Below, in pieces: positions 1-64,000 of a stretch of DNA of 64,000 nucleotides. Where the stretch lies: contig CBDFLJ010000001.1 of the NCBI GenBank assembly GCA_965248835.1, positions 1 through 64,000 on the forward strand. The letters are read 5' to 3'. Under the pieces are notes generated by a model that was not told the DNA's origin, did not search any database, and saw only the letters and a program-made list of their open reading frames with translations. How positions within the stretch are numbered: position 1 is the stretch's first letter; each line of letters begins with the position of its first letter. The translations under genes and the position numbers were made by a program. The stretch is from Alphaproteobacteria bacterium (GTDB lineage: Bacteria > Pseudomonadota > Alphaproteobacteria > MPNO01).

Positions 1-589
1 CGCCCCGCGCGCCTTGCGGGCCACCGTTATGTGATGCATCAGGTTGGACCTGGGTGTGCACGGGGTTCGATCCCCAGATCACGATCAGGTCGCTTTCGGC
101 GATCTCGCACGCATCGGGTCCGTACTTGGCGCCGACGCCGGCGCGCCAGCCCGCGTCGGTCAGCGAGGAGCAGATGGTCTTGAGCTGGCGCGAATAGCGC
201 TTGGCGTGGCGCAGCCGGTTGATCCCGTCGCGTTGGACCAGCCCCATCGTGCCGGCGTAGTAGTAGGGCCAGACCGCCTCGCTGCCGTGCTTGGCCTCGG
301 CGGCAAGCAAGGCCTCGGCCACGCGATCGAGCGCCTCGTCCCAGCCGATCTCGACAAACTGGCCGGAGCCTTTGGACCCCGTCCGGCGCAGCGGTCGGGT
401 CAGGCGATCGGGGTGATGAACCCGTTCGGCGTAGCGCGCGACCTTGGCGCAGACCACGCCCGCGGTATAGCGGTTGCCTTCCGCGCCGCGCACCACGCCG
501 ATCCGATCGGGCGCCAGCCGCTCGATGTCCAGCGCGCACGCGCTCGGGCAATCATGCGGGCAAACCGAATAGGCGACGTCCAGGGGCAC
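1..589 (-). CDS. Molybdopterin-dependent oxidoreductase (DMSO reductase/formate dehydrogenase-like superfamily), N-terminal part, runs off the window; apparent 1-nt frameshift near 46-47
   Basis: Not in ORF track. GTG at 589 reads VPLDVAYSVCPHDCPSACAL...CAKVARYAERVHHPDRLTRPLRRTG...WDEALD...IVIWGSNP: Fe4S4 N-terminal motif plus MopB motifs. Confidence 0.85.
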   Translation of the reverse strand, partial: MPLDVAYSVCPHDCPSACALDIERLAPDRIGVVRGAEGNRYTAGVVCAKVARYAERVHHPDRLTRPLRRTGSKGSGQFVEIGWDEALDRVAEALLAAEAKHGSEAVWPYYYAGTMGLVQRDGINRLRHAKRYSRQLKTICSSLTDAGWRAGVGAKYGPDACEIAESDLIVIWGSNPVHTQVQPDASHNGGPQGARG

Positions 590-705
590 GACTGCAGGCT
601 CATCCTTTTGAAAAACGGGCCATTTCACCTGCCGGCGAGTATAGAGCGGACGGCGCCGCCGGACAATCTCTTCTCCCTGTCATCAGGAGCGCCGGTGCGG
701 GCCGT

Positions 706-1710
706 TCAATTCTTGTGGATCTTGCCGTGCGGGACGAAGGCGTGGAAGACGAAGGCGAAGGTCAGATCGTGGACCGCGTCGACCCATTTGCCGTCCTTGC
801 GCCGCTGGACGACCAGATTGCCGATGTCGCGGCCCTCGGCAATGGTGCCGTGATCGAGCGCGGAGTTCCGGCCGGTCGTCCAGCTCAGGCGCAGATCGCC
901 CGCGTTCAGGCCGCCGCGCTGCCTGATCAGGTCCAGCGGCCAGGCCTCGGCGCCCACCTTGACCACGTAGGCCATCGGCGCGATGCCTTCGGGATAGCCG
1001 CCGCGGTAGAGGAACGGCCGCGCGGCGGTGTCGTAGCGCTGATAGGGGTTGGTCCCGTAAGGGCGGAAGCGCGCGTTGTCGGGGACCAGGATGCGGCCGC
1101 CGCGGTGGCGCTTCCCGAACAGCGCAAAGGACTCGACCCGGGCGGGCAGCATCTCGAGCACCTTGCCGTTCATCTCGCCGACGATGCCGGTCCCGGTGAA
1201 CTGTTGCCACCAGCTCTCGGTCTGACGGTCGTACATCACCAGATCGCTGTTGCGCAGCTTACCGGTGGTGCCGAAGTCGAGCACGCGGCCGTCCACTCGC
1301 CGGTCGAAGACGATGGCCGAGTTGCACAGCGGGCAATAGGTCACCGACACCGGCACGCCGCCGACGGTGTCGTTGACGATCTCGTGCCAGATCAGGATAC
1401 GCAGCGGGTAGGCGCGGGCATCGCCATGGAGGCTCAGGCTGACCACCGGCTCGGTCGCGGCCAGATTGTCCACATCCGCGATTGCGGCGAATTTGGGGTC
1501 GTCGATCGCGGGGATACCGTCCTTGGGCGGTCCGCCGGACATGATATCGGAGAATGCCACCGAGTGCCTGGAGAAGTCGGTGTTCGGCCAGGCGTGTCTC
1601 CAAACGTCCGGGTTGGCGGCCGCGGTGCCCATCCACAGGGCGAGCGCGAACGATGCGGCCATCGTCCGGCCGAGGGCCTCGGCGGGGCGCAAACGTCCGT
1701 GGGCTGCCAT
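706..1710 (-). CDS. DUF3179 domain-containing exported protein
   Basis: Signal-peptide-like N-terminus; motifs SGGPPKDGIPAID, HEIVND, TYCPLCNS, YDRQTESWWQQ, FAFVFHAF. Start uncertain (1710 or 1662). Confidence 0.8.
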   Translation of the reverse strand: MAAHGRLRPAEALGRTMAASFALALWMGTAAANPDVWRHAWPNTDFSRHSVAFSDIMSGGPPKDGIPAIDDPKFAAIADVDNLAATEPVVSLSLHGDARAYPLRILIWHEIVNDTVGGVPVSVTYCPLCNSAIVFDRRVDGRVLDFGTTGKLRNSDLVMYDRQTESWWQQFTGTGIVGEMNGKVLEMLPARVESFALFGKRHRGGRILVPDNARFRPYGTNPYQRYDTAARPFLYRGGYPEGIAPMAYVVKVGAEAWPLDLIRQRGGLNAGDLRLSWTTGRNSALDHGTIAEGRDIGNLVVQRRKDGKWVDAVHDLTFAFVFHAFVPHGKIHKN

Positions 1711-1817
1711 GGGATGATCCTCCCGGTCGGGTGGCTTGAGGATAACGGACCGCCGTACCGGCGGCTGCAAGGAAGTTTTGCTCACTTTCGGGTGATCGGT
1801 TCCCTACAATCCCTGCC

Positions 1818-2765
1818 GTGTCACCGACCAGCCTTCTGCGGCGCATCGAGGCCGCCGTCCCGCCGCGCCCGCTCGCCTATATGCTGTGCACGGTGACGGC
1901 GCTGTGCTGGGCCGGGACGATCGTCGTCGGCCGCGCGGCGACGCCGGAGGCACCGCCGATGGCGCTCAATTTCTGGCGCTGGGTGATCGCGTTCCTGGCG
2001 ATCGTGCCGTTTACCGGCCCGGCGCTGATTGCCAAGCGCCGGGTGCTGATCGCTCATTGGCGGATCCTCACGCGGCTGGGCGTGCTCAACATGACGGCTT
2101 TCGGCGCGCTCTTGTTCCTCGGCATCGAGAACACCCAGGCAATCAACGGCTCGATCCTGCTGGCGACGATGACGATCAACATCGTCCTGGTCTCGTGGCT
2201 GTTCCTCGGCATCCGCGTTTCGGGCCTCCAGGTGATCGGCGTGGCGTTCGGCTTCATCGGCATCGTCCTGATGGTCGTGCGCGGCGATCTCGGCGCACTC
2301 TTGACCCTTCGGATCAACATCGGCGATCCGCTGATATGGGCGGGCACGCTCGCCTACGCTTTCTATTCGACGGGCGTTGCCCGCGCGCCCAGGGCGTTGA
2401 CGCCGAGCGAGCTGATGACGGCGCTGTGCCTGGTCGGCGCGCTCACCTGCCTGCCGCTGGTCGCTGTCGAATGGGCGGTGTTCGCCCGGCCGATGATATG
2501 GACCGTCGATTCGACGCTCGCGGTCCTGTTCCTCGGCCTGTTCCCCTCGGCGCTGGCCCAGACGCTGTGGGTCGCCGGCATCAACCGGATCGGTGCGACG
2601 ACGGCGGGCTATTTCTTCTACACCGTGCCGGTGTTCGGTGCGCTGATGGCGATCGGGTTCCTCGGCGAGGCGCTGCGCTGGTATCACATCGCCGGCATCG
2701 CGCTGGTCTTCGTCGGCGTCTACGCCGCGACCGCGCGGGCTTCGCGCACGGATCAGACGGGCTGA
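1818..2765 (+). CDS. DMT/EamA family permease
   Basis: About 10 hydrophobic helices in two EamA repeats, ends PVFGALMAIGFLGE. Confidence 0.9.
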   Translation: MSPTSLLRRIEAAVPPRPLAYMLCTVTALCWAGTIVVGRAATPEAPPMALNFWRWVIAFLAIVPFTGPALIAKRRVLIAHWRILTRLGVLNMTAFGALLFLGIENTQAINGSILLATMTINIVLVSWLFLGIRVSGLQVIGVAFGFIGIVLMVVRGDLGALLTLRINIGDPLIWAGTLAYAFYSTGVARAPRALTPSELMTALCLVGALTCLPLVAVEWAVFARPMIWTVDSTLAVLFLGLFPSALAQTLWVAGINRIGATTAGYFFYTVPVFGALMAIGFLGEALRWYHIAGIALVFVGVYAATARASRTDQTG

Positions 2766-3733
2766 GGCGCCCGGGTCTGCGCCGAGGTGACGATGGCTTC
2801 CAGCACGGCAACCGCGTGCACGATGTCGGCCGGCGGGATCGGGAAGGCCGGCCCGCCCTCGGCGGCGTGGGCGAACGCCTCCAGGCAGTCCCGCACCGTC
2901 TGGTAGCCGGGATAGTCGTAGCCGTCCCAGGTCCGGTGGTCACGGGTCCCGTCGGTGAACACGGCTTCGAACCGGTCGAGGAAGCCGATCTCGGCCCACC
3001 CGTAGGTGCCGATCACCCGGAGCTGGTAGAGCTGCGCGCTGGCCGCCACGGTGCCGAGATAGCCGGTGCAGCCGTTTTCGAAGTCAAGCAGGACAGAGGT
3101 CGAGTCATCGACCGCGAACGGCAGCGCCAGACGCTTGCTTTTCGCGCTCACCGCGCTCATGCGGCCGATCAGGTCGATGAACGCATCGACAACGTGGATG
3201 CCGAGCGAGGTCATGCCGCCGGCCGGGCTCTCCCTGGCATCGCTGCGCCAGGTCCCGCCGGCGCCCGTCAGGTTGGCGGTGAAATTGCCCTCGATGTGGA
3301 GCGGCGTGCCCAGCCGGCCGGCCTTGACCGTCTCGCGCAACGCGACCGTGTTGGGGGAGAAGCGCCGGTTGTGGCCGATCGCCAGCCTCACGCCCGCCGC
3401 CTCGGTCGCCGCAATCGCCCGGCGCGCCTGTGCCGCGGTCAAGGCCAGGGGCTTCTCGCAGAAGACGTGCTTGCCGGCCGCGGCAGCCGCGCAGATCTGA
3501 TCGCAGTGCAGCGTGTGGGGCGTTGCCAGCACCACCGCGTCGATCGCGGGATCGGCCAGCATCGCCGCATAGTCCTCACCCAGCGCGATCCCCTTGGCCG
3601 CGGCGTAGTCCGCCGCATTGGCAACCGTGCGGGTCACCCCCCGGGTGAACCGGATGGCATCGCTGGTGCCGTGAACGGAATCGACCAGGGTCTGGCCCCA
3701 GCGGCCGAGTCCGACGATGGCTGCGTTGATCAT
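2753..3733 (-). CDS. Gfo/Idh/MocA family NAD(P)-dependent oxidoreductase
   Basis: GLGRWG Rossmann motif, HVFCEKP, GHNRRF, GIHVVD. Confidence 0.92.
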   Translation of the reverse strand: MINAAIVGLGRWGQTLVDSVHGTSDAIRFTRGVTRTVANAADYAAAKGIALGEDYAAMLADPAIDAVVLATPHTLHCDQICAAAAAGKHVFCEKPLALTAAQARRAIAATEAAGVRLAIGHNRRFSPNTVALRETVKAGRLGTPLHIEGNFTANLTGAGGTWRSDARESPAGGMTSLGIHVVDAFIDLIGRMSAVSAKSKRLALPFAVDDSTSVLLDFENGCTGYLGTVAASAQLYQLRVIGTYGWAEIGFLDRFEAVFTDGTRDHRTWDGYDYPGYQTVRDCLEAFAHAAEGGPAFPIPPADIVHAVAVLEAIVTSAQTRAPQPV

Positions 3734-3745
3734 CGGGTCCGAGGC

Positions 3746-5266
3746 TCAGGCGCCGGTGGTCTCGCGCGGCACGAGCATGTCGTACCACGGCTTGTTCTCG
3801 CGCGTCTTGGCGTCATCGACGTGAAGCGCCTTGACCTCGGTATATTCGTTCAGCCCCTCCTCGCCGAACTCCCGGCCGATGCCGGACTGCTTGTAGCCGC
3901 CGAACGGCATGCGCTCGCTCAGCAGGTGCCAGTCGTTGACCCAGACCGTGCCTGTCCGCATACGCCCGGCGACCGCGCGGGCCCGGTCGATATCCTCGCT
4001 CCAGACGCCGCCGCCGAGCCCGAAGATCGAATCGTTGGCGATCGCCACCGCCTGGTCTTCGGTGTCGTATTTGAGCACGCACAAGACCGGGCCGAAGATC
4101 TCCTCCTGGGCGATCCGCATGTCGTTGGTGACGTTGGTGAACACGGTAGGCTTGATGAAACAGCCCTTGCCCAGTGCGCCTTCGGTCGCCCGCACGCCAC
4201 CGCAGACGAGCGTTGCGCCTTCCTTCCTGCCGATCTCGATATAGTCGAGCACCGTCTGCATGTGGCGCTCGGAGACGACCGGGCCGACCTTGGTCGCCGG
4301 ATCCAGCGGGTCGCCCATCGGCAGCGCCTCGAGCTTGGCGACCATCCGGGCGACGAAGTCGTCATGCTGCTGTTCGGGCAGCAGCAGTCGGGTGCCGGAC
4401 TCGCAGACCTGCCCCTGGTGATAGAACGAGGCGAAGATCGAGCCGTCGACGGCGATGTCCCAGTTGGCGTCGTTGAGAACGATGTTGGCCGACTTGCCGC
4501 CGCATTCGAGCGTGACCTTCTTCAGCGTGCCCGATGCCTTCGCCATGATGTCGCGGCCGACCTCGGTCGAGCCGGTGAAGGCGACCTTGTCGACGTCCGG
4601 GCTGGTGGTCAGCACCTCGCCGATCTTGCCGCCGGGGCCGGTGATGATGTTGACCACGCCGGGCGGGAAGCCGACTTCGTCGATAATCCGGGCCAGCTCC
4701 ATTGCGTTCAGCGGTGTGTCGGTCGCCGGCTTGAGCACGATCGTGTTGCCGGTCGCCAGCGCCGGTCCCAGCTTCCAGACCGCCATCAACAGCGGGAAGT
4801 TCCACGGGATGATCGAGGCGCACACCCCGATCGGCTCGCGGATGGTGTAATTGTAGGATCGCCCGGCGCGCGACATTCCCTCGATCTCGCGTGCCTCGGC
4901 GTTGTAGATCTTGGCCATCTCGGCGAAATAGGCCATCTGGCGCTGGGCGAGATAGGCATCGGCGCCGCACTTGGTGATCGTGCCGCCGGAGTCGCGGGAT
5001 TCGTTGGCGGCAAGCTCCTTCTGGCGCTCCTTCATGATCGCCGCGACCTTGCCGATCAGTTCCGAGCGCGCCTCGCCGCTCATGGACGGCCACGGACCCT
5101 CGTCGAAGGCCTTGCGCGCGGCGGCGATCGCCTTCCTGGCATCGTTCGCGCTCGCCACGGGGATGTTTGCGATCGCCTCGCCGTTGGCGGGGTTGCAGGT
5201 GGGCTGGGTGGCGCCGCCCTCCGCATCGACGAACTCGCCACCGATATAGAGCCGATAGGTCTCCAT
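3746..5266 (-). CDS. Aldehyde dehydrogenase family protein
   Basis: IIPWNFP, FTGSTEVG, LECGGKSA (catalytic Glu), GQVCES (catalytic Cys), EEIFGPV, PFGGYKQSG. Confidence 0.95.
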   Translation of the reverse strand: METYRLYIGGEFVDAEGGATQPTCNPANGEAIANIPVASANDARKAIAAARKAFDEGPWPSMSGEARSELIGKVAAIMKERQKELAANESRDSGGTITKCGADAYLAQRQMAYFAEMAKIYNAEAREIEGMSRAGRSYNYTIREPIGVCASIIPWNFPLLMAVWKLGPALATGNTIVLKPATDTPLNAMELARIIDEVGFPPGVVNIITGPGGKIGEVLTTSPDVDKVAFTGSTEVGRDIMAKASGTLKKVTLECGGKSANIVLNDANWDIAVDGSIFASFYHQGQVCESGTRLLLPEQQHDDFVARMVAKLEALPMGDPLDPATKVGPVVSERHMQTVLDYIEIGRKEGATLVCGGVRATEGALGKGCFIKPTVFTNVTNDMRIAQEEIFGPVLCVLKYDTEDQAVAIANDSIFGLGGGVWSEDIDRARAVAGRMRTGTVWVNDWHLLSERMPFGGYKQSGIGREFGEEGLNEYTEVKALHVDDAKTRENKPWYDMLVPRETTGA

Positions 5267-5398
5267 GTCTGCCCGTTCTCCCTGGATCTCGGTTTGCGCG
5301 GTGGCGGAGATATACCCAGTGCCGTACGGCCGGTCCATAGCGCGCGCGGGTCGGCGCTGCTAGGTTCGCGCGGATCGGGAAGAATGCGAGGAGTCGGC

Positions 5399-6235
5399 AT
5401 GGCACGCAGCACGACTGCGAAATCCAGGGCGCGGGCCAAGAAGGTCTACGAGAACATCATCGTCGCCCGGCGCAAGGGCGCGCTCGAGATCACCTTCAAC
5501 CGGCCGAGCGTGATGAACGCCATAAACGAGCCGATGGCCGACGATATCATGGACTCGATGGCCGAGGCCGAGATGGACCGCAAGGTGCTCGCAGTCATCT
5601 TCCAGGGCGACGAGCGCGCGTTCTGCGCCGGGGCCGATGTCAGCGGCTTCCGCGACCGGCCGCAGGACCGCTATGACAACTACCGGGCGCGCTACAACAC
5701 CAGGCGCAACCGGCTACTCTACAAGTACATGCAGGGCTACACCAAGCCGGTCATCTCGGCGGTCGAGGGCTATTGCCTGGGCGGCGGGTTCGAGCTTGCG
5801 ATGCTGGGCGATATCATCGTCGCCGGCGAGGCGGCCCGGATCGGACTGCCCGAGACCCGGCTGGGGCTCATCCCCGGCGCCGGCGGCACCCAGACCCTGA
5901 CGCGGCTGATCGGCCCGGCGCTGGCCAAGGAAATGATCTGGACCGCGCGGCGGCTGACGGCGGAGGAGGCCAAGGAGTTCCGCATCGTCAACCACGTCAC
6001 CCCCAAGGGCGGTGCGCTCGCCAAGGCGCGCGAGATCGTCGAGGCGATGTCGAAGAACGGCCCGCTCGCCATCATGATGGTCAAGCAGTCGATAAACCGC
6101 GGCATGGACATACCGCTGTCACTGGGCTTCCAGCAGGAAGCCGATCTCGCCTACATGCTGACCTGGTCGAACGACCGCGCCGAGGGGTTGAAAGCATTCG
6201 GCGAGCGCCGCCCGGCGAACTTCAAAGGGGAGTAG
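5399..6235 (+). CDS. Enoyl-CoA hydratase/isomerase (crotonase family)
   Basis: C-terminal part of ORF 1886..6235; AFCAGAD, GGGFEL, PETRLGLIPGAGG (both catalytic Glu present); GAGGAG RBS before ATG 5399. Confidence 0.93.
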   Translation: MARSTTAKSRARAKKVYENIIVARRKGALEITFNRPSVMNAINEPMADDIMDSMAEAEMDRKVLAVIFQGDERAFCAGADVSGFRDRPQDRYDNYRARYNTRRNRLLYKYMQGYTKPVISAVEGYCLGGGFELAMLGDIIVAGEAARIGLPETRLGLIPGAGGTQTLTRLIGPALAKEMIWTARRLTAEEAKEFRIVNHVTPKGGALAKAREIVEAMSKNGPLAIMMVKQSINRGMDIPLSLGFQQEADLAYMLTWSNDRAEGLKAFGERRPANFKGE

Positions 6236-6236
6236 G

Positions 6237-7418
6237 ATGAAAGGCAACTATCTGGCGAAGCGCGACGTCTGCATCGTCGCATTCGCCGAGACCAAGATCG
6301 ACCGGCGCACCGGGAAGTCGGCCTATGAGCTGGCCGCCGAAGTCGCCGAGGCACTTTACCGCCAGACCAAGATGGGTCCGTCGGACATCGATGGGGTGAC
6401 CTTCACCGTGCCGCTGAGCGAAGCGGGCAACCCGTTCTGGTCGAACTACGCGACCGACTATCTGGGGATCAGCGCGCGCTGGCTTCAGACCTCCGATATC
6501 GGCGGCGCCTCGGCGACCGGCAACGTCGCGCGCGCGGCGATGGCGATCCAGAACGGCTGGTGCGAAACGGTCATGATCCTCGGCTCGGACGCGCCGTCGA
6601 CCAATTGGCGCGCGAGCTACGGCTGCTACCGCAACGAGTTCTGGGACCCGGTCGGGATCCAGGGTCCGCCGGGCGCTTTCGGCCTCTTGATGAACCGCTA
6701 CATGGCCCAGCACGAGCTGGATTTCACCGGGCTGGGCGCGCTCGCGGTTGCCCAGCGCAACGGCGCGGTCGCCAATAGGAACGCCTATGAGAGCTTCCGC
6801 AAGAAGATCACCGTGGACGACTATTTGAACTCCCGCATGGTGTCGAGCCCGCTTCGGCTGCTCGACTCGGTGATGTTTTGCGACGGTGCCAACGGGCTGA
6901 TGATGATGAAGACCAGCCGGGCGCGCCGGCTCGGCTTCACCGACCGGGTCTACCCGGTGAGCTATTCGGAGATCTCGAACTTCAACGGCGCCGAGCAGAC
7001 GCCGGACATAACCAGGACCGGCCATTCCGTCGTCGGGCCCGAGGCGCTGAAGATGGCCGGGCTGAAGCCCAAGGACATCGACATGCTCCACCCCTATGAC
7101 GATTTCCTGATCGCGGTCATGCTCAAGCTCGAGCAGATGGGCTTCTGCAAGGAGGGGCGCGGCTCGCAGTTCCTGCGCGATACCGACATCGGACCCAAGG
7201 GCGCGCTGCCGATCAATACCGGCGGCGGGCAGATCGGCTGCGGCCAGCCGGGGCTTGCCGGCGGCGGCGTCAACCTGGTCGAGGCGGTCCGCCAGCTCAT
7301 GGGCCAGGCCGGAAGGCGCCAGGTGCCGAGCGCGCGCAACGCCTTGGTCACCGGGATCGGCGTCATCCCCTACGGCCGCAACTGGGGAACGAGTTCGGCG
7401 ATGGTTCTGGAGAACTGA
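6237..7418 (+). CDS. Thiolase-superfamily protein (SCP2/Ltp2-like, catalytic Cys absent)
   Basis: Thiolase-fold motifs SPLRLLDS..DGA, PYDDF, LPINTGGG; GGASA where canonical thiolases have the nucleophilic Cys. Confidence 0.88.
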   Translation: MKGNYLAKRDVCIVAFAETKIDRRTGKSAYELAAEVAEALYRQTKMGPSDIDGVTFTVPLSEAGNPFWSNYATDYLGISARWLQTSDIGGASATGNVARAAMAIQNGWCETVMILGSDAPSTNWRASYGCYRNEFWDPVGIQGPPGAFGLLMNRYMAQHELDFTGLGALAVAQRNGAVANRNAYESFRKKITVDDYLNSRMVSSPLRLLDSVMFCDGANGLMMMKTSRARRLGFTDRVYPVSYSEISNFNGAEQTPDITRTGHSVVGPEALKMAGLKPKDIDMLHPYDDFLIAVMLKLEQMGFCKEGRGSQFLRDTDIGPKGALPINTGGGQIGCGQPGLAGGGVNLVEAVRQLMGQAGRRQVPSARNALVTGIGVIPYGRNWGTSSAMVLEN

Positions 7419-7439
7419 AGGGTCAGGGGGGATTCTTCA

Positions 7440-7853
7440 ATGAACAACCAGACGCGGCCGCGCCCGGTCCCGCAGCCGACGCCGGCCACCCAGCCGTTCT
7501 GGGACGGCGCCAGGCAGAAGAAGCTGATGCTGCAATACGACCCGGTCTCGCGGCGCTACCAGTTCTGGCCGCGCGCATGCAGCGTGCGCACCGGCAGGCG
7601 GAACCTGCGCTGGCGGGAGGCCAAGGGAAGCGGCACGCTGTATTCGTTCACCCAGACCCATGTGCCGACCGCCGGCTTCGAGGGCAAGGCGCCCTATCTG
7701 ATCGGGCTGGTCGAGCTCGACGAGGGTGTGCGCATCGTCGCCAACCTGATCAACGTCGCCTCGGACCAGGTCGCGATCGGCATGCGGCTCACGCTTGCCT
7801 GGGAGCCGATCTCCGAGGACCTGAACTACTTCGCCTTCGAGCCCGCAGGGTAG
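7440..7853 (+). CDS. DUF35/ChsH2-like OB-fold protein (thiolase partner)
   Basis: PFWDGA..., GTLYSFT, PYLIGLVELDEGVRIVANL; immediately downstream of the thiolase. Confidence 0.9.
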   Translation: MNNQTRPRPVPQPTPATQPFWDGARQKKLMLQYDPVSRRYQFWPRACSVRTGRRNLRWREAKGSGTLYSFTQTHVPTAGFEGKAPYLIGLVELDEGVRIVANLINVASDQVAIGMRLTLAWEPISEDLNYFAFEPAG

Positions 7854-10213
7854 GCATTCGGGCCGGCATCCGGGCGGGCGGCGCCGGCCTCGCGGATCGC
7901 GCGCCAGATGCGTTCCGGCGTCGCCGGCATCGGGATATGGGTGATGCCCCAGGGCGATAGCGCATCGACGACCGCGTTGACGATGGCCGCCGGTGCGCCG
8001 ACGTTCCCCGCCTCGCTGCCGCCTTTGGTGCCGAGTTCGTTGGTGGCGGTCGCAACCAGCGCGACCTCGGCGATGATGTCGGGCATGATGTCGGCACGCG
8101 GCATGCCGTAGTCCATGAACGAGCCGGTCAGGAGCTGGCCGCTGTCGCGGTCGTAGACCATCTGCTCGACCAGCGCCTCGCCGAGGCCCTGCGCGACCGA
8201 GCCGTGCACCTGCCCGTGGAGGGTGAGCGGGTTGACCACCACACCGACATCGTCGACCGCGCACAGGCGTTCCACGGTGATCGTGCCGGTCTCGGTGTCG
8301 ACCACGACCTCGCAGACCATGCAACCGTTGGGAAAGGTGTAAGACCCCTCGTGGGCGCCGACGCCGTCGAGCCCGACCCCGAACTCCGGCGGAATTCCGG
8401 CGCCGGCATAGGACATCCGCGCGACCTCACCGAAGGTGACGCTCCGGTCGGTGCCGGCGACATGGAAGACGCCGCCCTCGAATTCGATGTCGGCTTCGGA
8501 GACCTCGAGCATCCAGGCGCTCAACCGCCGACCCTTGGCAATGACGTCCTCGGCGGCCAGCTTGAGCGCCGACCCGCCGGTGCTCATGCTGCGCTGGGCG
8601 AAGGTCCCCCGGCCGAACAGGATCTTGTCGGTGTCGCCCTGGAAGAGGTGCACCTGTTCCATCGCCACACCGAGCCAGCCGGAGACCATCTGGGCGAACA
8701 TGGTCTCGTGGCCCTGCCCGGTCGACAGCGTGCCGACGTGGAGCGCGACCGAGCCCGTGCGGTCGACCCGGATCTCCATCCGTTCCGAGAACGTGCCGGC
8801 GCGTTGGCAATGCATGGCGAGCCCGATGCCCCGCCGCCGGCCGGCGCGTGCGCACGCGGCCCGGCGGCGTTCGAACCCCTGCCAGTCGGCGAGTGCGAGC
8901 GCCTGGTCCAAGACGCGTTCGAAATCTCCCGAATCGTAGACATAGCCGCCCGGCGTCCGGTACGGCATGGCCCGGGCAGGGATGAGATTGCGCCGGCGCA
9001 GCACGACCGGATCGATGCCCATCTCGCGTGCCGCGTTGTCGACCAGACGCTCGAGCACGAAGCTCGCCTCGGGCTTGGCCGAGCCGCGGTAGGGGCCGAG
9101 CTGCACGGTGTTGGTGAAGGCGGCACGAACGACCGCATGGATCAGCGGCACGTCGTAGGTGCCGGGATAGCTGATGGCTGCATTGCGCGGCGGAACGCCG
9201 GCCGAGATGCTGAGATAGGCGCCGAGATCGATGGTGACCGAGGTCCGGAACGCAAGGATTCGCCCGTCGCCGTCCAGCGCGAGCTCGGCCTCGGCGATCT
9301 GATGCCGCCCGTGCATGTCCGAGGCGAGACTCTCGCTCCGGTCCGCGGTCCATTTCACCGGCCGTGCGAGCTTGCCGGCGGCCCAGACGACCAGGGCCTC
9401 TTCCGGATAGATCTGGCCCTTCATGCCGAACCCGCCGCCAACATCGGGGGCGATCACCCTGAGGCGCGCGGCGGGAATGCCGAGCAGGTCGGAGATCGTG
9501 TCCTTCACTTCGTGCGGGCTTTGCGCGCTGGTGCAGAGCGTGCAGCGGCCATCGATCGGATCCGTATAGGCGAGCGCCGACCGCGGCTCGATGGCGTTGG
9601 CCGCGGCGCGCGGATAGTGAAAGGCGATCTTCGAGACATGGGCCGCCGCATCGAACCGCTCGCCGACCGCCCGGCGGTCGCCCGATTCGACCTGGAAGCC
9701 GAGATTGTCGGCGGCTTCGTCCCACACCCTTGGCGCGCCCGACGCCAGCGCATCGACCAGCGTCACTGCGGGCAGCGTCTCGTAGTCGACGGACAACAGC
9801 GCGCCCGCATCCCTTGCCTGATCCAGCGTCTGCGCGACGACGAGCGCGATCCGGTCGCCGACATGGCGCGCCTTGTCAGCGGCGAGGATCGGCTGTTTCG
9901 GGTGGTGGAACCGGCTGCCGGGGGCAGGATCGGGAAGCCACGCGCAGGCGAGTGCGCCGATCCCGTCGCGCGCGGCATCCTCCCCCGTCAGCACCGCCAG
10001 CACGCCGGGTGCGGCGAGTGCCGCGTCCTTGTCGATGCCGCGTATCCGCGCATGCGCGTGCGGCGAGCGCACGACGTGGGCGAACGCGATGCCGGGCGGC
10101 GCCAGATCGTCGACATAGCGCCCCGTCCCGGTGAGGAAGCGCCCGTCCTCGATGCGCCGCACCGGAGCACCCAGCGCGGTCACCGTGCCGCGGTGTGCCG
10201 CCGCGTCTTCCAT
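7826..10213 (-). CDS. Xanthine dehydrogenase family Mo-binding large subunit (CoxL/CutL-like)
   Basis: [54 protein letters not shown](A)TPERIW. Confidence 0.93.
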
Positions 10214-10492
10214 CACTCGCTCCCCATCGGTTGTGCGCCCGGCGAGGCTCGCCGCCGCGCCCGGCTTACGGTTCGTTTTCCGAGCGGCCGGCTTGGACTA
10301 TCATCCCCGCGGTCGTCAGGAATTCGGCGAACCGCCGGTTGGCACCGGCCGGGCAGCGACCAGACGGGAAGGTACCATGCCGAAGATGGCGATCAACGGA
10401 TCGCGGCAACACCGGGCGGCACCGGCCCGAACGCTCTGCCGGTCGGTTTCCGGTCCGGCGAGGCCGGCGATCGACAGACGGGAGGCTGACAG

Positions 10493-11383
10493 GTGCTCAG
10501 AGGTGTCGTGATACCGGTCATCACGCCGTTCGAGGACGACGGCTCGGTCGACGAGGCGACGCTCCGCCGGTTGGTCGACTTCTATCTCGGGTCCTCGGTG
10601 CAGGGCCTGTTCGCGCTCGGCTCCTCGGGACAGGGGCCGGCGATGTCGACCGCCGAGCGCAAACAGGCGGCGGAGATCATCATCGACCAAGCCGCCGGGC
10701 GCTGCCCGGTGATCGTCCATGTCGGGACGGCGGACACGCCGACGACGGTCGAGCTCGCCGAGCATGCGGCCCAGCACGGCGCGCAGGGCGTCGGCGTCAT
10801 CCCGCCCTACTACTACTGCGACCAGCCCCAATCCGCCGTCCTCGAACATTTCCGTGCGGTCGGCCAAGCGGTGCCGTTGCCCATCCTGATCTACGAGAAC
10901 CCGAAATATTCGGGGATCTCCGTCTCGCCCCAGTTCGGGGCCGAGATGAAGGAGGCGGTGCCGACGATCGGCGGCATGAAGGTCGCCTACGGCGCCGGCC
11001 CGATGCTCGACTTCGTCAAGCTGTTCCCGGACGACGTCTCGGTCTTCACCGGAAACGCCGACATCTTCGGACTCGTGCCCTTCGGCGTCGCCGGCATGAT
11101 CAACCCGCCGACGAGCTTCATGCCGGAGCTCTGCGTCGCGCTGTGGCAGGCGCTCGATGGCAAGGACTATGCCGCGGCCGTCGGGCTGCAAGCCCGGGTG
11201 AATTCACTTGCCCAGACCGTCATCGCCAATATCAAACGCCACGGCCGGGGTACGGTGGCCGAAACCTTCCGATTGCGCGGCATCCCGGTCAAGCGCTTCC
11301 CGAGATGGGATACCAAGCCGTTGCCGCCGGAAGCGCGCGCCGCCATCCGCCGCGACCTCGCGGCCGGCGGGTTCGTGGACTGA
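10493..11383 (+). CDS. Dihydrodipicolinate synthase family aldolase/dehydratase
   Basis: ITPFEDDGSVD, GSSGQ, IPPYY, LIYENP, Schiff-base Lys in GMKVA. Confidence 0.88.
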   Translation: MLRGVVIPVITPFEDDGSVDEATLRRLVDFYLGSSVQGLFALGSSGQGPAMSTAERKQAAEIIIDQAAGRCPVIVHVGTADTPTTVELAEHAAQHGAQGVGVIPPYYYCDQPQSAVLEHFRAVGQAVPLPILIYENPKYSGISVSPQFGAEMKEAVPTIGGMKVAYGAGPMLDFVKLFPDDVSVFTGNADIFGLVPFGVAGMINPPTSFMPELCVALWQALDGKDYAAAVGLQARVNSLAQTVIANIKRHGRGTVAETFRLRGIPVKRFPRWDTKPLPPEARAAIRRDLAAGGFVD

Positions 11384-11386
11384 ACG

Positions 11387-12589
11387 ATGAAGATCACCAA
11401 CAAGGATATCCCGCGCGTCGGACCGGGCACACCGGGCGGCGCATGGCTCAGGCGCTACTGGCTGCCGGTGGGTACGCAGGCGGAGCTTTACGACATCCCG
11501 CAGGCGGTGCGGGTTCTCGGCGAAGACCTGGTTCTGTTTCGCGACCGCGCCGGCCGGCTCGGACTCATCGGGCAGGCCTGTGCCCACCGCGGCGCCTCGC
11601 TCGAATACGGCAAGATCGAAGAGCGCGGCATCCGCTGCCCCTATCACGGCTGGCTCTACGATGTCTTGGGTAAGTGCCTGGACCAGCCGTCCGAGGCGGG
11701 CGGCAAGGAATTCTGCGACAGGGTTCGTCACACCGCCTATCCGGTGCGCACACTGGGCGGGCTGATCTTCGCCTATCTCGGCCCGGACCCGGCGAACCCG
11801 CCGCCGCTGCCCAACTATTCGCCGCTGATCGATCACGGCGGGCAGCGGATGATCGAGCCGACGCGGCACTTCGACTACAACTGGTTCAACTTCTACGAGA
11901 ACAGCGCCGATCCCTGCCATGTCTGGATCCTCCACAGCAACAGCGCCTATGGCGAACAGTCGTGGGGCAACCGATTCTTCAGCCTGGCGGACCCGCCCGA
12001 CTACGTGCCGGTAGAGACCCAGTACGGCATGAAGATCGTGATGTCCAAGCCGGGGCCGGAGGCGGGGACCGCGTTCGTCGACGAGATGAGTCTCGGGTTC
12101 CCGAGCATCCTCCAGATCGGCGACACCGCGTTCGTCCATGCCAAGGTCGACCCGCAAAAGCTGGTCAACGCAGGGGCGAACCACGAACACTTCATGTTCC
12201 TGACGCCCAACGACGACAACCATTTCATGATGTTCACCGTCGACTACTACACCGGCCCGGACGCCGATTTCTTCGACCGGCTGGCCGAGATGCGCAAGCG
12301 CGAGGAGCCCGAGGAAGAGGTGAAGCCCTATGACAGGCGTCCCCTGATGCCGTTCCGGGGCAGCGTGCGCAGGGAGGACATCATCACACAGGGAACGCAG
12401 GGGCTGCTCGGCGAACGCAGCGAGCAGCTCGGGACATCGGACCGCGGAGTGATCATGCTGCGCAAGATGGTCCGCGAGGCCATCGAAGCCGTGGCGGCGG
12501 GCGAGGCACCCAAGGCGCTGCACCTGGAAGAGAACGCCGAAGGGCTGGTCAAGCTCGACTCCTTCGTCGGCGTGCGGCCGGCGGGTTGA
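11387..12589 (+). CDS. Rieske non-heme iron oxygenase alpha subunit (phthalate 4,5-dioxygenase/LigXa-like)
   Basis: VGPGTPGG..LRRYWLP, Rieske CAHR...CPYH, mononuclear Fe motif ENSADPCHVWILH, EQLGTSDRGVI. Confidence 0.92.
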   Translation: MKITNKDIPRVGPGTPGGAWLRRYWLPVGTQAELYDIPQAVRVLGEDLVLFRDRAGRLGLIGQACAHRGASLEYGKIEERGIRCPYHGWLYDVLGKCLDQPSEAGGKEFCDRVRHTAYPVRTLGGLIFAYLGPDPANPPPLPNYSPLIDHGGQRMIEPTRHFDYNWFNFYENSADPCHVWILHSNSAYGEQSWGNRFFSLADPPDYVPVETQYGMKIVMSKPGPEAGTAFVDEMSLGFPSILQIGDTAFVHAKVDPQKLVNAGANHEHFMFLTPNDDNHFMMFTVDYYTGPDADFFDRLAEMRKREEPEEEVKPYDRRPLMPFRGSVRREDIITQGTQGLLGERSEQLGTSDRGVIMLRKMVREAIEAVAAGEAPKALHLEENAEGLVKLDSFVGVRPAG

Positions 12590-12664
12590 GGCCCGCGCGG
12601 CGGCGCGCGGTGGCGAAGACCGACATCGGCGCTATCGTGCATCCTGACCGGACGGCGGAGGAAA

Positions 12665-12800
12665 GCGCCGTGCCTGATGGCCTCCGAGATCGCCAACGCG
12701 CTGTGGCGCAAGGCCCGGCTGGGCGCCGACCGAACACGGCGATGCGGTGGTGACGTTGGCGGATTATGCGAGGACGCGGGGCTGACATGCCGGTGGTACG
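12665..12800 (+). pseudogene. Remnant of a PIN-domain (VapC-like) toxin gene
   Basis: Intergenic frame reads APCLMASEIANALWRKARLG, typical of the middle helix of PIN toxins; no N-terminal VVDAS motif and no antitoxin nearby. Confidence 0.5.
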
Positions 12801-12955
12801 GCCGAAAGAAAGGACCGCCGGTTGGTCGCAGTGCGCGGCGTGGCGAACGACAACGGCTCGGTGGAGGCCGGATCGGATCCGCCATGCGCAAGGCGAGCGA
12901 GGCGATCCGGACCCGTGGATGCCGCCAATGGAAATCGTGAAGGGGGATCGTGAAC

Positions 12956-13813
12956 ATGGCGCGCAAGCAGGAGATCGGGGCCGCAACCGAGGAGTCCACG
13001 AGCAAGGAGGTGATCGCCGGAGGCCTCCGCATCCACTACAACGAGGTCGGCAGCGGCGATCCGATCATCGCCATCCACGGCGGCGGGCCGGGCGCCACCG
13101 GCTGGAGCAACTTCCAGGGCAACGTCCAGGACCTGGCACGCGACAACCGGCTACTGATGTTCGACATGCCGGGCTGGGGCCGCTCCGAATACCCGGAAGA
13201 CGCCGTCGAGCACGAGTTCATCGCCTGGATGGGCGGCGTGCTCAACGATTTCATGGACGCTCTCGACATCGAGAGCGCCGATGTGATCGGCAACTCGATG
13301 GGCGGGCAGGCGGCGCTGGGGCTCGCGCTCAACCATCCCGATCGGGTCAAGCATATGGTGCTGATCGGCAGCCAGCCGACCAACACGGTGTTTTTTCAGC
13401 CGACGCCGCAGGAGGCGCTTCACAACATCGTCAGGTTCTACCGGGACGAGGGGCCGACCTTCGAGAAGATGAAGACGCTCGCCACGAGCCTCGTCCATGA
13501 CGCGTCGATGGTCACCGACGCGCTGGTGCAGGAGCGCCTCGAGGCCGCGACCACGCCCGAAGCGCTTGATCAGGTGAAGCGGCGCATCAAGCAGCCGCGC
13601 CGTGACTATTATTTCGAGCTCGAGAAGAACGCGGTGCCGACGCTTCTGGTGTGGGGTCAGGAAGACAAGGGCGGCGCCATGGAGGCCGGGCTGATGATGC
13701 TGAAGCGGTTTCAGAACGCCCGCATGTACATCTTCGCCAAGTGCGGTCACTGGGCGCAGGTCGAGCATCGCGCGGAGTTCGACCGCGTGTGCCTGGAGTT
13801 CTTCAGGTCGTAG
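12956..13813 (+). CDS. Alpha/beta hydrolase, meta-cleavage product (BphD/MhpC/HsaD-like) C-C hydrolase
   Basis: HGGGPGATGWSNF, GNSMGG nucleophile elbow, WGQED, CGHWAQVE. Confidence 0.9.
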   Translation: MARKQEIGAATEESTSKEVIAGGLRIHYNEVGSGDPIIAIHGGGPGATGWSNFQGNVQDLARDNRLLMFDMPGWGRSEYPEDAVEHEFIAWMGGVLNDFMDALDIESADVIGNSMGGQAALGLALNHPDRVKHMVLIGSQPTNTVFFQPTPQEALHNIVRFYRDEGPTFEKMKTLATSLVHDASMVTDALVQERLEAATTPEALDQVKRRIKQPRRDYYFELEKNAVPTLLVWGQEDKGGAMEAGLMMLKRFQNARMYIFAKCGHWAQVEHRAEFDRVCLEFFRS

Positions 13814-13837
13814 CAGGACGCCGGAGGCGCCGCGCGC

Positions 13838-14983
13838 TCACGCCGCCGCGGAGTCGATCACACGGCGCAGAAACGCGGTGCAGTCGGCGATCTGGCTTCG
13901 GCTGACGAACTCGTCGGGCTGATGGGCCTGGGCGACGCTGCCGGGCCCGCAGACGATCGACGGGATGCCGGCCTCGGCGAACAGGCCCGCCTCGCAGACA
14001 TAGGCAGCCGTGTCGGCGCCGTTCTGGCCGGTCAGCCGCAGCGCCAGCGCCTCCGCCGGGGAGCCCGGCAGCGGCCCCAAGGTGGGGGCGGCGATGTTGA
14101 CGATGGTCTCGATTCCGGCGTCGGGATCGACGGCGCGCATCCGCGGCACCAGCGCACGGACGGCGAAGCCGTCGAGCCGGGCGAGCACGTCGGCCGGATC
14201 GACGTTGGGGGTCTGGCGGAACTCCCATCTGAACGCACAGCGCCGGGCGATGATGTTGACCGCGGTCCCCCCGGTGATGGCGCCGATGTTGAAGGTCGTC
14301 CCCGGCGGGTCGAACGAAGCCGCCGCGCCGTCCTTCGGCAGCCCGCCGATCACCGACTCGATGTGGCTGATGAATTCGCCGGCATAAAGGATTGCGCTGA
14401 CCCCCGCCGCCGGCCGGCTGGAGTGGCCGTCGCGGCCGGTGACCACGGTCTCCTGCTGCGAGATGCCCTTGTGGGCGTTGACCACCTTCATCCCCGTCGG
14501 TTCGCCGACGATGGCAAGCCCGGGCCGCGGCAGCTCCCGGCCGATCAGCGCGATCAGCGGGCGGACCCCGACGCAGCCGACCTCCTCGTCATAGGACAGC
14601 GCGATATGGATCGGCCGGCTCAGCGGTGCGGCGGCGATCTCCGGCGCAAGCGCGACGGCACAGCCGATGAAGCCCTTCATGTCGGTGGTGCCGCGGCCGT
14701 ACAGGCGTCCGTCGCGCTCGACCATGCGGAACGGATCCGACGTCCAGGGCTGGCCCTCGACCGGGACCACGTCGGAATGGCCCGACAGGACGATACCGCC
14801 GGGCTCGGACGGCCCGAAGGTGGCGAACAGATTGGCCTTGGTGCCGGTCTCGTCGGCGACCTTGCGGACCGCCGCGCCGTGGCCCGAAAGGTAGTCGGCG
14901 ACCGCATCGATCAGGGGCAGGTTGGGCTTGGACGAGGTGGTGTCGAATCCGACAAGCCAGTCGACCGCCTCGACATCGCTCAT
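13838..14983 (-). CDS. argE: Acetylornithine deacetylase (M20 family)
   Basis: LSGHSDVVP, GRGTTDMKG, YDEEVGC, GEPT, GHSS, QAHQPDEF. Confidence 0.9.
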   Translation of the reverse strand: MSDVEAVDWLVGFDTTSSKPNLPLIDAVADYLSGHGAAVRKVADETGTKANLFATFGPSEPGGIVLSGHSDVVPVEGQPWTSDPFRMVERDGRLYGRGTTDMKGFIGCAVALAPEIAAAPLSRPIHIALSYDEEVGCVGVRPLIALIGRELPRPGLAIVGEPTGMKVVNAHKGISQQETVVTGRDGHSSRPAAGVSAILYAGEFISHIESVIGGLPKDGAAASFDPPGTTFNIGAITGGTAVNIIARRCAFRWEFRQTPNVDPADVLARLDGFAVRALVPRMRAVDPDAGIETIVNIAAPTLGPLPGSPAEALALRLTGQNGADTAAYVCEAGLFAEAGIPSIVCGPGSVAQAHQPDEFVSRSQIADCTAFLRRVIDSAAA

Positions 14984-15322
14984 CCGCGCCCGGTCGGCCA
15001 CTAGAGCCTGTTCCCATCGGGTCGGATCGGCCCGGCGCGGCCTGTTCGGCACAGGTTCCAGCCCGGAACGCGCGCCAAGGGCGCGGCACGGGATCGTCGT
15101 TTCGTGGTAAAGGGCAGCTTGGTCAAGGCGTTACCTGCACCGCGAAGGTCCATCCCATACACACGCACGGACGGTACGCCCGCCCTGCTCGGGTTTCAAG
15201 GCCCCGGGCCGCGCCGCGCGGCGGACAAGTCCGGCGGCGGTCCGGATCGTGTCCTTCCTGCGGTCGAGGACGTCCCTGGGCTCGGCACCAAGCGGGCGAT
15301 CGGCGCAAGCGTCGCCGCGGTG

Positions 15323-16093
15323 CTACGGTTGTCGGTCGGCGTCGACGCGCCTTGCCAGACTGACCAGGTCGGTCTCGCCCGACAGACGGTGCAGCAGGTA
15401 GATCGGCCGGCCTCGGGCCTCGGCCTCGTCGACGCCCTTGCGGACATCGACGGCGATGCTTGGCATGACGCTTGCCACGGTGCCGGCCCACGGGCGTTCG
15501 ACCGGGCAATGGACGTGGCCGCAGAGCAGCCGCACGACCTGCGGGTGGCGGCCGACCACGTCGGCGAGTGCGGCAGCCTCTTCGGTCCGCCGGTAGCCGC
15601 CGATGTAGTGGTCGTCGATGTCGAAGGGCGGATGATGGATGAACAGCAGCGTCGGCCGGTCCGGACGGTCGCTCAGCACCGCATCCAGCCAGGCCGCACG
15701 CGCCGGGCAAAAGACCCCCTTGCGCTCGCCGGGCAGCGTGGAATCGATGGCGACCAGGCGCAGCACATGATCCTCGACCGTGTAATGGAGGAAGTCGCCG
15801 TTCCTGGGCAGGTAGGGCTGGTCGCGGAAGGCCGCGCGCAGCGCGCCGTTGTCATCGCGGTTGCCGGGGATCAGGTAGAGCGGCGCCTGCAGCGGCGCCA
15901 GCAGCGCGCGCAGGTGCGCATACTCTTCCGGTTCGCCGTACTGCACCGTATCGCCGGTGAAGATCACCGCATCGGGCCGTTGCCGGTTGATGTCCGCGAT
16001 GCAGCACCGCAGGCAGTCGATCCTGCGTTGCGCCGCCGGATGATCCGATGCGCGGTCCAGGATGTGGGTATCGCTGATCTGGGCGATGAGCAT
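15323..16093 (-). CDS. Calcineurin-like metallophosphoesterase (CpdA/GpdQ-like phosphodiesterase)
   Basis: ISDTH, FTGD, PGNRD, HHPP, GHVH motifs; ATG 16093. Confidence 0.9.
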   Translation of the reverse strand: MLIAQISDTHILDRASDHPAAQRRIDCLRCCIADINRQRPDAVIFTGDTVQYGEPEEYAHLRALLAPLQAPLYLIPGNRDDNGALRAAFRDQPYLPRNGDFLHYTVEDHVLRLVAIDSTLPGERKGVFCPARAAWLDAVLSDRPDRPTLLFIHHPPFDIDDHYIGGYRRTEEAAALADVVGRHPQVVRLLCGHVHCPVERPWAGTVASVMPSIAVDVRKGVDEAEARGRPIYLLHRLSGETDLVSLARRVDADRQP

Positions 16094-16232
16094 TTGATCG
16101 AAAGCATCCCTTTGGGATTTCGTTCGAAGCGGTCCGGTGGGACGACCTGGCGCCTGTTCCGGACGCGCCGGACCGGCCTCGAACGCGATCCGGGCTTGTG
16201 GTAACGGCGAAGGGTCCTTCGGTGGTCTGCGT

Positions 16233-18077
16233 TCAGTCGACGATGTGATACACCGGGGCCTTCTCCAACTCCCACGTCCCGGAGTGCCGGTCATAGCGGG
16301 ACAAGGTGAAGCAATGCCAGTCGGCATCGTCCAGCTTCGGATGATCGGCCCGATAGTAGTAGCCCGGCCACCGCGTTTCCGTCCGGAACATCGTGTGCTG
16401 TGTGACGGCCTCCGACGCCAGGACCCGGTGTTGCAGCTCCCAAGACCGCTGTAGCTGGTGAAGGTCCTCGGCGCCGAGATGGTCGAGGTCTTCCTTCAGC
16501 ATGTCCAGCAATTCCAGCCCGCGGGTGAGCATCGGTTCGTTGGTCGTGTAATAGGAGCTGATGCCGCCGACATATTCGTCCATGATCTTCTCGAGACGCT
16601 GGAGACCATGAATCGGCAGAATATAGCTCGGTGAAACGGTTCCCGCGACGATCTCGTTGCGGCCGACTTTGTAGTTCTCCAAGGGTTGGAAGATCACCTT
16701 CTTGAGGTCCTGGTATTCCGCCTCGCTGATCTGAGGCTGCTCGCTGCCCAGGTCGTTGACGTAATTGACCGCCGCCTTGCCGGCAATCCGGCCTTCGGTG
16801 AAAGACCCCGAGGAGAACTTGTGAGCGCTGCCGCCGATGGTGTCGCCGGCACCGAACAGCCCGTCCACGGTCATCATCCGGTTGTATCCCCACTGGTATT
16901 CCGCGGGGGCGCAGTCCTCCGGTCCGCTCGCCCACGCGCCGGAGCAGGTGGCGTGCGAGCCCATGACATAGGGCTCGGACGTGGTCAGTTCGGGGTTGGT
17001 GTGCTTGGGATCGATGTTCTGCGACGCCCAGACGACCGCTTGGCCGATCGTCATGCCGAGAAAGTTCTCCCAGCCGACGGTCTCCTTGTGCGGATCCTGG
17101 AAGGCCTCCGTGGTCACCATGTGGATCGGGCCGCGGCCGGCCTTGAGCTCCTCGAGCATAGCGTGGTTCCGCAGGCAGGTCGGCACCGGATGCCGGTCAA
17201 CGTAATCCCCGACCAGTTGCTTGGTGTGATCGTACCATTTGGCTTCGTAATCTTCGCCATACGCGTTCTGGGTGTAGGTCTTCAGGTGCAGAAAATAGGC
17301 GCCGACCGGGCCGTAGCCGTCCTTGAAACGGGTCAGGACGATCCGGTTCTCCATCTGCGTCATCTTGGCGCCGACGAGGATCGGCAGCGCATAGGCGGAG
17401 GCGCTGCTCCATGGGGCGTACCAGGTCCGCCCCATCCCTTCGCCGACCGCACGGGGCTTGAAGATGTGCGAGGCGCCACCGGCGGATACGATGACGGCCT
17501 TGGAGCGGAAGACGTAGAAATCCCCGGTCCGGACGTTGAAACCGACCGCCCCGGCGACCCGGTCGGGCTTGGTCCGGTCCATCAGCAGGTGGGTCACCAT
17601 GATCCGGTTGTAGACCTCGGTGGCGGCCTTGCGTGCGGCCTCGGCGACGATCGGCTTGTAGCTTTCGCCGTGGATCATGATCTGCCATTTGCCCTCGCGC
17701 AGATACCGCCCGGTTTCCGGGTCCTTCATGATCGGCAGGCCCCATTCTTCGAACTTGTGCACCGAGGAATCGACATGCCGGGCGATGTCGTAGCCCAGAT
17801 CCTCGCGCACCAGGCCCATCAGGTCGTTCCGGGCGTAACGGACATGGTCCTCGGGCTGGTTCTCGTCCCACTGCATGCCCATGTAGCAGTTGATCGCATA
17901 CAGGCCTTGCGCGACGGCGCCGCTGCGCTCGATGTTCGCCTTCTCGACGCAGACGACCTTGAGGTCGCGCCCCCAGTACCTGGACTCGTACGTGGCTCCG
18001 CATCCGGCCATGCCGCCGCCGATGACGAGGATATCCGAATCCACGAAAACCGTTTTCCTGCGTCCGAAAAGACCCAC
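16233..18077 (-). CDS. aprA: Adenylylsulfate (APS) reductase alpha subunit
   Basis: DILVIGGGMAGCG, RSGAVAQGL, WQIMIHGESYK, KDGYGPVGA, EPYVMGSH, HKFSSGS, ETRWPGYY. Confidence 0.97.
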   Translation of the reverse strand: MGLFGRRKTVFVDSDILVIGGGMAGCGATYESRYWGRDLKVVCVEKANIERSGAVAQGLYAINCYMGMQWDENQPEDHVRYARNDLMGLVREDLGYDIARHVDSSVHKFEEWGLPIMKDPETGRYLREGKWQIMIHGESYKPIVAEAARKAATEVYNRIMVTHLLMDRTKPDRVAGAVGFNVRTGDFYVFRSKAVIVSAGGASHIFKPRAVGEGMGRTWYAPWSSASAYALPILVGAKMTQMENRIVLTRFKDGYGPVGAYFLHLKTYTQNAYGEDYEAKWYDHTKQLVGDYVDRHPVPTCLRNHAMLEELKAGRGPIHMVTTEAFQDPHKETVGWENFLGMTIGQAVVWASQNIDPKHTNPELTTSEPYVMGSHATCSGAWASGPEDCAPAEYQWGYNRMMTVDGLFGAGDTIGGSAHKFSSGSFTEGRIAGKAAVNYVNDLGSEQPQISEAEYQDLKKVIFQPLENYKVGRNEIVAGTVSPSYILPIHGLQRLEKIMDEYVGGISSYYTTNEPMLTRGLELLDMLKEDLDHLGAEDLHQLQRSWELQHRVLASEAVTQHTMFRTETRWPGYYYRADHPKLDDADWHCFTLSRYDRHSGTWELEKAPVYHIVD

Positions 18078-18538
18078 TAGACCACTCCCTGCTTGAGTTG
18101 ATCCGGGGTCAACGCCGGCAGTTTATCGATGTTCAGCGCATCCGGCTCGTGCGCAAGTTCCTGGGATTTCATGGCGTCCGGGCTGGGCGGCTCATAATCG
18201 GCCGGTGATTTGATCGATCCCCACGGCGTGGTGCGGATCGGGGAAACGAAATTCTTTTCACGGCCGTCCCGGAATTTGACCTTCCATGAAATGGTGCCCT
18301 TCTTCTCTTCGCGGAGCACCCGGACGCTGTGCCCCAACGGCGCGAAGTCGGCATAGCCGCGTACGTCGATCGCGTTCTGCGGACACGCCTTCACGCAGGA
18401 GTAGCACTCCCAGCACATGTTGGGCTCGATGTTATAGGCACGGCGATAGGTAGTATCGATGTGCATGATGTCGGACGGGCAGATATCGACGCAATGTCCG
18501 CAGCCGTCGCAACGGGTCATGTAGACGAATGTCGGCAT
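18077..18538 (-). CDS. aprB: APS reductase beta subunit (2x[4Fe-4S])
   Basis: MPTFVYMTRCDGCGHCVDICPSDIMH...CWECYSCVKACP; stop overlaps the aprA start. Confidence 0.97.
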   Translation of the reverse strand: MPTFVYMTRCDGCGHCVDICPSDIMHIDTTYRRAYNIEPNMCWECYSCVKACPQNAIDVRGYADFAPLGHSVRVLREEKKGTISWKVKFRDGREKNFVSPIRTTPWGSIKSPADYEPPSPDAMKSQELAHEPDALNIDKLPALTPDQLKQGVV

Positions 18539-18581
18539 GATATTCCGCTATCTCCTGTATCGAAGACCAATGATGGGCCGG

Positions 18582-19367
18582 TTAGTAATTTCGAGGCTCT
18601 TGGCGGGCGCTGCCAAAGATTTCGGGCTTGTCGGCGGGCGCCGGCAGGTTGCTCCTCGAACCGTTCGCGTTCTCCACCCGTTTCTGGAAGGCCGCTGCCG
18701 GCTTGAAGAACATGTGTGAGAACTTGGACCACGGAACGGACCCGAAGAGCACCGTCGTGGCGATGAGGTACAGACCGAGAAACACGTTTGTCCACGAACT
18801 GCCCGCCGCCTGCAGCAAGGCCCAGAGCAGGCCCAGTGTCACGCTCGCAAGAAGCGACAGGATGAACAGATCGGCACGCACGATGCGGAGCGGCGAATTG
18901 CCCTCGGCGGCGACGTCGACCCGGATGAAGAACCAGAACCAGTAGCCGCCCAGGCATACCAGCAGGGCCCCGATATACCACAGTTGGGGCAGGACGGCGG
19001 GCGCCGGCGCGGCGAGCGTCGGGTACCAGAACACCATGATGACGGTCGTGATCGCATTAGCCAGGAAACCGTACATGGTCAGGAGATGGGCAATTCTGCG
19101 CCGTGCGCTGCAGAATTCACCGGACGCCAGGCCGTCGACAACAGCGGTTTGAACCGCCAGCGACAGCATTTCCCCGCCGCCGACTTGCTGCGTGCCCTTA
19201 TTCCTTGTATTGCGCCAATTGTTGAAGAAGTACTTGGCGCTTTTCTTGTGAATGACGTCGAACAGCGTGCCAACCACAACCAGGACGATCATGATGACGA
19301 CGTAGGTCTGCATGACGTGGGGTGGTATGGACGCCGAAAGCGCGGCGAAGGGATTGCCGGAGAACAT
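18582..19367 (-). CDS. aprM: APS reductase membrane anchor AprM
   Basis: Multi-pass membrane protein (HKKSAKYFF, AHLLTMYG, WFWFFIRVDV, WSKFSHMFFKP) directly upstream of aprBA. Confidence 0.88.
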   Translation of the reverse strand: MFSGNPFAALSASIPPHVMQTYVVIMIVLVVVGTLFDVIHKKSAKYFFNNWRNTRNKGTQQVGGGEMLSLAVQTAVVDGLASGEFCSARRRIAHLLTMYGFLANAITTVIMVFWYPTLAAPAPAVLPQLWYIGALLVCLGGYWFWFFIRVDVAAEGNSPLRIVRADLFILSLLASVTLGLLWALLQAAGSSWTNVFLGLYLIATTVLFGSVPWSKFSHMFFKPAAAFQKRVENANGSRSNLPAPADKPEIFGSARQEPRNY

Positions 19368-19699
19368 CGAATTACCTCAATGGTAGCCGGTTATCATCTA
19401 CGCAACGACCGATGGCGTGCCAGCGGCGAAAAACCCCGCCCTCACACACCGCATGCGGCCGCCGGGTGCCGGTCGCGCAGCCGGACGTTCCGCCGCCGAT
19501 GATCAAGAGGTCGTGCGGACATGATGACCATGCGTGCAGGCGGTGCCCTCGTCGTCCCGGCTGTCGTCGCACATTGCAGAATGAACAAAGGTGGACACCC
19601 GAACTGTCTCCCCTCACCGGCCTGCGGTCGCGCCCGATGAACCGGAGACGTGCTGTCGGATGGTACCATATTTTCGCGATGCGCGCATCGCCGGCCGCC

Positions 19700-20872
19700 T
19701 CAATCCAACCCGTCATAATAGTCCTGCAGCACCGCAACCACCTCGGGGCGGCTGAACTCGGTCGGTATCGCCTCGTGGTTGGCGAACATCTCCCGCAGCC
19801 TAGTGCCGGAGATCGCCAACCGGTCCCCGGCCTCGTGCGGGCAGGTCCTGCCGGTCGCCATGCCGTTGCATCGATAGCAGAAGAAGGTGATGTCGATCTT
19901 CAGCGGCTCTGTCTTCAGGCTGTTCGGCGGCAGCGTGTCGAAGATGTGGTGGGCGTCGAACGGCCCGTAATAGTCGCCGACGCCGGCGTGATCCCGCCCG
20001 ACCACCAGGTGCGAGCAGCCGAAATTCTGGCGGAACAGGGCGTGCAGCAGGGCTTCGCGCGGTCCCGCGTAGCGCATCTCGATCGGATAGCCGGCCTGGA
20101 GGACGGTGCCGGGCACGAAATATTCGCCGACCAGCGCGTCGATCGCCCTGACCCGGACATCGGCCGGAATGTCGCCCGGCTTGAGCGCACCGAGCACCTG
20201 GTGAATCAGCACCCCGTCGCAGATTTCGACGGCGATCTTGGCCAAGTACTCGTGGCTGCGGTGCATCGGGTTGCGGGTCTGGAAGGCCGCGACGCTGGAC
20301 CAGCCCTTTTCCATAAACATCGCGCGGGTCTCGGCCGGGCGATGGTAGAGCCCGGCATAGGTTTCGGGGAAATGGCCTTCGGAGACCGTGCGCACCGGGC
20401 CGCCCAGATTGACCGGGCCCTGGCCCAGCACCTTTTCGACGCCGGGATGGCCGGGATCGGTGGTGCGGAAGACGCGCGTGCACTCGAGATCACGGTCGAT
20501 GACGTATTTCTCCTCGACCGTCAGGATGCCGAGAAGCGCGCCGGTCTCGCCGTCGGCGAGCGCCACGTCCTCGCCGATCTCGATCGCATCGACGAGGTCC
20601 TGGGCACAGGACAGGGTGATCGGAATCGGCCAGAAGACGCCATCGGCCAGCGTCATATGCTCGCAGCAGCCGCGCCAGTTCGCCGCGCCCATGAACCCGT
20701 CGAGCGGCGTGTAGGCGCCCATGCCGAGCATGAACAGGTCCGAGACCTCGCGGCTGGACAGCGGCACGGTTTTCAGATGCCGCGCCCGTCGGGCCTCCTG
20801 CGCCCTTTCGCTTTCCGACAGCAGCAGGGGCTTGAGGGTATCCGAACCGTGCGGCGGCACCAGACTCGACAT
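19700..20872 (-). CDS. sat: Sulfate adenylyltransferase (ATP sulfurylase)
   Basis: [42 protein letters not shown]. Confidence 0.97.
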
Positions 20873-20999
20873 CCGGAGAGCTCCTTCGTGTTGCAACCGG
20901 GCGCGGCGGAATCGGCTTCGATCTCCGTGCCGAAACGGCTGCCGGTGGGCAGTAGGCTGCGACAAAATGGCCGGCATGCCGGGGCGGCGGAATTCGCTG

Positions 21000-21027
21000 T
21001 TGACCTGCCGGAAGCCGGGACTATTTT
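21000..21027 (+). promoter_or_regulatory. Putative sigma70 promoter for the sRNA
   Basis: TTGACC (21000-21005), 16 bp spacer, TATTTT (21022-21027). Confidence 0.5.
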
Positions 21028-21033
21028 GTGCGC

Positions 21034-21135
21034 CGTCGCGTGGTGTTTCGTCGTCCAAGGGGATGCCACGCGCTTTCCTCTCTTGGACGTTTCCTCCCTA
21101 CAATTCAGCCGCCCCTCGGGGCGGCTGCTTTTTTT
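21034..21135 (+). ncRNA. suhB/MmgR-family (alpha-r8) small RNA
   Basis: Core CTTGGACGTTTCCTCCCTAC followed by a GC hairpin and U-tract, with no + strand CDS upstream. It lies one gene from an N-formylglutamate amidohydrolase, the synteny reported for mmgR. 5' end approximate. Confidence 0.72.
21106..21135 (+). terminator. Rho-independent terminator of the sRNA
   Basis: CAGCCGCCC-CTCG-GGGCGGCTG followed by C and a run of 7 T. Confidence 0.8.
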
Positions 21136-21190
21136 GCCCGCCCTGCGCCGAGCGCATTATCCGTACAAGTCGGCCCGATTGGAACAAGCG

Positions 21191-21718
21191 CTAGGGATCG
21201 TTCGGGGCCGCGCCGTCGCCCACGCCCAATGGGCGGACCATCAGCACGCTGTCCACCCAGCGGCCGAACTTGTAGCCGACTGAAGGCAGAACGCCGGCGG
21301 GGCGGAAACCATGCCGTGCATGGAAATCGATCGAGGCGCGGTTGGCAGAGTCGCCGATCACGGCGATCATCTGGCGGTAGCCCTGTGCGGTGCAACGCTC
21401 GATCAAGGCCTCGATCAGACGGCTTCCGAGCCCCGCCCGCCCGGCGTCGCGCGCAACATAGATCGAGTGCTCAACTGCGTAGCGATAGGCCAGCCGCGGC
21501 CTGTAGGAAGCGGCATAGGCGAAGCCGCGGACCGCACCGCCGCGCAGCGCAACGAGGAAGGGCAGCGATTGGTCGCGGACCGCCTCCCAGCGGCGGACGA
21601 ACTCGTCCGGCTCGGGCGGCTCGATCTCGAACGAGGCGGTGCCGGATCTGACATGGTCGGCATAGATCCCGGCGATGGCGGGGAAGTCCGCCCGCCGCGC
21701 ATCGCGGATGTCGATCAT
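21191..21718 (-). CDS. GNAT N-acetyltransferase (phosphinothricin/methionine-sulfoximine acetyltransferase-like, YncA/MnaT)
   Basis: GTASFE, YRYAVEHSIYV, NRASIDFH, VGYKFGRWVD; start overlaps the upstream gene's stop. Confidence 0.88.
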   Translation of the reverse strand: MIDIRDARRADFPAIAGIYADHVRSGTASFEIEPPEPDEFVRRWEAVRDQSLPFLVALRGGAVRGFAYAASYRPRLAYRYAVEHSIYVARDAGRAGLGSRLIEALIERCTAQGYRQMIAVIGDSANRASIDFHARHGFRPAGVLPSVGYKFGRWVDSVLMVRPLGVGDGAAPNDP

Positions 21719-22605
21719 TCCGCCGCGAGGTCGGCCTGCGCGATCCCGTTCAGCGCGAACACCACCTCGGTCATCTGGGCGGCGATGCGCGGCAGGCCGG
21801 CGAGCCGCGTGATGCGGTCCTCGTCCATGTAGAGCGCGCGGTTGATCTCGATCTGGAGCGCATGCACGCCTTCGGACGGACGGCCGTAATGGCGGGTCGT
21901 ATAGCCGCCGGCGAACGGCTTGTTGCGGACCACCCTGTGGCCGTGGCGCGACAGCACCGCCTCTACCGTGTCCGCGATCGCGCCCTCGCACGACCTGCCG
22001 AAGCCGTCGCCCAGGATGAAATGGGCGCGCCCGCGCCCGGCATCGGGGTCCATCGGCCCGCCGACCGAGGGCATCGAATGGCAGTCGATCAGCACGCAAT
22101 AGCCGAACCGGCCGCGGGTCTCCTCGATCAGCCGGCGCAGCGCGTCGTGATAGGGCCGGTAGTAGGTGTCGATCCGCTCGGCCGCCTCGGCGAAGCGGAG
22201 CTTGCGGTCGTAGATCTCGCGCCCGGTGGTGACCATCCGCGCGATGGTGCCCAGGCCAGCCGCGACCCGGCTGGAATGGGTGTTGACGTATTCGGGCAGC
22301 GCGTCCTCGAACATCTCGGGGTCGAGCTCGAAGGGCTCGCGGTTGGGATCGATGAAGGCGCGCGGGAACTTCGCGCGCAGCAGCGGCACGCCCAAGGCCG
22401 GCGCCCCGCCGAACAGCTCATCGACGAAGCTGTCTTCGGACCGCCTCAGATCCAGCGCGCTCAGCGGGGAGCGCGCGACGAACGCCGCCGGGTAGTCGGT
22501 CCCGCTATGGGGCGAGGCCAGGACCAGCGGAGCGGTCTGGCGCGCCGGCATGAGGATCTCGTGGTGGTCTGAGGCCTGGAGATGGACTTTTTCTGAACGC
22601 TTCAT
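21715..22605 (-). CDS. N-formylglutamate amidohydrolase
   Basis: SPHSG, RRSED, DPNRE, YYRPYH, IDCHSMPS, PFAGGY, LQIEINR. Start uncertain. Confidence 0.9.
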   Translation of the reverse strand: MKRSEKVHLQASDHHEILMPARQTAPLVLASPHSGTDYPAAFVARSPLSALDLRRSEDSFVDELFGGAPALGVPLLRAKFPRAFIDPNREPFELDPEMFEDALPEYVNTHSSRVAAGLGTIARMVTTGREIYDRKLRFAEAAERIDTYYRPYHDALRRLIEETRGRFGYCVLIDCHSMPSVGGPMDPDAGRGRAHFILGDGFGRSCEGAIADTVEAVLSRHGHRVVRNKPFAGGYTTRHYGRPSEGVHALQIEINRALYMDEDRITRLAGLPRIAAQMTEVVFALNGIAQADLAAE

Positions 22606-22722
22606 CGCGGACCAGATGTAGCCCATGACCGCGCCGTTGTCATCCTCGCGCCGGTCTGCGCGCCGCGCCGCTTCCTCTTGCCAAGCGCTCGGCCGAAGCG
22701 ATAGAACGGGCGCCGGCCTCAA

Positions 22723-22797
22723 GGGCGCGTAGCTCAGCGGGAGAGCACTACGTTGACATCGTAGGGGTCGCTGGTTCAATCCCAGCCGCGCCCACCA
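22723..22797 (+). tRNA. tRNA-Val(GAC)
   Basis: GGGCGCG acceptor stem, AGCTCAGCGGGAGAGC D-arm, CTACG-TTGACAT-CGTAG anticodon arm, GGTTCAATCC T-loop, encoded CCA. Confidence 0.97.
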
Positions 22798-22798
22798 T

Positions 22799-22873
22799 TC
22801 ACCGCCGCGAAACAGCGCCGCCACGTCCGAACGGACGCAGAGCCTTCGCCGGAGGCGCGGCAAGCGGCGGTGA
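22799..22873. repeat. Long imperfect hairpin immediately 3' of the tRNA
   Basis: TCACCGCCGC (22799) ... GCGGCGGTGA (22873) with internal small hairpins. Confidence 0.45.
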
Positions 22874-22910
22874 GCCGAACCCGGAGGGCGCGCGGAAGAA
22901 GGACCGAAGC

Positions 22911-23804
22911 ATGCGTATTCTCCTGCTTGGGACCGGTGCGGCGGCGCCGGATCCGGACCGCGGCGGCTCTGCCATCCTGATCACCGTCGACGGTCACCAC
23001 TATCTGTTCGACTGCGGTGCGGGCGCGACAAGGCAGATGATCCGCGCCAACGTCGATCCGACCACGGTCGACACGGTCTTCCTGTCGCATCTGCATTACG
23101 ACCACATCGTCGATTTCCCGTACTTCCTGCTGACGACATGGATATGCGACCGCGAGAACGCGCCGGTGGTCGTCGGTCCGGACGGCACCCGGGACTTCAT
23201 CGATCATCTGTTCGCCGACGGCGCCTTCGCCAAGGACATCGAGGCGCGTATCCAGTATCCGCGCCGTCAGGGCAACACCCATGTGCTGCGGCCCGATGTC
23301 CGGCAGTGCGAGCCCGGCGTCGTCTTCGAGGACGAACGGGTGCGGGTCTCCGCGTGCTACGTCGAGCATATCCCGCGCGAGATATCGCCCTGTTTCGGCC
23401 TTCGCCTCGACACCAGGCACGGAAAGTCGGTCGCCTTCAGCGGCGATACCGCACCCTGCGACCGCTTCGTCGCCCTCGCTCGGGACGTCGACCTGATGAT
23501 CCATGAGTGCACCTTCCCGGAAAGCGCGATCGAATACCGCAAGACCATCCAGGTCGGCACCTGGGCGCATACCAGCCCGAAGGAGCTCGGCAAGCTCGCA
23601 ACGGCCGCACGGGCGAAAAGCTTGGTCGCAACCCATTTCGGAAGCTACGACACGACCAACCCGGTGGTTCGCAAGATCATGTCCGTCCACATGCCGGCCG
23701 ATATCATCGGACCCGAAAGGCTGGACGAGGTGGCCGCCGACATCCGCGCCGACTACACAGGCGAGATCCGCCTGGCGCACGATCTGATGCGGATCGATCT
23801 GTAG
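22911..23804 (+). CDS. MBL-fold metallo-hydrolase (RNase Z/AtsA arylsulfatase-like)
   Basis: LLGTG, FDCG, SHLHYDH (HxHxDH), SGDT, IHECT, AHTS, THF. Confidence 0.88.
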   Translation: MRILLLGTGAAAPDPDRGGSAILITVDGHHYLFDCGAGATRQMIRANVDPTTVDTVFLSHLHYDHIVDFPYFLLTTWICDRENAPVVVGPDGTRDFIDHLFADGAFAKDIEARIQYPRRQGNTHVLRPDVRQCEPGVVFEDERVRVSACYVEHIPREISPCFGLRLDTRHGKSVAFSGDTAPCDRFVALARDVDLMIHECTFPESAIEYRKTIQVGTWAHTSPKELGKLATAARAKSLVATHFGSYDTTNPVVRKIMSVHMPADIIGPERLDEVAADIRADYTGEIRLAHDLMRIDL

Positions 23805-23836
23805 CCGATGCGCCTGACCTGCCCGCCTTCGAGCCG

Positions 23837-25756
23837 CTAGCGTGTTGCCACCTTGCGGCCGAGATTCGTCACAAGAAACGCCTCTATCGAGGCGACGATG
23901 TGTTCACGGGAATCCGTATTGGTTCGCCAGATGTTGTGCGCGGCATGCTGGTACTCGATGAGCTTCACCGCCTTGCCCCCTTGCTTTAACAGATGAAACA
24001 GCTCCTGGGAGTGGGACACCGGAACCCGCCTGTCTTGGGTTCCCGCGATCAACAGGACCGGGGCGGAAAATCGATCCAAATTGTTGACCGGCGAGATTTC
24101 GGACAACGCTGCCTCGGGCAAATCCGAGCTTCGAAAAAATTCACGCCACAGCGCACGGGTATGGGCGCGCAGCCAGTCGGTTTTCCAGAACTGGACCGCA
24201 TCGGTTATGGCATTGAGCGCAATGCCGGCCTTGAAGACATCGGGGTGGCGCGCCAGCATTACGAGCGTCAGAAATCCGCCGAAACTGCCGCCGAACAGCG
24301 CGATTCCCTCGCGTGCGGCGTACCCGTTCGCAACCGCCCATTCGGCCGCATCCAGGACGTCGTGCTGCAGACGCCCGAACAGCGCCCCCTTGCCGGCTTC
24401 GAGGAATCTCCTGTCATACCCCCGGGACCCGCGATAGTTCAGCCTGAGCGCCGCGTAACCCTTGCCGGCAAAAAACCGGACCAGCGACCGGGCGGGCCAC
24501 AGATACCGGCTCCATGGACCGCCATGAAGCATCAGAATCATCGGCGGCGGCCGGCCCGCCGCAACGCCCTGCGGCAATGTTAGATAACCATACAGCTTCA
24601 GCCCGTCGCGTGCCGGGAACGTCACCGGGCGCGAAGGGGGCGGCGGACGGCCATGGGACGCGAGAGCGCCGCCTGACAATTCCCGGGATGTATTGTTTTG
24701 GAGATCGAGAAGATACCAGCTCCGATAGAGTTGCGGGTTCCTGACCTCGACGATGGCATATTTTTCCATCCCGTCGATGCTCTTGAAATTTATGCGGGAC
24801 GGCTTGCCGAGATTCTCGTAAACCGCCTCGTATGCGGCCGCGAGCCGGTCGTGAAAATGAACCACAACCTGATGGTCCGGATTGCAAGTAACCAGCAGCG
24901 GCGTGCCCTTGCCGAACTTGTCGAAAGCTATCGCCGCTTTCTCGAGATCGAAACGATCATGCTGGAAGAAGACCTCTTCTTCTCCTGTCTCGATATTCAG
25001 CCTGACCAGCGCAATCGTCTCGCGTTGCCGGTTCGAGAGAGCCCACACCGTGCCGTCCTGCTGCACGAATCCGATCGGCGTCAGCTCGGTGTAGTATTTC
25101 GTGTAATAGAATGGCGAGTCCCATTTTCCCGAAGATGTCAGGGTCTGGAATACGCGCTGCCCTGAGCGCGATATTCTGACCCGCGCGGCGGCACGGCCCT
25201 CGGGCGTCATGAGCCAGTGAATCACGCCCCGCCCGTCTTCGACCACAACCGCGCATCGGGTCTCGATGTTCCCTTCACCGGAACCCGGGCGCAACTCGCA
25301 ACGATAGAGCGGCTTACGTCCGCGCGAAGAGGCGGCGACGAGATAGGGGTTCATCGGCGAGGGGAAAAGCACGACCTTCGGCGCCTCGTCCGCCGGAATG
25401 GCTTCCGGCCCGCGAAGCGCAATCCTGTCGACGTGCGCGGCATCGGCGACGAATGACAGCCGGTATATCTTCTTGTCCTTGTCGATCGCGTACGCGACGT
25501 CGCTGTTTTCCCCCCAGACCGCCCGCTTGAAGGAACGCGACGACAGACCGAAAGATTGATTCGAAGCGGTTTCGATGACGTCGAAATATCTGCCGCGCCG
25601 GTGGTCGCGCTGAACGATCATCTTCGAGCCGTCATATGACAACACATGATGCTTCGCCGCAGGCTCGGAATGGATCCGGACACCTGTCGCAACACCGCCG
25701 CAGCCCGACAGCGCCATCGTCGCAACCAGACCGATCGAGGCGGTCAGACGGGACAC
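23837..25756 (-). CDS. S9 family (prolyl oligopeptidase/acylaminoacyl peptidase) lipoprotein
   Basis: Lipobox LSGC, HGGPW, NYRGSRGY, GGSFGG (Ser), QDRRV (Asp), AAH (His). Confidence 0.9.
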   Translation of the reverse strand: MSRLTASIGLVATMALSGCGGVATGVRIHSEPAAKHHVLSYDGSKMIVQRDHRRGRYFDVIETASNQSFGLSSRSFKRAVWGENSDVAYAIDKDKKIYRLSFVADAAHVDRIALRGPEAIPADEAPKVVLFPSPMNPYLVAASSRGRKPLYRCELRPGSGEGNIETRCAVVVEDGRGVIHWLMTPEGRAAARVRISRSGQRVFQTLTSSGKWDSPFYYTKYYTELTPIGFVQQDGTVWALSNRQRETIALVRLNIETGEEEVFFQHDRFDLEKAAIAFDKFGKGTPLLVTCNPDHQVVVHFHDRLAAAYEAVYENLGKPSRINFKSIDGMEKYAIVEVRNPQLYRSWYLLDLQNNTSRELSGGALASHGRPPPPSRPVTFPARDGLKLYGYLTLPQGVAAGRPPPMILMLHGGPWSRYLWPARSLVRFFAGKGYAALRLNYRGSRGYDRRFLEAGKGALFGRLQHDVLDAAEWAVANGYAAREGIALFGGSFGGFLTLVMLARHPDVFKAGIALNAITDAVQFWKTDWLRAHTRALWREFFRSSDLPEAALSEISPVNNLDRFSAPVLLIAGTQDRRVPVSHSQELFHLLKQGGKAVKLIEYQHAAHNIWRTNTDSREHIVASIEAFLVTNLGRKVATR

Positions 25757-25792
25757 GTCGCACCTCTCGGGAAGCGTTTCCCGGCGACTCCG

Positions 25793-26848
25793 TCAGCGGC
25801 CGGTTTCGAGGAGCCTGTCGGCAATTCTGTCATGACCGAGCCGCCTGGCCACCGCGACCGCCGACTGAGTGCCGTCAGCGCCGCAGCGATCGTATTGCGC
25901 CAGCGCCGGCTCTTTCCGAAGAAGCACCTCGACGATATCGCGGTGCCGCATGGCGATGGCCGCACAGATCGCACCGGACGAACGCCCGGTGGTGGAAGCG
26001 CCCTTGTTGAGCAAGAACACCACCATCTCGGTCTGACCGAAAAGCGCCGCCGCCATCAGGATCGGCCGCTCGATCATGCGGCCGCGTGCAAAACGTGGAT
26101 GCTGAAAGGCGATGATTGTATCCGGATCGAAATCCTTAGCCGCGACCCTGCGCAACGCCCTGATGTTGCCGGAGGCGACCAGCTTGGCGAGCGACCCCAT
26201 CGAGGGCTGCCGGGAAGCCGCGGCTGGACCGGCCTGCCGCTCTTCGGCCTCCGGAACCGCAATGCCCTGGATGCCGAGCCTGGCGACAAGGGCCTCGAGA
26301 GCCCCGGCACCGATCTGACCGGAAACCGGGCAGTACAAGCCCGTCATAACAGTGTTGCCGAAAGTGTCCGGGTCATTGACCGTACCGTCATGGACAAAGA
26401 GACGAAACACGGCGCATCGATGCTTGCCCGCCGTGAAAATCAGATAGTTGGCCGGCCCCACCACCGTCCCTGCTGTGCCGGTCTCACCGGCCAAGAACGG
26501 CTCGTCCTTGAACCACCCGAAACGCCTCGCAAATTGATCGAGACTTCTCTGCAGGCTGCTTGGGAAGTGGCGGCCTGGCGCCAAGACCTGCAGGCGAACC
26601 CAGAAGACCGGAAGACGACGGGAGCCCGCTCTCCATTGAGCTCGGTAGCTCTCATGCCTGTAATCGCTTTCCTTGAACGGAAGATAATGATGCACCGCCC
26701 GGTAATCCTCGAAGTGGCGCCCCGAGAACACGATTCTGCTTTCCATCCCGGTTATGCCCTGCCATTTCGCGAAAGCGCTCATCGGTGCGGCCAGGACGAG
26801 GGCCAGAACCAGCAAGAACGGACCGCCGAACACTTTGTCAGGCATCAT
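25793..26848 (-). CDS. Secreted protein: unknown N-terminal domain plus C-terminal ankyrin repeats
   Basis: Signal peptide (..SAFA|K); PILMAAALFGQTEMVVFLLNKGA, AICAAIAMRHRDIVEVLL, SAVAVARRLGHDRIADRLL. Confidence 0.78.
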   Translation of the reverse strand: MMPDKVFGGPFLLVLALVLAAPMSAFAKWQGITGMESRIVFSGRHFEDYRAVHHYLPFKESDYRHESYRAQWRAGSRRLPVFWVRLQVLAPGRHFPSSLQRSLDQFARRFGWFKDEPFLAGETGTAGTVVGPANYLIFTAGKHRCAVFRLFVHDGTVNDPDTFGNTVMTGLYCPVSGQIGAGALEALVARLGIQGIAVPEAEERQAGPAAASRQPSMGSLAKLVASGNIRALRRVAAKDFDPDTIIAFQHPRFARGRMIERPILMAAALFGQTEMVVFLLNKGASTTGRSSGAICAAIAMRHRDIVEVLLRKEPALAQYDRCGADGTQSAVAVARRLGHDRIADRLLETGR

Positions 26849-28033
26849 ACGTCTCTATCGCATCGCCCGTCTTCAGCTTGTCTGCCGGGCAATGCCAATC
26901 CAGCACCGGGGCGGCTGAGAATCAAGCCGATTGTGGTCGTCCGCGGCTGGCCTGCTCCCAGGCTTGGCAGCACGCGTTGGTTTAGACCCTATTCCCCAGA
27001 TGAAGCACCGCCTTGATGACGCTGTGGCGAGATTCTTATATAAGAATCAATGGATTGTTATCGGAACAGGAAAGAAGGAATGGCCCACCCGATGGGTGAA
27101 AGCGAAACTGGGGTGCTGCGGCTCGATTTTGACCGTCGGCTGAAGCTGGAGTTCCATGGCTCGAAGGTCACATCGGATGCGGGCCTCCTTCCCTTCCGGG
27201 AACTCGATGATGCACTTGGCTTGACCGAAGTCGCCGGGGGACGTTTAGCGGACCCGCGAACCGGCAAGAACGGTCAGCATGGGATGACCGGGCTGTTCCG
27301 CCAATCGACCTTCGGTCGCCTCGACGGTTACGAAGACGTGAACGATGCCGACCGCCTTGGGCGTGATCCGGCCATGCGATGGATCGTCGGCGGGAATGCC
27401 ATCGCCAAGCAGGCGGCGTCCGCGAGCCAGATGGTACGCTTCGAGACGGAATTTCTGGCGACGGATGATAACATCGCTGCTCTTGCCGACCTGTCCGGGG
27501 CTTGGATCGACCGAGTTCATGACCGCCACCCACCGAAGAAGGTGATCCTCGACATGGGTTTCAGCGTCAGCCCGATCTACGGCGACCAGGAAGGGACAGC
27601 CTATAACCGTCACTTCGGCTGCACCTGCTACCATCCCCTGTTCTGTTCAATCACATGGGCGACTTGGAACGATGCCGCCTGCGTCCCGGCAATGTCCACA
27701 GTGCCAACGGATGGTGGGATGTCCTGGCCCCGGTCGTGGAACGCTACAAGGAACGGCAGGTTCGGCTCTATTTCCGAGGCGATGCGGCCTTCGCCTCGCC
27801 GGACATCTACGAATACCTCGAAGTCGAGAGCGTGCTCTACGCGATCCGCCTGCCCGCCAACAAGGTTCTCCAGGAGAGCATCGCCCATCTGCTCCGTCGC
27901 CCGGTCGGACGCCCGCTCAACCATGTTCGCCGTCAGTATGCCAGCTTCAGCTACCAAGCCGGATCGTGGGGCAGAAAACGCCGGGTGGTCGCCAAGGTCG
28001 AATGGATCCCGGAGAATTGTATCCCCGCGTCGG

Positions 28034-28058
28034 GCTTGATCCGCTTCGCGGCTCAAGC
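28034..28058 (-). repeat. 25-nt hairpin micro-element, copy 1
   Basis: Reverse complement GCTTGAG-CCGC-GAA-GCGG-ATCAAGC; interrupts the IS1380 motif PRVG[FI]VTN. Confidence 0.7.
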
Positions 28059-28298
28059 GTTACCAACCTGAGCCGCAAGGCCGAACGGGTCGTCGCCTTC
28101 TATAATCATCGGGGCACGGCGGAACAGTGGATCAAGGAGGGCAAGAACGCCATCAAGTGGACCCGGTTGTCGTGTCGCAAGTTCCGCAACAACGAGGTCC
28201 GGCTGCAACTTCACGCCCTGGCATACAACCTCGCCAACTTCATGCGGACCCTGGCGTTGCCGAAGGAGGTGGAGCACCGTTCGCTGGCCACAATCCGG

Positions 28299-28324
28299 GC
28301 TTGAGCGGCAAAGCCGATCAAGGG
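28299..28324 (+). repeat. 26-nt hairpin micro-element, copy 2
   Basis: GCTTGAG-CGGC-AAA-GCCG-ATCAAGGG; interrupts the R[EKL]VKIGAK motif and introduces a stop. Confidence 0.7.
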
Positions 28325-28660
28325 TGGTCAAGATCGGGGCCAAGGTCGTCAGCCATGGCCGCTACGTTACGTTCCAGATGGCCGAAGTGGCCGTGTCCCG
28401 CGATCTGTTCCGAAGCATCCTGGGACTGATCGACGGACTGCGGCGACCATCCCCGGCAACGGCCTGAACGGAGGAAAAACCGAGATGACGGAGGGAGACG
28501 TGTGTCCGGAGCGGAGGAAATCGGGCGGGATTGGGCTGTCAAAGCCGATCCAACGGTCGAAAGCTCAATGCGCCGGGCAGAAATGCCGTTCATGGTTCTA
28601 GGATGGGACCTCTTCTGCTACCATCGGGACCGAGTTTGGGAGTCATCTGGGGAATGTCGG

Positions 28661-28765
28661 TTCGACATCCCGGACGGCGCCAATGAGAGGCCGGAGAAGT
28701 TCGTCACCCAGCGCAACAACATGCGGACCATCGCGGCGAACAGCCCGAAGACCGCCGCCGAGTAG
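28661..28765 (+). pseudogene. 3' remnant of an unidentified gene truncated at the IS1380 right end
   Basis: Host-like codon usage frame FDIPDGANERPEKFVTQRNNMRTIAANSPKTAAE* begins right at the IS end and stops 35 bp before the MFS gene. Confidence 0.45.
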
Positions 28766-28800
28766 CGCCACCAGGGGCGGGGGGCCCGGGCACCGGAGCG

Positions 28801-30054
28801 GTGGCGGGCGCGTCCTGGCTCGGCGGCATCGGCAGCGCTCTCGGTCACCGCGACTACCGCCTCTATTTGCTGGGCGCGTGGGCGTCCTTTGTGGGCATCT
28901 CGATCTACCACCTCGCGCTCGGCTGGTACGTCTGGGAGCTGACCGCCTCGTCGGCCTGGCTCATGAACGTCGTCCTCTGCGAGGTGGTGACGATCGTCGC
29001 GCTGGTGCCGTTCACCGGCGCGGCGGCCGACCGGTTCGGCGCCCACCGGATCCTCGGGACGAGCCAGATCTCGGGCGCGGCGGTGATGGCGGCGCTGGCG
29101 CTGTTGGCCGCGCTGGACGCGATGACGATCGAGCTGCTGCTGGCGCTGGTCGTCCTCAACGGGGTCAACATGGCGCTGATGCAGCCGGCCTATTGCGCCC
29201 TGGTTGCCAACCTGGTGCCGCGCAAAGACCTCGCCCCGGCGATCGCACTGCAAGCGCTGATAGTCCCGACTGCCGGCGGCATCGGTATCGCGCTCGCCGG
29301 CGGACTCCTGGTCTGGCAGGGCGTGGCGGCGGGCTTCGCGGTCAACGCTGTATTCTATCTGGCGATGGTGGCGGCCCTGCTGGCGATCTCCTATCGAGAC
29401 CCTGAAAGGGCGGCCGGGCCGTCCGGAGGCCTGTTCGGCGAAGTGGCGCAGGGGCTTCGCTACATGGTGGGGCAGGAGACGATCCGCACGCTGTTGCTGA
29501 TGACGGTCACCTTCTCGATCGTGCTGCAGCCGGTCGTCGAGCTTCCGCCAGATTTGGCTTCAGACCCCTTCGGGCGGGGCGCGGACGGGCGCAACATCCT
29601 CCTGTTGGCGGCCGGGGCCGGGGCGCTCGTCGGCTTGCTCTGGCTCGCCCGCCGCGGCAAGACGCGGGGCCTCACCCGGCTGTTCGGCGCGACCGGCGTC
29701 GCCTGCGGCATCGCGCTCGCCGGCTTCGCCTCGACCGATGCGTTCTGGCTCGGCGTCGCCCTGATGGCGGTCTGCGGGCTGTTGGTGAGCGCGAATTGGG
29801 CCATCGGCCTGATTCTGATCCAGAACTGCGTCGACCCCGCGATGAGGGCGCGGGTGATGAGCCTCGTCGTCCTCACCCTTCGCGCGGTGCCGGCGGCGAG
29901 CGCGGCGCTGTTGGGCTGGCTGGCCGCGCTGTTCGGGCTAGCGCCCCCGATCGTGGTGGCGGCCTGCCTCGGCGCCCTCGTCGGGCTGTGGGCGCTCAAC
30001 CTGATCCGCACCGCCCGCCTCGACGAACGCGCCGAGGGCCCGCCCGCGGGTTAG
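28801..30054 (+). CDS. MFS transporter
   Basis: About 12 TM helices, GAAADRFGAHR motif A, VDPAMRARVMS. Confidence 0.92.
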   Translation: MAGASWLGGIGSALGHRDYRLYLLGAWASFVGISIYHLALGWYVWELTASSAWLMNVVLCEVVTIVALVPFTGAAADRFGAHRILGTSQISGAAVMAALALLAALDAMTIELLLALVVLNGVNMALMQPAYCALVANLVPRKDLAPAIALQALIVPTAGGIGIALAGGLLVWQGVAAGFAVNAVFYLAMVAALLAISYRDPERAAGPSGGLFGEVAQGLRYMVGQETIRTLLLMTVTFSIVLQPVVELPPDLASDPFGRGADGRNILLLAAGAGALVGLLWLARRGKTRGLTRLFGATGVACGIALAGFASTDAFWLGVALMAVCGLLVSANWAIGLILIQNCVDPAMRARVMSLVVLTLRAVPAASAALLGWLAALFGLAPPIVVAACLGALVGLWALNLIRTARLDERAEGPPAG

Positions 30055-30087
30055 GGGCGAGGACGGGAGCACGGGCCGGGCGTGCGT

Positions 30088-30202
30088 CCCTCGATACGGT
30101 CCCCTTCGACAAGCTCAGGGCAGGCTCTTCGGGACCTGCCCGGGATGAGGAATCCCTTCAAATTCCCCTCACCCTGAGTAGCCGCGAAGCGGCGTATCGA
30201 AG
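30088..30202. repeat. REP/RIME-like inverted dimer with a nested 24-nt insert
   Basis: Left arm (rc) CCTCATCCCGGGCA-GGTCCC-GAA-GGGACC-GTATCGAGGG; right arm CCTCACCCTGAGTA-GCCGC-GAA-GCGGC-GTATCGAAG; insert CTTCGACAAGCTCAGGGCAGGCTC at 30104-30127. Confidence 0.75.
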
Positions 30203-30380
30203 TTCCAGATACATCATCGCCTGGAAGCTGTGCACGACCATGACGGCGGCTGATGTGACCGAGACGCTCAAGCTGGCGCTCGATGCGTCGGGATGCAACG
30301 GCGCCAAGGTCGCCCACAAACCGAGGCTACTCAGCGACAACGGGTCGTCCTACATCTCCGGCGATCTGGCCGATTGGCTT
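30203..30380 (+). pseudogene. IS3-like DDE transposase fragment
   Basis: SRYIIAWKLCTTM...KPRLLSDNGSSYISGDLADWL (rve core). Confidence 0.8.
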
Positions 30381-30397
30381 TTAGACCGTTCCCGATG

Positions 30398-30555
30398 ATT
30401 GCCGAGCGCACTATGCGGCATGATGGTGTTGTCGTGACGCTGCCATCGTTCGATCAGCACCTGGGCCTCACGCAGCAAGTAGAAGAACTCCCCGTTCAGC
30501 CGCTTGTCCCGGAGCTTGCCATAGAAGGATTCGTTGTAGCCGTTTTCCCACCGCA
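30398..30555 (-). pseudogene. IS3-family transposase C-terminal fragment
   Basis: WENGYNESFYGKLRD..LNGEFFY.LREAQVLIERW..PHSALG. Confidence 0.8.
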
Positions 30556-30569
30556 ATCCCGCGCGCGGA

Positions 30570-30665
30570 GGCGGCGCTGCGCCTTCCAGGCAATCGCGCG
30601 CACCTGCTCGGGAAGCGCCTGGTTGCGCGCGAGGAACGCACGGCCGACGCGGGCGGCAAGGGCGC
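30570..30665 (-). pseudogene. IS110-family transposase fragment
   Basis: ARVGRAFLARNQALPEQVRAIAWKAQRRL resembles the IS110 'IAWKAQxRL' segment. Confidence 0.6.
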
Positions 30666-30959
30666 TCACATCCTCCCCAAGGCCGCACCACCTCGCCGAC
30701 GACATGCACGCCCTCGGCGAGGCAGGTGCAGATTGCCTCGGCAAAATCACCATACGTTGCCGTGCACGCTTCCACGCAGTTCGGCTTATCCGCCTTCGAA
30801 AGGGTTCAGCAGATCCACGCCGAGGCCCGGAAATCCCGAACGTTCCTGGCCGCCGTCCTCGGCCGGCGCAGTCTCGCTGTCGCAACCACCATCGCATCAT
30901 CCGACACGGCCGGTCGGGTGATGCGCTGGGCCAGAAGACCCGACCGTCGAAAAGCCGCG

Positions 30960-32225
30960 TCAACTGGAGTCCTTGAGTCTGATCAGTGCGTGACGCTTCT
31001 TTCCGATCGAGAGCTTGATGATGCCCTCGCTGCCGATATCCTCGAGCGTGAAGCACATCGTCTCGTCCATCACCAGCGTGTCGTTTACGCGCAGCGCGTT
31101 CCCCCGTACATGCCGCCGTGCCTCGCTGTTGCTGGCGGCAAGTCCGGTCCGGACCACCGCCGTGAGCAGACCGAGCCCGCCCTCGAGCTCCGTCTCGGTC
31201 ACTTCTATGGACGGCAGGGCGTCTCCCAAGGCGCCCCCGTCGAAGGTCTTTCGAGCCGTCTCGGCGGCTTCATCCGCCAGGGCGCTACCATGCAGCAGTG
31301 CCGTGGCCTCATTCGCGAGAACCCTCTTGGCTTCGTTGATCTCTGCCCCCTGAAGCGCCTCGAGCCGGGCGATCTCATCGAGCGGCAGTGTAGTGAAGAG
31401 CTTCAGGAAACGGCCGACATCGGTATCGCCGGTATTCCGCCAGAACTGCCAGTACGCATACGGGCTGACGATTCCCGCATCCAGCCAAACGGCGCCTGCG
31501 GCCGTCTTGCCCATCTTGGCACCCGAGGCAGTGGTGATCAGGTGCGTGGTCAGGGCGAACACTTCAAAGCCGCTGATCCGCCTCACCAGATCGATGCCCG
31601 AGACCATGTTGCCCCACTGGTCCGATCCGCCGATCTGGAGCCGGCACGCATACCTGTTCCATAGCGCGAGGAAATCGTAGGCCTGCAGCGCCATGTAATT
31701 GAATTCGAGCAGCGAGAGGTGCTGCTCCCGTTTCAGGCGGAGCCGGACGGAGTCCCGCTGTATCATTTGGCTGACCGAGAAATGCTGTCCGACGTCGCGT
31801 AGAAAGTCGATGTATTTGAGGTCTAGCAGCCATTCGGCGTTGTTTACCATCACCGCACCGTTCGGCCCGTCGCCGAACGCCAAGAAGCGGCCGAATGTCT
31901 TCGATATGCGTTCGATATTGCTGTCGATCTCGGCCGGGTCGAGCAGTTTGCGGGACTCGTCCTTACCGGACGGATCGCCGATCCGGGTGGTGCCTCCGCC
32001 TATCAGAACGATCGGCGCATGTCCGGTCTGCTGCAACCAATACAGCGACATGATGCCGACCAGGTGGCCGACATGCATGCTCGGCGCCGTCGCATCCACG
32101 CCGTGATAGCTTGCAACGGGACCGTTCTGGAGCAGCGCGTCCAAGCGCTCCGGCGATGAGGTTTGATGCAGAAAACCACGCTCGTCCAGAATGCGCAAAA
32201 AGTCCGACTTGAATTTATTCCGCAT
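30960..32225 (-). CDS. tyrS: Tyrosine--tRNA ligase
   Basis: HVGH (HIGH), IGDPSGK, FNYMALQAYDF, GGSDQWGN, KMGKT (KMSKS), C-terminal S4 domain ..LSIGKKRH. Confidence 0.96.
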   Translation of the reverse strand: MRNKFKSDFLRILDERGFLHQTSSPERLDALLQNGPVASYHGVDATAPSMHVGHLVGIMSLYWLQQTGHAPIVLIGGGTTRIGDPSGKDESRKLLDPAEIDSNIERISKTFGRFLAFGDGPNGAVMVNNAEWLLDLKYIDFLRDVGQHFSVSQMIQRDSVRLRLKREQHLSLLEFNYMALQAYDFLALWNRYACRLQIGGSDQWGNMVSGIDLVRRISGFEVFALTTHLITTASGAKMGKTAAGAVWLDAGIVSPYAYWQFWRNTGDTDVGRFLKLFTTLPLDEIARLEALQGAEINEAKRVLANEATALLHGSALADEAAETARKTFDGGALGDALPSIEVTETELEGGLGLLTAVVRTGLAASNSEARRHVRGNALRVNDTLVMDETMCFTLEDIGSEGIIKLSIGKKRHALIRLKDSS

Positions 32226-32426
32226 ATCTCGCTCGACGCATTTTCAGGGGTCGGCCATCAACCGGTCGAGTCACGAATCGGCGTTGATGTCCGACTCGTT
32301 GCAGAGATCGCTCAGGCCCTGCACCAGTAAACCCACCTGATATTGAAGAAATTCGGGTCTTTTCTCGTCTCGTCTCTGTTCAAACGCCATGTGTAGTCTG
32401 CGGCATCCTTTCTGTCGAGCGTTGCG

Positions 32427-32843
32427 ATGACCGTGTTGAGCGCATCCATTGTCGGTCTCTGTGCCGCGGATCATGGAAACGAACCGGAAATTGTCGCGCG
32501 ATGGCTCGCGAACAAAACGCCGCGCGATGTCCGCACGTGAATCGAGGCGCCCGGGCGTGTAATCGTCGCGGAGGAGTACGGACGGATCGTCGGCGTGGGC
32601 GCGGCAGTGGCTTCCGGCAAGATCACCCTGAACTACGTGCTGCCGGAGGCGCGCTTTCGTGGCGTGAGCAAGGCGGTGTTGAGCGCCTTGGAGGCGTATC
32701 TCCGCGCGGAGGGGCACGTGCGCAGCACACTCTCCAGCACGCGCACCGCTCATCGGTTCTATCGTGAGGCGGGATACGTCGGCGCGGGTGAGCCGCAGAG
32801 TTGGTGCGGGCTCACCGCATTTCCGATGATCAAGGATTTCTAG
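32427..32843 (+). pseudogene. GNAT acetyltransferase with an internal nonsense codon
   Basis: Single frame: SIVGLCAADH...WLANKTP..VRT*IEAPG...LNYVLPEARFRGVSK...STRTAHRFY; TGA at 32538-32540. Confidence 0.75.
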
Positions 32844-33053
32844 ACGGCAGGCGCTGGCGGGTTCAACGTCGCCGGCGGCGAACCTGGTGCGCCGACCAAC
32901 CTACGTGCGGGGATCGTCCGTCGCTGCGGCGCGCCAGCTTGCCCTGTGCGCAGGGTTGCGCCAACTTGGCGGGAGACGGGACGCGGATCGAGGCGAGAAC
33001 GATCCGGGGTTCTTCTTTCAAGGAGACAGCCGCCCGATGACGGGACGCGGCGT

Positions 33054-34040
33054 ATGACGGCGCGGACCATGGTCGTCCTTGCAGTGATGCTGGCGCTTGG
33101 CACGGCGGCGGCGAAAGCCGAAGGCGTGGGGTTCCGAGACGTTGCGGTCGAGATTGACGGTGAGAGGCTGGTCGCCGCGCTCTGGTATCCGACCGACGCA
33201 CCGTCCGGCCGGACGATTATCGGCCCTTTCGCCATGACGGCGACCCGAGACGCGCCCGTCAGCGCCGGACAATACGGCCTGGTGCTGATATCGCATGGGA
33301 CCGGCGGGGGCCGCCTCAATCACCGCGGCACGGCGATCCGGCTTGTCGAGGGCGGCTACATCGTGGCGGCGCCGGAGCATGGCGGCGACAATTGGCGCGA
33401 CGACAGGCATAGCGGCGCAGCGGCCAATTGGCGCCGGCGTCCCCGCCAACTGAGCGCGACCCTGGATCGGCTTCTCGGCGACCCGGAGTTCGGCCGACGT
33501 ATCGACCCGAAGCGCATCGGGGCCATCGGTCACTCGGCCGGCGGCTACAGCGTGCTCGCGCTGATCGGCGGCCGGGCGGACATGTCCGTCCTTGCGCGCC
33601 ATTGCACGCGGCAGCGGAAGAAGGACCCCGTGTTCTGCGGCTATGGCCGGCCCGACGGGCGCGCAGATGGCGCGATGCCCGACCTCTCCGACCGGCGGGT
33701 GGGCGCCGTCGTGGCGGTCGCGCCGGTCGGCGCGGTCTTCGGCGAGGGCGCTTTCGCGGGTGTCGAGGCGCCGGCGCAGATCCATCGCCTCGAAGCCGAC
33801 CGCGTGTTGCGCCGACCCTGGCACGAGGACAACATCATCAAACTGATGGGAGACAAGGCGCGCCTCGTCGTGCACCCGAAGGCCCATCACTTCGCTTTCC
33901 TCTCGCCCTTCCCGGCTGCTCTGATCGATGAAATCGGCGCACCGGCGCGCGATCCCGCAGGCTTTGACCGCCGTGTGTTTCTCGCCGCGATAGACCGGCG
34001 GATTCTACGTTTCCTGGACGACGCTCTATCGGCGCCCTGA
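33054..34040 (+). CDS. Secreted alpha/beta hydrolase (dienelactone hydrolase/PAF-AH-like)
   Basis: Signal peptide, LWYP, ISHGTGG, GHSAGG, HHFAFLSP. Confidence 0.85.
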   Translation: MTARTMVVLAVMLALGTAAAKAEGVGFRDVAVEIDGERLVAALWYPTDAPSGRTIIGPFAMTATRDAPVSAGQYGLVLISHGTGGGRLNHRGTAIRLVEGGYIVAAPEHGGDNWRDDRHSGAAANWRRRPRQLSATLDRLLGDPEFGRRIDPKRIGAIGHSAGGYSVLALIGGRADMSVLARHCTRQRKKDPVFCGYGRPDGRADGAMPDLSDRRVGAVVAVAPVGAVFGEGAFAGVEAPAQIHRLEADRVLRRPWHEDNIIKLMGDKARLVVHPKAHHFAFLSPFPAALIDEIGAPARDPAGFDRRVFLAAIDRRILRFLDDALSAP

Positions 34041-34226
34041 GGGCCTATTCCGCCGGGGCTGCGGAGCGGTCCACCGGGAGCCCGCGGCAGGAACACGCGT
34101 CAGCGTCCCGGGAAGCGGTGCAGCGAGGCGGTCGCGCGGGGCCGCCCGTATCGGGGAACCAGGCACCGACCGGTTGTCCGGCGCGAGTCTCGTCATGCGG
34201 CGCGCTGTCTCCGCGCCGCGCGCCCG

Positions 34227-35408
34227 CTATCCGGTCTGCAGCAGCGAGTAGCGCTCGTCGGCGGCCAGGCATTCGGCCTCGGGAAGGCCGAGCTCCTTGC
34301 GCACGATATTGGTCCCCAACACCAGCGAGACCGTCTTGTAGCGGGCATGGCGCCGGCTCATGCCTTCGCGCCCCATGCCGCAGTCCGAGCACAGGATCAG
34401 CCGTTCGGCGGGCACGTGCTTGAGCGCCTCGCGGATGTTCGCGGCGATCTCCTCGGGACGCTCCACTTGCAACGTATGGTGGTCGATCATGCCGATGGCC
34501 ACCTTCTTGTCGGTGATCACCTCGCCGATCGCCTTGAGATCGATATGGCCCGAGCTGCAGGACTCGAAAGTGATCACGTCGGCATCGACCTGATTGAGGT
34601 ATTCGAGCGTCGGGGCGTAGCTCTGCACCTCGACGAACATGCGCTGCTGCGAGGGATTGCCCCAGCAGGTGTGGCACCAGACCTCCGTCTTGTCGCGCAG
34701 CCCCTTGACCGTGTTGTCGAAGACGTCGACCAGCGCCCGGGCATCGAGCTTGCCGAAGGCCGGCCCGCGCACCGGCGTCATGTGGATCTGCGGCTCCTCG
34801 AGCTGGATGACCGGACAGCCGGCATCGGCGAGCGCGTCGAGCTCGGCGTTCAGCGCCGCGCTCAGCGCCATGACCCGCTCGACCGGATCCTTGTAGAACC
34901 TGTCCTCGACCGCGGCCGCCAGGATCTCGGGCACGATGGTGCCGAACTTCACCGGCTTGCCGGTCATCCGCTGGGCGGTCTTCCACATCGCGGTGTATTG
35001 CAGGTCGCCGGGCCCGACGGCTCCGACGATCGCCGGCATCACCCGGGCTTCGAGGTAGTCGTGGAGGATGTGGCCGCGCGGGAAGCCGACCCCGCCCATG
35101 CGGTAGACCGCGGCCTCCGGCGCGGCCCTGTCGAAGCCGGCCATGTGGTAGGGCGGGTAGCTGGTCCAGCTCTGACCGCCGACTTCGTTGTCGTAATGGG
35201 CGTCGCCGTCGGTGAGGATGTCGAGCCCGGCGGTCTCCTGGTCGTTGACATAGACCGCCACCGTATCGGTGTATTGCTCGCGGAACCGTGCATCGACCAT
35301 GGCGTGGAGGAACGACCGGGGCCCGAGGTTCTCGGTATACCAGCTCGGCCGCGGCAGCGAGCCGATCAGCGCGGTTGGCAGCACGGCATCGGCGGTGGCG
35401 CGGTACAT
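34227..35408 (-). CDS. Cobalamin-independent methionine synthase II family (single-barrel MetE-like Zn alkyltransferase)
   Basis: IGSLPRP, DILTDGD, IQLEEP, Zn ligands HTCWGN and SDCG; about half the length of MetE. Confidence 0.88.
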   Translation of the reverse strand: MYRATADAVLPTALIGSLPRPSWYTENLGPRSFLHAMVDARFREQYTDTVAVYVNDQETAGLDILTDGDAHYDNEVGGQSWTSYPPYHMAGFDRAAPEAAVYRMGGVGFPRGHILHDYLEARVMPAIVGAVGPGDLQYTAMWKTAQRMTGKPVKFGTIVPEILAAAVEDRFYKDPVERVMALSAALNAELDALADAGCPVIQLEEPQIHMTPVRGPAFGKLDARALVDVFDNTVKGLRDKTEVWCHTCWGNPSQQRMFVEVQSYAPTLEYLNQVDADVITFESCSSGHIDLKAIGEVITDKKVAIGMIDHHTLQVERPEEIAANIREALKHVPAERLILCSDCGMGREGMSRRHARYKTVSLVLGTNIVRKELGLPEAECLAADERYSLLQTG

Positions 35409-35603
35409 GGCGAAGGCCCTTCGGTTACGGGATTCCAGCCGCCTGCTCGACGGCAAATGGAATCCTTGGTCACGCCGGCACGTCGAGGCAAGCGAAATCC
35501 GCGCGCGGGCGGCCGGGCGGTCCGCAACCCTCCATTGAGCGATCGTAGCGGCTCGGCTACAAGGACGAGATAGCGACATGTCGCATCGAGCGGTGGGACG
35601 GGG

Positions 35604-36365
35604 ATGGCATCGGTAAGACCCGCGGCGCTGGTGACCGGCTCGGCGACCGGGATAGGCCGGGCAGAGGCGATCGCGCTCGCCGGCGCCGGCTATGATGTCG
35701 TCGTCAACTACAGCCGCAGCGAGACCGCAGCGCGCGAGACCGCTTCGGCCTGCGAGGCCGCCGGCGCCCGTACCTTGGTCGTCGCCTGCGACGTTGCCGA
35801 CAACGCAGCGGTCGCGGCGATGGTCGAGGAGACGCACAAGGCGTTCGGCCGGCTCGACGTGCTGTGCAACAACGCCGGCATCACGTCCAGGACCGCATTC
35901 AAAGACCTCGACAGCATGGATTGGGCCGATTGGGACCGCGTGTTCTCGGTCAACGTGCGCGGCCTCGTCCAGGTAAGCCGCGCCTGCGTGCCGATGTTGC
36001 GCGCGGCCAGGGGGACGATCGTCAACACCGCGAGCATCGTGGGCCTCAGGCCCGGGCCGCAGCCGCTCGCCTATTCCGCGTCCAAGGCGAGCGTGGTCTC
36101 GCTGACCAGGACGCTGGCTTTGGCGCTCGGCCCCGACATCCGGGTCAACGCGGTCGCGCCGGGCTGGATGGAAGGCGATTGGATGGCACGCATGCTGGGC
36201 GAAAACTACGACCGGCTGATGGAGCGCCGGTCCCGGATGACGCCGCTCCAGCGCTGTGTGACCGCCGAGGATGTCGCCGAGACGATGCTCTCGCTCGTCC
36301 AGGCGAACCGTTTCGTCACCGGCGAGATCGTCGTCGTCGACGGCGGGTTCGCCGCATCGACCTGA
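35604..36365 (+). CDS. Short-chain dehydrogenase/reductase
   Basis: TGSATGIG, NNAG, YSASK, VNAVAPG. Confidence 0.93.
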   Translation: MASVRPAALVTGSATGIGRAEAIALAGAGYDVVVNYSRSETAARETASACEAAGARTLVVACDVADNAAVAAMVEETHKAFGRLDVLCNNAGITSRTAFKDLDSMDWADWDRVFSVNVRGLVQVSRACVPMLRAARGTIVNTASIVGLRPGPQPLAYSASKASVVSLTRTLALALGPDIRVNAVAPGWMEGDWMARMLGENYDRLMERRSRMTPLQRCVTAEDVAETMLSLVQANRFVTGEIVVVDGGFAAST

Positions 36366-36391
36366 ACGCAGCGAGCAAAGGGAGGACCGGC

Positions 36392-38038
36392 ATGCTCGAA
36401 GGCGTTGTCCCGTTTCCGCCGGATTTCGCAGCCCGATACCGCGAGAAAGGCTATTGGGACGACCGGTCGTTGCGCGATCAATTCAAGGACGTCTTCGCCC
36501 GTCACGCCGAGCGCGTCGCGGTGATCGACGGCGATGTGATCGCAACCTATCGCGACCTCGACGAGCGGTCGCAGCGTCTCGCGCTCAACCTGCTCGACCT
36601 CGGGATCCGGCCGCTCGACCGCGTGGTGGTGCTGCTGCCGAACGTGATCGAGTTCGTCTATCTCTACTTCGCGCTGCAGAAGATCGGCGCCATCCCGATC
36701 TGCGCGCTGGCTGCGCACCGGTATCTGGAGGTCAACCAGTTCACCGCGATCGCACAGGCCAGGGCTTGCGTCGCGCCGGACCGGTTGGGCGATTTCGCGT
36801 TCGCACCGATGATCGAACGTGTGGCGGCCGGCAACGACTGTCTCGCCCACCGCATCATCCTGGGCGAGGCCCCCGCCGGCTGCCATTCGCTGCGCGACCT
36901 CCTTGACAGGACGCCGAAGAGCACGGCGGCGGATCTCGAGGCGATCGCGATCGACCCCACCGATCCGGCCGTCTTTCAGCTTTCGGGCGGGACCACCGGG
37001 GTGCCGAAGCTCATCCCGCGGACCCACAACGACTATTTCTGCAACTCGCGGCTCGCGGTCTCGGTGACCGAGGTGGGTCCGCAGAGCTGTCTGCTGCTGG
37101 TGCTGCCGATCGGCCACAACCTGCCGCTCGCCTGCCCCGGGCTGCAGGGTTTCCTGATCCAGGGCGGGCGCGTGGTGCTGTCGACCTCGCCGCGCGCGCC
37201 GGACGTCTTCCGGCTGGTGGAGGCGCACAAGGTCAGCCACATCCACTGCGTGCCCGCGCTCCTGATCCGCTGGATCAACGACCCCGGCATCGGCGACTAC
37301 GACCTGTCCTCGCTGCGCATGATCCAGTCCGGCGGCCAGCGGCTCCAGCCCGAGGTCAGGCTGCGCACCAGGGAGCTGATCCCGAGCGTGTTCGTCCAGG
37401 AGAACTTCGGCATGTCCGAAGGCACGATCATGTTCGTGCGCCGCGGCGATCCTCCGGATGTCCAACTCGAGACCGTCGGCCGGCCGGTCTGCCCCGACGA
37501 CGAGGTGCGGCTGATCGACGATGACGGCAACGAGGTGCCGTTCGGCGAGGTCGGCGAGCTCTGCGTGCGCGGCCCCTACACACTGCGCGGCTATTACGGC
37601 GTGCCGGAGCACAACGCGATGGCGTTCACCGCCGATGGGTTCTACTGCTCCGGCGATCTGATGCGCCAGCACCGGTCGGGCAACTACATGGTCGAGGGCC
37701 GCAAGAAGGACGTCATCAACCGCGGCGGCGAGAAGATCTCCGCCGAGGAGATCGAGAACCTGATCCTCCAGCATCCCGGCGTCCAGAACGTCGCCTGCGT
37801 CGCGATGCCCGACCCGGTCCTGGGCGAGCGCATGTGCGCCTGCGTGATCCCGCGCGCGGGGATGGACGTGGCGTTCGATGACCTGCTCGCCTTCCTGAGC
37901 GCGAAGGAGTTCGCCAAGCACAAGCTCCCCGAACGGCTCGAACTGATGGACGATTTCCCGCTGTCGAATTTCGGCAAGGTGTCCAAGAAGGCCCTGGTGG
38001 AGATGGTAAGCGGCAAGCTCCGGGCCGAGGCGGGATAG
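36392..38038 (+). CDS. Aryl-acid AMP/CoA ligase (EntE/DhbE/salicylate ligase-like)
   Basis: QLSGGTTGVPKLIPRTHNDY, FGMSEG, GFYCSGD, INRGGEKI, GKVSK; GGAGG RBS. Confidence 0.9.
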   Translation: MLEGVVPFPPDFAARYREKGYWDDRSLRDQFKDVFARHAERVAVIDGDVIATYRDLDERSQRLALNLLDLGIRPLDRVVVLLPNVIEFVYLYFALQKIGAIPICALAAHRYLEVNQFTAIAQARACVAPDRLGDFAFAPMIERVAAGNDCLAHRIILGEAPAGCHSLRDLLDRTPKSTAADLEAIAIDPTDPAVFQLSGGTTGVPKLIPRTHNDYFCNSRLAVSVTEVGPQSCLLLVLPIGHNLPLACPGLQGFLIQGGRVVLSTSPRAPDVFRLVEAHKVSHIHCVPALLIRWINDPGIGDYDLSSLRMIQSGGQRLQPEVRLRTRELIPSVFVQENFGMSEGTIMFVRRGDPPDVQLETVGRPVCPDDEVRLIDDDGNEVPFGEVGELCVRGPYTLRGYYGVPEHNAMAFTADGFYCSGDLMRQHRSGNYMVEGRKKDVINRGGEKISAEEIENLILQHPGVQNVACVAMPDPVLGERMCACVIPRAGMDVAFDDLLAFLSAKEFAKHKLPERLELMDDFPLSNFGKVSKKALVEMVSGKLRAEAG

Positions 38039-38054
38039 AAGGGGCCGGGACGCG

Positions 38055-38897
38055 ATGCGGATCATCGACCTCCACTGCTACACCAACACCCAGCCATGGA
38101 TCGATTGCCAGGGACCCTATGTCGAGGCCTTGGCCGCATATTGGAAGCGCGCCTGGACGGCGAAGGAGGAGGACGAGGTCATCGCCGAGTTCGCCGAGGC
38201 CGGTGTCGACGCCGTCCTCGTCGCGCTTGACCTCGAGACCACGGTGGCCACCCCGCCGTGCTCCAACGACTATGTCGCAGGGATGTGGAAGCGCCACCCA
38301 GACAGGATCATCCAGGCCTGGGCCGCGGTCGATCCGTTCAAGGGCGAGATCGCCATCCGCGAGGCCCGGCACGCGATCGAAGACCTCGGCATGCTCGGCT
38401 TCCACTTCCATCCGATCATGGGGCATTTCGCCGTCAACGATGCCCGGCTCTACCCGCTTTGGGAGACCATCGCCGCGCTCGACGTGCCGGTGATGATCGA
38501 TGTCGGCACCACCGGCATGGGGGCCGGCATGCCCGGCGGCATGGGCGCGAGGATCCGCCACGCCCACCCGCTCACCCTCGACGACCTGGCGAGCGACTTC
38601 CCCGACCTCAGGATCGTCGCCGCTCACCCGGGCTGGCCGTGGGGCAAGGAGATGACCGCGGTAGCCCTCCACAAGGGCAACGTATACTGGGAGCTGTCGG
38701 GCTGGGCGCCGAGATATTTCCCCGATTCGCTCAAGCGCGACGTGCGCGGCCGGCTCAAGGACAAGATCATGTTCGGCAGCGACTATCCGAGCCTGCCCTA
38801 TGAGCGGATCTTTCGCGAATGGGACGAGCTCGGCTACACGCCGGAGATCATGGAGAAGGTCTTCCACAAGAACGCCGAAGACTTTCTCGGGTTGTGA
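38055..38897 (+). CDS. Amidohydrolase_2 family protein (CouO-like)
   Basis: IDLHC, GMGAGMPGG, AHPGWPW, ELSGWAPRYF, FGSDYP. Confidence 0.85.
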   Translation: MRIIDLHCYTNTQPWIDCQGPYVEALAAYWKRAWTAKEEDEVIAEFAEAGVDAVLVALDLETTVATPPCSNDYVAGMWKRHPDRIIQAWAAVDPFKGEIAIREARHAIEDLGMLGFHFHPIMGHFAVNDARLYPLWETIAALDVPVMIDVGTTGMGAGMPGGMGARIRHAHPLTLDDLASDFPDLRIVAAHPGWPWGKEMTAVALHKGNVYWELSGWAPRYFPDSLKRDVRGRLKDKIMFGSDYPSLPYERIFREWDELGYTPEIMEKVFHKNAEDFLGL

Positions 38898-38949
38898 ACA
38901 CGACGGCGCACCATCACGCGTGCACGTCCAGAGCGGAACGGAGCCCCGG

Positions 38950-41900
38950 GTGCAACGCATACGCAAACTCCTGGTCGCCAACCGCGGCGAGATCGCGATT
39001 CGCGTCATGCGGGCGGCGACCGAGCTCGGCATCCGCACCGTCTCGGTCCATTCGCACGAGGACCGTTTCGCGCTGCACCGCTTCAAGGCCGACGAGAGTT
39101 ACTGGATCGGCCGGTCCAAGCGCCCGGTCGAGGCCTATCTCGACATCGAGGACATGGTCGCGATCGCCCGCATGGCGGGCGCGGACGCGGTCCATCCGGG
39201 CTACGGTTTTCTGTCGGAGAACCCCGATTTCGCCGAGGCGTGCGCCGCTGCCGGGTTGATCTTCATCGGTCCGCCGGCGGCGGTCATGCGCCGGCTGGGC
39301 AACAAGATCTCGGCCCGCGCGCTGGCCCAGGAGGCCGGCGTCCCGGTGGTGCCGGCGAGCGGGCCGCTGCCCGACGATCCGGCGGCGGCGGTGCGCATCG
39401 CCGACGAGATCGGCTTCCCCGTCATGCTCAAGGCGAGTTGGGGCGGCGGCGGGCGCGGCATGCGGGTGATCGCCCACGCGGGCGAGGTGGCCGAGGCCGT
39501 CGAGGCCGCCCGCCGCGAGGCCGCCGCCTCATTCGGCAACGACGAGGTCTATTTCGAGAAGCTGATCGGCAATGCGCGCCATGTCGAGGTCCAGGTGCTC
39601 GCCGACGCGCACGGCTCCATCCTGCACCTGTTCGAGCGCGACTGCACCGTCCAGCGGCGCCATCAGAAGATCGTCGAACGGGCGCCGGCGCCCTATCTCG
39701 ACGACGACATGCGGGCCGCGCTGTGCGAGTCCGCCCGCGCCATCGCCCGGACCGCCGGCTACGTCAACGCCGGCACGGTCGAGTTCCTGCAGGACGCCGA
39801 TTCCGGGCAGTGCTACTTCATCGAGGTCAACCCGCGCATCCAGGTCGAGCACACCGTGACCGAATGCGTAACCGGGATCGACATCGTCAAGGCCCAGATC
39901 CGCATCGCCGAGGGCGCGCGCGCCGGCGATGCCGGCGGCGCCGTGCCCAGCCAGGACGAGATCGCGATCAACGGCCACGCGATCCAGTGCCGGGTGACGA
40001 CGGAGAACCCGGAGCTCGATTTCGCGCCGGACCATGGCCGCATCCACGCCTACCGCAGCGCGTCGGGCTTCGGCATCCGGCTGGATGCCGGCAACGCCTT
40101 CCCCGGTGCGCTGATCACCCCGTACTACGATTCGCTCCTGGTCAAGATCACCGCCTGGGGGCGGACACCGGACGAGGCGGCCACACGGATGGACCGTGCG
40201 CTGCGCGAGTTCCGGGTGCGCGGGGTGGCGACCAACCTCCGCTTCCTCGAAGCGGTGATCGGCCATGCCGATTTCAGGAACGCGCGCTGCACGACGCGTT
40301 TCATCGACCAGACGCCTGAGCTGCTCCGTTTCGCCCCGCGGCGCGACCGGGCGAGCCGGCTGCTGTCCTTCCTGGGCGAGGTGATCGTCAACGGCAACCC
40401 CGAGGTCGCCGGCCACGCGCGCCCGAAGACCGGCCCGGCCGCTCTGCCGCGGCCCGCCGGTGAGGGGATACCGCCCGCCGGGACCCGCCAGAAACTCGCC
40501 GAGCTTGGCGCCGAAGGGCTGGTCCGCTGGGTTGCCGAGCAGGACCGCGTGCTTCTGACCGACACCACATTGCGCGATGCCCACCAGTCGCTGCTGGCGA
40601 CCCGGATGCGGACCCATGACCTCGTGGGCGCGGTGCCGGCCTACGCGCAAGACCTGACCGGACTGTTCTCGCTCGAATGCTGGGGCGGGGCGACGTTCGA
40701 TGTCGCCATGCGATTCCTCAATGAATCGCCCTGGGACCGTCTGGCGCGGATCTCCGAGGCGTGCCCCAACATCCTCCTCCAGATGCTGCTGCGCGGCGCC
40801 AACGCGGTGGGCTACACCAGCTATCCCGACAACGTTGTGCGTCATTTCGTCGGCCAGGCCGCCGAGGCGGGCATCGACGTCTTCCGCATCTTCGATTCGC
40901 TCAACTGGGTCGAGAACATGCGCGTTGCGATCGACGCGGTGCGCGAGACCGGAAAGATCTGCGAAGTCGCGATCTGCTACACCGGCGACGTCGACGACCC
41001 GGCGCGGCGCAAATACGACCTCGGCTACTATGTCGGTCTCGCCCATGAACTCGCCGATGCCGGCACCCAGATCCTCGGCATCAAGGACATGGCCGGGGTC
41101 TGCCGGCCGCAGGCAGCGCGCAAGCTGGTGCATGCGCTGAAAGAGGCGGTCGGCCTGCCGATCCACTTCCACACCCACGACACCAGCGGCATCGCGGCGG
41201 CCAGCGTCCTGGCCGCGGCCGATGCGGGGGCGGACATCGTCGATGCGGCGCTGGATTCGATGAGCGGCCTGACTTCACAGCCCAATCTCGGTGCCATCGT
41301 CGAGGCGCTGCGCCGCGGCCCGCGCGACACCGGCATCGACCCGGCTCGCATTCGCGCGCTGTCGGACTATTTCGAGCAGGTGCGGCGCGCCTACGCGCCG
41401 TTCGAGAGCGACATGCGCTGGGGCGCCTCGGAAGTCTATGTCCACGAGATGCCGGGCGGCCAGTACACCAACCTGCGCCAGCAGGCCGCCGCGCTGGGGC
41501 TCGCCGACCGCTGGCCGGACGTCGCGCGCACCTATGCCGAAGTCAACGCGATGTTCGGCGACGTGATCAAGGTCACGCCGACCTCGAAGACCGTCGGCGA
41601 CATGGCGTTGGCGATGGTCACCCGCGACCTGAGCGTTGAGCAGGTGCTCGACCCGGCGGTCGAGGTGGCGTTCCCGGCCTCGGTGATCTCCTTCTTCCGG
41701 GGTGAGATCGGCCAGCCGCCGGGGGGCTTCCCGGCAGCGTTGCAGGAAAAGGTGCTGGGCGGCGAAGCCCCGCTGACCGTCAGGCCGGGCGCGGTGCTCG
41801 AGCCGGTCGACCTCGCTTCCGAGCTCCGGGACGCGGAGAAGGCCGTCCACCGCCATATCGACGAGCGCGAGCTCGCCTCCTACCTGATGTACCCCAAGGT

Positions 41901-42414
41901 CTTCATCGACTACGCAAGGACGCGCCGCCAGTTCGGCGACGTCTCGGTGCTGCCGAGCCTCGCCTATTTCTACGGCATGGAACCGGGCGAGGAGATCGAT
42001 GCCGGGATCGAGCAGGGTAAGCGGCTCATCATCCGTTTCCTCGCGTTGGGCGATGCCGACGAGCATGGCGACCGCAGCGTGTTTTTCGAGCTCAACGGCC
42101 AGCCGCGGTCGATCCGGGTGGTCGACCGGACGGTCGAGCCCGCGCACGCCGCCCACCCCAGGGCGGATGCGGATGACCCCTGCCATGTCGGCGCGCCGAT
42201 GCAGGGCGTGGTCATCGCGCTGGCCGCCGAGCCCGGGCAGACCGTCCGCCGCGGCGATCCGCTCCTGACCCTGGAAGCGATGAAGATGGAAATGGTCGTC
42301 CGTGCCGAGCTGGAAGGGACCGTCGCCGACATCATCGCCCCGGTCGGCACCGCGGTTTCGGCCGGCGACCTGCTGGTCGAGCTCACCCCGGCCGCGCAGC
42401 CCGGACCGGCCTAA
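38950..42414 (+). CDS. pyc: Pyruvate carboxylase
   Basis: ANRGEIA biotin carboxylase domain, TLRDAHQS, WGGATFD, IKDMAG, HFHTHD, biotinyl site EAMKME. Confidence 0.97.
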   Translation: MQRIRKLLVANRGEIAIRVMRAATELGIRTVSVHSHEDRFALHRFKADESYWIGRSKRPVEAYLDIEDMVAIARMAGADAVHPGYGFLSENPDFAEACAAAGLIFIGPPAAVMRRLGNKISARALAQEAGVPVVPASGPLPDDPAAAVRIADEIGFPVMLKASWGGGGRGMRVIAHAGEVAEAVEAARREAAASFGNDEVYFEKLIGNARHVEVQVLADAHGSILHLFERDCTVQRRHQKIVERAPAPYLDDDMRAALCESARAIARTAGYVNAGTVEFLQDADSGQCYFIEVNPRIQVEHTVTECVTGIDIVKAQIRIAEGARAGDAGGAVPSQDEIAINGHAIQCRVTTENPELDFAPDHGRIHAYRSASGFGIRLDAGNAFPGALITPYYDSLLVKITAWGRTPDEAATRMDRALREFRVRGVATNLRFLEAVIGHADFRNARCTTRFIDQTPELLRFAPRRDRASRLLSFLGEVIVNGNPEVAGHARPKTGPAALPRPAGEGIPPAGTRQKLAELGAEGLVRWVAEQDRVLLTDTTLRDAHQSLLATRMRTHDLVGAVPAYAQDLTGLFSLECWGGATFDVAMRFLNESPWDRLARISEACPNILLQMLLRGANAVGYTSYPDNVVRHFVGQAAEAGIDVFRIFDSLNWVENMRVAIDAVRETGKICEVAICYTGDVDDPARRKYDLGYYVGLAHELADAGTQILGIKDMAGVCRPQAARKLVHALKEAVGLPIHFHTHDTSGIAAASVLAAADAGADIVDAALDSMSGLTSQPNLGAIVEALRRGPRDTGIDPARIRALSDYFEQVRRAYAPFESDMRWGASEVYVHEMPGGQYTNLRQQAAALGLADRWPDVARTYAEVNAMFGDVIKVTPTSKTVGDMALAMVTRDLSVEQVLDPAVEVAFPASVISFFRGEIGQPPGGFPAALQEKVLGGEAPLTVRPGAVLEPVDLASELRDAEKAVHRHIDERELASYLMYPKVFIDYARTRRQFGDVSVLPSLAYFYGMEPGEEIDAGIEQGKRLIIRFLALGDADEHGDRSVFFELNGQPRSIRVVDRTVEPAHAAHPRADADDPCHVGAPMQGVVIALAAEPGQTVRRGDPLLTLEAMKMEMVVRAELEGTVADIIAPVGTAVSAGDLLVELTPAAQPGPA

Positions 42415-43352
42415 CGAAACGACGGATCTTCCGGGTTCAGGTTGTCCGAGTGGGTCGAATCCCGGCCCATATAGACGCCGCGCTCCCAGGTCCGCTTCAA
42501 GGGGTCTTCGACGGAGACCGCCATCCGGCCGATACCCTCGATCTCGATCTCGGCGAGATCGCCGTCCTGCAGCGGGCCGAGCCCTTCATGGTTGGTGCCG
42601 CAACCGATCACGTCGCCCGAATTCAGCGTCATGATCTCGCTCGCCCAGGCGATCAACTCGGGCACCGGGTGCTCCATGTCGGCGGTGTTGTAGTCATGGC
42701 GGAGCTGGCCGCAGTCCCAGAACCGGACATGCAGAGCGTTCGGGTCGGCAACCTCATCGGCGGTCAGGATGGACGGCCCGAGCGGCGCAAAACTGTCGAA
42801 GGACTTTCCCATCCAGCTCCGCGCGCGCCAGGTCGAGCGCCCCTCGCCGCGGGCGGACACGTCGATCAGACAGGTAAAGCCGAACACCGCCCGGCGCCAA
42901 TCCTGCGCGCGCACCTTCTTGGCCGGGCCCCTGATGACGATCGCGAGCTCGGCCTCGTGGTGGAACACCCAGGGCTCGGTCATCTCCGGCAAGACTATGG
43001 TCTCGCCCGGGCCGATCACCGAATCGGGGTTCTTGAGGAACATGTTGAGCGGCCGCGCCTCGCGCTCGCGGTGCTCCCAGTAGTTGCCGATGCAGCACAG
43101 GATCTTGCCCGGGCGCGGCAGCGGAGCGCGCAATCGGACGGAGTCCGCCGGCAACGCCTCGCCATCGGCTGCCAGCCGTTCAAGATCCGGCCGCAACGCA
43201 TCGAATTCGTCGATGATTGCGTTGATCGTCTGCTGCGGTGCCGCATCCGGCCGCGCCCGAACCGCCGCGGCGATACCGACCACCCCGCGCGGCGTGAGCA
43301 GGCCGGGCACCACCGCGCCGTCGGCCGCCGTCTGATAGAGCACGAGCTTCAC
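42411..43352 (-). CDS. Fumarylacetoacetate hydrolase family protein
   Basis: IGNYWEH, FLKNP, HHEAELA, DVSAR, GKSFDSFAPLGP. Confidence 0.9.
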   Translation of the reverse strand: MKLVLYQTAADGAVVPGLLTPRGVVGIAAAVRARPDAAPQQTINAIIDEFDALRPDLERLAADGEALPADSVRLRAPLPRPGKILCCIGNYWEHREREARPLNMFLKNPDSVIGPGETIVLPEMTEPWVFHHEAELAIVIRGPAKKVRAQDWRRAVFGFTCLIDVSARGEGRSTWRARSWMGKSFDSFAPLGPSILTADEVADPNALHVRFWDCGQLRHDYNTADMEHPVPELIAWASEIMTLNSGDVIGCGTNHEGLGPLQDGDLAEIEIEGIGRMAVSVEDPLKRTWERGVYMGRDSTHSDNLNPEDPSFR

Positions 43353-43379
43353 CGCTACCTCCCCGCCGGGTGCCCCGGC

Positions 43380-43790
43380 TCAGCCCCGCGCGGTCTTGAA
43401 CAGGTAGGCCGCGAAGTCGGCGGGCTTGAGCTTGAAGTCCCGAGTCGCCTCACCGGCCAGCGCCCGCTCGACCAGGATGCCGTTCTCGACCTTCTCGGGC
43501 TTTACGCGAAAGACCCCGGAGGTTCCCCTGATGCGCGGGTAGTAGTTCGGATCGAGCACCGTCTCCCGCGCTGCGAGGCGTTCGAGGACCGCCTCTTCGC
43601 TCAGAGACTCGTCTTCCGCTTTGACCAGCGTCCAGTCCGTCGCGCGGCCGCATTCCTGTTCATTCAGCGCCGCGACCGCCGCCTTGGCAGTGTCTTCGGT
43701 CACGCCGACCTTGAACAGGTGCTTGCTGATCCCGACATCCCCGCCCCAGTCCGACAGCGTTTTCGAGCGGGCGACATAGATGACGGCCAT
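43380..43790 (-). CDS. Hypothetical protein, possibly GIY-YIG/T5orf172-like fold
   Basis: Host-like codon usage, GGAGG RBS; VIYVARS...LFKVGVT pattern. Confidence 0.7.
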   Translation of the reverse strand: MAVIYVARSKTLSDWGGDVGISKHLFKVGVTEDTAKAAVAALNEQECGRATDWTLVKAEDESLSEEAVLERLAARETVLDPNYYPRIRGTSGVFRVKPEKVENGILVERALAGEATRDFKLKPADFAAYLFKTARG

Positions 43791-43805
43791 GGCCTGCCTC
43801 CCCGG

Positions 43806-44855
43806 CTAGGTTTGCGCGCAGTCCAGAGCATGTTCCGCTCGCACAGGGTCGGCCAAGCCGAATTGGCGGGCCAACAGAGCGTAGCTCCTGCGGCGGACGG
43901 CCTCGTCATGAGTCCAGGTGACGACCGCGATCTCCTGGACATCGAGCCGCTCGGCGAGCTCGCGGATCTGTGCCGCGACGCGCTCGGGCGTGCCGACGAA
44001 CGCGCGCCGACGAAGCTCGTCGAGGCGCGCGGCCTCCTGCGCGCTATAGGGATGGGCCGCCGCGACCTCGGGCGGGTCGAGCGGCAGGTAGATCCCCTGG
44101 TTGCGGAAGAGTTGCCATTTCGCCCGCGGCCAATAGTGATGCTGGGCTTCTTCCTCGGACTCCGCGGCGAGCGCCCAGACGCACAGCCCGCCATGGGGAA
44201 TCGGGTGACGCTCGCTCGATCGGTAAGTCTCGCGGTAGATCTCCAGCGCCTCCCGTCCGCCGCGCCCGTCGGTGAAGAACCAGGCGAAGCAGTAGGGCAG
44301 GCCGAAATGCGCCGCCACCTGCGCGCCGTAGTCGGAGCTGCCGAGCACCCAGACCTCCGGCACGGTCTCGCCCTGAGGGTAGGCGCGCACCTTGGCAAAC
44401 GGATGGCCTTCGACCAGCGGTGTGCCCGCCACCCAGGCCAGCAGATCCCGCACGTCGGCCGGAAACTGGTGCGGCCGATCGTTGGCCATGGGATGCAGCG
44501 CGAACGCCGTCAGGCCGTCGGAGCCCGGCGCCCGGCCGAGCCCGAGATCGATCCGCCCGGGCGCCAGCGCGTCGAGCACGCGGAACTGCTCGGCGACCTT
44601 GAAGGGCGAATAGTGCGGCAGCATCACACCGGCGCTGCCGATCCGGATGCGCCGTGTGGTCGCAGCAATGGCGGCGATCAGGATCTCGGGCGCGGTGCCG
44701 AGGATGGTCGGGTGGTTGTGGTGCTCGGAGACCCAGAAGCGATGATAGCCCAGGGACTCGCAATGCGCGGCAAGTGCCAACGTATCGCGGATCGTCCGGT
44801 CGTGGGGCCGTCCGGCCGCGGCGATCGACTGGTCGAGAACGGAAAGGCGCAGCAC
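43806..44855 (-). CDS. LLM class flavin-dependent oxidoreductase (luciferase-like)
   Basis: LSVLDQS, WVSEHH, GVMLPHY, GRIDLGLGRAPG, WVLGSS. Confidence 0.92.
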   Translation of the reverse strand: MLRLSVLDQSIAAAGRPHDRTIRDTLALAAHCESLGYHRFWVSEHHNHPTILGTAPEILIAAIAATTRRIRIGSAGVMLPHYSPFKVAEQFRVLDALAPGRIDLGLGRAPGSDGLTAFALHPMANDRPHQFPADVRDLLAWVAGTPLVEGHPFAKVRAYPQGETVPEVWVLGSSDYGAQVAAHFGLPYCFAWFFTDGRGGREALEIYRETYRSSERHPIPHGGLCVWALAAESEEEAQHHYWPRAKWQLFRNQGIYLPLDPPEVAAAHPYSAQEAARLDELRRRAFVGTPERVAAQIRELAERLDVQEIAVVTWTHDEAVRRRSYALLARQFGLADPVRAEHALDCAQT

Positions 44856-44881
44856 ACGGGGCTCCGGTTCGAATGCGGCGC

Positions 44882-45355
44882 TCAGAGCGCGGCGATGCAG
44901 CTTTGCAGCGCGGCCGCTTCGGCGCGCTCGAAAGCCTCGGCGAGCGCGGCTTCATCCGCTTCGGGGCTCGGCCCCGCTTCGGCCCGCAACGCGAAGGGAA
45001 TGCCCGCACTGCTGCCGGCCAGCTCGGCCGCGCCGTCGGCGCGCGCGATCCGCGCACGGCCATGACGGGTTATTTCGATGTCGGAGCCTTCGACGACGAG
45101 CCGGCAGCGAACGACGGCTTCGTCACCCTCGCGCAGCCGCCCGATCACCGTATGCGACCAGCCCTCGGTCGGCCGGCCGGCGGTCTCGAATCCCGTCGCC
45201 GCAGCGGCGGATGCCAAGCGCGACCGGGTCTGCGCACGCCTCGGCGGCACGGTGGCCGGTGCCTCGCCGTACAGCGCCTCCAGCCTCTTGCGGCCGTCCT
45301 CCAGAATCCGATCGAAGGGTCGTGACGGCGGCTCGCGGGCGTCGGCGGCGGCCAT
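44882..45355 (-). CDS. Hypothetical protein (weak Rad52/22-like C-terminal pattern)
   Basis: ATG 7 bp after the upstream gene's stop; fills the operon gap on the same strand. Confidence 0.6.
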   Translation of the reverse strand: MAAADAREPPSRPFDRILEDGRKRLEALYGEAPATVPPRRAQTRSRLASAAAATGFETAGRPTEGWSHTVIGRLREGDEAVVRCRLVVEGSDIEITRHGRARIARADGAAELAGSSAGIPFALRAEAGPSPEADEAALAEAFERAEAAALQSCIAAL

Positions 45356-45362
45356 GGCGCGC

Positions 45363-46076
45363 TCAGCCTTCGGCGCCGGCGGGAGCCGACCACCAGCGAT
45401 GAAAGTCATCGGCGGCCGCCACGGCCAGCCCGCCTTCGATCGTCAGCGTGCCGAGATAGTCGATGACCTCGGCGCCGGTCACCACGTCGCCGTACTTGGC
45501 TTCGATATCGAACAGGTTCGCCTCATGCGGGCCGTCCGCCCGGTCGCCGACGGCATCGCCGACGACGACAGTGTGAAAGCCATGCTGGATCGAATCAATC
45601 GCCGAGGCGCGGATGCAGCCGCTGGTCGTGCACCCGGTCATGACCAGGGTATCGATGCCGAGGCCGGCGAGATAGGCATCGAGCCCGGTGCCGAAAAAGG
45701 CGCTCGCCATTTTCTTTTCGAGCACGTATTCGCCGGGGCGCGGACGGACCCGGTCGTCCACCGCAACCATGGCCGTGCCCTTCCTGAGGATCTCCAGCGA
45801 GGGGACCTTGCGCATCCACATGCCGCCGTCCCGGAGGTCGCTCTCATAGGCGATGACGGTGTATATGACCGGCAGCCGGGCGCTTCGGAAGGAGGAGAGC
45901 AGACCCTGCGTGACCGCGATCTCGGCCGAAAAATCCCCACCCAGCGGCGTCGCCGGATCGGTGAAGCCGTTGATGAAATCGATGACCAGGAGCGCCGGCG
46001 TCCGCCCGTAGCCGGTGCGCACCGCAAAGCCCTTGCGCTTGTAGTCCGCGCGCGTTGCGTCTTCCCATTCCGCCAT
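45363..46076 (-). CDS. Isochorismatase family cysteine hydrolase (maleamate/N-carbamoylsarcosine amidase-like)
   Basis: PALLVID, KKMASAFFGT, GCTTSGCIRAS, DIEAKYGDV. Confidence 0.9.
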   Translation of the reverse strand: MAEWEDATRADYKRKGFAVRTGYGRTPALLVIDFINGFTDPATPLGGDFSAEIAVTQGLLSSFRSARLPVIYTVIAYESDLRDGGMWMRKVPSLEILRKGTAMVAVDDRVRPRPGEYVLEKKMASAFFGTGLDAYLAGLGIDTLVMTGCTTSGCIRASAIDSIQHGFHTVVVGDAVGDRADGPHEANLFDIEAKYGDVVTGAEVIDYLGTLTIEGGLAVAAADDFHRWWSAPAGAEG

Positions 46077-46260
46077 GACATGCCTCCGACGGTCACGATA
46101 CCCGGCGGCCGGGATGCCATCAACCGGGTCACAGGCCACGCCCGTGGGCTGCCCCGATAGCCGGGCGCGTTTGGCCGTTGGATCTTTTCGAGGCGCAAAT
46201 ATAGTCTCGCCGCAACCGTCCCGGACGCGGCTTGCGGTCCATCGAAGGCATTGGCATCCC

Positions 46261-47943
<1,683 letters not shown>

Positions 47944-48006
47944 GCCGGACCATGTTCGGAGCAAGCGGACCGGCGCGCCCGCCCGCCGCCGGACAGGTGC
48001 CGGCCG

Positions 48007-48612
48007 TCAATCGGCGCCGATCTTCTTGCGAAGCACCGCCAGCAGGCCTTCGACCTTGCCGCCGTTGCTACGAATTACGGCCGCGAATTCGTCGCGCTGG
48101 GTGACCGACATGCTGATCCCCTCGACAATCACGTCGACGATTCGCAAGCCGTCGTCCTTTGTCCTCACGCGCCAGCCGACACGCACCGGGGGACGCCCCT
48201 GCTTGACCTGGACCTCCGATTGCACCAAATCGTCGCGCGCGCTGATCGAGCGGCTCTTGTGGACCCGGAAGCGCTTCACCCTGAGGTCGCCGAACCGGTT
48301 GGCGTAAGCCTGCACCAGGAATTTCTCGAACAGCCGACGGTACTCGGCGCGCTGATCGGGCGAGGCCAGCCGCCAATAGCGCCCAAGGGAGAACCGCGCG
48401 ATGGTCTTCAGATCGAACGAATCCCTGAGGATCTCGCGGAAGCGCTGGATCCGCTGCTCGTCGGTAATATCGGCGGCCAAGGAGGTCAAGGCGCGTTCGC
48501 CGGTGCTGCGCACGAACGCCTCGGTCGCGCCGGCCTGCGCCGGGGCGCTGCCGGCAGCGAGGAAGCAAACCGTCAAAAGGGCGAACCGCAGGGCCGACCG
48601 GCCTCGAAGCAT
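48007..48612 (-). CDS. mlaC: Phospholipid-binding protein MlaC/Ttg2D
   Basis: Signal peptide, FDLKTIARFSLGRYW, IVDVIVEGISM..TQRDEF. Confidence 0.9.
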   Translation of the reverse strand: MLRGRSALRFALLTVCFLAAGSAPAQAGATEAFVRSTGERALTSLAADITDEQRIQRFREILRDSFDLKTIARFSLGRYWRLASPDQRAEYRRLFEKFLVQAYANRFGDLRVKRFRVHKSRSISARDDLVQSEVQVKQGRPPVRVGWRVRTKDDGLRIVDVIVEGISMSVTQRDEFAAVIRSNGGKVEGLLAVLRKKIGAD

Positions 48613-48657
48613 GGCGTCAATCCGCTACCGGGGGTGGTGCGGCTCCTGAATCCCGAA

Positions 48658-49443
48658 TCAGTCTTTCCATATGAATGGAATTCTCGGCAAGGATTGAAGC
48701 GTTCCCGATGCTCCATTTCGGATTGCATCGGCTCTCCTCTGGCGATAGAGGCTGCGGACCGCTGCGTAGTAATCCAGCGACGTGTTTTCCAGCCGGTTTA
48801 TCGCATCGTATTCGCGTGCCCGGGAATGGGTCACACCAACACCGAACCTCGCATAGTTGAACCGGTTAGGCGAAAGATAGGTGAATGGATCGATGAAAAG
48901 ATCGACCACCTTGCCGACCGCGTCGCGCGGGTTCGACGGACCCAGAAACGGCAGCATCAGGTAAAACCCTTCGCCGACGCCCCAGACCGCCGCGGTCTGT
49001 CCGAAATCCTCATCATGCTTGGCGATGCCGAACTCTGCCGCGATATCCGCGACGCCGATAAAGCCGAACCCGGAATTCATCATGAACCGGAGCAGCGTGC
49101 TGCCGGCGCGCCCGAACTCGCCCTGCAACAACTCGTTGGTGAAAATGATCGGCGCGCGTAGGTTGTCCAGAAAATTGCCGATCATGATCTGGATCGGATC
49201 GGGCACGGCCTCTTTGTAGACGAAGGCGACCGGTTTCAGGACCGCCTTGTCGAGCGCGAGGTTGACCGCGAAGATGCCGCGGTTCAGCGGTTCGATCGGA
49301 TCGTTGACCTTGTCATAGGCGGCGACCGCGGCCGGGTCGTCCCCAGGCGGTGCGCTGGCACATCCAGCGATCGCAAACACAAGGCAGGCACCACCGACGG
49401 CCATCAGAGCGGCGGCGGACATGCTGCGCTTCTTCATGGGCAT
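48658..49443 (-). CDS. mlaA: VacJ/MlaA outer-membrane lipoprotein
   Basis: Lipobox IAGC, DPIEPLNR, EDFGQT, YLMLPFLGPS.RD. Confidence 0.92.
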   Translation of the reverse strand: MPMKKRSMSAAALMAVGGACLVFAIAGCASAPPGDDPAAVAAYDKVNDPIEPLNRGIFAVNLALDKAVLKPVAFVYKEAVPDPIQIMIGNFLDNLRAPIIFTNELLQGEFGRAGSTLLRFMMNSGFGFIGVADIAAEFGIAKHDEDFGQTAAVWGVGEGFYLMLPFLGPSNPRDAVGKVVDLFIDPFTYLSPNRFNYARFGVGVTHSRAREYDAINRLENTSLDYYAAVRSLYRQRRADAIRNGASGTLQSLPRIPFIWKD

Positions 49444-49704
49444 CGGATCCTTAGGCCACCGAATTCGAGCCTCATCGTTCTCGGCTGCGATGATCTGAAC
49501 TACGCTCTACCCCGGCAAGGCACACCATCTCTGCAAAGGCCTCCTCGAAGCGCCCTCCTGCCATTAGACGAAATGGCGTATCACAGCGCACGCGCAATTG
49601 CGAGTCCGCGCAGCGCGGCGGCCGCACATCGCCGGCCGGCCGTTGCAGCATGCGCACAACCGCCACGGTCCGTGCAATCGGACGACCGAGGCATTGACTT
49701 AATG

Positions 49705-49724
49705 ACATACATATATCTTTATGT
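49705..49724. promoter_or_regulatory. Putative SahR operator
   Basis: 20-bp imperfect palindrome ACATACATATATCTTTATGT (16/20 symmetric), just after a TTGACT -35-like hexamer (49694) upstream of sahR-metF-metH. Confidence 0.7.
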
Positions 49725-49758
49725 ATTGATAAGCGTGGGCCTGGGCTGGAGGGAGCAT

Positions 49759-50757
49759 TTGGACACTCTGTTGAGCGCATTGCGTGCCGTCGCCGAGCCG
49801 ACCCGGCTGAGGCTGTTGGCGGCCTGCGCGCAGGGCGAGATGACGGTCAGCGAGCTTACGACGATTCTCGGCCAAAGCCAGCCTCGGATCTCGCGTCATC
49901 TCAAGGTGATGTGCGATGCCGGCCTGCTCGAGCGGTTCCGCGAGGGATCCTGGGTATTCTACCGCCTGGTCGAGCCGCGCACCGGCCCCGCCGGGGCACT
50001 CGCCAAGGACGTGCTGGCCCTGATCCCCGAGGATGCGGCGGGCCTCGCGCGCGACCGGATGCGCATTGCCCAGATCAAGGATGCCCGCGCGGCCCGCGCC
50101 GCGGCCTATTTCCGCGCCAATGCCGCGCAATGGGACGGCATTCGCTCGATGCATATCGACGAGCATGTCGTGGAGCGGGCGCTGCAGGAAGCGTTGCCTG
50201 CGGATCGCATCGAGGACCTGCTGGATATCGGGACCGGGACCGGAAGGATTCTGGAGCTGCTCGGGCCCAGGATCGGCTACGGCGTCGGCATCGATCTGTC
50301 GCGTGCAATGCTTGCGGTCGCGCGCGCCAATCTCGAAGCGCGCGCGCTGACCAACTGCCAGGTGCGCCAGGGCGACATGTACGACCTGCCGTGGGACGAT
50401 GCCCGTTTCGATGCGGTGACCATCCATCAGGTGCTGCATTTCGCGGACGACCCGGCGGCCGCGATCGCCGAGGCCGCGCGGGTGCTGCGCGTGGGCGGCC
50501 GGATCGCTATCGTCGATTTCACGCCGCACGACCGCGAGGAGTTGCGGATCGAGCACGCCCACCGCCGTCTGGGCTTCGGCGACGAGGAAGTCGCGGACTG
50601 GTTTCGCGCCGCCGGGCTGCGGCTGGACAGCATCCGCCATCTGGCCGGCGATCCGCTGACGGTCGGCCTGTGGGCGGCCGGCCGGGACGTCGATGCCGGG
50701 CGGGCCGGCGTGGGCGCGACCGCGGCCGCAAGCCCCGCCTTGGCAGCCTCCCCATGA
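49759..50757 (+). CDS. sahR: ArsR-HTH / SAM-binding methyltransferase-fold regulator (SahR)
   Basis: EPTRLRLL...QSQPRISRHLK...REGSWVFY plus LDIGTGTG; leads metF-metH. TTG start inferred. Confidence 0.85.
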   Translation: MDTLLSALRAVAEPTRLRLLAACAQGEMTVSELTTILGQSQPRISRHLKVMCDAGLLERFREGSWVFYRLVEPRTGPAGALAKDVLALIPEDAAGLARDRMRIAQIKDARAARAAAYFRANAAQWDGIRSMHIDEHVVERALQEALPADRIEDLLDIGTGTGRILELLGPRIGYGVGIDLSRAMLAVARANLEARALTNCQVRQGDMYDLPWDDARFDAVTIHQVLHFADDPAAAIAEAARVLRVGGRIAIVDFTPHDREELRIEHAHRRLGFGDEEVADWFRAAGLRLDSIRHLAGDPLTVGLWAAGRDVDAGRAGVGATAAASPALAASP

Positions 50758-51697
50758 CCGGGCGTGGCCCGACCCCTTCGGCGCCGCTGACGCTGCCCAG
50801 CCCGCCCGGAAGCGGCAAGAACCTCAAGGTCTCCTTCGAGTTCTTCCCGCCCAAGAACGACAAGGCGGAGGCCGCCCTTTGGGACTCGATCGCCAGGCTG
50901 GAATCGCTGCGGCCGCGTTTCGTCTCGGTGACCTACGGCGCCGGCGGCTCGACCCGCGACCGGACCCACCAGACCGTCACCCGCATCCAAAGCCAGACCC
51001 CTCTTCAGGCCGCGGCGCATCTGACCTGCGTCGCCGCGACCCGGGATGAGGTCGACGACGTGGCCCGCCGCTATTGGCAAGCCGGCATCCGCCATATCGT
51101 TGCTCTGCGCGGCGATCCGCCGGAAGGCGAGGCCGGCTACCGGCCGCACGACAACGGCTATGCCTATGCCGCCGATCTCGTCGGCGGTCTGAAGCGCATC
51201 GCCGATTTCGAGATCAGCGTGGCCGCCTATCCGGAAACCCATCCCGAGGCGCCGACCGCCGAGGCCGACATCGACAACCTCAAGCGCAAGATCGATGCCG
51301 GGGCGAGCCGGGCGATCACCCAGTACTTTTTCGACATCGAGGTGTATTTGCGGTTCATCGACCGGGTGCGCGCGGCCGGCGTCAGCCTGCCGATCGTTCC
51401 GGGGATTCTGCCGGTGACCAACTTCGCCCAGATCGTGCGCTTCAGCGCGATGTGCGGCGCTTCGGTGCCGGATTGGATGGCCGATCTCTTCGACGGCCTG
51501 GACGAGGATCCGGAGACCCGCAAGCTCGTCGCGGCGACGATCGCGGCCGAGCAATGCCGCCTGCTGCAGGCCAATGGCGTGGACGAGTTCCATTTCTACA
51601 CCCTCAACCGCGCGGACCTGGTCTACGCGATCGCCCACATCCTGGGGATGCGGCCGGTACATGGCACGCAAGCCCCGGCCGTCAGAGAGTCAGGCTG

Positions 51698-51698
<1 letters not shown>
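50754..51698 (+). CDS. metF: 5,10-methylenetetrahydrofolate reductase
   Basis: [41 protein letters not shown]. Confidence 0.97.
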
Positions 51699-55450
<3,752 letters not shown>

Positions 55451-55497
55451 TACAGCGATGACCGCCGCCGGTTTCGTGCCCCCGGTGCCGCAAAGCG

Positions 55498-56904
55498 ATG
55501 CCGGTTAGAGCCAGGCCCGACATGGCCGCGTTCTTCGGCCCGCGCAGCGTCGCGGTGATTGGCGCCTCCCAGACCGAGCGCCGTCCGGGCCGGGTGGTGA
55601 TCGAGAACATGCGGGCCAACGGGTTCGCCGGCCCCATCCATCTCGTCAACCCGCGCGGCGGGACGATCCTGGGGCTGGAGGCACGCAAATCCATCGACTC
55701 GCTGCCGGAGGGCATCGATCTTGCGATCATCATCCTGCCGGCAGCGGCGACGCCGGACGCCCTGCGCGCGTGCGCGGCGCGCGGCATCCGCGCGGCTGTC
55801 CTGGTCGCCGGCGGGTTCGCCGAAGTCGATCAGGACGGCGAGACGCTCCAGGCCGCGATCGCCGCCGTGGTCGAAGAGACCGGCATCGGCGTGCTTGGCC
55901 CCAACACCGCCGGACACATCTCCACGCCGGACGATTTCACGTCGAGCTTCTTCCCCCTCGGCAGGGTTCCACGCGGGCCCATCTCCTATATCGCCCAGAC
56001 CGGCAACTTCACCGGCGCGATGATGCGCCACATCATGACGGCGGAGAATTACGGCGTCGCCCGGACGATCGGGCTGGGGAACACCGTGGACATCGACGAG
56101 ACCGACGTGCTCGAATTCCTGGCCGAGGATCCGGAGACAGAGGCGGTCTTCCTCTACCTGGAAAGCCTCAAACGGCCTGCCGCCTTCCTGAAGGCCGCCG
56201 CCGGGCTGACCCGACGCAAGCCGGTCGTGATGCTCAAGGGCGGCGCCTCCGCCGAGGGCGCGCGGGCGGCTTTGTCCCATACCGCCTCTATGGGCTCCGA
56301 CGACCGCATCCTCGACGGCGCGCTGCGGCAGGCCGGCATCGTGCGGATCGGCGAGTTCTCCGATCTCTTCCTCGCCGCCAAGGCGATCTCGGCCTCCGGG
56401 CTGCCGGCGGGCAACCGGGTCGGCTTCGTCTCGCCCTCGGGCGCCTTCATCGTCCATATCAGCGATCTGTGCCGGGCCGGGCTCGACATCGCCTTCCCGG
56501 CGCTCGCCGGGCCGACCATGGACCGGTTGCGCGACATCAGCCCGCCCTTCATCAGCCTTGCCAACCCGGTCGACGTCTTTCCCAGCGCCACCGTGCACGG
56601 CATGGCGTTCGCCTACCGCGAGGCGATCGAGGCGGTGATCGCCGACGGCAACGTCGATGCGGTCGTCACCATCCTGATCCTCGCCGAGGCGCTCGGCATT
56701 CCGGACCTGGCGTTCCTGGTCGAGATCGCCGCACGGCATCCCGCCAAGCCGGTCCTGGTGTCGTTCTCGGGCGATCACGCGGCGAACGAGGCGGCCAAGG
56801 CCTTCCTCGAGCCGCGCGGGATTGCCACATTCCCCCGCATCGAGGATCCCTTCAAGGTGCTCGACATTCTTGTCCGGTGCCGCCGGGCGATGGAGCGAGA
56901 CTGA
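55498..56904 (+). CDS. Acyl-CoA synthetase (NDP-forming) alpha-type, CoA-binding protein
   Basis: PRSVAVIGAS, GGFAE, LGPNT, ALSHTASM (phospho-His), NPVD; no ATP-grasp domain. Confidence 0.85.
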   Translation: MPVRARPDMAAFFGPRSVAVIGASQTERRPGRVVIENMRANGFAGPIHLVNPRGGTILGLEARKSIDSLPEGIDLAIIILPAAATPDALRACAARGIRAAVLVAGGFAEVDQDGETLQAAIAAVVEETGIGVLGPNTAGHISTPDDFTSSFFPLGRVPRGPISYIAQTGNFTGAMMRHIMTAENYGVARTIGLGNTVDIDETDVLEFLAEDPETEAVFLYLESLKRPAAFLKAAAGLTRRKPVVMLKGGASAEGARAALSHTASMGSDDRILDGALRQAGIVRIGEFSDLFLAAKAISASGLPAGNRVGFVSPSGAFIVHISDLCRAGLDIAFPALAGPTMDRLRDISPPFISLANPVDVFPSATVHGMAFAYREAIEAVIADGNVDAVVTILILAEALGIPDLAFLVEIAARHPAKPVLVSFSGDHAANEAAKAFLEPRGIATFPRIEDPFKVLDILVRCRRAMERD

Positions 56905-56907
56905 ACG

Positions 56908-57396
56908 ATGAGCGACGGCCCGATCGAGACCCTGCGCGAGACCGTGCGCGCCGAATGGACCGATTACAACGGCCACATGAATCTCGCCTATTTCGTTCTG
57001 ATCTTCGACTACGCAACCGACGGGCTCTACCCGCTGATCGGGCTGGGCCCGGACTATCGTGACCGCACCGACTGCTCGACGTTTACGGTGGAGACCCATA
57101 CCAACTACCTGTCCGAGCTGGTGGCGGGTCAGGAGGTCATCTGCACCACCCAGCTCCTCGGCTTCGACGACAAGCGCATACACTACTTCCACCGCATGCT
57201 CGAAGCCCGGACCGGCGCCTTGTCGGCAACTACCGAACAGATGGCCGTTCACGTCGATCTCGCGACGCGGCGGGTCTGCCCGATGCCGGAGGACGTCCAG
57301 GACCGGCTGGCAAAAATCTTTCTCGCCCATGCCGGGCTGGCGCGGCCTGCACAAATCGGCCATGCGATGCGCCTGGGCAGCCGCAGGGTGAATTAG
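56908..57396 (+). CDS. Hotdog-fold acyl-CoA thioesterase
   Basis: EWTDYNGHMN, FTVETH, DDKRIH. Confidence 0.88.
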   Translation: MSDGPIETLRETVRAEWTDYNGHMNLAYFVLIFDYATDGLYPLIGLGPDYRDRTDCSTFTVETHTNYLSELVAGQEVICTTQLLGFDDKRIHYFHRMLEARTGALSATTEQMAVHVDLATRRVCPMPEDVQDRLAKIFLAHAGLARPAQIGHAMRLGSRRVN

Positions 57397-57436
57397 GGCT
57401 TTGCCAAACCGCGCCTGCCGGGCTACACCTTTGGGC

Positions 57437-57940
57437 ATGGTCGCGAGGGCAATTGTTGCTCTAAGCGCGTTCTTGGGCGTGATCGGCGTCGGGGGGGCGG
57501 CGCTTGCCGAATGCACTGACCCGGGCGAGCCCGGCGTCAACTGGCGCCGCTGTATATTCGACCGTCAAGAACTGCGCGAGCTCGACCTCAGCAGATCGCA
57601 TCTGCGCGATGCCTCGTTCACGCGTGCCGATCTGTCCAAGACCAACCTCACGGGGACGAACGCCTTTCGCGCGAAATTCTTGAGCGCGCGGCTGATCGAC
57701 GCGAAATTCGACGGCGCCCGGCTGGTCGAGACCGATTTCACCAAGGCCGACCTGTCCGGCGCTTCGCTCCGCATGGCCGATCTGCGGCGGGCGCGCCTGT
57801 TCCGGGCGGTGCTGCGCGGCGCCGATCTGACCGGCGCCAAGCTGCGCGGCGCGGACCTGCTCAACGCCGACTTGACCGGCGCGACCTGGGTCGACGGCAA
57901 GAAGATCTGCGCCGACGGATCGATCGGCAAGTGCCAATAG
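57437..57940 (+). CDS. Exported pentapeptide-repeat protein
   Basis: Signal peptide, A(D/N)Lxx repeats, Cys-containing caps, ATWVDGKKIC. Confidence 0.9.
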   Translation: MVARAIVALSAFLGVIGVGGAALAECTDPGEPGVNWRRCIFDRQELRELDLSRSHLRDASFTRADLSKTNLTGTNAFRAKFLSARLIDAKFDGARLVETDFTKADLSGASLRMADLRRARLFRAVLRGADLTGAKLRGADLLNADLTGATWVDGKKICADGSIGKCQ

Positions 57941-57974
57941 CCCACCGGTCGTCGGAGGTGGCGATCGGCCACAG

Positions 57975-59759
57975 ATGAGCGAGACGCCTGCAGCCCGAGC
58001 ACCGCACGAGACGAGCCCCGGCGGCCCGCTCCTCCGGCTGATGCGCGCGCGGCCCTTGGTGACGCTGGTCCTGGCCCTGCTGATCGGGCTGGCCGGGGCC
58101 TACGGTGCGATCCTCTTCCGGGAAATCTACCTGCTGTTCCAGACCCTCGCCTTCGGCACCGGCGAGGACCAACTCTATTCCCATATCGCGGGGCTGCCAG
58201 CCTGGCAAATCGTCGCCGCGCCGACGCTGGGCGGGCTGGCGGTCGGGCTTTTCGTCCACTTTGTCCTGCCGGGCAAGCGCCCGCAAGGCGTTGCCGACGT
58301 GATGGAGTCCGCGGCGCTGCGCACCGGCAGGATGGACTGGCGGGCGTGGATCGGCAGCGCGCTGGTCAGCGCCGCCTCGATCGGTTCGGGCGCCTCGGTC
58401 GGCCGCGAGGGCCCGGTGGTCCACCTCGGCGCGGGCATCGCCTCGCTGGTCGCAACCCGGCTGAGGCTGGGCCGCGCCCAGTGCGTGACGATGCTGGGCT
58501 GCGGCGTCGCCGCGGCCATCTCGGCCTCGTTCAACGCGCCGATCGCCGGGGTTTTTTTCGCGCTCGAGGTCGTCATCGGCCATTACGCGCTGTCCGCCTT
58601 CGCACCGATCGTCATCGCCGCGGTGGCCGGGGCGATCGTCACCCGGAGCCATTTCGGCGATCATCCGGCGTTCATCATCCCCGATCATTCGATCACCTCG
58701 TTCTTCGAGTTCCCGGCCTTCGCGATCCTCGGCATCGCCAGCGCCCTGGTCGCGATCATGTTCCTGCGCAGCGTCGCGCTGACCCGCACGGTGGCGCTGA
58801 TGGTCCCGGGACCGGAATGGGTGCGCCCGGCCGTCGGCGGGTTGCTGGTCGGGCTGATCGCGCTGATCTTTCCCAACGTGCTCGGCGTCGGCTACGGCTC
58901 GACCGATGCGGCGCTGCGGGAGCTGCTGCCGTTCTGGACCCTGGTCGGGCTGATCCTCGCCAAGACCGCAGCAACCGCGATCTGCCTGGGCTCCGGGTTC
59001 GGCGGCGGGGTGTTCAGCCCATCGCTCTTCCTCGGCGCGATGCTTGGCGGCGCCTTCGGGGTCGTCGCCAACGCGTTCTTCCCCGAGCACACCTCGGCGT
59101 TGGGCGCCTACACGCTGGTCGGCATGGGGGCGGTCGCGGGCTGCGTCCTCGGCGCGCCGATCTCGACCATCCTGATCGTCTTCGAGCTGACCGGCGAATA
59201 CGAGATCACCATCGCCGTGATGGTCGCCGTCGTGGTCGCCTCGCTGATCACCCAGGGTATCGGGAGCAAGTCGTTCTTCCACTGGCAGCTTGACCTGCGC
59301 GGCATTTCGCTCAAGGGCGGGCTCGAGCAGGGCCATCTGAGCGCCTTGAAGGTGCGCGATCTGATGAGTGGAGCATTCGCCACCCTGCCGCGCGATGCGA
59401 CCATGGCCCGGATCCGCGAAGCCCTTCTGGAGGCGCCCTATGGCGAGCTGTTCGTGACCGGCGACGATGGCCGGCTGCACGGCACGATTACCTTGGCCGA
59501 GCTGTCGCACAGCGCCTTCGACACCACCAACGATCCGCTGTTGCGCGCCCTGGACGTTGCCCGCATGAACCCGCCGGTGGTCAATCCGGGGGACGATCTG
59601 CAATCGGTACTGGCCCGGATGATGGAAGCCGGCGAGGAACATCTCGGCGTGGTCGATGACGCCGGCAAGCTGGTCGGCTTCGTCCACGAGGTCGACGTCA
59701 TGCTCGCCTACAACCGCGCGCTCATGCAGGCCCGCCGCGAGGAGCGTGGCGAGGATTGA
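57975..59759 (+). CDS. ClC chloride channel/transporter with CBS domains
   Basis: GREGP, FNAPIAG..FALE, GGVFSP, C-terminal CBS pair. Confidence 0.93.
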   Translation: MSETPAARAPHETSPGGPLLRLMRARPLVTLVLALLIGLAGAYGAILFREIYLLFQTLAFGTGEDQLYSHIAGLPAWQIVAAPTLGGLAVGLFVHFVLPGKRPQGVADVMESAALRTGRMDWRAWIGSALVSAASIGSGASVGREGPVVHLGAGIASLVATRLRLGRAQCVTMLGCGVAAAISASFNAPIAGVFFALEVVIGHYALSAFAPIVIAAVAGAIVTRSHFGDHPAFIIPDHSITSFFEFPAFAILGIASALVAIMFLRSVALTRTVALMVPGPEWVRPAVGGLLVGLIALIFPNVLGVGYGSTDAALRELLPFWTLVGLILAKTAATAICLGSGFGGGVFSPSLFLGAMLGGAFGVVANAFFPEHTSALGAYTLVGMGAVAGCVLGAPISTILIVFELTGEYEITIAVMVAVVVASLITQGIGSKSFFHWQLDLRGISLKGGLEQGHLSALKVRDLMSGAFATLPRDATMARIREALLEAPYGELFVTGDDGRLHGTITLAELSHSAFDTTNDPLLRALDVARMNPPVVNPGDDLQSVLARMMEAGEEHLGVVDDAGKLVGFVHEVDVMLAYNRALMQARREERGED

Positions 59760-59775
59760 CCAGGCCCGCCTCGGA

Positions 59776-60768
59776 TCAATAGCTGCGCGGGGCGATAAAC
59801 CAGTCCTGGCGGTCGATCGAGCGGATGGTGACATCGGCCGGCTCGTTTCCGCGCAGCATCCTCAGCGGAACATCGATCCCGGCACTGCCCAGCGACCACA
59901 GCGCGCGATAGTACTCCGGCAATGTCGAGACCGGCCTGCCGGCAATGCCCAGCACCAGATCGCCGGGCTTCACCCCGGCCCTGTCCGCCGGGCCGCCGGG
60001 CGGCACCCGGGCGACGAACAGCCGGCCGTGCAGCGCCTGCGGGTAGAGCCCGAGCCACGGCCGAACGGGACGGCTCGACCGGCCGTTGGCAATCAGATCG
60101 CCCAGCACCGGTTTCAGAGCGTCGATCGGCACGAACATGTTGCCGGGCAGCGAGACCCCCGGCTCGACGGCATCGGGAACTATCAACGATCCGATGCCGA
60201 CCAGCCTGCCCCCCTGGTCGACCAGCGCGGCGCCGCCGAACAACGGGTGGGCCGGCGCGGTGAAGATCGCTCCGTCGAGCATGTATTCCCACCAGCCGGC
60301 GAATTCCCGGCGGGCGACGACATAGGCCCCGAGCGCCGCGCGGTCGCCGCCAAAGCTCGCGGCCAGCACCGGGCTGCCGCGCTTCAAGGCGCCCGATTCG
60401 CCGAGCGGGATCGGCTTCACCCCGAGCGGCCGATCGGCACGGATTAGACCGAAACCGGTCTCGTGGTCGTAGGCGACAAAGGAAGCGCTCACGGTGCGGA
60501 CGCCGCCCACGGTCAACTCGATCCTGGAGGCTTCGAGCACCAGGTAGCCGATGGTCAGGACTAACCCGCTGTCGTCGATGACCACGCCGCTGCCTTGGCG
60601 TTCGGTGCCGAGGCCACGCGCGGTGCGCGCCTCGGCCGGCACCTCGCTGCGGAGCTGGACGATGGCCGAGAGCAGGTCGTCGTCAGCCGCCCGGACGACG
60701 CTCGGCATCAGCACCGTCGCCAGCAGGCCTGCCAGGATCATCCGGTGGGCGCGACAACTCGACCGCAT
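59776..60768 (-). CDS. Trypsin-like (S1C) fold plus PDZ protein, catalytic triad degenerate
   Basis: GSGVVID..GLVLTIGYLV, FGGAALVD..G.LVGI, RPWLG...GPADRAG PDZ. Confidence 0.85.
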   Translation of the reverse strand: MRSSCRAHRMILAGLLATVLMPSVVRAADDDLLSAIVQLRSEVPAEARTARGLGTERQGSGVVIDDSGLVLTIGYLVLEASRIELTVGGVRTVSASFVAYDHETGFGLIRADRPLGVKPIPLGESGALKRGSPVLAASFGGDRAALGAYVVARREFAGWWEYMLDGAIFTAPAHPLFGGAALVDQGGRLVGIGSLIVPDAVEPGVSLPGNMFVPIDALKPVLGDLIANGRSSRPVRPWLGLYPQALHGRLFVARVPPGGPADRAGVKPGDLVLGIAGRPVSTLPEYYRALWSLGSAGIDVPLRMLRGNEPADVTIRSIDRQDWFIAPRSY

Positions 60769-60909
60769 GAGACATCTCCGATCAACGGCGCGTAAGACCT
60801 ATATGCAACGGACTTCGGCCGGGGACAACGGCTTGCGCGCCGAGCCACCGAATCGTGACCGGTGCAAATCCGTCTCCGGCGGTCGGGCCGCGCTGGTATA
60901 GTCCGGCGC

Positions 60910-63174
60910 ATGTCTGAGAGTCCCGCCCGAACCGATGCCGGCGCCGCGCCGGCCTATCTTGCCGCGCTGAACCAGCGCCAGCGCGAGGCGGTCGAGGCGA
61001 CCGAGGGACCGCTGCTGGTGCTTGCCGGGGCGGGCACCGGCAAGACCAGGGTGCTGACGACCCGGCTCGCCCATATCCTGATGACCGGCAAGGCTTGGCC
61101 CAGCCAGGTGCTGGCGGTCACGTTCACCAACAAGGCCGCCGGCGAGATGCGCAACCGGGTCGGCCGGCTGCTCGGCGACGCGGTTGAGGGGCTGTGGATC
61201 GGCACCTTCCACGCGATCGCCGCCCGCATGCTGCGGCGCCACGCCGAAGCCGTGGGCCTGCGGCCGGACTTCACGATCCTCGATGCCGATGACCAGGTGC
61301 GGCTGATCAAGCAGCTCCTGGAAGCCGCCGACATCGACCAGCACCGCTGGCCGGCGCGTTCGATCCATTCGGTGATCGAGCGGTTCAAGGACCGCGGCCT
61401 CGGCCCCGACCAGGTTTCTGCCGAGGCGGCGGGCGACTTGGCCGGCGGCCGTCTGATCGAGCTCTACGCCGCGTACCAGGACCGGCTGCGCACCGTGAAC
61501 GCCTGCGATTTCGGCGATCTGCTGCTGCATTGCTTGAGGGTGTTCGCTGCGGATGTGGAGATCCTCGCCGACTACCACCGACGGCTGCGCTATGTCCTTG
61601 TCGACGAGTATCAGGACACCAACCTTGCGCAATATCTGTGGTTGCGGCTGCTCGCCCAGAGCCGGCACAACATCTGCTGCGTCGGCGATGACGACCAGTC
61701 GATCTATAGTTGGCGGGGGGCGGAGGTCGGTAACATCCTGCGGTTCGAGACCGACTTTCCCGGCGCGCGGATCGTGCGGCTGGAGCAGAACTACCGCTCG
61801 ACGCCGGAGATCCTGGCCGGCGCTTCGGCGCTGATCGCCCATAACCGGGGCAGGCTCGGCAAGACCCTGTGGACCACCGGTCAGGCCGGCCCGCCGATCC
61901 GCATCCGCGGGGTGTGGGACGGCGAGACCGAGGCGCGGGTCGTCGCCGAGGAGATCGAGGCCATCCAGCGGCGCGGCGGGGCGCTGGGCGAGATCGCGGT
62001 GCTGGTTCGCGCGAGCTTCCAGATGCGCGAGTTCGAGGAGCGGTTCATCACCTTCGGCCTGCCCTACCGGGTGATCGGCGGCCCGCGCTTCTACGAGCGC
62101 CAGGAGATCCGCGACGCGCTGGCCTATCTGCGGCTGGTCCACCAGCCCGACGACGATCTCGCCTTCGAGCGGATCGTCAACCTGCCGCGCCGAGGGATCG
62201 GCGAGGCGACGCTGCGGACATGCCACCGCTTCGCCCGCACGGCCGGGGTGTCGCTGAGCGAAGCCGCGCGCCGGCTGGTCGAATCCGACGAGCTTGGCGG
62301 CCGCGCACGCAACGGGCTGCGCCGGTTCCTCGCCGACCTCGACCGCTGGCGAGTGCTGCCCGATGAGAACCATGTCGTCCTGGCCGGGCAGGTGCTCGAC
62401 GAATCGGGCTATACCGACATGTGGCGCAACGACCGCTCGGCCGATGCGCCGGGCCGGCTGGAGAATCTCAAGGAGCTGGTCTCGGCGCTGGCGGAGTTCG
62501 ACAACCTCGGCGGCTTCCTCGAGCATATCGGGCTGGTGATGGACCGCGACGCCGGCGCCGAAGGCGAGCTGGTCAGCCTGATGACGCTGCACGCCGCCAA
62601 GGGGCTCGAGTTCGACGACGTCTTCCTGCCGGGCTGGGAGGAGGAGGTCTTTCCCAACAAGCGCGCGGTCGAAGAGGGCGGCGGAGCGGCGCTGGAGGAG
62701 GAGCGCAGGCTGGCCTATGTCGGGCTCACGAGGGCGCGCAGGACGGTCACGGTGAGCTATGCCGCGAGCCGGCGGATCTTCAGCCAATGGGTCTCCTCGA
62801 TCCCCTCGCGCTTCGTCGACGAGCTGCCCGAGGATCAGGTGGACGTGGTGAGCGAGCCGGGCCTGTTCCGCGCCCGGCCGGGCTTCGGCCTGGACGACAG
62901 CCTCGACGGCGGGCTCGACCGGCCGATCCGCCCGGGCCGCGGCCCAGGCTACGCGCGGCTCAGACACGCAAAGCGCTCCGACATCGACATGCTGATCGAG
63001 GGTACCGCACGGCGGCTGGACGAGCCGGGCGCGTCGCTCGATGTCGGCGTGCGGGTCTTCCACCAGAAATTCGGTTACGGCACCATCCTCGCCGCCGAGG
63101 CCGGCAAGCTCGAGATCGATTTCGAGAAGGCCGGCACCAAGAAGGTCATGGAGAGCTTTGTCGAACGCGCCTGA
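60910..63174 (+). CDS. uvrD: UvrD/PcrA superfamily I DNA helicase
   Basis: AGAGTGKT, TFTNKAA, VDEYQD, VGDDDQSIY, QNYRS, TLHAAKGLEF, EERRLAYVG, HQKFGYG. Confidence 0.95.
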   Translation: MSESPARTDAGAAPAYLAALNQRQREAVEATEGPLLVLAGAGTGKTRVLTTRLAHILMTGKAWPSQVLAVTFTNKAAGEMRNRVGRLLGDAVEGLWIGTFHAIAARMLRRHAEAVGLRPDFTILDADDQVRLIKQLLEAADIDQHRWPARSIHSVIERFKDRGLGPDQVSAEAAGDLAGGRLIELYAAYQDRLRTVNACDFGDLLLHCLRVFAADVEILADYHRRLRYVLVDEYQDTNLAQYLWLRLLAQSRHNICCVGDDDQSIYSWRGAEVGNILRFETDFPGARIVRLEQNYRSTPEILAGASALIAHNRGRLGKTLWTTGQAGPPIRIRGVWDGETEARVVAEEIEAIQRRGGALGEIAVLVRASFQMREFEERFITFGLPYRVIGGPRFYERQEIRDALAYLRLVHQPDDDLAFERIVNLPRRGIGEATLRTCHRFARTAGVSLSEAARRLVESDELGGRARNGLRRFLADLDRWRVLPDENHVVLAGQVLDESGYTDMWRNDRSADAPGRLENLKELVSALAEFDNLGGFLEHIGLVMDRDAGAEGELVSLMTLHAAKGLEFDDVFLPGWEEEVFPNKRAVEEGGGAALEEERRLAYVGLTRARRTVTVSYAASRRIFSQWVSSIPSRFVDELPEDQVDVVSEPGLFRARPGFGLDDSLDGGLDRPIRPGRGPGYARLRHAKRSDIDMLIEGTARRLDEPGASLDVGVRVFHQKFGYGTILAAEAGKLEIDFEKAGTKKVMESFVERA

Positions 63175-64000
63175 AGCGACCGGATGGTGCGTCACGCTCG
63201 AATTCGCCCTGAACGATGCCGACCCGGCCGTCTTCGCCGCATTCGAGGACGCCCTGACCGATCCCGCCCGCTATGAAGCGGCTTCCTTCGCCCTGATGCG
63301 CGAGGAAGGCGCCGGCGTCTGGCGCATCCGCGCGGTCATGGCCTGCCGCCCGCCGGAAGACCGGCTTCGGGCAAGCCTGTCGCGCGCCGAAGCCGCCTCC
63401 GGCCTCACCGCGACAGCGCTGGCGGTCGCGCCGTTGATCGAGACCGATTGGGTGGACGCGGCCAACCGCGCGCGGCCGGCGGTCACGGCCGCGCCGTTCC
63501 ATGTCCGCGGCAGCCACGTCACCGCGTCGGGCCCAGAGGGGATGCACGACATTGTCCTCGATGCCGGCCAGGCCTTCGGGACCGGATCGCACGAGACCAC
63601 GCGCGGCTGCCTGCTGGCGATCGCGGCGAGCCCGCCGCCGCCCGGCGGCGTGCCGGCGCTCGACCTCGGGACCGGCTCGGGATTGCTCGCCATCGCGATG
63701 GCCCGCCATTGGGGGATCCCGGTGATCGCGGCCGACAGCGACCCGGTCGCGGTGGCGGTGGCTAAGGAGAACGCCGCCTCGAACAGTGTGGGCGATCGGA
63801 TCGAAACCCGGTCCAGCCGCGGTTTCGCGAACGCCCGGCTGCGCGCGGCCGGACCGTACGGAGTCATCGCCGCGAACATCCTTGCCGGTCAGCTGATCCG
63901 CATGGCGCCGGCGATCGCCCGCCATCTGCACGAAGACGGCCGCGTCCTCCTGTCCGGCATCCTGGCCGGGCAGGAGGACGCTGTGCGCCAGGCCTACGCG
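63158..64000 (+). CDS. prmA: Ribosomal protein L11 methyltransferase (partial, runs off the window)
   Basis: Not in ORF track; frame contains ETDWV, DAGQAFGTGSHETT, LDLGTGSGLLAIA, ANILA, LLSGIL. TTG start inferred. Confidence 0.9.
   Translation, partial: MSNAPEATGWCVTLEFALNDADPAVFAAFEDALTDPARYEAASFALMREEGAGVWRIRAVMACRPPEDRLRASLSRAEAASGLTATALAVAPLIETDWVDAANRARPAVTAAPFHVRGSHVTASGPEGMHDIVLDAGQAFGTGSHETTRGCLLAIAASPPPPGGVPALDLGTGSGLLAIAMARHWGIPVIAADSDPVAVAVAKENAASNSVGDRIETRSSRGFANARLRAAGPYGVIAANILAGQLIRMAPAIARHLHEDGRVLLSGILAGQEDAVRQAYA

Follow-up and report, generated by a model that had tools for sequence, protein, structure and literature searches.

The two hairpins that lie within an IS1380-family insertion sequence of the window, that is the whole stretch of 64,000 nucleotides analysed here from the source genome (G000; assembly GCA_965248835.1), are real and, on comparative evidence, mobile. 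The family to which they belong appears to be of a known but mechanistically unexplained kind. An earlier note on this DNA had claimed a very small, non-autonomous element that is conserved as a structure and inserts by replacement, and this description is borne out by other copies, empty alleles and covariation. Beyond the earlier claims, insertion appears not to be free but to recur at given sites and to be allele-specific, and short inserts of unrelated sequence have the same replacement geometry. The reading preferred here, to which about an even chance is given, is that of a non-autonomous micro-element resembling the small dispersed repeats (SDRs) of cyanobacteria, which would home from allele to allele with almost no co-conversion of its flanks ('micro-homing').

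Structure and boundaries of the hairpin

The arm pattern of the hairpin was matched twice in the window as compared with a mean of 0.13 in shuffled sequences, of which 0/100 reached two matches, and both copies fold with an outer stem of 5-6 bp, a G.A mismatch, an inner stem of 4 bp and an RAA loop (z ~ -4). The two hairpins are present where the earlier note had placed them. Comparison of empty and filled alleles in the source genome and at other loci defined the unit as a 23-nt core, CTTGA-G-stem4-RAA-stem4-A-TCAAG, which folds into a 5-bp outer stem, the G.A mismatch, a 4-bp inner stem and the RAA loop. The features of the window and the copies of two further inserts are collected in Table 1.

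Table 1. Positions of the hairpins, of their IS1380 host in the window and of two other multicopy inserts in the source genome
Feature	Position	Strand	Remarks
IS1380-family element hosting both hairpins	26987..28660	+	Pfam PF13701
Left terminal inverted repeat core of the IS	26991..27003	+	
Right terminal inverted repeat core of the IS	28643..28655	-	
IS1380 transposase pseudogene (DDE_Tnp_1_4)	27080..28464	+	frameshifts near 27640 and 28005 besides the two inserts
Hairpin core 1	28035..28057	-	CTTGA-G-CCGC-GAA-GCGG-A-TCAAG; site 1 (s1), G-F-I-V codons; replaces TTCAT
Hairpin core 2	28300..28322	+	CTTGA-G-CGGC-AAA-GCCG-A-TCAAG; site 2 (s2), R-E-K-L codons
GG adjoining core 2	28323..28324	+	second G at position of the Leu-codon C in intact relatives
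TGA that core 2 adds to the transposase frame coming from upstream	28302..28304	+	read from the sequence directly
20-nt palindrome in IS3 copies (L309-L316)	G000 C1:193941, 263972; C2:651194, 712791, 775570, 1481879, 1759370, 2404261		
Net 42-43 nt insert copies	G000 C1:188481, 258533, 2084098; C2:996693, 1077769, 2278435, 2301294, 2355681		

Comparison with empty IS1380 alleles defined the boundaries of both copies. Copy 1 replaces 5 nt (TTCAT) with a net gain of 18 nt; its outer G and C (28034 and 28058) are the third bases of host Gly and Ile codons and vary among filled alleles, and therefore 5 nt rather than 7 nt were replaced. Copy 2 together with the GG places 25 nt in the position of 6 nt (AGAAGC), with a net gain of 19 nt and of a TGA, and since its second G (28324) sits at the Leu-codon C of intact relatives, this base is likely to have arrived with the insert. 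Target duplication is absent at both copies. The positions, the net gains with the TGA, the replacement and the lack of duplication given in the earlier note accordingly stand, the last of these through the empty alleles, while its unit of ~25 nt and its loss of about 7 nt have to be corrected to a core of 23 nt and to losses of 5 nt at copy 1 and 6 nt at copy 2.

Two trivial origins were excluded. A native IS1380 sequence was ruled out by the empty alleles and by the intact relatives, among which PRVGFIVTNL was present in 108 of 111 parsed and an insert peptide in 0 of 120 long proteins. An assembly artefact was ruled out by short-read contigs, which bridge the window copies unchanged with 0-1 differences (four runs of one sample that is possibly the source of the genome, and that tests the assembly rather than giving independent support), and the hairpin is also found in other assemblies and in one isolate. 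Among the short-read contigs listed, which drop rare variants, no near-identical empty allele of the exact window IS copy was found.

Conservation of the fold was assessed on 27 hand-picked distinct variants, some columns of which are fixed by the search patterns: 99.2% of the cells were paired, and 35 two-sided changes, distributed over five of the nine pairs, compare with 7.8 after shuffling, compensatory changes being present in both stems. In a metagenome scan for other inner stems, in which pairing was not required by the search, the inner stem was fully paired in 56 of 68 copies. In a common variant the RAA strand contains a T.G wobble, and the opposite strand folds much more poorly, so that the RAA strand is probably the working strand. 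PMC13037366 describes GCGAAGC as a nuclease-resistant DNA mini-hairpin. No Rfam family covers the hairpin; the two Rfam matches of the window, a suhB/mmgR sRNA and a tRNA, are located at 21069-21142 and 22723-22794 and neither is near 28 kb.

A second copy of the window IS, 99% identical and with both inserts, is present at G000:C2:674160-675780, and further stops or frameshifts occur in most filled copies. Inactivation of the IS by the hairpin, as proposed in the earlier note, is likely at the window sites and is not universal across hosts, as an in-frame copy resides in three near-identical group II intron reverse transcriptase (RT) genes, of which the two checked are open frames. Ribosomal bypass at site 2 was weighed from the codon layout and found no support. 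Elsewhere in the window, positions 30085-30200 hold what is left of a palindromic repeat of the CTTCGACAAGCTCAGG type, which includes a GCCGCGAAGCGGC hairpin; next to it come fragments that resemble a decayed gene of the IS3 family.

Distribution, hosts and recurrent filling of the same sites

The genome search revealed nine copies in G000 (<=1 mismatch), all within five IS1380 copies at three sites. A scan of GTDB gave at least 119 loci and at least 122 matches in at least 72 genome titles; the titles among the matches listed are mostly Acetobacteraceae and other Alphaproteobacteria with a few Acidobacteria, and 0/72 are cyanobacterial. The exact pattern was present in 0 of 40 genomes of relatives, and at one mismatch in 8 of 400 genomes of a class sample, at least one of these being chance-like; a phylum sample gave 1/300, an unpaired chance match, and the order of genome G042 gave 12 positive genomes out of 120. 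Viral contigs yielded 0 copies and plasmids no full copy, a match in Nostoc being a chance coding match. Variants with other outer arms (CTTGG/CCAAG, GTTGA/TCAAC, CTCGA/TCGAG) reached 163 matches in G041 and 102 in G042, with 0 in controls. Neoroseomonas lacus (L069) is a cultured carrier. Chance matches were set aside at L025 (gshB), at L080 and L121 (the end of a Streptomyces kinase) and at L240, along with other unpaired metagenome matches.

The hosts are almost only other mobile DNA, namely REP-like repeats, about eight IS families and group II introns, and the enrichment in IS and other mobile DNA raised in the earlier note is supported by these host surveys. Among the GTDB matches listed, 69 of 122 lie in CCCTCYCCC..GGGRGAGGG-type repeats, and in REP-like repeat copies the hairpin often occupies both arms of an inverted pair. 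Of the other loci, 43 were run against Pfam, by which 27 were assigned to IS proteins (IS630, IS5, IS3, IS256, IS66, IS21 IstB and IS1380), three to ordinary genes judged to be chance and 13 to no family; several of the 13 were later attributed, partly by known family motifs, to IS256, to a group II intron or to other repeats. In genome G431 an AAC-loop variant lies, with the reading frame preserved, at the N-terminal end of an N-formylglutamate amidohydrolase gene (L175), the only credible single-copy host gene seen, and another in a tRNA-like remnant (L168). In G041 a group II intron RT is present in three copies of 99% identity (L305-L307), each with an in-frame CTCGA/TCGAG variant and, directly ahead of the YADD motif, another short in-frame insert that is unrelated to it; both of the copies checked have an open frame. 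As the duplicated window IS and this intron document, passive carriage with the host also occurs. Wherever other site types were compared, 4 or 5 nt were lost and nothing was duplicated, and this loss of 4-5 nt is constant over at least 20 site types.

Filling of the same sites is recurrent. In G000, site 1 and site 2 are each filled in three lineages, and filled IS1380 lineages are 71-81% identical, with third-position mismatches of 0.31-0.51 and cores that are identical or one base off. A single clade of site-1 filled alleles was rejected (p-AU 5e-9; 10 filled and 6 empty rows); for site 2 it was not rejected (p-AU 0.18 and 0.19), and the nearest relative of each of five filled site-2 alleles is an intact protein. 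Downstream of the site-2 stop, divergence is synonymous (0.14, 0.07 and 0.38 by codon position). The flank preference is weak, with ~0.7 bit at -1 and +1 (34 sites), and the motif matches 85 spots in one IS1380 ORF, so that it cannot explain the repeated use of four sites in the family. More than 85 sites of G000 that are homologous to sites filled in other genomes lack the 23-mer (IS5 42, IS630 36, IS3 7, and others), in a survey that overlooked one known site-2 copy. Two 'filled' flags outside IS1380 in this survey were discarded, one as spurious and one as a different insert, and a 1-nt deletion suspected next to site s3 of IS1380 proved absent once a closer empty allele was used for comparison.

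The 11-nt interior tracks the site and not the genome: 57 of 62 same-site pairs agree as compared with 15.4 after shuffling (0/20000 reach this number), in a test of 36 copies that are not independent. Single IS copies with two different stem variants occur in the window and at L071, L210 and L247. At site 2 a G at +2 is found in 12 of 13 filled rows, two of them from the duplicated IS; the intact proteins have Leu at this position in 110 of 110 parsed (10/120 not parsed), the near relatives of the window included, and an empty allele with flanks matching one filled allele reads AGAAGC-TG. A subgroup of IS1380 natively codes for Val there (L167, L173) and could be the origin of the +2 G allele. 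An extra T 4 nt upstream of the hairpin characterises 8/8 IS5 alleles and two IS630 alleles. At synonymous positions as near as 1-5 nt to the junction, variation persists and the bases are host-type; at site 1 the base at +1 itself varies and hence offers no co-conversion marker. At the IS630 FIDET site one inner stem is kept with two outer-arm types. Pairing of the stem with the flank in the manner of a guide was rejected, as a scan of 40 sites gave a best offset of +11 with a family-wise p of 0.004-0.008 and no base-pairing rule; the weak association is treated as unexplained or as chance.

Other short inserts share this geometry. IS3-family copies with 82-100% identity to one another harbour, at one site close to their 3' end, a perfect palindrome of 20 nt that has the CTTGA/TCAAG arms of the hairpin and takes the place of 5 nt in frame; its site is empty at C2:503521 and at L168, and it was found in one of 30 genomes searched. 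A 41-nt insert with a repeated GAGCATGCGAAC module occupies the IS630 DEK site at G000 C1:127384, with 12 empty copies in the genome, and its two junctions are identical to those of the 23-mer at the same site (L321, L325). Inserts related to it lie at C2:1481494, C2:1481633 and C2:1918765. A 39-nt insert with a G.A mismatch, a 5-bp stem and a GAA loop (G000 C2:476526-476564) replaces 5 nt in another IS1380 subgroup. In addition, a structured insert of net 42-43 nt is found at one site of a multicopy element, the empty copies of which are 92-96% alike, and further 20-nt inserts are present at C2:2260971 and C2:2401097. The 41-nt cargo at shared junctions and the two arm types at FIDET suggest that a site may be specified apart from an allele, and the unrelated inserts with their 5-nt loss point to an enzyme with a fixed geometry, perhaps with sites defined apart from the cargo.

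Candidate mechanisms of insertion

The site-bound variants, the +2 G, the extra T, the host-type wobble bases and the empty sites of G000 together favour copying from a filled allele with a tract of only a few bases. Under micro-homing, a filled allele would give rise to a single-stranded copy that anneals to the corresponding site of a paralogue still empty, where no more than the hairpin and 0-4 bases next to it would be introduced at the expense of 4-6 host bases. The single-stranded intermediate, with the RAA-loop strand as the better folder, is inferred, as is a rare de-novo capture of new sites of the form G, N4-5, G. The enrichment in IS, REP-like repeats and introns would then arise because only multicopy families supply donors and recipients, and the siting in conserved motifs because such motifs would permit pairing across a family; once in a host, the hairpin would also be copied passively along with it. 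The constant loss of 4-5 nt points to a trans-acting enzyme. Against micro-homing weigh the identity of ~75% between donor and recipient, which is low for ordinary recombination, the single clade that was not rejected at site 2, the varying +1 base at site 1, the 41-nt cargo at shared junctions and the two arm types at FIDET. The core, its covariation, the replacement without duplication, the repeated filling in diverged hosts and the site-bound variants with their quirks are shown by the comparison of alleles, and the support for micro-homing is comparative throughout, no donor-to-recipient event having been observed.

The search for such an enzyme covered neighbouring ORFs and the domains DUF559, Y1_Tnp, RVT_1 and GIY-YIG in five carrier genomes, and no mobiliser was found in it. 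Beside the GTDB loci no recurrent neighbouring ORF was detected among the matches listed, and the RAYT, GIY-YIG or RT gene flanked by the motif that the earlier note had envisaged did not emerge; neither G000 matches nor the neighbourhoods of the GTDB loci listed contained a longer element with the ends of the hairpin. Y1_Tnp (PF01797) was found in 1/5 carriers and is missing from G000, and for this reason the HUH/RAYT driver proposed earlier is unsupported. GIY-YIG was present in 5/5 carriers, in G000 only as a long, probably UvrC, frame, and was uninformative; DUF559 was present in 4/5 carriers and not in G000 (five carriers, no statistics); and RVT_1 was present in 5/5 carriers, four of them over the cut-off. 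The RTs examined are of group II intron types except for one unrelated protein, and that of G000 is frameshifted. A 411-aa RT at L295 (G042:C4:5621-6853) shares no more than 23-27% identity with the RTs of group II introns used for comparison.

An insertase or nuclease acting in trans could instead choose its target by a feature not visible in the flanks, cut out 4-5 nt and splice in any short hairpin cargo, so that recurrence would reflect hot spots and not allele copying. The constant 4-5 nt loss over the many site types, the 41-nt cargo at the shared IS630 junctions and the 5-nt replacements by the 20-nt palindrome of IS3 and the 39-nt insert of the other IS1380 group would all be expected of it, but it leaves the site-bound variants, the +2 G and the extra T unaccounted for, the flank motif and the flank-variant association without a pairing rule are weak, and G000 leaves dozens of the sites filled in other genomes empty; it is considered unlikely. 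That the hairpin belongs to REP-like repeats as one of their modules and travels with them through the action of their nuclease (DUF559 or Ssn/GIY-YIG), with IS insertions as rare accidents inherited thereafter in tolerated or bypassed IS lineages, would agree with its prevalence in one repeat type, often in both arms of inverted pairs, with DUF559 in most carriers, with the documented passive carriage and with a matching Arg codon in the +1 frame at site 2, read directly from the sequence. However, the site-1 alleles are polyphyletic, which already weakens this reading, G000 has neither those repeats nor DUF559 and yet harbours, both at site 1 and at site 2, three lineages that are filled, the long relatives lack an insert peptide and most filled copies have more stops or frameshifts; this origin is thus regarded as quite improbable.

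Site-bound variants, quirks and the absent flank co-conversion would all be yielded at once by a guided system, either bridge-RNA-like or an RT with guide and template, which with one template per target would place the hairpin in motifs that are conserved among mobile genes, and might thereby serve the host as an anti-transposon tag. The near-invariant target motifs such as PRVGFIVTNL and RVT_1 in every carrier would suit it, but no free-standing template or guide was found in G000, where all nine copies are inside IS bodies, the RTs are those of group II introns with one unrelated exception, most copies elsewhere lie in intergenic repeats in which nothing is inactivated, and excision of IS110 is scarless according to PMC11208160; such a system appears very improbable. 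It is tentatively possible, though doubtful, that these bacteria possess an undescribed 'remove five bases, write in hairpin' activity, a natural process that is oligo-templated or prime-editing-like, which would move several unrelated cargos of 20-50 nt between paralogues ~75% alike, co-convert a few bases at most and disable IS at their most conserved motifs.

Relation to known short elements and significance

SDRs are ~20-30 nt long (more narrowly 21-27 nt), embedded in other repeats and small transposons and, as far as is known, confined to a subgroup of cyanobacteria, and in SDR4-6 the hairpin is maintained by compensatory change. We know of no driver of SDRs. SDR1-8 of Nostoc and relatives were reportedly described by Elhai et al. 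2008 (Genome Res 18:1484). SDRs are also mentioned in PMC4390886, PMC3116915 and PMC2884548, a passage on SDRs giving SDR5 a precise recurrent insertion point in HIP1. The resemblance drawn in the earlier note is supported by length (23-nt core), structure with compensatory changes, residence in other repeats or mobile elements and a recurrent insertion point. In contrast to SDRs, the carriers of the hairpin are Alphaproteobacteria along with a few Acidobacteria, none of the 72 titles listed being cyanobacterial, and it targets transposase motifs and REP-like repeats instead of HIP1; allele-bound variants and junction quirks are demonstrated for the hairpin, and the likeness drawn concerns form and siting. 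Homing introns and inteins use fixed allelic sites in highly conserved motifs and spread from filled to empty alleles. The hairpin shares such sites and probably this direction of spread, but it encodes no nuclease or RT, no splicing was shown, target bases are lost and co-conversion extends over a few bases at most.

Conversion of GC clusters without co-conversion of the flanks is said to have been described by Wenzlau and Perlman 1990. According to PMC4478555, PMC8811140 and PMC4464245, the yeast mitochondrial GC clusters (var1 clusters, GC42) are short GC-rich palindromes of 30-80 nt with a constrained stem, in-frame gene insertions and an AG/TAG target duplication, which show unidirectional inheritance and exchange at homologous positions. 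The short palindrome, the stem under constraint and the in-frame insertions are shared, whereas the hairpin has 23 nt, no duplication, a loss of 4-6 nt, bacterial hosts and hosts only ~75% alike. REP/REPIN-RAYT systems and CGTC-type repeats with Ssn GIY-YIG nucleases, as described in PMC3116915, PMC3733652 and PMC11893778, likewise have an imperfect single-strand hairpin with a fixed mismatch, are non-autonomous and exceed 100 copies per genome; unlike them, the hairpin carries no GTAG/CGTC tag in the alignment and no flanked nuclease gene, and it inserts into REP-type repeats rather than being one, with Y1_Tnp in a single carrier of five. It differs from a MITE of a DDE insertion sequence, as 4-6 nt are lost and none duplicated, and from the footprint of IS110/IS1111, for which PMC11208160 gives scarless excision without loss of target bases, as it replaces target bases. 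On the features tested, the hairpin is thus no member of the REP/REPIN, MITE, IS110-footprint or GC-cluster types, and it falls outside the SDR host range. No description of the element was found in the literature searched, which covered few subscription papers.

To our knowledge, the movement of 20-30 nt elements has been an open question ever since the SDRs of cyanobacteria and the GC clusters of yeast became known. With the hairpin family come alleles defined as empty or filled, the stem variant, the +2 G and the extra T as markers of the donor, a cultured carrier and a 23-nt substrate, so that a reporter can put this question to a direct test. If an enzyme performs the exact replacement of 4-5 nt with so little homology, it would represent a new chemistry of short-insert editing. 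For its hosts, the hairpin would be a hyper-parasite by which IS copies are disrupted within conserved motifs, and the annotation of transposase pseudogenes is confounded by it.
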